Positions 1 through 64,000 of a stretch of DNA of 64,000 nt are shown piece after piece. Within the stretch, counting starts at the first letter, position 1. Each line of letters starts with the position of its first letter. The notes beneath the pieces were generated by a model. That model was given only the letters and a program-made list of their open reading frames with translations. It did not search any database and was not told the DNA's origin. Source of the DNA: Gammaproteobacteria bacterium (lineage in GTDB: Bacteria > Pseudomonadota > Gammaproteobacteria > Eutrophobiales > Eutrophobiaceae); the NCBI GenBank assembly GCA_965222155.1, contig CBDCTH010000012.1, positions 2,880,001 through 2,944,000 of the forward strand, given 5' to 3'. A program made the translations under genes and the position numbers.

Positions 1-1
1 C

Positions 2-172
2 GGTAAACTTTTTTACTATATGTTGGGTGGCAAAATAGCGGACGACAAGTATCGCATAGATCTCCGGGAAGCATTTGCAGAGGCGCGCCGTGTCGGTGAC
101 ACCGAGGCGATAAACATCGACGGGAAACCTGTTAGTAAAGATAAAGTTCAGTTGCCCAGCCCATGGCGATGA
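2..172 (+). CDS. 3' end of an unknown ORF (partial), translationally coupled to the downstream synthetase
   Basis: Open frame from the window edge (GKLFYYMLGG...QLPSPWR*). Its TGA (170-172) overlaps the ATG at 169 as ATGA. Confidence 0.55.
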   Translation, partial: GKLFYYMLGGKIADDKYRIDLREAFAEARRVGDTEAINIDGKPVSKDKVQLPSPWR

Positions 173-1122
173 CCTTGACATCGGCTTCGCTTTGTCCTGC
201 ACCAGCGTCGGATTCTAATATAGGATTCGCTTCATTAGGAGATGTTGACCGCGCAGGAACCGCCTTTTGTAATGAGGCTCATAATATAGCAACGATTACC
301 GAGGTACAGAAATACCGCGAATTTAGGATGCATTGTTTGAAAACGACGTTGGGTATAGTAGAGGCAGCCAAGATGCCGTCTCGTGTTTTGGTCAGTGTCC
401 GCTTGAAACGTCTGGATAGCATTCGACGCAAAATCAGTCGTGGCGAAAATCAATTCAGTCTTGGACGAATGGATGACGTTATCGGCGTCCGGATCATTTG
501 CCCAGATTATCAAACGGTAGGTGATTTAAGTCAGCGCATACAATCGTTACCGGTTTTTTATCGCTTGAAAGACTATACTCGCGAAACACATCCAGCGAAT
601 ACTGGCTATCGCTCTGTACATCATATTATTCGATTTGAGCAGCCCTTAACGAAAATTAAAAATATTGCCGTCCGCTTCGAGGTACAAGTAAGAAGTTACT
701 ACCAGCATCAATGGGCAATCTGGTCGGAACATCAGGGCGAAGCTGTCAAGATGGGCAGCGGTCCCGAAGAGATTAAGACAGATTTACGTAATCTGTCCGA
801 CCGTATCACCCGCTGGGAGGAAAGTAATCCTCGCGAAATGCAACATCACCTCCTCGATTACACTGGTCGGGAAGACATAATTGTGGCTTGGAGACAAAAA
901 TACGGTGAGCCGACATATCATATTTTTCATAATAATATTGACCGCGCAGTAAAATGGCTCAATTACATGGAAACTAAACATCCCGCTCAAAGAGGCAATG
1001 CGCTTTTACTAGTAGGCGTAACAACCCCGGGTGAAGCGCGAAATGTCCTGCGACTGACACATCCACTGTACATTACAAGCAGGGTCATAGAACCAGAATA
1101 CTGGATGCCGTCCGATTCCTGA
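163..1122 (+). CDS. RelA/SpoT-domain protein (small alarmone synthetase-like); start probably 169
   Basis: SYNTH motifs RLKRLDSIRRK, DVIGVRII, RLKDY, GYRSVH, EVQVRS..QHQWA; no HD/TGS/ACT domains. Confidence 0.85.
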   Translation: MAMTLTSASLCPAPASDSNIGFASLGDVDRAGTAFCNEAHNIATITEVQKYREFRMHCLKTTLGIVEAAKMPSRVLVSVRLKRLDSIRRKISRGENQFSLGRMDDVIGVRIICPDYQTVGDLSQRIQSLPVFYRLKDYTRETHPANTGYRSVHHIIRFEQPLTKIKNIAVRFEVQVRSYYQHQWAIWSEHQGEAVKMGSGPEEIKTDLRNLSDRITRWEESNPREMQHHLLDYTGREDIIVAWRQKYGEPTYHIFHNNIDRAVKWLNYMETKHPAQRGNALLLVGVTTPGEARNVLRLTHPLYITSRVIEPEYWMPSDS

Positions 1123-1205
1123 TCTTTGTCGCGTCCGCCTCATATTGTTTTTCTGTGAATACACATGTGCCGGGTTTAAGCAACACTTCTTATAGCCCCA
1201 GGAGA

Positions 1206-3275
1206 TTAACGGCAGTAATTTTCAAGCAGTTGCTGTTGCGTATTCCTGGGCTTCTGGTTGCCCGGCCGGGCTTTCTTGTAGGTGCCGTCGCTCTGCAAAA
1301 TCCAGGCCTGGGTATTATCACTGAGGTAGTTCAACAAACCGAACTTGATGACCTGGTCTTTGGGTCGTTTCTCCTCGATAGGAAAACAGGCTTCCACGCG
1401 GTGGTGCAGGTTGCGCGGCATCCAGTCGGCTGAGGAGCAAAGCACCTGTTCTTCTCCCCCGTCCAGGAAATAAAACACCCGGGTATGTTCCAGGAACCGG
1501 CCTACGATGGAACGGACGTATATGTTTTCAGACAACCCTTTTATCCCCGGGCGCAGGCAACAGATACCGCGGATGATCAGGTCGATGCGCACGCCGGCCA
1601 TGGATGCCTTGTACAGGGCGCGGATAATTTCCGGGTCAACCAGGGCATTCATTTTGGCGATAATATGCGTCTTCTTGCCGGCCCTGGCATTGGCGGCCTC
1701 CCGCTCTATATATGCCAGCAGAGACTTGTACAGAGTGAAAGGGGATTGCAGCAGTTTTTTCAACTTTGACGCCCGCCCGAGACCGGTCAACTGGAGAAAC
1801 AGCATATTGACGTCTTCCGCCACGGCCTTGTCACAGGTCAATAATCCGTAATCGGTATACAGCCTGGCGGTACGGGCATGGTAATTCCCCGTTCCCAGGT
1901 GTACGTAGCGGCGCAGGTCCCTGCCTTCCCGGCGCACCACCATCACCATTTTCGCATGGGTCTTGTAACCGACGACGCCATAGACAACTTGGGCACCGGC
2001 CTCCTGCAATTCGTTGGCCAGTTCTATATTGGCCTCCTCTTCAAACCGGGCCCGTAACTCAATCACCACGGTGACCTCCTTACCGGAGCGGGCCGCGTCT
2101 TTCAACGCATCAACCAGGGCGGAATCATCTCCGGTGCGATACAGGGTCTGTTTGATTGACAGGACGTTAGTATCGTTGGCCGCCTGCCGGACAAAGTCGA
2201 TGATGGGGGCAAACGATTGAAACGGGTGGTGCAATAAAATATCACCGTTTTTGAGAACGTCAAATATACTGTCATTCTTTCGCAGCCGTGGCGGCAGGTC
2301 TGGTGTGAATCCGGCAAAGGTCAGTTCCGGCTTATCCACTAGGTCGTAAATCGCCATTAACCGGTTCAGGTTTACCGGTCCGTTCACTTTGTACAGGTCA
2401 TCTTCATTCAGTTCAAATTGCTGCAGCAAAAACGCGGAAAGATCATCAGGACAATTATCCGCAACCTCCAGCCTGACCGCGTCATTAAACCGTCTTGACG
2501 GCAGTTCGCCCTCCAGCGCTATCAGCAGGTCATCAACTTCTTCGTCGTCCACAAACAGTTCACTGTTCCGGGTCACCTTGAATTGATAACATCCGGTTGC
2601 CTTCATGCCGGGGAACAGGTCATCCACGTGGGCGTGGATAATGGACGACAACAGCACGAAATTCCATTTCCCCTTGCTGACTTTTTCCGGCAGATGCACC
2701 ACCCTGGGCAATGACCGGGGCGCCTGGACGATGGACAGGCGGTTTTCCCGGCCAAAAGCGTCCTTGCCGTCCAGCGTGATGATGAAATACAGGTTCTTGT
2801 TCAGCACCCGGGGGAATGGGTGCGCGGGATCCAGCCCGATGGGGCTCAACACCGGTAAAACGTTGCTGTTGAAATAGCGTTTTACCCAGCGCGAGACCGC
2901 GGGTTTCCAGATGGTTCGACGCAATACGTGGATCTTCGCCTTGGCCAGTTCCGGTGTAATGACATCATTCAGCACGGAATATTGGCTGGCAACAAGCTCG
3001 CGGGCAATCGAGCCTATCTGTTTCAAGGTTTCCAACGGACTGAGGTTATCCGGTCCGGTTTGGACAGAACCGTACTTCACCTGTTGTTTGACACCGGCCA
3101 CGCGGATTTCAAAAAATTCATCCAGGTTGGTGCTGGCTATACAGAGAAACTTCAGTCTTTCCAGCAATGGCATGGTCTCGTCTTCGGCCTGGGCGATGAC
3201 GCGACGATTAAACTCCAACAGACTTAATTCACGATTGATGTAAAGTTCGGGATTATTGAGGTTTATCGTATCCAC
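1206..3275 (-). CDS. ppk1: Polyphosphate kinase 1
   Basis: YINRELSLLEFNRRV, NLDEFFEIRVAG, KTHAK, GTGNY, GRFLEHTR; 689 aa. Confidence 0.97.
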   Translation of the reverse strand: MDTINLNNPELYINRELSLLEFNRRVIAQAEDETMPLLERLKFLCIASTNLDEFFEIRVAGVKQQVKYGSVQTGPDNLSPLETLKQIGSIARELVASQYSVLNDVITPELAKAKIHVLRRTIWKPAVSRWVKRYFNSNVLPVLSPIGLDPAHPFPRVLNKNLYFIITLDGKDAFGRENRLSIVQAPRSLPRVVHLPEKVSKGKWNFVLLSSIIHAHVDDLFPGMKATGCYQFKVTRNSELFVDDEEVDDLLIALEGELPSRRFNDAVRLEVADNCPDDLSAFLLQQFELNEDDLYKVNGPVNLNRLMAIYDLVDKPELTFAGFTPDLPPRLRKNDSIFDVLKNGDILLHHPFQSFAPIIDFVRQAANDTNVLSIKQTLYRTGDDSALVDALKDAARSGKEVTVVIELRARFEEEANIELANELQEAGAQVVYGVVGYKTHAKMVMVVRREGRDLRRYVHLGTGNYHARTARLYTDYGLLTCDKAVAEDVNMLFLQLTGLGRASKLKKLLQSPFTLYKSLLAYIEREAANARAGKKTHIIAKMNALVDPEIIRALYKASMAGVRIDLIIRGICCLRPGIKGLSENIYVRSIVGRFLEHTRVFYFLDGGEEQVLCSSADWMPRNLHHRVEACFPIEEKRPKDQVIKFGLLNYLSDNTQAWILQSDGTYKKARPGNQKPRNTQQQLLENYCR

Positions 3276-3312
3276 ACATTCTCAGACATTTGTTGATGAG
3301 ATAACTACCGGG

Positions 3313-4023
3313 CTATTGTTTTCTTACTTTTTCTTCCATCTGCTCTATGCTGATATGGCGCACATCCTTGCCTTCGACAAAATATATAACATACTCGCAG
3401 ATGTTGCGAGCATGATCGGCGATGCGTTCCAGTGCCCGCGCTACCCAGACGGCGTTGATAACGCTGGAAATACTGCGCGGGTCTTCCATCATATAGGTAA
3501 CCAGTTGCCGGAGTATGGCGACGTACTGCTCATCGGATTCAGGTTCCTTGCTCGCCGTGACCAGTGCTCCCTGGCTGTCCATGCGGGCAAACGCATCCAA
3601 GGCATCGCGCACCATGCTCCTGACAAAATTTCCCATGGAATTGATCCCGACGTAATAGGACCTGGGGCCGGATTTTTCCGCGAGGTTAATGGTCATCTTG
3701 GCAATTTTCTCTGCTTCATCCCCGATGCGTTCCAGGTCGGTAATAGTCTTAATCACCGCCATTACCAGACGCAGGTCGCCGGCCGCCGGCTGGCGCCGCG
3801 CCAGCAGGGTGACGCATTCCTCATCAATAGATACCTCCCAGGCATTCAACTTCATCTCATTTTCCATGACCTGTTCTGCCAGTGGCACATTGAAATCCCT
3901 TAATGCCTGCAAGGCATTGGTAAACTGTTGTTCGGCCAGCCCCCCCATAGCCAGGACGTTGCCGCGGATCTCTTCCAGTTCATTATCATATTGCCTGGAA
4001 ATATGTTGTGATACATTACTCAT
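3313..4023 (-). CDS. phoU: Phosphate signalling protein PhoU
   Basis: DLERIGDEA, ALERIADHARNICEYVIY; downstream of pstB. Confidence 0.97.
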   Translation of the reverse strand: MSNVSQHISRQYDNELEEIRGNVLAMGGLAEQQFTNALQALRDFNVPLAEQVMENEMKLNAWEVSIDEECVTLLARRQPAAGDLRLVMAVIKTITDLERIGDEAEKIAKMTINLAEKSGPRSYYVGINSMGNFVRSMVRDALDAFARMDSQGALVTASKEPESDEQYVAILRQLVTYMMEDPRSISSVINAVWVARALERIADHARNICEYVIYFVEGKDVRHISIEQMEEKVRKQ

Positions 4024-4042
4024 GACAAATCCTCTTCATGTT

Positions 4043-4885
4043 TTAACCATAGCGCCCGGTTATGTAGTCTTCTGTCATCTTCTCCTGTGGATTGGTAAAC
4101 AGGGTGCCGGTATCGCGGAACTCGATCAACTTCCCCAGGTACATATAGGCAGTATAGTCCGATACCCTGGCGGCCTGCTGCATATTGTGGGTAACTATGA
4201 CGATCGTGTAGTTGTCTTTCAACTGGTAAATCAACTCCTCGACTTTCAGGGTTGAAATGGGGTCCAGTGCGGAACAGGGTTCGTCCAGCAACAGTATCTC
4301 GGGTTCAATCGCAATGGACCGGGCGATGACCAGCCGTTGTGCCTGACCGCCGGAGAGTCCCAGGGCGTTATCATCGAGCCGGTCCTTCACCTCATCCCAG
4401 AGGGCGGCGCGCTTGAGGGATTTCTCCACCACGGCATCCAGCGTTTGGCGGCGGTTTACGCCCTGGATGCGGAGGCCGTAAGCGACGTTTTCGTAGACGG
4501 ATTTCGGGAACGGGTTGGGTTTCTGGAAGACCATGCCGACCCGTCTTCTCAATTCAGCCACGTTCACCGATTTGTGAAATATATCTTCACCGTTAATCCT
4601 GATGCTGCCCTTGATGCTAACGCCGTCAATGAGATCATTCATACGGTTAAAACAGCGTAACAAGGTTGATTTACCACAGCCGCTGGGCCCGATAAATGCC
4701 GTGACTTTTTTCTCGGGAATGACCATGGTGATGTCGTTCAGGGCCTGTTTTTCACTGTAGTACAGGTCAAAATTATTAACGTGTACACATGACTTTTCAT
4801 TTGCCAGGGACAATTTTGCGCTGTGGCCGATGAGTGAACTCATATCCACGGCGTGAGAACTTGCCTGTGTCGTATCGTCGTTCAT
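4043..4885 (-). CDS. pstB: Phosphate ABC transporter ATPase
   Basis: [43 protein letters not shown]. Confidence 0.97.
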
Positions 4886-4906
4886 TTGCCTGCTCGTGTC
4901 TGCGGA

Positions 4907-6580
4907 TTAGTTCTGTTCGGCTGCACGATATTTCTCTCTAAGCGTATTACGAATTTTAATTGCCGTGAGATTTAAACAGATTATGATGAGAATCAATAAA
5001 AAAGCGGTCGCGTAAACCAATGGCCTGGCTGCCTCCACGTTCGGACTCTGAAAACCCACGTCGTAGATGTGAAAGCCCAAGTGCATGAATTTCCTGTCCA
5101 GGTGCAGGAATGGAAAGTTTCCATCCAGCGGCATGGATGGCGCCAGTTTGACCACACCGACAAGCATCAGGGGCGCCACCTCTCCGGCGGCCCGGGCAAC
5201 GGCGAGGATCAGTCCCGTCATTATTGCTGAAGCGGTCATGGGCAGGACAGTGTGCCACAATGTCTCGGCTTTGGTGGCGCCCAGAGCAAGGCTGCCTTCA
5301 CGGATTGCCCGCGGCACCCGCGCCAGGCCTTCCTCGGTGGAAACGATCACTACCGGCACGGTCAATATGGCCATTGTCAACGATGCCCACATGATACCCG
5401 GCGTGCCGAAGGTGGGTGCCGGCAGGGACTCGACAAAAAACAGCTCGTCAATAGTGCCGCCTAAAAAATACACGAAAAAGCCCAATCCAAACACGCCATA
5501 AACGACCGAAGGCACACCGGCGAGGTTATTGACGGCAATGCGTATCAACCGGGTCAATGGTCCCTGGCGGGCGTATTCCCACAGGTACACCGCCGCCACC
5601 ACGCCGAAAGGAGTCACCAGCACGGCCATGATCATCACCATCATGACGGTACCGAAAATGGCCGGGAAAATACCGCCCTCGGTATTGGCTTCTCTCGGAT
5701 CTCCGGAAACGAATTCCCAGAGTTTCTCAAAATAAAACACGATTTTATCCGTGACGCTCATGGCGTTGGGCCGGTATGCCCGGACGACCTTGGCAAACAG
5801 GAGTTCGGCCTCCTGGCCGTTGGCAAGCGCTGCTACGAAGGAAGCCTTGTTCAATTGCTCATACAGCCTGGTGAGGCGGCTTGTGAAACTATTGTATTCC
5901 TCCTGCAGTGACGCACGCTGTGCCTCAATCTCCTCATAGGCAGGGCTTCCGGCGGGTTCGTTGTTCAACGCCAGTCCTTTTTCCCCGAGACGCAGATGCT
6001 CCATTCGGTAATTAACAGCGCCTATCAGGTTCTTCTCAATATGGTGTATTTCACCCTGTATTGTCTTACTCTCTGCAATGTACTTCTGAAACGCCTCCCA
6101 GTCGGGGTCGGCATTCACCACCTCGCCGTTTTCCTTGACGGTCTTGAGGTAGCCATAAAAGTTGCCCCATTCGTACCTCTCTATGGCCACGATGGTTTCC
6201 GGAAAAGCCAGGTTTTGTATGGCTGCGTCCAGAATCCAGCGGTAGTCGAAACCGGTATAATCCCGGTTGCCTATCCTGATCAGCCGCCGCTCAATGATGT
6301 CCAGGTCCGCCGGTATCCGACTGTCGGCCTCTGCCAGCCTTGCCCGGGGCACGGATTCGGTGTCGATAAACTCACCAGCCAGCGCAATGACGGAACCGTC
6401 ACTGTCGGTATAATCAAACGCGGCAACGTCACTCGGCCAGAAATGACCCAGGCCGCGTACCATGATCAGCACGATCAGGCCCGTAACCATGATGATGGAC
6501 ACGCTGACCGCGCCGGCATTCAACCAGATATAGGGTTCACCGCTATTGAACCATCCTGTGAATGAGACCTGTCTTTTCAT
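4907..6580 (-). CDS. pstA: Phosphate ABC permease PstA (long form with periplasmic domain)
   Basis: PREANTEGGIFPAIFGT, NLAGVPSVVYG, RAAGEVAP. Confidence 0.95.
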   Translation of the reverse strand: MKRQVSFTGWFNSGEPYIWLNAGAVSVSIIMVTGLIVLIMVRGLGHFWPSDVAAFDYTDSDGSVIALAGEFIDTESVPRARLAEADSRIPADLDIIERRLIRIGNRDYTGFDYRWILDAAIQNLAFPETIVAIERYEWGNFYGYLKTVKENGEVVNADPDWEAFQKYIAESKTIQGEIHHIEKNLIGAVNYRMEHLRLGEKGLALNNEPAGSPAYEEIEAQRASLQEEYNSFTSRLTRLYEQLNKASFVAALANGQEAELLFAKVVRAYRPNAMSVTDKIVFYFEKLWEFVSGDPREANTEGGIFPAIFGTVMMVMIMAVLVTPFGVVAAVYLWEYARQGPLTRLIRIAVNNLAGVPSVVYGVFGLGFFVYFLGGTIDELFFVESLPAPTFGTPGIMWASLTMAILTVPVVIVSTEEGLARVPRAIREGSLALGATKAETLWHTVLPMTASAIMTGLILAVARAAGEVAPLMLVGVVKLAPSMPLDGNFPFLHLDRKFMHLGFHIYDVGFQSPNVEAARPLVYATAFLLILIIICLNLTAIKIRNTLREKYRAAEQN

Positions 6581-8850
6581 AATGAGCTGTATTTCACCCG
6601 CAACCGCTGCCTGACGACCTCGGCTATGGTGTTGAACAGGAATGTCGCCAGGAACAGCACCAGGCCGGCCAGGAATAAAATCCGGTAATGGGTGCTGCCC
6701 AGTTCGGATTCAGGCATCTCCACGGCGATATTGGCGGACAGGGCGCGAAAACCTTCAAAGATATTCATGTCCATAATAGGCGTATTCCCCGTCGCCATGA
6801 GTACGATCATGGTTTCGCCTACCGCCCGGCCGAGACCTATCATGACCGCCGAAAATATCCCCGGGCTGGCAGTCAGCAGCACCACTCTGACTACGGTCTG
6901 CCAGGGCGTGGCGCCCAGGGCCAGCGAACCCATCGTCAGGTGTTTGGGCACACCGTAAACCGCGTCTTCACTGATGGAAAAAATAGTGGGGATGACGGCA
7001 AAACCCATGGCGATGCCCACTACCAGGGAGTTTCTCTGGTCATACGTGATCCCCAGTTCATCGGACAGCCACAACGGCATGTTGCCGCCAAAGAACGCGA
7101 GCTCCAGGGGCTGGCTGAGGGCGAATGAGATAATGCCCGCGCCGATAATGACGGGCAGCAGCAGCGCCGCCTCCCAACCCTCCGGGACCCGGTGGCGAAA
7201 CTGGTCCGGCAGCCTGTTCCAGCAGTAAGCTGCGAGGATCACGCTGACCGGTAACAGCAGGAAACATAAAACCAGACCCGGCATGTTCTGCTCTACAAAC
7301 GGCGCAAACCACAGCCCGGCGAGAAAGCCGAGGATGACTGTGGGCAGTGCCCCCATGATTTCAATAGTCGGCTTGATGAAGCCGCTCATTTTTGCAGCCA
7401 TGAAATAAGCGGTATATATGGCGCCCATGATGGACAGGGGCACGGCAAACAACATGGCATAAAATGCGGCCTTCAAGGTACCGTAGGCCAGTGGCGTCAA
7501 GCTGAATTTCGGCTCAAAATCACTGCTGGCTGAGGAAGACTGCCAGATATACTCGGGCTGCTCCCGGCTCTCATACCAGACCTTGCCCCAGATGGCCGAC
7601 CAGGATATTTCCGGATGTTCGTTATCTATCTCCCAGAGTTGTAACACGCCGGTATCATCTTCCACCAGCATGGCGTTGGCCCGCGGCGCCACAGCCAGTT
7701 GCGTCAGCCTGTTGTCGTTGATCTTCTCCAGCTTTACGGTGCGGTGCGCGGTAGAGTGATAAATACCCAGGTAGCCGCTATCATCCACCGCCAGGAAACC
7801 TTTTCTGAAGTATTCCGGCGCGATGGACGTTATTCCGGCTGACTGTGAGGCAAAACTGCGTATCTTCTCCAGGGTATAGTTATTTGCCTGGTCGCGCACC
7901 GGGAACCACTGGGTGATGTTGCCGGCGGAATCGCCCACCAGGATGGAAATACCGCCACTGAGAAAGGACAGGCTGGTGATCTGCTCCGGCGCATTGACGA
8001 CCTGGACTCGTTGCACCAGTTCCGGCGCTGCCTTGTCACTGATATCGTAATAGGATATCAACCCGCTCTCCTCGGCAATATAGAGTTCCCGATGTTCCAC
8101 ATCCATCATCAGGTGTGTGACTGTGCCCGAGATTGGAATCCGGCTTTTCGTGATGCTGATTTCGGCTTCATCGTTGAGAATTGACTCTTCCTCAGTGATG
8201 TTCATAAGCAGCAGACGCTGATCCTCCGTGAGTGCAGCAATGGTGGTCTGATCTTCGTCGGACTGCGAAGCAATTATGCTGATTGCTTTACCTGCCTCAT
8301 CCACTTGTATAGGCAATTTGCCCACAGGCCAGTCAATCCCGGGCAGAATGAGACGCACGTCATTGGGGTAGGTCACGTGGTATTCATGGGTAGCCAGCAG
8401 GGCGCTACCATCTTCCAGCCCGAACGCAAGCAGTCGTTGTGACGGGTCGCCGGCGCTGAACGCAGTGATATCCGCCGGCGCATCCTGCGCCAGAAATTGC
8501 TGGTGTATCAGGCTGCCGTCCGCGCTTTTGAAAAATACGACACTGGCGTCGGCTGTGACGCGCAAACCGACTTCGCGTTGTTCTTCCATGGCGTAATACG
8601 AGGCGCCGGTACTTGTACCACCCGGGACCGGGTAGCTCGCCACTTGTTCGATATGCGACGGCTTGAACATGGGCAACACGACGTAAAACAGGTAAAACGC
8701 GATCAACACGATGGCGATAATGACGCTGATGCCGCCCAGTGCCATGACATAGCGCATCAGGACATCCTTCAGATGGCGGTATTGGCGATGTTTTTGTGCA
8801 GCAGCGGAGCTGAAATCAGGTAACAGGGAAGTTGTGTTCGCAGCGCTCAT
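6577..8850 (-). CDS. pstC: Phosphate ABC permease PstC (long form with periplasmic domain)
   Basis: FEPKFSLTPLAYGTLKAA, GRAVGETMIVLMATGNTP; 4-nt overlap with pstA. Confidence 0.95.
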   Translation of the reverse strand: MSAANTTSLLPDFSSAAAQKHRQYRHLKDVLMRYVMALGGISVIIAIVLIAFYLFYVVLPMFKPSHIEQVASYPVPGGTSTGASYYAMEEQREVGLRVTADASVVFFKSADGSLIHQQFLAQDAPADITAFSAGDPSQRLLAFGLEDGSALLATHEYHVTYPNDVRLILPGIDWPVGKLPIQVDEAGKAISIIASQSDEDQTTIAALTEDQRLLLMNITEEESILNDEAEISITKSRIPISGTVTHLMMDVEHRELYIAEESGLISYYDISDKAAPELVQRVQVVNAPEQITSLSFLSGGISILVGDSAGNITQWFPVRDQANNYTLEKIRSFASQSAGITSIAPEYFRKGFLAVDDSGYLGIYHSTAHRTVKLEKINDNRLTQLAVAPRANAMLVEDDTGVLQLWEIDNEHPEISWSAIWGKVWYESREQPEYIWQSSSASSDFEPKFSLTPLAYGTLKAAFYAMLFAVPLSIMGAIYTAYFMAAKMSGFIKPTIEIMGALPTVILGFLAGLWFAPFVEQNMPGLVLCFLLLPVSVILAAYCWNRLPDQFRHRVPEGWEAALLLPVIIGAGIISFALSQPLELAFFGGNMPLWLSDELGITYDQRNSLVVGIAMGFAVIPTIFSISEDAVYGVPKHLTMGSLALGATPWQTVVRVVLLTASPGIFSAVMIGLGRAVGETMIVLMATGNTPIMDMNIFEGFRALSANIAVEMPESELGSTHYRILFLAGLVLFLATFLFNTIAEVVRQRLRVKYSSL

Positions 8851-8894
8851 GGAAGAATACTACAGGTAATAAATGTATTCTTCCGGGGAACTCT

Positions 8895-9899
8895 TCAGTT
8901 GCCGGCCAAGGTAATGACGCCGACCTGGGCAAGCTGCTTCTGTGCAACCTTGGCAGGCAGGGGGATATAACCATCCTTTACGACCACTTCCTGTCCTGTC
9001 TTCGACATGATCATCTTGACAAATTCACGCTCCAGGGGAGGTAACGGCGTATTCGGCGACTTGTTGACGTAGACATACAGGAAGCGCGCCAGAGGATAGG
9101 TTCCCGCTATGGCATTGGACGGTGTCGCATTGGTGAAGCCGGCGCCTTCCTTACTCAATGGTACGGCGCGCACGCCGGAGGTCTTGTAACCGATGCCGGA
9201 ATAACCGATACCGTTGATCGACTTGGTCACCCCCTGCACAACGGAGGCCGAACCGGGCTGTTCATTGACATTATTCTTGTAATCTCCTTTGCACAGGGCC
9301 TGTTTCTTGAAATAACCATAGGTGCCGGATACCGAATTACGCCCGTATAACTGAACAGGTCGATTGCTCCAGGCCCCGGTCAGACCCAGTTGACCCCAGC
9401 GGGTAATGTCCCCGGGGTAACCGCATTTACGCGTGGCAGAGAAAATCGCATCGACCTGTGGAATTGTCATCCCCTCAATCGGATTATCCTTATGTACGTA
9501 AACCGCCAGGGCATCGATGGCCACTGCAACAGGAGTCGGCTTGTAACCGTACTTGGTCTCGAACCCGGCGATTTCTTTATTTTTCATCTTGCGGCTCATG
9601 GGACCGAAGTTGGAAGTCCCTTCCGTTAAAGCCGGCGGCGCGGTTGAAGAGCCGGCTGCCTGGATCTGCACATTGACGTTGGGATAGAGTCTTTTGAATT
9701 CTTCCGCCCACAGGGTCATCAGGTTTGCCAGCGTATCGGAACCTGCACTGATGATATTGCCTGATACGCCGCTGGACTTGCCATAATCCGGCAGGTCGTG
9801 GTCCAAATCAATCGCCATTACTGCAGCAGGCATCAACAGCGCGAGGATAACGGCTGCGCTGAACAGAGGTTTGTTTATCATGTTATTGTCTCCATGCAA
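8895..9899 (-). CDS. pstS: Phosphate-binding protein PstS (start possibly 9881)
   Basis: Signal peptide, [33 protein letters not shown]. Confidence 0.95.
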
Positions 9900-9995
9900 G
9901 GTTGAATTTACGCTAACTTACAGATGTCAACAGTAGTGAACCACACGATTATTAAGGAAATGTGACAGTGCATGAAAATAAACAACGATGTCTAA

Positions 9996-11294
9996 CTATT
10001 GTTTAACACGAATAATCCGATGACCGGGCAGAAGGCATTCTACCGTTGTCCCTGTGCCTGGTTCACTGCTTAGCCTCAGCTCGGCATCATGCTGGGCCAT
10101 GACGTGTTTGACAATGGCAAGTCCAAGCCCCGTTCCCCCCTTTTCCCTGGAACGCCCCTTATCGACCCGATAGAAACGCTCAGTCACGCGCTGGATATGT
10201 TCTGCCGGGATACCTACGCCGGAATCGGCGACTTCCAGGCAGGCACCTGTGTCGGTCCGATACCATTTTATCCGGATTTCCCCACCGGGAGGTGTGTATT
10301 GCACCGCGTTGAAGACAATATTGGAATAAGCGCTATAGAGACTGTCCTGGTCCCCTTTCACTATCAGGTCAGGCTGAAGCTCCAGGGAGAAAATATGATT
10401 CTGGGCGCCGCTTAAGGTCTGTGCCTCCTGGTGTATCAACCTGAGCAACTCTACCATATCCACTTCATTGTCCAGGTCGGCGGACGGTTTGCTCTCCAGC
10501 CTGGACAATTTAAGCAGATCTTCTATCAAATTCTGCATCCGCCCGGTCTGGCTTCGCATCTGTTTTATGCGCGGCCGCCATTCCCGCGTAAGATCATCCG
10601 TTTCATTGTCAATGGCTTCAAGATAACCGGATATCACTGTGAGTGGCGTCCTCAATTCATGCGAGGCATTGGCGATAAAATCCTTGCGCATACGATTGGT
10701 GCGCTGGATGTCCGTAACATTTCCTGCAACCAGCAACAGGGAAGACCCGGCATACCTGATAATCCTGATTTCCAGACTGATGTCTTCATCTACCGGGGAT
10801 GCGATAACAAGACTTTGGTGTGAATTGTGTTTGTCTACATCGGCCAGATAATTCAACAACTCGGGCTGCCTGATAAGATGGAAAAAACGCTGTCCCCGGT
10901 CCCTCGGACAGCGGATCCCCAGGTACTCGGAGGCTTTTTCATTAGACCATTCAACGTGGCCGAAATCATCCATGACGATGACGGCATCCGGCAGGGCCTC
11001 GGTTGCTTCTTCAAATCGAGACAGGAAACCGGCGAGTTTCTCTTCACGCTGTTTATGGTGGGTACGCAGGAAATCAATTTCCCTTATTATCTCATTTACG
11101 ACGCCGGGGGTGTCCGGCAGGTTTTGCTCACTGCCATTGCGCAGGATTTTGCTGATATTTTTCAGCATCCGGTATTGCCAGACCAGGCAAATAATTAATC
11201 CAAGTGAAAGTCCTGCAAAGACGCTGCCCGCAAGCAACCCCGCAAACCCGGAGAGGAGAACTACGAAACCCAGCCGTAACAGGTCAGGACGCAT
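9996..11294 (-). CDS. phoR: Phosphate regulon sensor kinase
   Basis: FIANASHELRTPLTVI, PAS region, RFYRVDKGRSREKGGTGLGLAIVKH. Confidence 0.96.
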   Translation of the reverse strand: MRPDLLRLGFVVLLSGFAGLLAGSVFAGLSLGLIICLVWQYRMLKNISKILRNGSEQNLPDTPGVVNEIIREIDFLRTHHKQREEKLAGFLSRFEEATEALPDAVIVMDDFGHVEWSNEKASEYLGIRCPRDRGQRFFHLIRQPELLNYLADVDKHNSHQSLVIASPVDEDISLEIRIIRYAGSSLLLVAGNVTDIQRTNRMRKDFIANASHELRTPLTVISGYLEAIDNETDDLTREWRPRIKQMRSQTGRMQNLIEDLLKLSRLESKPSADLDNEVDMVELLRLIHQEAQTLSGAQNHIFSLELQPDLIVKGDQDSLYSAYSNIVFNAVQYTPPGGEIRIKWYRTDTGACLEVADSGVGIPAEHIQRVTERFYRVDKGRSREKGGTGLGLAIVKHVMAQHDAELRLSSEPGTGTTVECLLPGHRIIRVKQ

Positions 11295-11306
11295 TGTTTG
11301 TCACAC

Positions 11307-12020
11307 TTAATTCCTGGTGGAGAAACGATAACCGACGCTGCGTACTGTTTGAATGTAATGATTATATTTGTACGGTTCCAGGGTCACGCGCAGCCGCCGT
11401 ATATGAACATCCACGGTGCGCTCTTCAACATAGACGTTCTGGCCCCAGACCTGATCCAGCAATTGACCGCGGGAATAAACCCTTTCCGGGTGGGTAATAA
11501 AAAAATGCAGTAGCCGAAATTCTGTGGGACTGATCTCTACTATTGCTTCGTCAATGGTGACCCTGAAAGTATCCGGATTCAACACAAGACCTCTGACAGA
11601 GATAATTCCGTCAGCGTCCTGGTTTTTTGTGCGCCGCATAACCGCCCGAATGCGCGCCAGTAGTTCTTTGGTTGAGAATGGCTTGGTTATGTAATCATCG
11701 GCCCCGGTGTCCAGTCCGCGCACCTTGTCTGTCTCTTCTCCCCGGGCAGTCAACATGATAATCGGGATATCCCTGGTGTCAGGGTTATTGCGGATGCGTC
11801 TGGCATAATCGACACCACTCATGCCGGGCAGCATCCAGTCCAACAGGACAAGATCAGGTTTTTCATCGGTAAGATACGGCCTGGCCTGTTCAACATTCGC
11901 GACTTCATGCAGCGTATAGCCTTCCTTCATGAGTGTATATCCCAGCATTTCCCTGATGGGGGCCTCATCCTCAACGAGGAGTATTTTGCCTTTCATCAAA
12001 TTGGCTTCGCTGCTCAGCAT
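11307..12020 (-). CDS. phoB: Phosphate regulon response regulator (start possibly 11996)
   Basis: LLDWMLPGMSG, PTEFRLLHFF, VYVEERTVDVHIRRLR. Confidence 0.97.
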   Translation of the reverse strand: MLSSEANLMKGKILLVEDEAPIREMLGYTLMKEGYTLHEVANVEQARPYLTDEKPDLVLLDWMLPGMSGVDYARRIRNNPDTRDIPIIMLTARGEETDKVRGLDTGADDYITKPFSTKELLARIRAVMRRTKNQDADGIISVRGLVLNPDTFRVTIDEAIVEISPTEFRLLHFFITHPERVYSRGQLLDQVWGQNVYVEERTVDVHIRRLRVTLEPYKYNHYIQTVRSVGYRFSTRN

Positions 12021-12042
12021 GCGCTTATTAGACAGGCCTCAT

Positions 12043-12060
12043 GTTACATCCATATGACAA
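12043..12060 (-). promoter_or_regulatory. Pho box upstream of phoB
   Basis: Minus strand TTGTCAT-ATGG-ATGTAAC fits the CTGTCAT-N4-CTGTCAY consensus with 11-bp periodicity. Confidence 0.65.
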
Positions 12061-12254
12061 AAAAGGAAAAATATAGCTGAAAATGTCAGGAAATGGGACG
12101 CGCTTTGACGTTCGGCCCGGACGATTTGACTGGTTTATATTTGCCGGTAAATCGATTCGTTTGAAATATCGGCTGACAGGCTGTCACCGATTATTCCCGG
12201 GGATAAGCCTGCCGGCACCCACACCCTCTTGAGAACGGCCTGCCTGTTGTGTAA

Positions 12255-13571
12255 CTACATAGTCAGGATGCTGAGCAGATTCTTGTAGTCTTCCTCGACC
12301 CTGTTGTCATTTTGGCGCAAATCGGCGACCTTTCTGTGAGCATGCAGTACAGTGGTATGATCGCGCCCGCCGAAAGCGTCACCTATCTCAGGAAGGCTGT
12401 GGTTGGTTAATTCCTTTGCCAGGGCCATGGCCACCTGCCTGGGGCGCGCAATGGATCGGCTCCTTCGTTTTGAAAGCAAATCCGCGACCTTGATTTTGTA
12501 ATACCCGGCGATAACCTTCTGAATGTTCTCCAGAGTAACCTGGCGTTCCTGCAACAGTAATAAATCGCGCAGCGCCAGTTGGCAGAACTCAATATCAATA
12601 GGCTGCCCGGTCAGGTTGGAATTGGCGATGACCCGATTCAAGGCGCCTTCCAGTTCGCGCACGTTCGAGACGAAGCGTTTGGCAATAAAAAAAGCCACGT
12701 TATCCGGGAGGTCAATTTTCGCGTTTTCCGCCTTGGACTTGACAATGGCAACCCGGGTCTCGTATTCCGGCGGTTCTATGGCAACGGTCAATCCGCTGCT
12801 GAAACGCGATCTCAGTCGGTCCTCGATGCCGTCAACCTCTTTCGGGTAGCGGTCGCAGGTCAGGACTATCTGGTTTTCCCCTTCCAGCAGTGTATTGAAC
12901 GTATAGAAAAACTCCTCCTGAGACCTGTCTTTACCGGCAAAAAACTGTATGTCATCAATAAGCAGCACATCCAATGTCCGGTAATTGCGCTTGAACTCGT
13001 CAATGGTATTGTGGCGCAGCGCTTTTACCATGTCGGCAACAAATCGTTCCGAGTGCAGATAGGCAACGTTCATCCCCGACCGTTCTTTCAGAATGGAATT
13101 GCCTATGGCGTGCATCAGGTGAGTTTTGCCAAGGCCGACGCCGCCGCACATGAATAAGGGATTGTACGCGCTACCGGGGTTTTCCGCGACCTGTATGGCC
13201 GCGGCCCGCGCGAGTTGATTCGACTTTCCCTCCACGAATGAGGAAAACCTGTAACTGCGGTTAAGGTTCTCCGGCAGATAGTTGCGATTGAGGACTGTCT
13301 CGTGTGTTTGGCGCGGCCGTCTGGCGCCGCCCTTCTGGCTGCCGACCTCAAGCGACAAGATCGGCTGTCGGCCTTGTTCCTGCGAATGCAGCAATTCTTC
13401 GATGCGCTGCAGGTATTTTTCATTGACCCAATCCAGGACAAACCGGTTCGGCGCGAACAGCCGCAATCTGTTCTTGTCCTCTATGGCCTGCAGCGGACGA
13501 ATCCAGGTGTTGAACTGTTCTGGAGGCAACTCTCCTGCAAGTCGTTCCATGCATGTTTTCCAGGCTGACAT
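12255..13571 (-). CDS. dnaA: Chromosomal replication initiator DnaA
   Basis: [46 protein letters not shown]. Confidence 0.99.
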
Positions 13572-13758
13572 CTATGAAATTCGCACTCTCATCGGAATAA
13601 ATAATAAACAGGAATGAATCGCAAAGTGTATACTCCTTGAACAGAGTTATCCAATAGAAAATCCCCACGCCTGCCGGATACACACCTCACTCTCATTGAC
13701 AAGCAGGAAAACAAGAACGTAAAATGCCCACGATTATCGGAAATAATAAAAAACGCAA

Positions 13759-13893
13759 ATGAAACGTACATACCAGCCCAGCAATATCAAGCGAAAACGC
13801 CGTCACGGTTTCCGCGTTCGCATGCGCACCAAAGCCGGGCGGCAGATATTGAAGTCGCGCAGAGCCAAAGGCAGGAAGCGCTTGTCCGCCTAA
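13759..13893 (+). CDS. rpmH: 50S ribosomal protein L34 (absent from the ORF track)
   Basis: Translated by hand: [44 protein letters not shown]; divergent from dnaA. Confidence 0.97.
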
Positions 13894-14153
13894 CCCGCAT
13901 ATCTTACCCGTTGATGCGATGATTGCGCCGGATTTTTTATGCCAGCGGGCGCCTGCGACCGAAAGCGTAGCGGGCACTACGGTTGAGGGACAAATTGTCA
14001 GGACAGACAATTTGCACGGCGACAGCCGCCCGCAGGGTTGCGCCCAGAGCCTGCCCCTGTATGGAGTTGAGCAGGGGGAGGGGCGCAATGAACACTGCCC
14101 ACTGGCGTAAAAAAGACAAGCGAGGGCGCATCAACGGGTGAGATATGCGGGTT
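13892..14153. mobile_element. Palindromic MITE/RPE-like element, copy 1 (262 bp, with ~100-bp nested insert)
   Basis: 27-bp terminal inverted repeats AACCCGCATATCT(T/C)ACCCGTTGATGCG; internal sequence shared with copies at 14516, 41633 and 63735. Confidence 0.85.
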
Positions 14154-14518
14154 CATCCGTGTCACCTGAACGTCGCCGTCTCCAGCGAAAACACAGACTG
14201 AACAGCGCCGCGGATTTCAATAACGTTTTTAAAACATCCTGTCGCTCCCGGGATTCGCAGTTTATTATTCTGGCGCGCAGGAACGGCAGAACATATGCGC
14301 GGCTGGGTCTGGCAATTTCCAAGAAGGCGGTGAAAGCGGCGGTATCCAGAAACAAGGTTAAACGCACCATACGGGAAAGTTTCCGCAACCACGCGGATAT
14401 ATTGTCAGGACTTGACATAGTGGTGTTAGCGCAACGGCAGATAAAGTCACATGAAAGCAGGTTTATGAGCCAGTCTCTCAGAACACATTGGCAACGGATT
14501 ATGCAATGCGAACAGTAG
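14138..14518 (+). CDS. rnpA: Ribonuclease P protein component (native start probably GTG 14159)
   Basis: [33 protein letters not shown]; rpmH-rnpA synteny. Confidence 0.95.
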
Positions 14519-14877
14519 CCCGGATTTCTCACCAAGCGATGCGCCCTCGCTTGTCTTTTTCCCGCCAGCGGGCACGTGCTCCCTCAACCAGAGGCATAAC
14601 TATGCTTTCGGTCGCAGGCGCCCGCTGGCGGGAAAAATCCGGCGCAATCATCGCATCGCTTGGTGAGAAATCCGGGCTAATTACCGGCGCGATCCGCCTT
14701 TACCAACGCTTTGTCAGCCCTTTCCTGGGCGCGAACTGCCGATTTTACCCGTCTTGTTCCAGCTACGCCTGCGAAGCCATAGAAAAACATGGCGTGCTGC
14801 GCGGCGCCTGGCTGGGCGCCAGGCGCCTGTGCCGCTGCCACCCTTTTCATCCGGGCGGCATCGACCCCGTTCCCTAG
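14506..14877 (+). CDS. yidD: Membrane protein insertion efficiency factor YidD carrying a 54-aa in-frame insertion
   Basis: MRTV-[54 aa][14 protein letters not shown]..[25 protein letters not shown]. Confidence 0.9.
14516..14679. mobile_element. Palindromic MITE/RPE-like element, copy 2 (inside yidD)
   Basis: Perfect 28-bp inverted ends TAGCCCGGATTTCTCACCAAGCGATGCG, TA at both ends, net +162 bp. Confidence 0.92.
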
Positions 14878-14908
14878 CCCGTACATGGCGGCAGGCCGAT
14901 AACGATAC

Positions 14909-16552
14909 ATGGATACACAACGATTTATTCTCGTCCTGGCGCTGACGCTGGTATCCATCATGCTGTGGGAAGCCTGGCAGCGGGATTATGGCGCCGCGCC
15001 TGCCGGCGCGGCTGCGCCGGACGCACTCCAGCCCTTTGAAGACCCGGGGATTCCGCAGATAAAGCCGGACGACACGACAGCACGGCCTGTCCCCGGTGCT
15101 GAAGCGTCGCAGGGGACGGACGGCTCTGTGACTACGGTAGAGACGGACGTATTGCGCCTGAAAATCGACCGGGGCGGAACCATCGTGTTCGCCGAGTTGC
15201 CGGGTTACCCGATCTCACTGGATAACCCGGACCAGGCTTTTGTCCTGCTGAATAACTCTACCGGTTTGTACCATGTCATACAAAGCGGTATCGTCGGTGA
15301 AACAGCGCCGACCCACAAGGACGTGTTCTCATCGAGGCGGACATCCTACACTCTTAACGAAGGCGAGGACGTCCTGGAAGTACCGCTCACATGGAAATCG
15401 GCAGACGGCGTGTCGGTAACCAAGGTATTCACTTTCGCGCGCGGTTCTTACCGGATTCACCTCAAACACATCATTGAAAACGGGTCGGACACGGACTGGG
15501 AGGGTCGCCAGTATACCCAGATAAAACGGGATGATCCGTCTAAAGAAGGCAGGAAATTACTGTATACTTATACCGGCGCGGTGCTCTCCAGCCCGGATAA
15601 CCGTTATGAGAAGATCAGCTTCGATGATATGGAAGACGCGGAGGCGGACGAGGCTATCAGCAACGGCTGGGCGGCCATGATTCAGCATTATTTTTTAACG
15701 GCCATTCTCCCCGCCGACAAGCAGGCTGTGTACCGTTACTACACCCGCGCGTTTTCTTCCCAGTATTACTCAATCGGCAACGTCTCTCCGGCCCTGCGGC
15801 TTGCCCCGGGACAACAGGGTGAACTGGCCGACTATCTTTACGTCGGGCCCAAACAGCAATCCGAACTGGAACAACTGGCGGACGGCCTGGAACTGACTGT
15901 TGATTACGGCATCCTCTGGTTTCTGGCCAAACCGCTGTTCTGGTGCCTGGAGCGGCTGCACGGGTTGACGGGCAACTGGGGCTGGTCAATCATCCTGGTG
16001 ACGGTCCTGTTGAAGGTCCTGTTTTACCGCCTGTCCGCCGCCGGTTATCGATCCATGGCGAATATGCGCCGGGTACAACCTCGCATGGTGGCAATCCGCG
16101 CGCGCCACAAGGACGATCGCGCCCGTTTGAACCAGGCAATGATGCAGATTTACAAGGAGGAGAAAATCAACCCGTTCGGCGGCTGTTTCCCGATACTGGT
16201 TCAGATCCCCGTGTTTCTCGCCCTGTACTGGGTATTGCTGGAAAGCGTCGAATTGAGACAGGCGGATTTTATCTTCTGGTTGAATGACCTGTCCAGCAAG
16301 GACCCTTTTTACGTTCTACCGATCATCATGGGCGCGACCATGTTGATCCAGCAAAGGCTGAATCCCGCGCCGATGGATCCCATGCAGGAGAAAGTGATGA
16401 AAGCCCTGCCTTTCGTGTTCACGGTATTCTTCGCTTTTTTTCCTTCCGGACTGGTGCTGTACTGGGTCACCAACAACGTCTTATCCATTGCCCAGCAATG
16501 GCGTATCACGAAAAACCTGGAAAAAGAGGGCCTCTCTACTGCCAACAAGTGA
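14909..16552 (+). CDS. yidC: Membrane protein insertase YidC
   Basis: GWAAMIQHYF, LELTVDYG, NWGWSII, INPFGGCFP, GLVLYW. Confidence 0.98.
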   Translation: MDTQRFILVLALTLVSIMLWEAWQRDYGAAPAGAAAPDALQPFEDPGIPQIKPDDTTARPVPGAEASQGTDGSVTTVETDVLRLKIDRGGTIVFAELPGYPISLDNPDQAFVLLNNSTGLYHVIQSGIVGETAPTHKDVFSSRRTSYTLNEGEDVLEVPLTWKSADGVSVTKVFTFARGSYRIHLKHIIENGSDTDWEGRQYTQIKRDDPSKEGRKLLYTYTGAVLSSPDNRYEKISFDDMEDAEADEAISNGWAAMIQHYFLTAILPADKQAVYRYYTRAFSSQYYSIGNVSPALRLAPGQQGELADYLYVGPKQQSELEQLADGLELTVDYGILWFLAKPLFWCLERLHGLTGNWGWSIILVTVLLKVLFYRLSAAGYRSMANMRRVQPRMVAIRARHKDDRARLNQAMMQIYKEEKINPFGGCFPILVQIPVFLALYWVLLESVELRQADFIFWLNDLSSKDPFYVLPIIMGATMLIQQRLNPAPMDPMQEKVMKALPFVFTVFFAFFPSGLVLYWVTNNVLSIAQQWRITKNLEKEGLSTANK

Positions 16553-17927
16553 CGATCCAGTCCAGCTCCGGCCGCCGGAACACACGGATACCATCGCGGC
16601 CATCGCCACACCGCCCGGACAAGGCGGGGTCGGTATCGTGAAACTGTCCGGGCCGGACAGCAACAGGATCCTCACGACGATTTGCCGGGTTAACCCGGTA
16701 CCGCGCAAATGCCTGTACACGGCGTTTTATGATGCCCGGGGACAAGTTCTTGATCGCGGTATGGCGCTGTTTTTTCAAGGGCCCGACTCTCACACCGGCG
16801 AGGATATCGCCGAGTTGCACGGTCACGGTGGGCCGGTTGTGATGAACCTGCTGTTGCAACGCGTCCTGTCAGTGGGCGCCCGCTATGCGCGTCCCGGTGA
16901 ATTCAGCGAAAGAGCCTTCCTGAATAATAAAATCGATTTGCTGCAAGCCGAAGCCGTGGCGGACCTGATAAGCAGCGCCTCCGAACAGGCCGCGCAAAGC
17001 GCGCTCCGTTCCATGGAGGGATTGTTTTCTTCGTTGCTTGATGATCTCGTGGAAAAAGTGGTTGAGCTGCGCGTGTTTGTCGAGGCCATGCTGGATTTTC
17101 CCGAAGAGGAGATCGACGTCCTGATCGAGACGGAACTGCACACCAGGCTGGAGCAGTGCCGCCGCGGCCTGGCTGACGTCTGCTCCCGGGCAGAAACCGG
17201 CAAGATGCTGGCGGAGGGCTTGAAGATTGCGCTCATCGGCAAACCCAACGTCGGCAAATCCAGCCTGTTGAACTGTCTGGCTCAGGTTGAGCGCGCCATC
17301 GTTTCACCGCAGCCGGGTACCACGCGGGACACGGTAGAACAACAGATCCTGCTGGACGGCATACCGGTCAAGGTAATCGATACGGCGGGGATAAGAGAGG
17401 CCGGGAACCTGATAGAACAGGAAGGAATACGGCGCGCAAAATCCGCGCTTGAGCATGCCGACGCCGTCATCCTCATTGCCGACGTGAACCAAGACGATCT
17501 CCCGGACCTGCAAGCCATGGCAGCAGATTTCAGCACGGGAAAGAACCTGTTGTACGTCTTTAACAAAATCGACCTGTCAGGTCATAGCGCGGGTTCAACC
17601 CGGGGACCGGGTGGTGAACGGCAGGTTTATATCTCTGCAAAAACCGGCGCCGGGATAGCTGCTCTGAAGCAGGAAATCAAAACCAGCGTCATCGGCTCGG
17701 ACAGCTCGGAGAACACGTTTATTGCCCACACCCGCCATATCAATGCCCTCAGCGAAGCCGGGGCAATACTCGAACAGTCCACCCTGGAGTTCCAGCGGCG
17801 CCATGCCATTGAGCTGTTTGCCGAGGACCTGGCCAGACTGCAACAATGCCTGAGCGTGATAACCGGGGAATACGCGCCCGACGACTTGCTCGGCGAGATT
17901 TTTTCCCGCTTCTGTATTGGCAAGTAA
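16488..17927 (+). CDS. mnmE: tRNA modification GTPase MnmE (true start uncertain, probably ~16540-16590)
   Basis: DTIAAIATPPGQGGVGI, GKPNVGKSS, GTTRD, DTAGIR, IFSRFCIGK. Confidence 0.97.
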   Translation: MPSNGVSRKTWKKRASLLPTSDDPVQLRPPEHTDTIAAIATPPGQGGVGIVKLSGPDSNRILTTICRVNPVPRKCLYTAFYDARGQVLDRGMALFFQGPDSHTGEDIAELHGHGGPVVMNLLLQRVLSVGARYARPGEFSERAFLNNKIDLLQAEAVADLISSASEQAAQSALRSMEGLFSSLLDDLVEKVVELRVFVEAMLDFPEEEIDVLIETELHTRLEQCRRGLADVCSRAETGKMLAEGLKIALIGKPNVGKSSLLNCLAQVERAIVSPQPGTTRDTVEQQILLDGIPVKVIDTAGIREAGNLIEQEGIRRAKSALEHADAVILIADVNQDDLPDLQAMAADFSTGKNLLYVFNKIDLSGHSAGSTRGPGGERQVYISAKTGAGIAALKQEIKTSVIGSDSSENTFIAHTRHINALSEAGAILEQSTLEFQRRHAIELFAEDLARLQQCLSVITGEYAPDDLLGEIFSRFCIGK

Positions 17928-17975
17928 GCGGATTCGGGACATGACTCCAGGGCGCCATAGCTACAGGTTTAACAG

Positions 17976-18917
17976 GTGAGCGGGGAACACGGCAAGTTTC
18001 TATTTATTACACTGAGTAATATCGGCGATGCGCTGTTGACGACTCCGGTATTGCAGTTTTTGCATCACTTCGATCCAGCTGCGGCCATAGATATTGTCAG
18101 CGACAAACGTTCATCCATGTTGTTCCTGCACTGTCCCTACAGGGGGCGGATTTATCACAAACAAAAACAACTTTTTTTGCGCGGCGGCCCGGCACTTTTG
18201 TTTAAGTTACGCCGGCAACGCTACGATGTTATCGTCGATTTGCGCACGGACATCCTGGCGCGTCTGATCAGGGCTGAAAAACGGCTTATCAAGACAGCCG
18301 CAGGGAAGCACATTCATGCCGTCGAAAAACACTTCTCCGCCGTCTCAGAAATTGCCGGTGACGAGAAAATCCCGGCGACCGCCATGTGGCCGGGACAAGC
18401 AGACAGGGATTATGCCAGTGAGGTCTATGGCAGGCTGACCGGCGCCAAGTGGTTGTGTATAGGCCCGGGCGCGAACTGGGATAAAAAAATCTGGCCGGCG
18501 GATAAATACCTATTGCTGGCCCAGGCCCTCAGCAGCCAATTTGACTCGCTCGTGCTGCTCGGTAATGCCGCGGATAACCGGCACGCTGAGCGGATAGCCG
18601 GGCGCGTCCGGCTACCCTGTATCAACCTTTGCGGCCGGACCACATTGCTGCAGGCCGGCGCTATCATGGAAAAGATGACCTTGTTCATCGGCAACGACTC
18701 CGGCCTCGGCCACATAGCCAGCGCCGTGAATACCCCGTCTTTCACCCTGTTCGGTCCCGGTCACCCGGAACGCTACCACCCCTGGGGACCGCGCGCCGCC
18801 TGGTACGCCACCCCGGACCTGAATATCGATAGCATCCCCGTAGACCTTGTCGTGAAACTGGTCAGACAGCATCTGGCCAGTCTCTCCCGCACCGGCGCCA
18901 TTGCGCCAGGGTGTTAA
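17976..18917 (+). CDS. Glycosyltransferase family 9 (heptosyltransferase-like)
   Basis: LSNIGDALLTTP, KIWP, FIGNDSGLGHIASA, LFGP. Confidence 0.88.
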   Translation: MSGEHGKFLFITLSNIGDALLTTPVLQFLHHFDPAAAIDIVSDKRSSMLFLHCPYRGRIYHKQKQLFLRGGPALLFKLRRQRYDVIVDLRTDILARLIRAEKRLIKTAAGKHIHAVEKHFSAVSEIAGDEKIPATAMWPGQADRDYASEVYGRLTGAKWLCIGPGANWDKKIWPADKYLLLAQALSSQFDSLVLLGNAADNRHAERIAGRVRLPCINLCGRTTLLQAGAIMEKMTLFIGNDSGLGHIASAVNTPSFTLFGPGHPERYHPWGPRAAWYATPDLNIDSIPVDLVVKLVRQHLASLSRTGAIAPGC

Positions 18918-19088
18918 TGACTGCGGGAGCGGCTTTTTCGCCATGGCGCTGTTTTACTCCGGTTTCCGCTGTTTAATGTTAGAATTGCTGGCGGGTTTGT
19001 CAGACACTGGGGGAATGTACTGCAAAACCTGTCCGCGACACCCTCGCGTTGCGGTTTTAGTGAACAATATTTAAAGGAGAATTTCTAC

Positions 19089-20039
19089 ATGACAATGGCT
19101 GATCATGACGGTGTGATATGGTTCGACGGCAAGCTGGTTCCCTGGAAGGAGGCGAACATACACGTGCTTACCCACACCTTGCATTACGGCACAGGGGTGT
19201 TCGAGGGCATGCGCGCATACGCTACGCCGGACGGCGCCGCTATCTTCAGGCTGCATGAACACACGCAGCGGATGTTCCGTTCGGCACACATTCTGGGGAT
19301 GCACATACCCTACACTATTGACAAGATTAATGAGTCCTGTATTACGGTGGTGCGGGAGAACAATCTCACGGCGGCCTATATCCGGCCGATCTGTTTTTAC
19401 GGGTCCGAGGGAATGGGCTTGCGGGCGGACAACCTGCAGGTGCACGTGGCGGTTGCCGCCTGGGAATGGGGCGCTTACCTTGGAGATGACGGGCTGGAAA
19501 AGGGGATACGCATCAAGACGTCCTCTTTCACCCGGCACCACGTCAACATATCCATGTGCAAGGCCAAGGCGACCGGTCACTATATCAATTCCACACTTGC
19601 ATTGCATGAGGCGATCAGTTGTGGTTATGATGAGGCCCTGTTGCTGGACAACGAAGGTTACGTCGCCGAAGGCAGCGGCGAGAATATCTTTATCGTGCGG
19701 GACGGCGTGATCTATACGCCGGACCTGACTTCGGCCCTGGAAGGGGTGACCCGGGATACCATCATGGTGTTCGCCCGTGAACTGGGTATGGAAGTGCGCG
19801 AGAAACGCCTGACCCGGGACGAGGTGTATGTGGCTGATGAGGCGTTTTTCACCGGCACTGCGGCGGAGGTTACCCCGGTGGTGGAACTGGACAGGCGGGT
19901 AATCGGTACAGGCCGGCGCGGCCCGGTAACCAGGCAATTACAGACCCTGTTTTTCGACCAGGTTTCCGGCCGTCAGGGCCGGCATCCGGAGTGGTTGACC
20001 TATGTAACGGAAACCTGTGAGGTGGCGCAAGCAATATGA
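19089..20039 (+). CDS. ilvE: Branched-chain amino acid aminotransferase
   Basis: [40 protein letters not shown]. Confidence 0.96.
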
Positions 20040-20233
20040 GCCGGAGTGGAGCGAATACGCCGAACGACAGGCAGCGTTATGAAATCAGCCGGCAGGATCT
20101 GCCCCTGCACTGTCCCCTGCCGGACATGAGTTTGTGGAATTCCCATCCGCGGGTGTACCTGCCGATAGAAGAGACGGGCATGGCGAAATGCCCATATTGC
20201 GGAACCGAGTTCACGCTGGAATCCACTGCCTGA
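20036..20233 (+). CDS. Zinc-finger (CHCC-type) protein
   Basis: [21 protein letters not shown]; overlaps the ilvE stop. Confidence 0.88.
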
Positions 20234-20239
20234 TACGGT

Positions 20240-21196
20240 TTGAACCACGCCTCCCGTCAAGCTGAAACCGAACCTGCCGTGGTCTGGCAGATCAGTGACG
20301 GGAAACGCGGACACCTGAGCCAGTCGTCCGGGCTGGTCGAAGCCCTGAGCCGGTGCGCGCCACTGGCGGTGTACCAGGTGGCGGCAGCGCCGTTGCTTCG
20401 ATCTGTTGTGTCCTGTATTACCTGCACAACCGGATGGGTGCGCGGCTTGCCGGCGCCGCAGTTGGTAGTCGGCGCCGGCCATGCAACCCACACAACCATG
20501 CTGGCCCTGAGCCGGGCTTACCGGGCCAGGACCGTCGTACTCATGCGCCCCAGCCTGCCGCTGAGCTGGTTTGATTACTGTCTGGTGCCGGCCCATGACG
20601 ACCCGCCCGCCCGCGCTAACGTCATCGTCACGACGGGCGCCGTCAACCCCTTACAGGCGGGACAGGACCACGATCCGGGACGCGGCCTTATCCTGGTCGG
20701 CGGGCCTTCCCGGCATTACCGTCTGGATGCGGCATTGCTGCTGTCCAGTATCAGGCAGGTGCTGACGCGCGCCTCGGACCGGCACTGGACCTTGTCGAGT
20801 TCCCCCCGAACGCCCGCGCAACTGACCCGTGAACTGATCAGGCTGGAAGCCGATGGGGTCGACGTGGTCCTGTGGGATCGTTGTGAACGGGACTGGCTGG
20901 CGGATATGCTGACGCGTAGCCGTGACGTCTGGATAAGCGAAGACAGCATCTCCATGATCTACGAGGCGCTGACTGCCGGTTGCCGGGTGGGGCTGTTGCC
21001 GGTACCGAGGAAATCCGCAAGACGACTGCACCGGGCAATCGATCAACTGTTGCATGGACACTTCGTGTGCGCGTACCGCGACTGGCTTGACGGCGCTATG
21101 CTGGCCGCTCCGCCCCGACCGCTGGATGAAGCCAACCGTTGCGCCCGGCTGTTATTGGACAAGGGACTGTTATCCGGAACTAGCGCGTGCCCTTGA
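20240..21196 (+). CDS. ELM1-family protein (mitochondrial fission ELM1-like / GT-associated)
   Basis: SDGKRGHLSQSSGL, VPAHD, LILVGGPS, SSSPRTP, SEDSISMIYEA. Confidence 0.8.
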   Translation: MNHASRQAETEPAVVWQISDGKRGHLSQSSGLVEALSRCAPLAVYQVAAAPLLRSVVSCITCTTGWVRGLPAPQLVVGAGHATHTTMLALSRAYRARTVVLMRPSLPLSWFDYCLVPAHDDPPARANVIVTTGAVNPLQAGQDHDPGRGLILVGGPSRHYRLDAALLLSSIRQVLTRASDRHWTLSSSPRTPAQLTRELIRLEADGVDVVLWDRCERDWLADMLTRSRDVWISEDSISMIYEALTAGCRVGLLPVPRKSARRLHRAIDQLLHGHFVCAYRDWLDGAMLAAPPRPLDEANRCARLLLDKGLLSGTSACP

Positions 21197-22308
21197 CCGT
21201 GCTGCAAACCTTGCCGGCGCTGGACACAGGCGGGGTCGAACGCGGGACTGTCGAGGTGGCTGCTGAACTGGCGCGCCGCGGTCATCGCTCGCTGGTCATC
21301 TCCGGCGGCGGTGCGCTGATGGCTGAGCTTAGCGGCAACGGCTCCCGCCACTATGCCTGGCCGATCGGTAAAAAATCGCCCTTCACCTTGCTGCTAGCGG
21401 GCAGATTGCGGCGCTTCCTGCAGGAGGAAAAGGTGGATATCCTGCATGCCCGCTCGCGCATGCCGGCCTGGGTCGCTTACCTGGCCTGGAAAACCATGCC
21501 GGCACAGGACCGGCCCGTATTCATCACCACGGTACACGGTCCTTACCGCGCCGGGCGCTACAGCGCGGTCATGACCCGGGGCCAGCGGGTGATTGCCGTC
21601 TCCAGGTTTATTTATGATTACATCCTGGCAAATTACCCCGGGGTGGACCCGGGCAGGGTTTCGGTCATCCACCGGGGGGTAGATCCCCGGCGATTCCCCT
21701 GCGGATACACACCCGTCCCTGATTGGCTGGAGCGCTGGCGGTCGGAGCGGCCGCAGTTGCAGGGCAAGGCGCTGATTACCCTGCCGGGACGGATTACCCG
21801 CTGGAAGGGGCATACGGACTTCATCGACATTATGAGTGTCCTGAAACAAACCGGGTTGAACGTACATGGCCTGATCGCCGGCGGCGCGGACCCGCGCCGC
21901 CGGGGGTTCCTGAGGGAATTACGCCGCCGGGCGGTTGGGCTCGGCCTGGAAGACGACCTTACTTTCCTGGGCAACCGCGACGACCTGCGCGAGGTACTGT
22001 GCGTATCCGACATCGTCCTGTCCCTGGCAAACGTCCCTGAAGCCTTTGGCCGGACCGCGCTGGAGGCCTTGTCGCTGGGCCGCCCGGTGGTGTCTTATGA
22101 CCACGGGGGCGCCAGGGAGGTGCTGCAGGAACTGCAACCTGACGGGCTGGTGGAACCGGGGAATATTACGGCTACGGTCAGGAAAATTCAGGACTTTCTC
22201 AACGCCCGGCCGCACATCGCCCCCAACCGGACCTTTACCCTGGAGCAGATGCTGGACAAGACTTTGGCCCTGTATGAGCAGGCCGGCGCCGCCGGGGGGG
22301 GGCGATGA
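21187..22308 (+). CDS. Glycosyltransferase family 4
   Basis: PALDTGGVERGT, HARSRMPAW, GRITRWKGH, PEAFGRTALEA. Confidence 0.9.
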   Translation: MPLTVLQTLPALDTGGVERGTVEVAAELARRGHRSLVISGGGALMAELSGNGSRHYAWPIGKKSPFTLLLAGRLRRFLQEEKVDILHARSRMPAWVAYLAWKTMPAQDRPVFITTVHGPYRAGRYSAVMTRGQRVIAVSRFIYDYILANYPGVDPGRVSVIHRGVDPRRFPCGYTPVPDWLERWRSERPQLQGKALITLPGRITRWKGHTDFIDIMSVLKQTGLNVHGLIAGGADPRRRGFLRELRRRAVGLGLEDDLTFLGNRDDLREVLCVSDIVLSLANVPEAFGRTALEALSLGRPVVSYDHGGAREVLQELQPDGLVEPGNITATVRKIQDFLNARPHIAPNRTFTLEQMLDKTLALYEQAGAAGGGR

Positions 22309-22988
22309 AAAATCCTTTGAGCAATTTCAGGGAACGCCTGTACCAGCGTTTCATGCATAAATTTTATGCCCGTGATCTGTTGTTCGACCTGCAACTTCAA
22401 GCCAAGCAGGAAACGCTCGAATACATAAACTCAAACATGCGCCACTGTCTGATCGGCCGCAACAGGAAAGCGTTGTTCGAATACGCCCTGCGTCATGCCG
22501 ATCTCCCTGGGCTGAATGCCGAGTTCGGCGTGGCTCAAGGCGACAGTATCAGGCTGTTGAGCAGGCTGATCGCTGCTACCGTGTACGGTTTCGACAGCTT
22601 CCTCGGCCTGCCGGAGGACTGGGCCGGCACCAGCGAAAAACGGGGCGCATTCGCTGGTCGCCCCCGGCGCCTGCCGGCAAACGTCAAAATCTTTGACGGC
22701 CTGTTTGCCGAGAGCCTGCCCGTGTTTCTTAAAGACCATGACCAGCCTGTGCGTTTCATGCACGTGGACTGTGACCTGTATTCCTCCACCCGCACCGTAT
22801 TCGATTTGTTAACGCCGCGTATTGAGACCGGAACGGTGATCGTCTTCGATGAGTATTTCAATTACCCGAACTGGCGGGAACACGAGTACAGGGCGTTCCA
22901 GGAGTTCATCAGGGAACAGGGGCGCAGCTACCGGTACCTGGCCTTTTGCGCCAGAGGCGGGACGGTTGCCGTAAAGATTACAGCCTGA
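22305..22988 (+). CDS. TylF/MycF-like class I SAM-dependent methyltransferase
   Basis: EFGVAQG, YGFDSFLGLPEDW, HVDCDLYSST, VFDEY. Confidence 0.82.
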   Translation: MKNPLSNFRERLYQRFMHKFYARDLLFDLQLQAKQETLEYINSNMRHCLIGRNRKALFEYALRHADLPGLNAEFGVAQGDSIRLLSRLIAATVYGFDSFLGLPEDWAGTSEKRGAFAGRPRRLPANVKIFDGLFAESLPVFLKDHDQPVRFMHVDCDLYSSTRTVFDLLTPRIETGTVIVFDEYFNYPNWREHEYRAFQEFIREQGRSYRYLAFCARGGTVAVKITA

Positions 22989-23014
22989 ACAGGCCGGCAT
23001 AGCCCTGAACCGGG

Positions 23015-23971
23015 ATGCGCAAGGACATACTGATTATCAAGCTCGGGGCGCTGGGTGACGTGGTCATGGCGACCGGCCTGATCGAACGAATTTTACAGCA
23101 CCACGCGCCGCGCCGCGTTACTCTCCTGACCAGTCCCGCCTATGACGGATTATTTTCGGCCCGGCCTGATCTGGAGCTGAAGACCTTTGACCGCAGCAAC
23201 CTGCGCGCCACCCTGGCAACTGTGCTGTGGATGCGCAACAGGCGCTTCCTGCGGGTCTACGATTTGCAGTCAAACGACCGCACCGGCGTGATGTGCGGCC
23301 TGTCGGGCATTCCGCAAAGGGCCGGAAACCATCCGCGTTATCCCTACAACATACGCCCGCATAGCCACTACGCGGGCCAGTGCCATATCCATACCAGGAT
23401 GCTGGAAATACTCGACGCCGCGGGCATTGTTTCAGACGCTGGCGCGCCGCGCCTTTATCCCTCCGAGGCGGACCGGGAAATGGTGTACGCATGGTTGCGG
23501 CAGCGGGATTTTTCGGACCGGAAATTCGTTATTATGCACGCGGGCGCCAGCGCCATGCGCCCGGAAAAGCGCTGGCCTTACTTCGCCGAACTGGCCCTGT
23601 CACTGGCGCGCCGCGAGCGCCTGACACTATGGATCGGCGGCGCAGACGACCGGCAAACAAACGCTGAACTGGCCCGCACCAGCGGCGTGGACGCGACCGC
23701 TGAGTTCTCACTTTTGCAACTGCTGGCCCTGACGTCCCATGCCGAGTTTGCCGTCACCAACGATTCCGGCCCCATGCACCTGCTGGCTTGCGGTTCCATC
23801 CCCGTCTACGGCCTGTTCGGCCCGAGCAACTGGCGCCGCAACCATGCGGTCGGCCAACGCGATCGTGTCCTGTCGTTGAACCGGGGTGAACCCGTGTACA
23901 GGGCAACCCAGCTGGAGGAACTGACAGCGGGCTATGTCCTGCAACAGTTGGAACAGGACGGCGTCTTGTGA
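23015..23971 (+). CDS. Glycosyltransferase family 9
   Basis: IKLGALGDVV, DLQ, KRWP, VTNDSGPMHL, LFGPS. Confidence 0.88.
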   Translation: MRKDILIIKLGALGDVVMATGLIERILQHHAPRRVTLLTSPAYDGLFSARPDLELKTFDRSNLRATLATVLWMRNRRFLRVYDLQSNDRTGVMCGLSGIPQRAGNHPRYPYNIRPHSHYAGQCHIHTRMLEILDAAGIVSDAGAPRLYPSEADREMVYAWLRQRDFSDRKFVIMHAGASAMRPEKRWPYFAELALSLARRERLTLWIGGADDRQTNAELARTSGVDATAEFSLLQLLALTSHAEFAVTNDSGPMHLLACGSIPVYGLFGPSNWRRNHAVGQRDRVLSLNRGEPVYRATQLEELTAGYVLQQLEQDGVL

Positions 23972-24017
23972 AAGGCTCCATTGATATGTGTTAGCATCCT
24001 GCTTATGAGAGGCATTC

Positions 24018-24767
24018 ATGGCAAATAGATTTCTGCCGATCGGCCTGGCCGCGGCGGCGCGGCTGATTGTGGCGCTGGACTTCAATAGCGCCACAGAAGC
24101 CAACCGGTTGATCGGGCAACTCGGCAGCGCGGTCAATTTCTATAAAGTAGGCTGGCAACTGTTCCTGGGGGAAGGCTGGGCATTCGTCAGAACCCTGCTG
24201 GAGCAAGGCAACAAGGTCTTTCTTGACCTGAAAATCAACGATATAGACCAGACCGTCCAGGCCGCGCTGGCCAATATGCCGAACGAGTTTGCCGGCGGAC
24301 TGGAACTGTTGACCATCAACGGCGCCAGCGCCACGGTCAATGCGGCAAAAAAGGGACGCGGCGCCAACGATAAGCCTTACCTGCTGATGCTTACCGTATT
24401 GTCCAGTATGGACGCCAGTGACCTGAAGGAGCTTTCCCCTGACGGCGCAACAATAGATACGGAGACCGTCGTCAAACGCAGGGCACAACAGGCCCTGGAT
24501 GCCGGCTGTGAAGGCTTGATCGCTTCCGGTTCGTCCGTGCGCGCCCTGCGGGACCATTTCCGTGACCGGGAATTCCTCATCGTGACCCCGGGGATCCGGC
24601 CTTCCGACACCGGTTACGATGATCACAAACGCACCCTGACCCCTTATCAGGCAATAACCAGCGGCGCCGACTACCTGGTTGTAGGCCGTCCAATCACCAG
24701 GGCATCCGATCCCCTGCAAGCCGCGCAATCCATCATCTCCGATATACAAGCCGGGCTTAATCAATAA
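24018..24767 (+). CDS. pyrF: Orotidine-5'-phosphate decarboxylase
   Basis: LIVALD, FLDLKINDI, VTPGIRP, DYLVVGRPI. Confidence 0.93.
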   Translation: MANRFLPIGLAAAARLIVALDFNSATEANRLIGQLGSAVNFYKVGWQLFLGEGWAFVRTLLEQGNKVFLDLKINDIDQTVQAALANMPNEFAGGLELLTINGASATVNAAKKGRGANDKPYLLMLTVLSSMDASDLKELSPDGATIDTETVVKRRAQQALDAGCEGLIASGSSVRALRDHFRDREFLIVTPGIRPSDTGYDDHKRTLTPYQAITSGADYLVVGRPITRASDPLQAAQSIISDIQAGLNQ

Positions 24768-24865
24768 AGCAGGGTCTCTCAATGCTGGCAGACATCCATG
24801 GCATGACCTCAGGTCGTCCCTGCTTACGACATGCAGGAAGGCAAACCGGGCCTGAGCCCCGGTTC

Positions 24866-24893
24866 GTCATTCCGGGCTTGACCCGGAATCCAG
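24866..24893. repeat. GTCATTCC-type REP palindrome
   Basis: GTCATTCCGGGCTTGACCCGGAATCCAG; a related copy lies at 29801. Confidence 0.7.
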
Positions 24894-24958
24894 TCGATAA
24901 TAAGTACTGTGGTAAAATGGCGCCCTTTACCTTAACCCGAGTTGATGAGGAATAGAAC

Positions 24959-25357
24959 ATGGTTGCTGAAGTCACCCCCAAACAGGCCTGGAAAATGCTT
25001 CAGGATAACCCGGATACTATCCTGCTGGACGTGCGCGACAAGGTTGAGTTCGATTATGTGGGCCACCCTGTTGGCGCTGTTAACATCCCCATTCAGGAAG
25101 CGCCGGACTGGCAAACCGACCCGGCCTTTGCAGAAAAGGTTATCGAACAACTTGGGGAGACAAGCAAGGATGTCACAGTCCTGACCCTGTGTCGCAGCGG
25201 CAAACGCTCCATGCTCGCAGCGACGTTACTGGAGGAACAGGGCTATAAAGACACGGTGAACATAGCCCAGGGCTTTGAGGGCGACCTGGATGAGAATCGA
25301 CGCCGGGGCAATCTGAACGGCTGGCGCTATCACAAGCTTCCGTGGGAACAGACCTGA
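24959..25357 (+). CDS. Rhodanese-like domain protein
   Basis: LLDVR..E...GHP.GA.NIP, LCRSGKRS, GFEG..GW. Confidence 0.9.
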   Translation: MVAEVTPKQAWKMLQDNPDTILLDVRDKVEFDYVGHPVGAVNIPIQEAPDWQTDPAFAEKVIEQLGETSKDVTVLTLCRSGKRSMLAATLLEEQGYKDTVNIAQGFEGDLDENRRRGNLNGWRYHKLPWEQT

Positions 25358-25469
25358 AGGGAATGTCCATCCTGAACAGTACAGGGAAGAAAATGGGAAC
25401 AGATTTGAAATCCGCTCCGTTTTTGTAAGTACAGTAGAAATTAACAACGAGTACACATTAGGTAACTTC

Positions 25470-26080
25470 TTATTCTTCTATCCCTAATATAACGAGGGGC
25501 ACTGCCGGAACGCCACGCCCCTGCCTGATAACATTGTATAACTCCCCTTCGTAGTAAGATACCCCGGAACTCATTTGGGATTGCAGTTGTTTCATCGGCA
25601 ATATCTCGATGCCGACGTCAATTTTGTCGCCCATAAAAAAGCAAGGTGTTTGACAAACAAGTCGTAAGCCACAAAGGAGTATTTCCCAAACTGGACTTCT
25701 ATCGCTACCCTGTCTTTAACAAAATCGGTCTGATTGTAGCTGAATATCGGGGATGAACCTGCTTGTTCAATCTCTTCCTTTTGCTGTTCCGGGGACATGG
25801 CAAGTGTCTTGCGAATCAATTTCTCATCTTTCGTCACCCAGTAACTGACCCTGCTTTCCATCCATGCTTTTTCTTCAAGAAGTTGTTTAAACGACTTGTT
25901 CATTTCGACCGGGCTGTACAGTAAACGGCCCTTCATGGTTTTTTCTTTTGAAACTTTCGTCTTGCAGGCGTTTCCGTCTACCTCATGTATGACATCCTGT
26001 ATCTCCTGCCATAGCTGGGATTTGTGGACAAGCAGATATTCGAGGCCGTTCAGGTGAGAATAGGTTTCAACTATTCTCAT
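25470..26080 (-). pseudogene. BglII/BstYI-family type II restriction endonuclease, frameshifted at the T6 tract (25635-25640)
   Basis: MRIVETYSHLNG, NQTDFVKDRVAIEVQFGKY. Adding one T restores ...AFFMGDKIDVGIEILPMK..MSSGVSYYEGEL..VPLVILGIEE*, giving 203 aa. Confidence 0.85.
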
Positions 26081-27028
26081 AATGATATACACCCGGATTT
26101 TCCAGCAATCTTGGTTGCTCGGTTTTTTCTTCGTTATTGCCCCATGGCGGCACAGTTAATTTATTGTTGCTGGTAGAGGGATCATATTTGAGTTTATTCA
26201 TTGGTCTTGTCCGTAATGTCCCGTTGATTTCCTGTTGTATTCTGTCCTGAGCAATATCGATATATTTCTCTTCAGTCTCTGCGCCTGCCCCCCGTCTCTT
26301 GTGACGAAGCGCGGCAATGACCGAGGTGCCGGTTCCGAGGAAGGGGTCAAACACCCAGTCTCCCTCGTTTGTCATTGATAGAACGAGGCGTTCAATCAAT
26401 CCTACCGGAAACTGGCACGGATGTTCTGTTTTCTCTATATGATTATTCTTTACGTTGGGTATATCCCAGATATCCCCCGGATTTTTACCGAGAGGGTTGC
26501 AGGAGTATTGTCCAACCTTCGGACCTTTAAAATATTTTTTACCTGGATATTTCTGGGGTATCCGCACCGGGTCGAGGTTGAAGATGAACTTTTTGGTTTT
26601 TCTCGTAAACCAGTTAATGGTCTCGTAGCGACCGGAAAATCGCCTGGTGCAGTGTAGCCCGTGTTCAAAACACCAGATGATTCTATTCCTCATCATCAAA
26701 TTCAGGTCAGTAAAAATCGGATAGAGGATTGTATCGAGGGGAATAATTGAACCGTTATCGACATAATTACCGACCTGCCAGCAGATACTCCCCGTATCAG
26801 AAAGGACACGCACACAGTCTTTGATCACTTCAGCCTGTTGGTTGATATACGTATCGATATTTATTTTTTTTCGTATTCCTTGCCGATGTTGTAAGGAGGT
26901 GAAGTAATTATCAGTTGTATGCTTCGGTCCGGTATCTCTTTCAGCAGGTCGAGGCAATTCCCATGAAAAAGTACCGTGTGTTCATCCGCACTGAATTGTT
27001 CAGCAATCTTTATGCTTGAATCGAACAT
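26067..27028 (-). pseudogene. Beta-class N4-cytosine/N6-adenine DNA methyltransferase, frameshifted at the A8 tract (26864-26871)
   Basis: 5' part MFDSS..GNCLDLL..IITSPPYNIGKEYEKK* with RBS AAGGAG; 3' part HPCQFP, FDPFLGTGTS. One extra A fuses the two parts into 320 aa. Confidence 0.87.
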
Positions 27029-27167
27029 TATCTATTCTCCTTGACATGATTTTCCGATGAATGGGTACGTCCCGGCCTGAGGAATAAATCATCCGGAACC
27101 CATAGCATTATAATACCTCCTACCCTGGCTTGCTTACAATGGCAAAGCACTAAATAACCGTCGACTC

Positions 27168-28373
27168 TTATCCATAAATCCGTCGGCTTTCAAAGACCAT
27201 CGACCCGAATCTTTTACCGCCGCTTCGTAACAGTCGTTTGAGCATGAAATCGAACAATATGGCGTTATGTTTGCGCACCTCTTTCAATACCTGCGCCTCA
27301 GCTTCGCCCAGGAATCCGTGGACGCGCAGCCTTCCCAGCGAAATCAGCGGTATGACGCCCGGCAGGGGATAGTCCGAACCATTAACCAGACGCTGGTGCC
27401 AGGCATCGGTTTCGAGCAGCGTTTTCAGGACAGATCCGCTCCTGTTGCGCTGGATAACGGCCGAGATCTCACCGAACAGGCTCCCTTCATAGCGCGTTTC
27501 GTTCATTAAGCGCGCAAACAGGCTGAAATTGCTGCGCAAAGGTCCTTCTGCGCCTTTGTCCAGATCGCGGCCTTGCCCCAGTGACGCGCAATGCGCCACG
27601 ATGACCCTTACCCCGTGTTCCAGGGGCCGGCGTAACAGCAGCGGGTTGCCGAATTCCTGCCGCCCGCTGCCGTGTACGGCTTTTTCCTCGCCGGCGTGAA
27701 CCAGCAGGGGCAGGCCGGTGCGGACCAGGGCGGCATAGAAATCATCGCAACGTGCGGCCCCCGGGTTTATACCCATGGCCGACGGCAGCCATTTAATGGC
27801 CCGGGCGCCGGATTTGTGCGCCTGGTCCAATGCCTCAATTGCATCAGTGCGATAGGGATGTACGGAAGCTATCCATTCGAATTCCCGCGGGTATTCCCGG
27901 TGCAGCCGGGCAGCCCACTCATTAGGAGTATGGAACGCGCTCAGGTCGAGACGCCGACTTCCGGATTCGTCATAAGTATAATCAAACGCCAGCAACATGA
28001 ACCGGCTTCCTGCCGGAAATTCCTGTTTAAGGGCAAGTAGACGCTCGATGAAACTCTGATCCGTACGCGCTTTTTCTGCACAGGAGGCATTCAGGTAAAA
28101 GCGTAGTTGCGTAAATTGCCGCGGATGACGCAGACTTTGTAGGTGCGGGCTGACCCACGCCCCGGACCGGCTGTCACCCAGACCCAGCAGGTGAACGTGA
28201 CCGTCCCAGATATGATCGGGCCGCAGGCCGGCAAAGGCCTGTCGCACCAGGTCATGGTTTGCCAGGCTCTCAGGCAATCGTGCGGGCAGACAGGGATTTA
28301 TCAGAACCGGGCCGGCCCCGCAGCCGGCCCCGCCCAGTCCGGCCAGCAGGGTGAGAAAATGTCGCCGGTCCAC
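27168..28373 (-). CDS. Amidohydrolase-family protein with twin-arginine signal
   Basis: MDRRHFL, DGHVH, ASVHPYR, VHAGEE, VAHC, NGSDYP. Confidence 0.82.
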   Translation of the reverse strand: MDRRHFLTLLAGLGGAGCGAGPVLINPCLPARLPESLANHDLVRQAFAGLRPDHIWDGHVHLLGLGDSRSGAWVSPHLQSLRHPRQFTQLRFYLNASCAEKARTDQSFIERLLALKQEFPAGSRFMLLAFDYTYDESGSRRLDLSAFHTPNEWAARLHREYPREFEWIASVHPYRTDAIEALDQAHKSGARAIKWLPSAMGINPGAARCDDFYAALVRTGLPLLVHAGEEKAVHGSGRQEFGNPLLLRRPLEHGVRVIVAHCASLGQGRDLDKGAEGPLRSNFSLFARLMNETRYEGSLFGEISAVIQRNRSGSVLKTLLETDAWHQRLVNGSDYPLPGVIPLISLGRLRVHGFLGEAEAQVLKEVRKHNAILFDFMLKRLLRSGGKRFGSMVFESRRIYG

Positions 28374-28385
28374 GCGCGGACGCGC

Positions 28386-29162
28386 CTACCCGGGGTCAGC
28401 CGCGTTGTCTTCCGTTGCTTCCCCGCGTTGCTTGACGAACCGGCCCAGGATCAGGCCCAGTTCAAACAACAGCCACACAGGTACGGCAAGCAAGACCTGA
28501 GATATGATATCCGGCGGTGTCAATAACATGCCGACCGTGAAGGCTCCGACGATAATATAGGGCCGTTTTTTTGCCAGCGAATCCACTGAGGCGATACCCG
28601 TCCATACCAACAGGATAATGGCAATGGGCACCTCAAAGGCTAAGCCAAAGGCAAAAAACATCTTGAGGATAAAATTCAGGTAATGGCCGATATCGGTCAT
28701 CACGGTCACGCCGGCCGGCGCAGACGACGTCAGGAACGCGAACAACAGAGGGAACACGATAAAGAAGGCGAATGCATTACCCAGGTAGAACAAAATCACG
28801 CTGCTTGATATCAGCGGCAGGACCAAGCGCCGCTCATTTTGATACAGTCCAGGCGCGACAAACGCCCAGGCCTGATACAACAGGTAAGGCACGGACACGA
28901 ACACGGCAGCAAAGAAGGTGAGTTTGAACGGCACCAGGAAAGGCGCCGCCACTTCGGTGGCGATCATGCTGCTCTCTTCAGGCAATTGCGCCAGCAGCGG
29001 GCCGGCTATCATTGCGTAGATGTCATTGGCGAATACGCTGAGGCCGAGGAAGACGACAAATACGCAGATCAGGCTGCGCAGCAGCCTGTTGCGCAGTTCA
29101 GCAAGGTGGGCGATAAGAGGCTGTTCCGTATCGTTATCAGTACGAGGGGAACTGTCTGTCAT
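28386..29162 (-). CDS. tatC: Twin-arginine translocase TatC
   Basis: HLAELRNRL, FVAPGLY..E, FEVP, LTPPDIISQ. Confidence 0.97.
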   Translation of the reverse strand: MTDSSPRTDNDTEQPLIAHLAELRNRLLRSLICVFVVFLGLSVFANDIYAMIAGPLLAQLPEESSMIATEVAAPFLVPFKLTFFAAVFVSVPYLLYQAWAFVAPGLYQNERRLVLPLISSSVILFYLGNAFAFFIVFPLLFAFLTSSAPAGVTVMTDIGHYLNFILKMFFAFGLAFEVPIAIILLVWTGIASVDSLAKKRPYIIVGAFTVGMLLTPPDIISQVLLAVPVWLLFELGLILGRFVKQRGEATEDNAADPG

Positions 29163-29175
29163 GAGTCAGCAGGCT

Positions 29176-29442
29176 TCAGTTATCGGTTGACTTGATATCG
29201 CCGTGTTTATCCGGTGCAACATCCATCAACTTGTCCATTTGCTCCACTTGTTCGGAAAAATCCTTTACTTCATCAATTCGCAACTGCTGTTCAAACTCAT
29301 ACTTGGCTTGCATCACATAGCGGCGCAGTTTCGCTGTCCATCTGCCGACGTCGCGCACCAGGCCCGGCAGTTTCTCGGGGCCGGCTACCAGCAGTGAGAC
29401 GATGGCAATGACCAGCAACTCCCAGAAACCGATATCAAACAT
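29176..29442 (-). CDS. tatB: TatB
   Basis: MFDIGFWELL..GPEKLP. Confidence 0.94.
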   Translation of the reverse strand: MFDIGFWELLVIAIVSLLVAGPEKLPGLVRDVGRWTAKLRRYVMQAKYEFEQQLRIDEVKDFSEQVEQMDKLMDVAPDKHGDIKSTDN

Positions 29443-29462
29443 GAGACATCAGACCGGCGCGA

Positions 29463-29687
29463 TCAGGATTCGGCCGGTTTCTCTTTCTGGCCGCTTTCCA
29501 CCTCGCCTTCAATGACCTGGCCGTTCGCGGGCTGTTTCCCGGCGTCAGACTCGTCGTCTTTTATTGCATTACGGAACCCTTTGATCGCATTGCCGATATC
29601 GCCGCCTATGCTGCCCAACTTTTTGGTTCCAAACAACAGGGCGACGATCACCATTATGATTCCCAGTTCCCAGATACCAAAACTCAT
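29463..29687 (-). CDS. tatA: TatA
   Basis: [23 protein letters not shown]. Confidence 0.95.
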
Positions 29688-29727
29688 AATTCATCTCCAG
29701 CAGAATAAATTGCACAGTAGATTATGC

Positions 29728-29890
29728 CACAGAGAACACAGAGAACACAGAGAAAATGACGGATAGCCAGGCTATTCCAAAATCGGCAGACGCCTCGTCC
29801 GTCATTCCGGCGAATACCGGAATCCAGTAAACAAAGTCTAGTTTCACATCCCTGTGTCCAGATACCGGACAATCCTTGTCCGGTATGACG
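29728..29890. repeat. REP cluster: (CACAGAGAA)x3 plus an inverted GTCATTCC-type doublet
   Basis: 9-mer triplet 29728-29754; GTCATTCCGGCGAATACCGGAATCCAG at 29801 and inverted partner GATACCGGACAATCCTTGTCCGGTATGAC ending ~29889. Confidence 0.7.
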
Positions 29891-29993
29891 ACATAGCGGC
29901 GGCTTTGGAATGACCCTGGACGAATAGCAATAATGCTTGATAATATTCAAGGACAGTGTAAGCCTCTTTGCGATTATAAGCTGAACCCGAGTA

Positions 29994-30305
29994 TTACTTC
30001 CTGCCTGCCTTTTCTTCATGGCCGGATACGCCAAAGCGTCTTTCCAGTTCAGAGAAAACCTCAACCGGATGGATGTCCAGGTAGGACAGCAAAACCAGGG
30101 AATGGAACCACAAGTCAGCGGTTTCGTGTATGACATTGTGTGGTTTGCCGGCTGTCGCCGCTTCAGCGAGTTCACCTGACTCTTCATCGATTTTTTCCAG
30201 TATCCCCGCACTGCCTTTCGCATACAGGGCGGCAACGTAAGACGATTCCGGATCAGCTCCTTTCCGGTCAATCAACACATCCGCCAGTTCATTTATTATA
30301 TTCAT
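29994..30305 (-). CDS. hisE: Phosphoribosyl-ATP diphosphatase
   Basis: [31 protein letters not shown]. Confidence 0.94.
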
Positions 30306-30322
30306 TATTCAAGTGCTCCCCC

Positions 30323-30724
30323 CTACTTATTGTAGATTGCCGCGGGATCTTTAATTACCGGGTCGGTTTCCTCCCAGCCTGATTCCGTCTTTTGCAGGAA
30401 AAAACAACTTTCCCGGCCCGTATGGCAGGCGATTCCCCCGTGCTGGTCTACCCGCAACAGCAGCGTGTCATGATCGCAGTCCAGCCGTATTTCCCTGACT
30501 TCCTGGACGTGCCCCGATTGTTCTCCTTTGCGCCATAGCCTGCCCCTTGACCTGGACCAATAGACTGCGCGGCCTTCGGCGCAGGTGAGCTGCAGGGCTG
30601 TGCGGTTCATCCAGGCAAGCGTCAACACCCGACCGCTGGTATAGTCCTGGGTAATGGCCGGAATCAAACCGTCTGCGTTCCATTTGACTTGCTCCAACCA
30701 CTCCTCATCATGGGCCTGCGTCAT
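30323..30724 (-). CDS. hisI: Phosphoribosyl-AMP cyclohydrolase
   Basis: [29 protein letters not shown]. Confidence 0.96.
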
Positions 30725-30727
30725 TAT

Positions 30728-31501
30728 CTAGCTCCTAACCTCTATGCCGTGTTCTGTCATTTTCTGTTTTGCCTGGGCCACCGTGTACTCACCGAAGTGG
30801 AAAATGCTGGCTGCCAGCACTGCGTCGGCCTTTCCCGCAATAATACCTTCAACCAGGTGGTCCAGCTTACCTACACCGCCGGATGCGATTACCGGTATAC
30901 TGACGGCGGTACTGACCGCCCTGGTCAGGGGCAGGTCAAAACCGTCCCTGGTGCCGTCCCGGTTCATACTTGTCAGGAGAATTTCCCCTGCGCCGTAACG
31001 AGTCATTTTTTCTGCCCAGGCAACGGCGTCAAGAGCGGTCTCCCGACGGCCTCCATGGGTAAAGACACGCCACTGCAACGGTTCGCCGGCAGCACTGACC
31101 TGTTTTGCGTCAAGCGCCACAACAATACACTGCGAACCGAATTCCCGGGTTGCTTCCCGGACAAATTCCGGGTTATTTACCGCGGCGGTATTGATGCTGA
31201 TTTTGTCCGCGCCGGCGTTCAACAAGCGCCGAATATCTTCCAGCGTACGGATGCCGCCCCCCACGGTCAACGGAATAAACACCTGGCCGGCAACGGCTTC
31301 CACAACGTGCAACATGGTATCTCTTTCCTCGTTGCTGGCCGTAATATCAAGAAAAGCCAATTCATCGGCGCCCTGTTCGTCGTAACAGCGCGCCACTTCC
31401 AGCGGATCGCCGGCATCCCTGATATCGACAAACCTCACCCCCTTGACAACCCGGCCGGCGTCCACATCCAGGCACGGAATAATACGTTTTGCAAGGCCCA
31501 T
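30728..31501 (-). CDS. hisF: Imidazole glycerol phosphate synthase cyclase subunit
   Basis: [25 protein letters not shown]. Confidence 0.98.
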
Positions 31502-31606
31502 AATTACTCAAAAGATCAATGATAAGGGGAATTCACTATGGCGCCGGCTAAACCTGCATAACTTACCGATTGATACGCCGCGCGCGCCGGATTTTAGATC
31601 TGCGGG

Positions 31607-32356
31607 TCAAGTACCCTGATTTCCGCAAAGCTCCTCAACCAGGGCCAGGGCTTCTTTAAGGTCAAGGCTTCCCTCGTAAATGGCGCGCCCGGTAATGGCG
31701 CCGGCAATGCCCTCGGCGGCAACATTGCATAAGGCTTTTATATCTTCCAGGTCTTTGATTCCGCCTGAGGCAATGACCGGGATCGTTACTTCCCTGGCAA
31801 GTTGCACACTGGTTTCTATATTGACCCTGTTCATCATACCGTCACGGCCGATGTCAGTGAAAATGATCGCGGACACGCCGTCCTGTTCGAACCGTTGGGC
31901 TATATCGATAACATCATGGTGAGACAGTTTGGACCAGCCGTTTGTGGCCAGCTTGCCGTTTTTTGCATCGAGGCCGACAATAACATGGCCGGGAAATTCA
32001 AGACATATATCGGAAACAAAATGCGGCGTAGTCACCGCGCGGGTCCCGATAATCACGTAGTTCACGCCGACATCCAGGTAAGTCTGGATCGTATCTTCAT
32101 CACGAATTCCGCCGCCTGCCTGGATCTCGATACCCGGATGCTCCTCGGCTATATCGTGGATGATATCGGCATTTACGGGACGCCCGGAAACCGCACCGTC
32201 AAGATCTATGATATGAAGCCTTTCTGCGCCGAGTTCGACCCATTTTGCCGCCATTTCTACCGGGTCGTTGTTGTAGATTGTTTCATCGCTCATATTTCCC
32301 TGGCGCAAACGTACACATTTGCCGTTTTTTATATCGATCGCGGGAATTAACTGCAT
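31607..32356 (-). CDS. hisA: ProFAR isomerase
   Basis: [40 protein letters not shown]. Confidence 0.97.
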
Positions 32357-32499
32357 GGTATATATCCTGCCCGATCTATATGACAGCCGCCACTGCTACC
32401 TTAAGTAAGAACAGAGGGAAAGAGACGTGAGAAACTGGCACATTTGTAATTAATGTTAGCATAGTATGACAACAATACCGGAAAATTTGTTTACCCTCT

Positions 32500-35274
32500 C
32501 TAATGTGCTTCATCCCAGTTAGCGCCCATACCTATATCAACGATCAGGGGAACACTGAGCGAAGCCGCCCCGGCCATCAACCCGCGTATCTCCTGTTCAT
32601 ACTCAACAACCTCGGCAGACGCCGCCTCAAACACAAGCTCATCGTGTACCTGCATGATCATCCTGATATTTTTCTCGGACCGCAACAGTTTTTTATCAAT
32701 CGCGATCATCGCCCGTTTTATGATATCGGCCGCGGTGCCCTGCATCGGCGCATTGATTGCCGTACGCTCGGCATATTGGCGTCTGGCAGCATTGCGGGAG
32801 TCGATATCGGGCAGATATAAACGGCGCTTGAAGACGGTTTCAACATAACCGGCTTCCCTGGCGCGGACGCGGGTCGCGTCCATGTATTCCTTCACTGCGG
32901 GGTAACGCTCAAAATATTTGTCAACGTACTGCTTTGCCGCGCCCCTGGCAATGCCCAGTTGCCGGGCCAGACCAAACGCCGACATGCCGTAAATCAGGCC
33001 GAAGTTGATAGCCTTGGCCGCCCTGCGTTGTTCAGTGTTGACCTGCGCCAGGCCCACCCCGAAGACTTCGGCCGCGGTCGCCCGGTGAATGTCGCTGCCC
33101 GCGGCAAACGCGGCCAACAAGGCTGGGTCAGCTGATAAATGAGCCATGATCCGAAGTTCTATCTGGGAATAATCCGCCGCCAGCAGTACGTTTCCGGGTA
33201 CAGCAATAAAGGCCTGGCGTATTTTCCTGCCGGCCTGTGTGCGCACCGGGATATTCTGCAGGTTGGGGTCTGATGATGATAAGCGGCCGGTAGCCGCCAC
33301 GGCCTGGTGGTAGGAAGTATGGACACGACCTGTTGCAGGGTTAACCTGTTCAGGCAGCCGGTCCGTATAGGTCGACTTTAATTTGCTCAACTCCCTGTGC
33401 TTAAGGATCAATGCCGGCAGCTCATGTTCCGCAGCCAGTTCCTGCAGAACGGATTCAGCGGTTGAGGGTTGTCCCGTCGGGGTCTTCGCCCGGATCGGCA
33501 GTTGCAGTTTTCCATAGAGGATTTCCTGTATCTGCTTGGGAGAACCGATATTGAACGCTTGACCTGCCAGGCTGTGGGCCTGCCGCTCAGCTTCCAGCAT
33601 CTGCTCCGCCAGTTCCGAACTTTGTTGTAACAGCATGTCTGTATCGATGCAAACGCCGTTACGCTCCATGCGCGCAATAACGCTCAGCAGCGGCACCTCG
33701 ATATGTGTATAAAGATTCCGCAATCCGGGGTCTTTGGCCAGTTTCGGCCAGAGCGCCTGATGCAACTGCAGGGTAATGTCCGCGTCTTCCGCCGCATACG
33801 CAGCCGCCTGCTCTACGGGAACCTGGTTGAAAGAGACCTGTTTGACTCCTTTACCGGCAACTTCTTCATAGCTCGTGATGGTTTTACCCAGGTATTTCTT
33901 CGCCAGGCTGTTCATGTCATGACGCGCGCCCACACTGTTCAGCACATAGGATTGCAGCATAGAATCATGCGCGACGCCGTTTAATTCAACCCGGTAATTG
34001 GCCAGTACGTTGCGGTCGTATTTCAGATTTTGCCCGACTATCTTATGATTTTCCGATTCCAGCAGGGGGCGCAGTTTTTCCAGCACTTTCCGGCGTGAGA
34101 TCTGTTTCGGCGCGCCATCGTAATCATGAGCGACGGGAACATAAGCCGCCTCACCTGCCCTGACGGAAAATGACAGACCCACCAGTTCCGCGCGCATATA
34201 ATCCAGGGATGTGGTTTCCGTATCGAACGAAAACAATTCTGCTGCGGCTAATTTGTCAACCCAGCGCTCTAACTGTTCAACGCTATAAACCGTTTCATAA
34301 TTCTGCTTGACCGCAGCCGCACTGCTGTCAAGGTTTTCACCCGGCAGCGGCGCTTCCTGGCTGCTCTCAGTGGGACGGCTGGTCAGGTCAACGGAGCCGG
34401 GGCCGTCAGTTACAGCGGCCCTGCCGCCGTTAATATCGGGCAGCCAACTACGAAAGCCCCAACGCCGGTAGTGTTCTCTCAGCGCTATTCTGTCCTGATC
34501 TGTAATCAGTAATTGCTGCGGTTGGACCGGCAGTTCCAGGTCGGTTATCAGGGTCACCAGCCGTCTGCTCAGGGGAATCCGGTTCAGGTTCTCACGCAGA
34601 TATTCCCCGACCTTGCCGGGAAAGCTGTCCGCATTGGCCATGATGTCATCCAGGGTGCCGTATTCCGCCAACCACTTGACCGCAGTCTTCGGTCCCACCT
34701 TGGGAATCCCCGGTACATTGTCCGATGTGTCACCGATCAGGGCGAGGTAATCAACGATACGTTCCGGCGCTACACCGTATTTCTCGATCACGGCGGCGCG
34801 ATCATAGCGGGTATTGCTCATGGTATTGATCAAGTGGATATTATCATCGACGATCTGCGCCAGGTCCTTGTCACCGGTGGAAACAAGGGTTTTCAATCCT
34901 GCCTGCGCCGCCTGCGCCGCCAGGGTTGCAATCACATCATCCGCTTCCACATTGTCTATACTCAGCAACGGTACGCCTAATGCCCGGATAATTTCATGCA
35001 ATGGCGCAATCTGGGCCACCAAATCAGGCGGGGCAGGGGGGCGATTGGCTTTATACTCAGGATACAGGTCGTTACGAAAGGTCTTTCCCTTGGCATCAAA
35101 AACGACGGCGAAATAATCCGGCTGTTCATCCCTGATTAATTTGCGCAACATGTTGATGACGCCGTAGATGGCCCCGGTCGGTTCATTTTCCGCATTCGTG
35201 AAACCCGGCATGGCATGATAAGCTCTGAACAGGTAATAGGACCCATCCACCAGCGTCAATAGTTTTTTCGGCAT
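32500..35274 (-). CDS. polA: DNA polymerase I
   Basis: VDGSYYLFRAYHA, FDTETT, ADYSQIELR, KAINFGLIYG, QVHDEL. Confidence 0.98.
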   Translation of the reverse strand: MPKKLLTLVDGSYYLFRAYHAMPGFTNAENEPTGAIYGVINMLRKLIRDEQPDYFAVVFDAKGKTFRNDLYPEYKANRPPAPPDLVAQIAPLHEIIRALGVPLLSIDNVEADDVIATLAAQAAQAGLKTLVSTGDKDLAQIVDDNIHLINTMSNTRYDRAAVIEKYGVAPERIVDYLALIGDTSDNVPGIPKVGPKTAVKWLAEYGTLDDIMANADSFPGKVGEYLRENLNRIPLSRRLVTLITDLELPVQPQQLLITDQDRIALREHYRRWGFRSWLPDINGGRAAVTDGPGSVDLTSRPTESSQEAPLPGENLDSSAAAVKQNYETVYSVEQLERWVDKLAAAELFSFDTETTSLDYMRAELVGLSFSVRAGEAAYVPVAHDYDGAPKQISRRKVLEKLRPLLESENHKIVGQNLKYDRNVLANYRVELNGVAHDSMLQSYVLNSVGARHDMNSLAKKYLGKTITSYEEVAGKGVKQVSFNQVPVEQAAAYAAEDADITLQLHQALWPKLAKDPGLRNLYTHIEVPLLSVIARMERNGVCIDTDMLLQQSSELAEQMLEAERQAHSLAGQAFNIGSPKQIQEILYGKLQLPIRAKTPTGQPSTAESVLQELAAEHELPALILKHRELSKLKSTYTDRLPEQVNPATGRVHTSYHQAVAATGRLSSSDPNLQNIPVRTQAGRKIRQAFIAVPGNVLLAADYSQIELRIMAHLSADPALLAAFAAGSDIHRATAAEVFGVGLAQVNTEQRRAAKAINFGLIYGMSAFGLARQLGIARGAAKQYVDKYFERYPAVKEYMDATRVRAREAGYVETVFKRRLYLPDIDSRNAARRQYAERTAINAPMQGTAADIIKRAMIAIDKKLLRSEKNIRMIMQVHDELVFEAASAEVVEYEQEIRGLMAGAASLSVPLIVDIGMGANWDEAH

Positions 35275-35392
35275 AGTCCGGCTACAGGATATAAATCTGG
35301 CCTTATTATGAAACAATTATTTGAAACTTCCCAATAATCGGTGTACTTTTCATCTTCCTCAACTATCCTGTAACCAAACCGGAAAAAAGACC

Positions 35393-35737
35393 ATGAGATA
35401 TCTTGTCGTCTGTTTATTCAGCCTGTTCCTGATGAGCTCTTTCGCGGCGGAGGACTACGCGGATGAAGAGCTTGCTCCCGTGCCTGCACCACCGGAATTG
35501 CCGGACCCGTTAAAGAGCGGCCAGGCTATTGAACCGCAGGTTACCATTATCCGGAAGGACGACGCCATCATTGAAGAATACCGCCTGGACGGACGCCATT
35601 ATATGACCAGGATTATCCCCGCAGTCGGTCCTGCCTATTACCTGGTGGATCGCGATGGAGACGGTCAGATGGAAACCCGGATGAGTGTGATTTACGATGA
35701 TTTCGTCGTGCCGCAGTGGGTGTTGTTCAGCTGGTAA
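35393..35737 (+). CDS. DUF2782-like exported protein
   Basis: Signal peptide, EPQVTI..IEEYR..G..YYLVDRDGDG..PQWVLFSW; typically divergent from polA. Confidence 0.75.
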   Translation: MRYLVVCLFSLFLMSSFAAEDYADEELAPVPAPPELPDPLKSGQAIEPQVTIIRKDDAIIEEYRLDGRHYMTRIIPAVGPAYYLVDRDGDGQMETRMSVIYDDFVVPQWVLFSW

Positions 35738-35747
35738 CCAAGCGCCG

Positions 35748-37076
35748 TTAAGGCAACAGGAACACGGTGGCGAGGCCAAGGAAGGTCATAAACCCTACCA
35801 CGTCCGTAACCGTCGTCAGGATCACTCCGCCCGCGATGGCCGGGTCAACGCCGAACTTTTTCAATATCAGGGGAATCATTGAGCCGGCCAGCGCGGCACA
35901 GATCAGGTTGATGATCATGGCCAGCCCGATAATCAGGCCCAGACCTTTATTACTGAACCACAAGGTCACGACGACACCGACTACGGTGGCCCATAACACG
36001 CCGTTGACTAACCCGACTGCGGACTCCTTCAATATAAGCGAACGGGCATTTTGCCTGGAAATCTGACCCAGCGCCAAACCGCGCACGGAGATGGTCAGCG
36101 CCTGACTGCCGGCGATGCCGCCCATTCCGGCGACGATTGGCATAAGGATAGCCAGCGCCACCAGTTCCTCTATGGTGGCCTCAAACCGGCCGATCACCCA
36201 GGCGGCAAGAAATACGCTGATCAGGCTGATGCCCAGCCACACGGCGCGCCGCCGGGTACTTGACAGGACCGAGGCAAATATGTCGTCTTCACCCAGACCG
36301 GCCATGCTGCGCATGGTCTGTTCCGCCTGTTCCTGGATCACGTCCACCACGTCGTCAATGGTGATCCTGCCCAGCAGGTTTCTGTCCTCGTCCAACACGG
36401 CTGTGGAGATCAGGTCACGCTGTTCAAACAGCCGCGCGACGTCTTCAGCCGGCATGTCGGCGGGAATACCTACGCCTTCAAACATATGCTCACCGACACT
36501 GTCTTCCGATTTATTAACCAGTACGTCCGCCAGTGCAAGCAATCCCAGGTAATGGTTTTCCCGGTCCACGACCATCAGGCTGTCAGTGTGTTCCGGGACC
36601 TCCCCCAGTTGCCGCAGGTAGCGCGCTACGACATCAAGCGACACGTCTGCGCGCACCCAGACGACGTCGGTATCCATCAGACCGCCGGCCGTATCTTCAG
36701 GATAGGACAACAGCGAGGCAATACGCTCGCGGTTTTGTGCGTCCATTGACAACAGGACACTACCCACCAGTTCTTCCGGTAAATCCTGTAATATGTCTGC
36801 GGCATCATCCGTATCCAGTCCCTTGGTCACCTCAGCCACTTCCTGGGGCTGCATCTGTTCGAGCAGGCCAGCCCTGACGACGTCCTGAACTTCAGTCAGC
36901 ACATCACCTTCTACTTCCGGGTCAACGAGTTCCCAGAGTACTTTCCTGGAACGCCCCGGTAGACTCTCCAGCAGATCGGCTACTTCGGAGGGGTGGAAAG
37001 ATTCCAGCAATGACCTGACCTGGTCAAAGTTACCGTCCTCCAGAAATTCAATCAGTTTTTCTTCTCTGGCTCGCAT
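35748..37076 (-). CDS. mgtE: Magnesium transporter MgtE
   Basis: YPEDTAGGLM, GRITIDDV, MGGIAGSQ, DPAIAG..TTVTDV. Confidence 0.96.
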   Translation of the reverse strand: MRAREEKLIEFLEDGNFDQVRSLLESFHPSEVADLLESLPGRSRKVLWELVDPEVEGDVLTEVQDVVRAGLLEQMQPQEVAEVTKGLDTDDAADILQDLPEELVGSVLLSMDAQNRERIASLLSYPEDTAGGLMDTDVVWVRADVSLDVVARYLRQLGEVPEHTDSLMVVDRENHYLGLLALADVLVNKSEDSVGEHMFEGVGIPADMPAEDVARLFEQRDLISTAVLDEDRNLLGRITIDDVVDVIQEQAEQTMRSMAGLGEDDIFASVLSSTRRRAVWLGISLISVFLAAWVIGRFEATIEELVALAILMPIVAGMGGIAGSQALTISVRGLALGQISRQNARSLILKESAVGLVNGVLWATVVGVVVTLWFSNKGLGLIIGLAMIINLICAALAGSMIPLILKKFGVDPAIAGGVILTTVTDVVGFMTFLGLATVFLLP

Positions 37077-37150
37077 AGCTATAAGGATAAAGTCTTACAT
37101 GACAATATTACAGCACTAAAATAAAACCGGGGGGATCCCGGGGGGACAGG

Positions 37151-38887
37151 CTAGGGTTCAAGCGGTTCCAGCAGCTTCTCGACGTCTGCGGCGGTACTGG
37201 CCTGCAAAGCAGCGTCTGCGATGGCTGTCAGTTTGCTGATATCGCTCTCCAGGATGATTTTTTTTACTTCGAGCAGGTAGGCCGGATGCATACTGAATTC
37301 GCGCAGGCCCAGGCCCAATAACAGCTGGGTAAACTTGCTGTCGCCCGCCATCTCGCCGCACATGGCGACTGGTATTTTTGCCCTGGCGCCTGCTTCAAGT
37401 GTTATCCGTATCAGCCTTAATACCGCCGGATGCAGGGGTTCGTAGAGATAACTCACCTCGTCATTGACGCGATCAATAGCCATGGTGTACTGGATTAAAT
37501 CATTGGTTCCGATTGACAGGAAATCCAGTTGCTCGGCGAAAATATCCGCGCAGATAGCTGCTGCCGGGACTTCAATCATGGCGCCCACGGGAAGATTCCC
37601 ATCAAATTCCACCTGCTGTCCGTCCAATTCCACTTTGAGCTCATCGATCATCTCCAATACCTGCCGGGTTTCCTGCATGTTGGAGAGCATGGGGATCATC
37701 AAACGGACTTTGCCGTGGGCCGAAGCGCGTAAAATAGCGCGCAGCTGCGGCCTGAATAACGCCGGCTCTTTCAGGCATAAACGCACAGCCCGTAAACCCA
37801 ACGCCGGGTTTGATTGAACAGGACCGACCTGCCTGCCGCCATCCACCTGCTTATCGGCTCCCAGGTCCATGGTCCGGATCGTCAGCGGCAAACCCGCCAT
37901 GGTGTCGAGCACCGACAGGTAAGTTTCATAGTGTTCCTCTTCTTCAGGTGGAGACTCCCGGTTCATATACAAAAATTCCGTTCGATACAATCCTACCCCA
38001 CTGGCGCCGACCTGTCCCACGATTTCAAAATCCTGCGGCAGTTCGACATTAGCCTGTAACCGGACCGAAACATCATCCAGGGTTTTCGCAGGTGTCTCTT
38101 TCAAGCGTATCAGGCCGGCGTAATATTTTCTGTCGTCCTGTTGTCGCTGCCGGTAATAGCGGAGACTGTGCTCGTCGGGATCGAGCAGCATAACGCCGGC
38201 ATTGCCGTCAACTATGACCAGGTCATCTTCACGGGCAAACCGTCTGGCTTCATGCAGGCCGACGATTGCCGGGATGACCAGGCTCCGGGCCAGAATAGAG
38301 GTATGGGAAGTGGGTCCGCCGTATTCGGTGACAAAAGCGACAATACTATGGTGCTGCATCAAAACCGTATCGGCAGGCGCAAGATCATCTGCTATCAATA
38401 TATATCCGCTCAGGCGGCTGTCGGGTTCCTCATGGCGCAAGGGTTTCTGTTTTAACAGTATCCTCTGGATGCGATTAACGACATGGTCTATATCGTTTTT
38501 GCGGGTGCGCAGGTAGGCATCTTCCATTTCATCGAATACGTGTACCAGGGCGTCGCGTTGCAATTTCAAGGCCCACTCCGCGTTATACCCCTCAGTTCGG
38601 ATCAAGCGCATCGGCTCCTGAGTCAGGACTACATCATCAAGCATCAACAGGTTTGTATCTATGAACGGGGCGATATCCGGGGAGGTTGCCGCCGGGATAT
38701 GTTCGCGAATGGCGCGCAACTGTTGTTTGGCCTGGGCGATGGCTTCAACAAGGCGCCCGGTTTCAGCCTCAACCTGATCCTTTTCAATATGGTATTCGGG
38801 AATATCAAGCCGATCGCGTTCGATGATATGCACGCGACCGATGGCTATCCCGCGGGAAACTCCCATACCGTGCAAGGCCAGGGTCAT
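37151..38887 (-). CDS. ptsI: PEP-protein phosphotransferase (enzyme I, no GAF domain)
   Basis: GGPTSHT, GLYRTEF, NPALGLR, SIGTNDLIQY, CGEMAGD. Confidence 0.93.
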   Translation of the reverse strand: MTLALHGMGVSRGIAIGRVHIIERDRLDIPEYHIEKDQVEAETGRLVEAIAQAKQQLRAIREHIPAATSPDIAPFIDTNLLMLDDVVLTQEPMRLIRTEGYNAEWALKLQRDALVHVFDEMEDAYLRTRKNDIDHVVNRIQRILLKQKPLRHEEPDSRLSGYILIADDLAPADTVLMQHHSIVAFVTEYGGPTSHTSILARSLVIPAIVGLHEARRFAREDDLVIVDGNAGVMLLDPDEHSLRYYRQRQQDDRKYYAGLIRLKETPAKTLDDVSVRLQANVELPQDFEIVGQVGASGVGLYRTEFLYMNRESPPEEEEHYETYLSVLDTMAGLPLTIRTMDLGADKQVDGGRQVGPVQSNPALGLRAVRLCLKEPALFRPQLRAILRASAHGKVRLMIPMLSNMQETRQVLEMIDELKVELDGQQVEFDGNLPVGAMIEVPAAAICADIFAEQLDFLSIGTNDLIQYTMAIDRVNDEVSYLYEPLHPAVLRLIRITLEAGARAKIPVAMCGEMAGDSKFTQLLLGLGLREFSMHPAYLLEVKKIILESDISKLTAIADAALQASTAADVEKLLEPLEP

Positions 38888-39153
38888 ATTTCCTCACCAA
38901 ATCGATCTTCTATCAATTTCACCAGCGCCATAAGTGCCTTTTCCTCGTCTCTGCCTCGAGTGGTTAATTCCACGGTCGCGCCCCTTGCCGCGGCAAGCAT
39001 CATCAAGCCCATGATACTTTTCCCATTGACGGTTTTTTCTCCAGAATTAACCTCAATATCTGCTTCAAAAGCAGCTGCCATCTCTACAAAGCGCGCTGCA
39101 GCGCGGGCATGCAAACCCAGCTTATTGATAATTACAACGGTATCTTTTTGCAA
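38884..39153 (-). CDS. ptsH: HPr/NPr phosphocarrier
   Basis: NKLGLHARAA, GKSIMGLMML. Confidence 0.92.
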   Translation of the reverse strand: MQKDTVVIINKLGLHARAAARFVEMAAAFEADIEVNSGEKTVNGKSIMGLMMLAAARGATVELTTRGRDEEKALMALVKLIEDRFGEEI

Positions 39154-39159
39154 GCCAGG

Positions 39160-39606
39160 TCAACCGGTCAGCAGGCTGTAAATGGCCTCATTGGAGTCTT
39201 CCCTCCTCAGTTGCGCCAGGAATTCCGGTTGATTGAACACCCCGGCAAGCTGCGCCAACAGCTGTAAATGTTCCTCGGTTGAATGTTCCGGCACCACCAA
39301 AGCAAATACCAAATCAACCGGTTGATGGTCGGAAGCATCGTAATCCACACCTTGTTTCAACTTTATAAACGCAGCAATGGTGGTAAGACCGTTCTTCAAT
39401 CGCCCGTGGGGCAGGGCGATGCCGTTGCCCAAACCGGTGCCTCCCAGACGCTCCCGGGATAACAGACTGTTAAAAACATCCTGTCCGGTCAGGTTGGAAC
39501 TTGCCCCGGCAATTATCCCCGAAAGGGTTTCCAGCACGGCTTTCTTGCTGGAAAGGTTTACGTTACATTGAATACGCTCACTCGTTAGAATATCTGATAT
39601 ATGCAT
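39160..39606 (-). CDS. ptsN: PTS IIA-Ntr
   Basis: SKKAVLE, RERLGGTGLGNGIALPHGR. Confidence 0.93.
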   Translation of the reverse strand: MHISDILTSERIQCNVNLSSKKAVLETLSGIIAGASSNLTGQDVFNSLLSRERLGGTGLGNGIALPHGRLKNGLTTIAAFIKLKQGVDYDASDHQPVDLVFALVVPEHSTEEHLQLLAQLAGVFNQPEFLAQLRREDSNEAIYSLLTG

Positions 39607-39650
39607 TTGTGGATCAGGCCCCGATGTCCGGTCAGGCAGAGAAGGAGATA

Positions 39651-39944
39651 TTATCCGCGGTGGTCCGATAATTTTTCCTTGTGTTTTTTCACTTGTCGGT
39701 CAAGTTTGTCAATCAACCTGTCAATAGCCGCGTACATGTCATTGTGTTGCGCGTCAGCGAACAGGTTACCACGGTTTACATGTATGGTTGCTTCTGCTTT
39801 TTTTCGTTCTTTTTCAACCGACAAAACAACGTGTACCGTAATGACATGATCAAAATGGCGCTCTATGCGCTGCAGCTTTGTCGCAACATAGGAGCGTAAC
39901 GCGGGGGTGATATCCAAATGGTGGCCAGACAAGTTGATTTGCAT
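39651..39944 (-). CDS. hpf: Ribosome hibernation promoting factor
   Basis: MQINLSGHHLDITPALR, DMYAAID..KLDRQ. Confidence 0.95.
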   Translation of the reverse strand: MQINLSGHHLDITPALRSYVATKLQRIERHFDHVITVHVVLSVEKERKKAEATIHVNRGNLFADAQHNDMYAAIDRLIDKLDRQVKKHKEKLSDHRG

Positions 39945-40124
39945 GTTATCCTCATCATAGTTAGTGTCAAAACAACCCGGATTGTTCTGGGTTGCCTGCT
40001 TATATAGATAATAACAATAAAACGCGGCATGTTTTCTTAACTAAACAGCACAACAAGCGGATTGTTGCGTCGCATGCCCTGATTATGCCCGGGCCGGCAA
40101 TGGATTTATTCCAGGGATAGGTAA

Positions 40125-41588
40125 TCAGAATTTGCTCAAATTCGCTCTTTTTCTTTCACTTGATGACGGAATAGACAACGATTCACGATATTTCGCAACG
40201 GTTCTGCGGGCAACCTGAATGCCCTGCCCCGACAGCAGTTCGACGATTTTACTGTCACTCAACGGTTTTCCCGGTTTCTCTGCCTGTATGTGTTTTCTGA
40301 TCAAGGCGCGGATCGCCGTCGATGAACAGGTGCCTCCCTGGTCTGTTCCCACATGACTGGAAAAAAAATATTTTAATTCAAACACACCTCTCGGCGTATG
40401 CATGTACTTTCTGGTAGTGACCCGGGAAATGGTCGAATCGTGTAAACCCAGGCTGTCCGCAATGTCATGCAGTACCAGCGGCTTCATTGCCTCCTCACCG
40501 TATTCCAGGAACCCGCGTTGTCTCTCAACTATACAGCTGGCAACCCGCAACAGCGTTTCGCTACGACTCTGGAGGCTTTTTATAAACCAACGGGCTTCCT
40601 GCAAATGATTTTTGAGTGAGAGGTTATCCGCGCTGTTGTCGGCGCGGCGAATCATGCCGGCATAGTTAGAATTAATACGTAAGCGCGGCAACGCATCCGT
40701 GTTGAGCTCCACTTTCCATGCATCGCCGGACTTCTTGACCAGCACGTCCGGCACCACGTACTCGGTATGGGCTTCCTGTACCTGACTGCCCGGACGCGGG
40801 TGCAGGGACTGGATCAGTACGATCACTTGTTCCAGTTCTTCCCGCTTGAGTTTCATCCGTTTCATCAATTGTTTGTAATCATGCTCAGCCAGCAACTGGA
40901 TGTGCCGGCTGACCAGTGTTCGGGCTTCTCCCAGCAAACGGGTATCAAGCTCCAGTTGCGCCAGTTGCAGGCTCAGACACTCGGCCAGGTCGCGGGCGCC
41001 GACGCCGACTGGTTCAAACGTTTGAATCAAACGTAACAGTTCCTTTATCTGTTCCGGTTCGGTATCCAGATCGGCAGACAAGGCAGCGCGGATCTCTTCC
41101 AGGCTGGCAGCCAGGTAACCGTCGTCATTGATCCCGTCAATCAAGGCAATGGCAATGGCCTTGTCGATTACAGACAGCGTGATAAGGTCAAGTTGTGCGC
41201 GCAGATGATGCTGAAGATTGCGCTCCCCATCATCCCGGTATTCATGTCCGTAGTTTTCCGCGGAGTCGCCGGCATGGGAATAATAGGTCGTTGTATCGTA
41301 GATGTCTTCCCACACCGTATCCACCGGCAAGTCTTCGGGGATACTGTCATGGTCAAATGCTTCCGGATAGTCCGCTCCGTTGAGCTCCGTAGCGTCAGGT
41401 TCCGGCGTGTCGGTGTGCAGTTCGATTGTATCGTCTTCGTCCAGCTCCAGCATTATATTGGAATCCAGCGCTCCCTGGACCTCCAGGTTCAATTCCAGCC
41501 TGGACAACTGCAACAGCCTGATGGCCTGCTGCAACTGCGGCGTCATGGTCAGGCCCTGGCTTAATTTGAGATCTAGAGATTGCTTCAT
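40125..41588 (-). CDS. rpoN: RNA polymerase sigma-54
   Basis: [31 protein letters not shown]. Confidence 0.98.
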
Positions 41589-41632
41589 ATCCTGAAGTGT
41601 AGCGCAAAATACCGGGTATGCCTTAACTTGTT

Positions 41633-41794
41633 AACCCTGATATTGCACCAGTGGATGCGAAGATCGCGCAGGGTTTTTGGCGCTGGCGGGTGCCTGCGAC
41701 CGAAAGCATAGCCGTAGCTATGATTGAGGGAGCACGTGCCTGCCAGCGCCAAAAAGACAAACGAGGGCGTATCCACTGGTGCAATATCAGGGTT
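41633..41794. mobile_element. Palindromic MITE/RPE-like element, copy 3 (162 bp, between lptB and rpoN)
   Basis: Inverted ends AACCCTGATATTGCACCAGTGGAT; core CCTGCGACCGAAAGCATAG..TGAGGGAGCACGTGCC shared with copy 2. Confidence 0.88.
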
Positions 41795-41798
41795 TGGG

Positions 41799-42524
41799 TT
41801 ATAACCTGAACTCGAAACCCAGGTAGACGTCTCTTACCGTTTCATTTGCCAGGATTTCATCCGGCGTGCCCTCGGCCAGGATCTTGCCATCATTAACGAT
41901 ATATACCCGGTTACAAGCGCCCAGGGCCTCCCAAACATTGTGGTCGGTAATCAGGATACCTATGCCCTTTTCCCGCAGGTAGCCGGTTATTCGTTGAATG
42001 TCATTTATAGAAATGGGGTCAATACCTGCAAACGGCTCGTCAAGCAACAGGAATTGCGGCTCAGTGGCCAGAGCCCGGGCGATCTCTACGCGCCGTCGTT
42101 CACCACCGGACAGGCTCATGCCCAGGCTGTCACGCAGGTGGGACACGTGAAACTCATGTAACAGCGCCTCGGTCCGGCGTTTGGCCTCAGCCTTGCTCAG
42201 GTTCTTGCGTAACTCCAGGACGGCCAGGATATTTTCTTCCACTGTGAGTTTGCGAAAGATAGACGATTCCTGGGGCAGATAGCCTAATCCCAGCCGCGCC
42301 CGTTTTTCCATCGGCAACAAGCTGATATCCTTATTATCCAGATATATCTCACCGCTGTCACAGGGGATCAAACCGACGATCATGTGAAAGCTGGTTGTCT
42401 TGCCCGCCCCGTTAGGACCTAACAGCCCGACGATTTCACTGCTGTTGATGGTCAGACTGATATCGCTCACCACCTGGCGTGAACGGAATGACTTAGATAT
42501 GCGTTGGACGGATAAAACGCTCAT
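41799..42524 (-). CDS. lptB: LPS export ATPase
   Basis: [41 protein letters not shown]. Confidence 0.97.
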
Positions 42525-42541
42525 GCAACATTGCTACAGGA

Positions 42542-43105
42542 TTATGAACCGGCTTCCTTTTTCTGCTTCAGAATCAGTTTCACCCGGCTCTTTTTCTTAG
42601 TCTCGGGCGTTGTTTGCAAATCTCCACCCCCGGCTTGACCCCAGGCCTTCACCCGACTGAGTTCCGTATTATACTCTATCCTTTCCCCGACCAGGGTTGA
42701 AGTATCCTGTTTCACCCAGGCATCCCGAATTAACACAACCAGGTTTTTCAACTCATAGTACTCCATCCGTATGGCTCTCGCCTGGTCATGCACCGTGCTG
42801 TTGTCCGGTAATTGTTTATATGTGGCAGGGTTGCCTTCGATGATGATGTAGTCCAATTCATCTCCACCCTTACTATAAACCGTCATAACGTCGCCCGTCA
42901 TATGGATGGAACCCTGTGTGACAACAACGTTCCCCCGGTAGATACTGACATTATTCAGATCATCGAGTTCTGCTTCGTCAGCCTCGACTTCTATCGGCTG
43001 GTCTTTGTCCGTAGACAACGGGTATGCCGTCAGCCATCCGCACAGGCACAACAACCCGATGACAGCGTTAACTGTCCGGCGTAGTGTTAATGGTCGTTTT
43101 TTCAT
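42542..43105 (-). CDS. lptA: LPS transport periplasmic protein
   Basis: LSTDKDQPIEVEAD, GNVVVTQGS, GNPATYKQ. Confidence 0.92.
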   Translation of the reverse strand: MKKRPLTLRRTVNAVIGLLCLCGWLTAYPLSTDKDQPIEVEADEAELDDLNNVSIYRGNVVVTQGSIHMTGDVMTVYSKGGDELDYIIIEGNPATYKQLPDNSTVHDQARAIRMEYYELKNLVVLIRDAWVKQDTSTLVGERIEYNTELSRVKAWGQAGGGDLQTTPETKKKSRVKLILKQKKEAGS

Positions 43106-62825: not shown

Positions 62826-63722
62826 CTAATCGAGCGCTGCCAGGAATTGGTTTACCACTTCCATAAAGCACTCACGTTGATCAAGATGCAGGCAATGTGA
62901 GGCAGCGGGAATCACACTCAGTCGCGCGTCCGGTGTCAGCTTCGCCCATTCTGCGCATGCTGCCGGCGTTCCCTGGTCGAATTCACCGCAAACATAGAGC
63001 GTCGGCGCGCTGATATTCCTTAACGCGGCGCTGCAATCATACCCGTTCAGGCTACCGGTCGCGCGGAAATCGGTGGAACCCCACATGACCTCGAATTGTT
63101 TTTGATTGATTATTTCAAATGATTTCGATAATTGCGCGGGCCACGGTTTCAATCGACAAAAATACTCATTCGAGTATGTTTCTACGGCTGCAAGATACCC
63201 TGCGCTGTCGACAGTACCGTCACTCTCATGGCTATCCAATGTCTCATAAATATCAGGCGCCAATCGACGGCGCAGCATCGATTGATCCCTGCGCCAGCGC
63301 GGCTCGCTGATGAACGGGCTTGCCAGGGCCAGCCCACGCAATCCAACCGGTTGCCTGGCCGCGTGGTTGGCGACGACAGTTCCTCCCCATGAGTGCCCCA
63401 AAAGATAAATATCATCATCCAGTCCCAAGGCTTCTCGAACTGTCTCCAGTTCAGAGACGTAGTAATCCAAGGTCCAATTGTCCTGCCTCAGCGGCCGGTC
63501 CGAATTTCCGCATTCCAGTTGATCATAAAAATAGACAGGACGGTGCGTGGCCAGGTCACTCAGACCAAGCAGATAATGGTGTGATAATCCTGGCCCGCCG
63601 TGGACAACCAGCAGTGGTGTATTGCCCGTATCAGACCGGTCTGCCCCGATACTGAGACACCAGATTCGGTCTCCGAACTCATTCTCAATATACTTTCCTG
63701 CGTCAGGCGCTTTTCTTTCCAT
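62826..63722 (-). CDS. Proline iminopeptidase-family hydrolase / L-amino acid amidase
   Basis: HGGPG, YDQLECGNS, GHSWGG, GEFD, SH. Confidence 0.87.
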   Translation of the reverse strand: MERKAPDAGKYIENEFGDRIWCLSIGADRSDTGNTPLLVVHGGPGLSHHYLLGLSDLATHRPVYFYDQLECGNSDRPLRQDNWTLDYYVSELETVREALGLDDDIYLLGHSWGGTVVANHAARQPVGLRGLALASPFISEPRWRRDQSMLRRRLAPDIYETLDSHESDGTVDSAGYLAAVETYSNEYFCRLKPWPAQLSKSFEIINQKQFEVMWGSTDFRATGSLNGYDCSAALRNISAPTLYVCGEFDQGTPAACAEWAKLTPDARLSVIPAASHCLHLDQRECFMEVVNQFLAALD

Positions 63723-63734
63723 CCGCTTCAGTGC

Positions 63735-63986
63735 TAGCCCGGATTTCTCACCAGGTCGCTGGTTGTTATCGGAAACGTCAATGTGCTGTCAGTAAGTTAT
63801 GGTAATATTCTCAATATCCCGTCATTACAGACTGCGCTTGATGCGCCCTCGCTTGTCTTTTTGCCGCCCGCAGGGCGCCCGTAGGGTGTGCGCCAGAGCC
63901 TGCCCCTGTATGGAGTTGAGCAGGGGGAAGGCGCACATCTAAAATCCGGCGCGATCATCGCATCAACTGGTGAGAAATCCGGGCTA
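63735..63986. mobile_element. Palindromic MITE/RPE-like element, copy 4 (composite)
   Basis: Ends TAGCCCGGATTTCTCACCA are identical to copy 2; carries the nested module also found in copy 1; left repeat is split by 83 bp. Confidence 0.85.
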
Positions 63987-64000
63987 GAAATTATAATTGA

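Follow-up and report, generated by a model that had tools for sequence, protein, structure and literature searches.

The window analysed here is a 64,000-nucleotide stretch from the genome of an uncultured gammaproteobacterium (assembly GCA_965222155.1, contig CBDCTH010000012.1, positions 2,880,001 to 2,944,000 of the forward strand; the genome is called G000 and the contig C12 below), and it contains the genes rpmH, rnpA, yidD and yidC (Table 1). A hairpin-forming MITE lies in yidD between the flanks GTAG and CTAA, and a longer member of the same family, copy B, fills the spacer between rpmH and rnpA in the opposite orientation. The rpmH stop codon (TAA, 13891-13893) sits within the 4-mer CTAA that flanks copy B, and the earliest start codon in the open stretch of rnpA, at 14138, falls within copy B; the start of rnpA itself is likely the GTG at 14159. 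At its other end rnpA reads CAG TAG (stop at 14516-14518) and overlaps yidD, so that the TAG of the left target copy is the rnpA stop, while GTA at the same place is codon 4 of yidD; the CTA of the right target copy is the last inserted yidD codon (Leu). The preliminary description of this DNA had the insert supply the stop codon of rnpA. A TAG does stand at the old stop position, but its T and A belong to the duplicated target and only the G is new.

Table 1. Features of the window (positions counted from its first nucleotide)
Feature	Position	Strand	Basis or remark
rpmH (ribosomal protein L34)	13759..13893	+	ORF; Pfam PF00468, E = 7.6e-24
MITE copy B	13894..14151	-	260 bp with terminal R/Y bases; inverted-repeat pairs; C12:2893893-2894152
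rnpA (RNase P protein)	14159..14518	+	Pfam PF00825, E = 5.6e-27; aligned with relatives
yidD frame from ancestral ATG 14506-14508	14506..14877	+	123 codons plus stop
Left target copy GTAG	14515..14518	.	TA 14516-14517 is the duplicated dinucleotide; single TA in relatives' empty sites
MITE proper (yidD copy)	14519..14676	+	CCCGG to CCGGG, 158 bp; long imperfect hairpin
In-frame ATG within element	14539..14541	+	...QAMRPRLSF...; kept in most family members; possible alternative start
In-frame ATG, apical part of hairpin	14602..14604	+	7 nt 3' of AGAGG (14590-14594); possible alternative start
Right target copy CTAA	14677..14680	.	second occurrence of the duplicated TA, 14678-14679
Conserved YidD core (...GGIDPVP)	14680..14874	+	Pfam PF01809 and alignments
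yidC, next operon gene 3' of insertion	14909..16552	+	ORF; named by position and resemblance to relatives' loci
Short-form MITE copy, 160 bp	41634..41793	-	C12:2921634-2921793; apparently intergenic
MITE copy, 248 bp	63737..63984	.	C12:2943737-2943984

The yidD frame (ATG CGA ACA GTA GCC CGG ... GGG CTA ATT ACC) is open to the stop at 14875-14877 and is made up of 4 ancestral codons, 54 inserted codons and a 65-codon conserved core. The ancestral start is set by relatives (AMR...), and in P0002, a homologue of 123 aa, gene calling has placed the start at this ATG as well; an open reading frame without internal stop (129 aa) extends from 14488 to 14877. In this ORF the Pfam YidD profile (PF01809; E = 5.9e-31, 106.5 bits, cut-off 27) matches residues 65-128, which are confined to the part after the insert. 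As had been proposed, neither of the overlapping genes is lost: each ORF is intact, and of the columns that a 55-sequence alignment shows as invariant the YidD core keeps all 19, including the Cys, His-Pro and Gly-Gly-x-Asp-x-Val-Pro residues. Gene callers disagree on the length of yidD (123, 129 or 91 aa), and ORFs consisting of the element only have been called as proteins.

The insertion adds 162 bp, or 54 codons. Its inverted arms are perfect over 28 nt (14516-14543 and 14652-14679), the MITE measures 160 bp once the terminal G...C pair is included, and the folded RNA (-114.1 kcal/mol, z = -13.3, equalled by 0 of 200 shuffles) has about 75 paired positions, including the perfect 28-bp terminal stem. 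The element has no transposase gene, and its sole open frame encodes a 54-aa peptide without a Pfam match. Nothing points to a self-splicing intron or intein: no Rfam match was found in 13600-15100 at E <= 1, and a profile search of the ORF returned no Pfam domain besides YidD. No match to the element was found in a plasmid collection. Between 13700 and 15000 a promoter scan returned no sites, and terminator-like sites numbered 2 against 2.1 expected.

The insertion is neither a chance palindrome nor an assembly artefact, because it belongs to a multi-copy family, recurs identically placed in a relative (L031), faces empty sites in other relatives and is spanned at its junctions by contigs of a DNA run. 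The preliminary description was to fall if reads did not support the insertion; those contigs are identical to the window over both junctions (14105-14567 and 14631-15000), although they are not independent support, because the run may be the source sample.

The MITE family and its partner insertion sequence

The family comprises at least 96 TIR-paired copies of <=520 bp in G000 (blastn gives 126 places), and is found in 20 of the 22 other genomes of the genus; outside the genus it was found in 0 of 19 genomes searched (0 of 2 from other genera of the family, 0 of 17 from other families). Its ends are conserved across copies, and besides the short form there are size classes of 242, 243, 248, 260, 264 and 336-339 bp. 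A unit length divisible by 3, which had been put forward as the basis of in-frame insertion, therefore fails as a rule of the family, given the classes of 242, 248, 260 bp and others. Of the copies in the window, copy B is missing in L031, and the right boundary of the 248-bp copy forms the TAG at which a 795-codon minus-strand open frame stops. More generally, 22 of the 96 copies adjoin an open frame of >=100 codons ending in a boundary TAR, a number for which the random-TA figure of 22.7% is no valid control, as it counts in-gene TAs.

The same 15-17 terminal bases as in the MITE, CCCGSATWTCTCACC, close insertion sequences of about 1.77 kb (1763-1768 bp) with an IS1380-family transposase (NF033539, E = 1.4e-93, 313.8 bits, cut-off 180; PF13701, E = 3.5e-120, 401.6 bits). 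Copies of this IS lie at C4:218570-220339 and C12:1242096-1243865 in G000, both with a common in-frame TAG at about codon 400, and in relatives (L103-L105), where intact transposase frames of 483-496 aa are present. Small size, TIRs, target duplication, dispersed copies and an autonomous element with the same ends are thus all found here, and from the shared ends we take the MITE to be a derivative of the IS1380 family. An IS630-type partner, suggested by the TA target, was rejected: the four PF13358 elements of G000 end in CTAGTAC..., unrelated to the MITE. No description of this MITE family or of IS1380-derived MITEs was found among the literature matches listed, as far as their accessible text goes.

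The MITE targets NTAN, mostly YTAR (TTAA, CTAG, TTAG, CTAA), and the IS copies are flanked by CTAG/CTAG, CTAT/CTAT and TTAA/TTAA. TA is present on both sides in 60 of the 96 MITE copies, 33 of these 60 having identical flanking 4-mers, and non-complementary inner flank bases occur in 13 copies, 10 of them with identical 4-mers. Elements of the IS1380 family duplicate 4-5 bp of target (ISfinder). At yidD, the flanks GTAG/CTAA compared with the inferred target GTAA fit a 2-bp duplication of TA better than a 4-bp one; for the family, a duplicated target of 4 bp (NTAN) around a 158-bp element is more likely. The insert had been described as the element plus one TA, which holds for the 162 bp added and probably not for the way in which they divide. 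Eleven relatives' copies were compared with empty sites in G000: two are the yidD site itself, one gave an unclear 16-nt gap, one mapped to a 116-nt gap, and the flanks of seven could not be located in G000.

Empty, full and trimmed alleles

The yidD site is uninterrupted, with one TA, in nine related loci (L032-L035 and L037-L041; L036 was left out of the count), where rnpA ends ...CAG TAA, CAA TAA or CAG TAG and yidD reads ATG CGx xxA xTA. Removal of the insert had been predicted to restore a normal YidD start together with an rnpA TAA, and relatives with these empty sites, as well as P0137, have just such an arrangement; the 69-aa YidD of P0137 starts MRTVITGTIRAYQ (MRTVITG first), almost exactly as reconstructed. 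The filled allele recurs in L031, from the independent genome G019, as the same insertion at the same site with 91% identity, and the insertion would have occurred in the common ancestor of G000 and G019.

Between these states lie shorter alleles. YidD proteins of 123 (this window, P0002 and L031), 97 (P0132), 76 (P0134) and 69 aa (P0137), all in frame with the original start, correspond to inserts of 54, 28, 7 and 0 codons; this series comes from protein searches that return only intact ORFs of similar length, which frameshifted alleles would escape. The window differs from P0002 in 1 of 65 core residues and in about 9 of 54 in the insert. Compared with L031, the 54 inserted codons have a pN/pS of 0.80 (14 nucleotide differences), the YidD core one of 0.55 (8 differences only) and rnpA one of 0.30.

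Further in-frame insertions elsewhere in the genome had been foreseen, and they exist. A gene-disruption check, covering 16 candidates with long flanking frames out of the 96 copies in G000, found three copies in mid-gene, in yidD, an MFS transporter gene (L079:1556-3004) and the NAD synthase gene nadE (L028:403-2262), all in the same orientation and frame; the frames of the latter two run uninterrupted through the MITE, and the nadE copy lies in the sole full-length NAD synthase match in G000. Nine further candidates lie between genes or touch gene ends only. In relatives, the MITE is in frame in an ABC permease, a DUF4381 protein, a 579-aa protein and the orthologous MFS and YidD proteins. 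NadE, too, comes in several lengths (619, 595, 553 and 541 aa), all in frame with the original start and with inserts of 78, 54, 12 or 0 codons. In an AlphaFold model of NadE (pTM 0.75) the insert (about residues 364-446) has a pLDDT of 22-46 and is flanked by confident helices at 347-361 and 443-467; the YidD model has a mean pLDDT of 57.8, with residues 1-23 scoring below 50 and residues 34-70 forming a helix of low confidence.

Probable translation through the element

The explanation that we favor, with a probability of roughly 0.7, is that a non-autonomous, IS1380-mobilised MITE in yidD is read through from the ancestral ATG, giving a 123-aa YidD with a tolerated peptide. The following course of events is envisaged: (i) an IS1380-family transposase would recognise the shared ends and mobilise the MITE into NTAN; (ii) the TA hit would have been bases 1-2 of the rnpA stop codon and, at the same time, bases 2-3 of yidD codon 4, where TA followed by the boundary purine gives TAA or TAG, so that rnpA is unchanged, and where the element, lying in the one stop-free orientation and phase (xTA, then RCC CGG ATT TCT CAC...), leaves yidD open; (iii) ribosomes, probably through coupling to the translation of rnpA, would initiate at the yidD ATG 14506, unfold the hairpin and translate across the element; (iv) the product would be a 123-aa YidD in which a very basic (pI 12) and probably disordered peptide of 54 residues stands ahead of the normal N-terminal helix, the peptide having no function and being simply tolerated; and (v) in-frame deletions would trim the insert over time. 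The N-terminal amphipathic helix of YidD reportedly binds membranes.

Steps (iii) and (iv) have to contend with a hairpin of -114 kcal/mol only 10 nt past the start codon, which might keep ribosomes from initiating or elongating, or undergo RNase III cleavage. Logan contigs of four runs were compared with the window; such contigs break at the repeat, and no metatranscriptome contig among them bridges the yidD element. The RNA contigs stop at the edge of the element, which the best (X16, 14392-14540) enters by only 23 nt. They carry the L031-type end of rpmH and so derive from a relative. Since the RNA contigs do not bridge the element, we infer, rather than observe, that the mRNA keeps it and that translation runs through it.

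YidD could instead be made from a start codon of the element, ATG 14539 or 14602, with a 47- or 26-residue leader, the first part of the element being untranslated or read as a short upstream peptide. The ATG at 14602 follows AGAGG by 7 nt at the apex of the hairpin, where pairing is weak, its equivalent was picked by a gene caller in a relative (P0131, 91 aa), the ATG at 14539 is kept in most family copies, and the stretch from the element to the conserved Cys motif offers no canonical start in frame. However, P0002 has lost the 14602 ATG (it reads PATHSVAG there) with the whole frame still open from the ancestral ATG, the 76-aa allele P0134 (31 member sequences) is a 7-codon footprint without any internal ATG, every length variant is in phase with the ancestral ATG, and for the copies in the middle of nadE and of the MFS gene internal starts offer no rescue. 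We consider initiation within the element unlikely.

The open frame is in itself weak evidence for reading through from the ancestral ATG, since the frame used in yidD is open in most copies of the family, even between genes: in 6 of 6 short-form copies, against 0-2 of 6 for the remaining five frames, and, by our reading of the translations, in 14 of 18 copies for the core of the 241-bp form. The insertion might have knocked out yidD or rendered it untranslatable, its frame staying open only because the family frame is inherently free of stops and the time has been too short; the very stable hairpin, the core pN/pS of 0.55, based on those few differences, and the fact that yidD is reportedly dispensable in E. 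coli would agree with such a view. Against it stand the sharing of the insertion, free of frameshifts, by the P0002 lineage and no fewer than two species-level genomes, the retention of every family-invariant core residue, the contrast between a nearly unchanged core and a diverged insert in the comparison with P0002, and deletion derivatives of 28 and 7 codons that remain in frame. Loss of yidD is, in our judgement, quite improbable.

The hairpin might also act as RNA, as an RNase III cleavage site or an attenuator that separates rpmH-rnpA from yidD-yidC, with the open frame irrelevant. Such a role would suit the extensive pairing and the perfect terminal stem, the presence of a second copy between rpmH and rnpA, and the 50 double changes that maintain pairing across 27 MITE copies, where shuffles give 7.8 +/- 2.4; in addition, processing by RNase III is discussed in PMC5896051 with respect to MITE hairpins of Neisseria and Coxiella. 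Few G-U intermediates are seen among the covarying pairs, though, which points to a constraint at the DNA level or in copying more than to one on RNA; no terminator-like T-run follows the full hairpin, Rfam gave no match, and cleavage would destroy the nadE and MFS mRNAs, which have the same hairpin in mid-gene. We regard a purely RNA-level role as very improbable. The best reading of the MITE-encoded peptide is that of a tolerated and presumably translated passenger, basic and probably disordered.

Comparison with known systems

A further-reaching proposal, which we put forward tentatively and consider doubtful, is that this IS1380/piggyBac-like MITE has been shaped, beyond mere filtering, for harmless residence in coding DNA, as an RPE-like system with a traceable mechanism. 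In such a system, the NTAR target would rebuild stop codons, the single stop-free frame would encode a basic, disordered linker, the main size classes would add whole codons (162, 243 and 315 bp), compensatory changes would keep the hairpin, and insertions in essential genes would be translated and later whittled down in frame. If so, the family would keep supplying the proteins of these symbionts with new loops and N-terminal extensions.

This lineage brings together an unmistakable partner IS that is still intact in sister genomes, sites that are empty in some close relatives and full or trimmed in others, and insertions in well-understood proteins (YidD, NadE, the MFS transporter and the ABC permease). 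Three questions therefore become testable by ordinary cloning in E. coli: (i) whether ribosomes read through a hairpin of this stability, (ii) what a 54-residue basic insert does to a membrane-associated factor, and (iii) how such inserts decay.

TA-duplicating MITEs of the IS630/Tc1-mariner type include Correia, ERIC and Nezha, which resemble the present family in a central target TA, in long hairpins co-transcribed with genes and in occasional intragenic copies that carry ORFs. The family differs in that the PF13358 elements of its host have unrelated ends and the flanks of most copies repeat four bases, not two. ERIC is also named in PMC10969869. IS1380 transposases serve in PMC10813416 as the outgroup of piggyBac, their eukaryotic relative, and much as in piggyBac, with its TTAA target and CCC... 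ends, the ends of the MITE and its partner begin CCC and end GGG, and the targets TTAA, CTAG, TTAG and CTAA are 4-mers around TA; unlike the IS1380 insertion sequences, the yidD element has no transposase.

Another parallel is offered by QMITE1 and QMITE2 of Coxiella burnetii, for which Table 2 of PMC5896051 lists overlaps giving "STOP": they too are gammaproteobacterial, overlap gene ends and supply stop codons, add C-terminal residues and are occasionally in frame within ORFs. The sequence and the partner of the present MITE are different, its insertion, close to the 5' end of a conserved gene, involves two genes simultaneously, and an allelic series runs across relatives.

Closest in behavior are the Rickettsia palindromic elements (RPEs), repeats of about 150 bp that lie in frame in housekeeping genes (PMC10969869, summarising Ogata et al. 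2000, 2002). Like this MITE, RPEs are palindromic, numerous in each genome, found in frame in unrelated housekeeping genes and endowed with one frame that encodes a conserved peptide, which the folded protein is believed to accommodate. The preliminary description had called the insert an RPE-like repeat compatible with coding, which stands for its in-frame behavior, given the MFS and nadE copies and those in relatives, but not for its origin, which its ends place in the IS1380 family. The likeness is one of behavior only. The present MITE belongs to a different phylum and is presumably unrelated in sequence; it has clear TIRs, a target duplication and an identifiable autonomous IS1380-family partner, and most of its copies are intergenic, with three in mid-gene among 96. 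What is new here is a MITE of a known kind, in frame and RPE-like, for which the transposase partner can be identified. To our knowledge, in-frame palindromic repeats are best known from Rickettsia, and we know of no transposase partner for them there.

The yidD site in the window and in relatives

ORF calling places rpmH, rnpA, yidD, yidC and mnmE in that order on the plus strand of the window and dnaA on the minus strand, with Pfam matches to L34 (rpmH), RNase P protein (rnpA) and YidD, the last confined to the final 64 residues of the yidD frame. The palindrome in that frame has a folding energy of -114.1 kcal/mol (z = -13.3), which 0 of 200 shuffles equalled. The preliminary description had taken it for an in-frame insertion resembling the Rickettsia palindromic elements (RPEs), and on the whole this interpretation is supported: reading the sequence with 162 bp excised does give ATG CGA ACA GTA ATT ACC..., and comparison with relatives shows the insertion to be genuine. 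With RnpA protein as query, 11 loci were obtained from related genomes, L036 being left out of the site comparison. In nine of them (L032-L035 and L037-L041), the site is uninterrupted and holds a single TA, which forms the first bases of the rnpA stop (TAA or TAG) together with bases 2-3 of yidD codon 4; in L031, from the closest relative, G019 (RnpA 96% identical), the same position is filled with the same element at 91% identity, indel-free and with the frame open. A junction-spanning 421-nt query was matched end to end only in G019 among 22 other genomes of the genus, both junctions were matched identically by contigs of a DNA run that may be the source sample, and the protein database holds a 69-aa YidD (P0137) with the N-terminus MRTVITGTIRAYQ.

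The survival of both overlapping genes can be described in terms of the element's left boundary and its reading phase. The left side is always T-A-purine, so that a gene whose stop starts with the target TA still ends there; 22 of 96 copies in the source genome, G000, adjoin an open frame of ≥100 codons ending in the boundary triplet, a count that has no valid null and is not put forward as an enrichment. The phase xTA|RCC CGG ATT TCT CAC... is stop-free in 6/6 short-form copies, the remaining five frames being open in 0-2 of the 6, and the yidD insertion uses exactly the stop-free phase and orientation.

Coordinates of the element, its relatives and associated features (window positions unless a contig or locus is named; C, contigs of G000; L, extracted loci)
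Feature	Position	Remarks
yidD frame	14506-14877	ATG at 14506, stop-free
rnpA 3' end	14516-14518	CAG TAG
Element in yidD	14519-14676	short form
Palindrome arms	14516-14543; 14652-14679	28 nt each, perfect
Copy B	13894-14151	opposite orientation to yidD copy
rpmH-rnpA spacer	13890-14155	wholly occupied by copy B (260 bp)
Copy	41634-41793	
Copy	63737-63984	
MFS transporter	L079:1556-3004	54-codon insert
NAD synthase (nadE)	L028:403-2262	78-codon insert
rnpA 5' duplication	L031:2494-2640	tandem, ~68 nt
Copy	C12:2347897-2348145	rplO/secY
Copy	C12:1575984-1576143	rpsF/rplI, beside membrane-protein ORF
Copy	C12:1913792-1914032	nuoN-like gene stop codon
Copies	C1:54017-54209; C12:1970497-1970811	upstream genes run a few codons in, then stop
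Copy pair	C7:29700-29963; C10:53389-53652	element sequence and both flanks in common
Copy pair	C9:20365-20605; C12:2169012-2169252	element sequence in common
IS630-type element	C9:18866-20365	ends CTAGTAC...; locus L082
IS1380-family elements	C4:218570-220339; C12:1242096-1243865	ends as MITE

Probable reading through the element

Further in-frame insertions had been predicted, and they exist. A screen for G000 copies whose frame is open through the element and extends far on both sides gave three cases of identical phase and orientation: yidD, an MFS transporter, in which the insert lies in the hydrophilic stretch joining two six-helix halves, and a glutamine-dependent NAD synthase, interrupted between PF02540 profile positions 92/93 and the sole full-length NAD synthase match in G000. 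Nine other long-frame candidates lay in short spacers of co-directional genes or altered only the last gene residues (e.g., the rplO-secY spacer, the nuoN-like gene end and a site upstream of a UMP-kinase-like gene). The 54-aa peptide was also found inside longer proteins of other assemblies, namely, an ABC permease (P0001; P0005 is a longer variant), a DUF4381 protein (P0003), a 579-aa protein (P0004), the orthologous MFS transporter (P0009, 20 members) and a 123-aa YidD (P0002).

Two of these genes form natural allelic series. YidD measures 123 aa where the insert is complete (this window, L031 and P0002), 97 aa where a 28-codon variant is present (P0132), 76 aa where a 7-codon footprint, ARISHRL, is left (P0134, 31 member sequences), and 69 aa at the empty site (P0137). 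NadE, in homologues 94-96% identical overall, has 541 aa when empty (P0014, P0023, P0028, P0060 and many more), 595 aa with 54 codons (P0012, 15 members), 619 aa with 78 codons (G000) and 553 aa with a 12-codon footprint (P0013). Since every variant is in phase with the original start (such protein searches return only intact ORFs), the P0134 footprint has no ATG and the apical ATG is lost in P0002, we infer that translation starts at the ancestral yidD ATG and would read through the element. In the metatranscriptome contigs, coverage of rnpA extends as far as 14521-14540, and yidD-3'/yidC of a relative is also represented; because none of these contigs bridges the repeat, three rival readings retain some weight: (i) YidD could be made from an internal start within the element, which is unlikely given the P0134 and P0002 alleles; (ii) yidD could be dead after insertion, which is slightly less probable still; and (iii) the hairpin could act on the RNA, by cleavage or attenuation, for which the odds are slimmest.

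The inserted peptide is best read, from sequence comparison and structure models, as a probable passenger. It carries 11 Lys+Arg against 2 Asp+Glu (pI 12.0). Between the window and L031, pN/pS is 0.80 in the 54 inserted codons (14 nucleotide differences), 0.55 in the YidD core (8) and 0.30 in rnpA (9); relative to P0002, about 9/54 residues are changed in the insert and 1/65 in the core. For NadE, AlphaFold (65-sequence alignment, pTM 0.75) models the insert at pLDDT 22-46 with hardly any secondary structure, flanked by the confident helices 347-361 and 443-467; for YidD, the model is weak (mean pLDDT 57.8).

Among public gene calls, P0006, P0007, P0008 and P0010 comprise ORFs that are largely or entirely element sequence, as well as a BON-domain protein whose N-terminus is extended across a long element; such calls are probably artefacts of annotation that arise from the open frame. 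Element-encoded C-terminal tails also occur, e.g., a 464-codon frame ending ...ARISHQVMR.

A MITE family, its hairpin and its partner

The element belongs to a MITE family, with 126 blastn places in the 4.55-Mb G000 genome and, in a paired-end search, 100 pairs of ≤520 bp, of which 96 are complementary at ≥15 of 27 end positions and are counted here as copies. It was found in 20/22 other genomes of the genus and in 0/2 other genera of the family and 0/17 other families of the class among those searched; neither Rfam nor a plasmid collection gave a match. The family is modular in G000: the yidD copy belongs to the short form (160 bp including terminal R/Y bases, 6 copies), the most frequent form has 241 bp (18 copies) with an additional ~81-bp module behind the left end, and further classes are found at 242-243, 313-315 and 336-339 bp, with lengths up to ~500 bp. 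The three most populated classes add 162, 243 and 315 bp including the duplication, all multiples of three; other classes are not, and the pattern may be chance. Two different 24-codon modules were seen within in-frame copies (nadE of G000 and P0005).

The hairpin is under constraint. Across 27 G000 copies (alignment A1), 97.7% of cells are paired and 15/37 pairs show both-sided changes, amounting to 50 cells against 7.8 ± 2.4 in 500 shuffles (0/500 as high; slid controls ≤10). As one-sided G-U changes are scarce, a DNA-level or copying constraint, e.g., hairpin recognition or synthesis during transposition, would fit better than RNA selection. A 12-bp inner-stem stretch (columns 22-33 with 87-98) is hypervariable yet nearly always Watson-Crick paired (one pair is GC:18, UA:5, CG:3) and has very few G-U intermediates, which is unusual for a decaying repeat.

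A search for the same ends at a spacing of 1.6-2.3 kb gave two elements of 1770 bp, 99.5% alike, whose outer 15-17 bases are those of the MITE, whose interior is unrelated to it and whose ORF encodes an IS1380-family transposase. Both carry the same in-frame stop, TAG (CTG TAG CTG), near codon 400, and the G000 MITEs may currently be immobile; sister genomes hold intact frames of 483-496 aa (10 rows in G004; 5 rows of 483 aa in G002), in copies with the same ends and flanks CTAG/CTAG, CTAT/CTAT and TTAA/TTAA. IS630-type elements were rejected as partner, as their ends in G000 differ from the MITE's. TA lies on both sides of 60/96 MITE copies, with identical flanking 4-mers in 33/60; where the inner flank bases are non-complementary (13 copies), 10 have identical 4-mers (TTAG/TTAG in 7, CTAA/CTAA in 2 and ATAG/ATAG in 1). 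These identities favour a 4-bp NTAN duplication, with an element of 158 bp whose ends are CCCG...CGGG; the yidD site, which reads GTAG...CTAA where the target would have been GTAA, agrees better with duplication of 2 bp and an added terminal G...C pair.

Other placements are worth recording. The left flank of copy B, CTAA, contains the rpmH TAA stop, and its right flank has decayed (TTCA); since in relatives the rnpA GTG follows only a few bases after the rpmH stop, copy B splits a once-tight junction by a ~260-bp hairpin. L031 lacks copy B and has the rnpA duplication instead, whose junction, CGGGTTTC, resembles the right element end in the window, GCGGGTTC, and may be a remnant of imprecise element loss. 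Copies in very short core-operon spaces, judged by their positions, must be co-transcribed with essential genes. The IS630-type element of L082 sits exactly on the TA boundary of a 241-bp copy, the MITE flank thus being itself the target of a second TA-seeking element. The shared copy pairs suggest that some small G000 contigs may duplicate parts of others, consistent with the 7.28% contamination figure of the assembly.

Relation to known systems

The MITE and its IS1380 partner resemble piggyBac, with its TTAA target and CCC... ends, in both target and ends, and IS1380 has served as the prokaryotic outgroup for piggyBac (PMC10813416). The literature searched, of limited coverage, contained no account of this family or of MITEs derived from IS1380. 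To conclude, the in-frame palindrome in yidD is real, its translation being deduced, and the phenomenon has precedent: in-frame and stop-supplying MITEs are documented for RPEs, intragenic ERIC and Coxiella QMITEs (PMC10969869, PMC5896051), to which the present case adds a traceable partner IS and natural allelic series in well-known genes.
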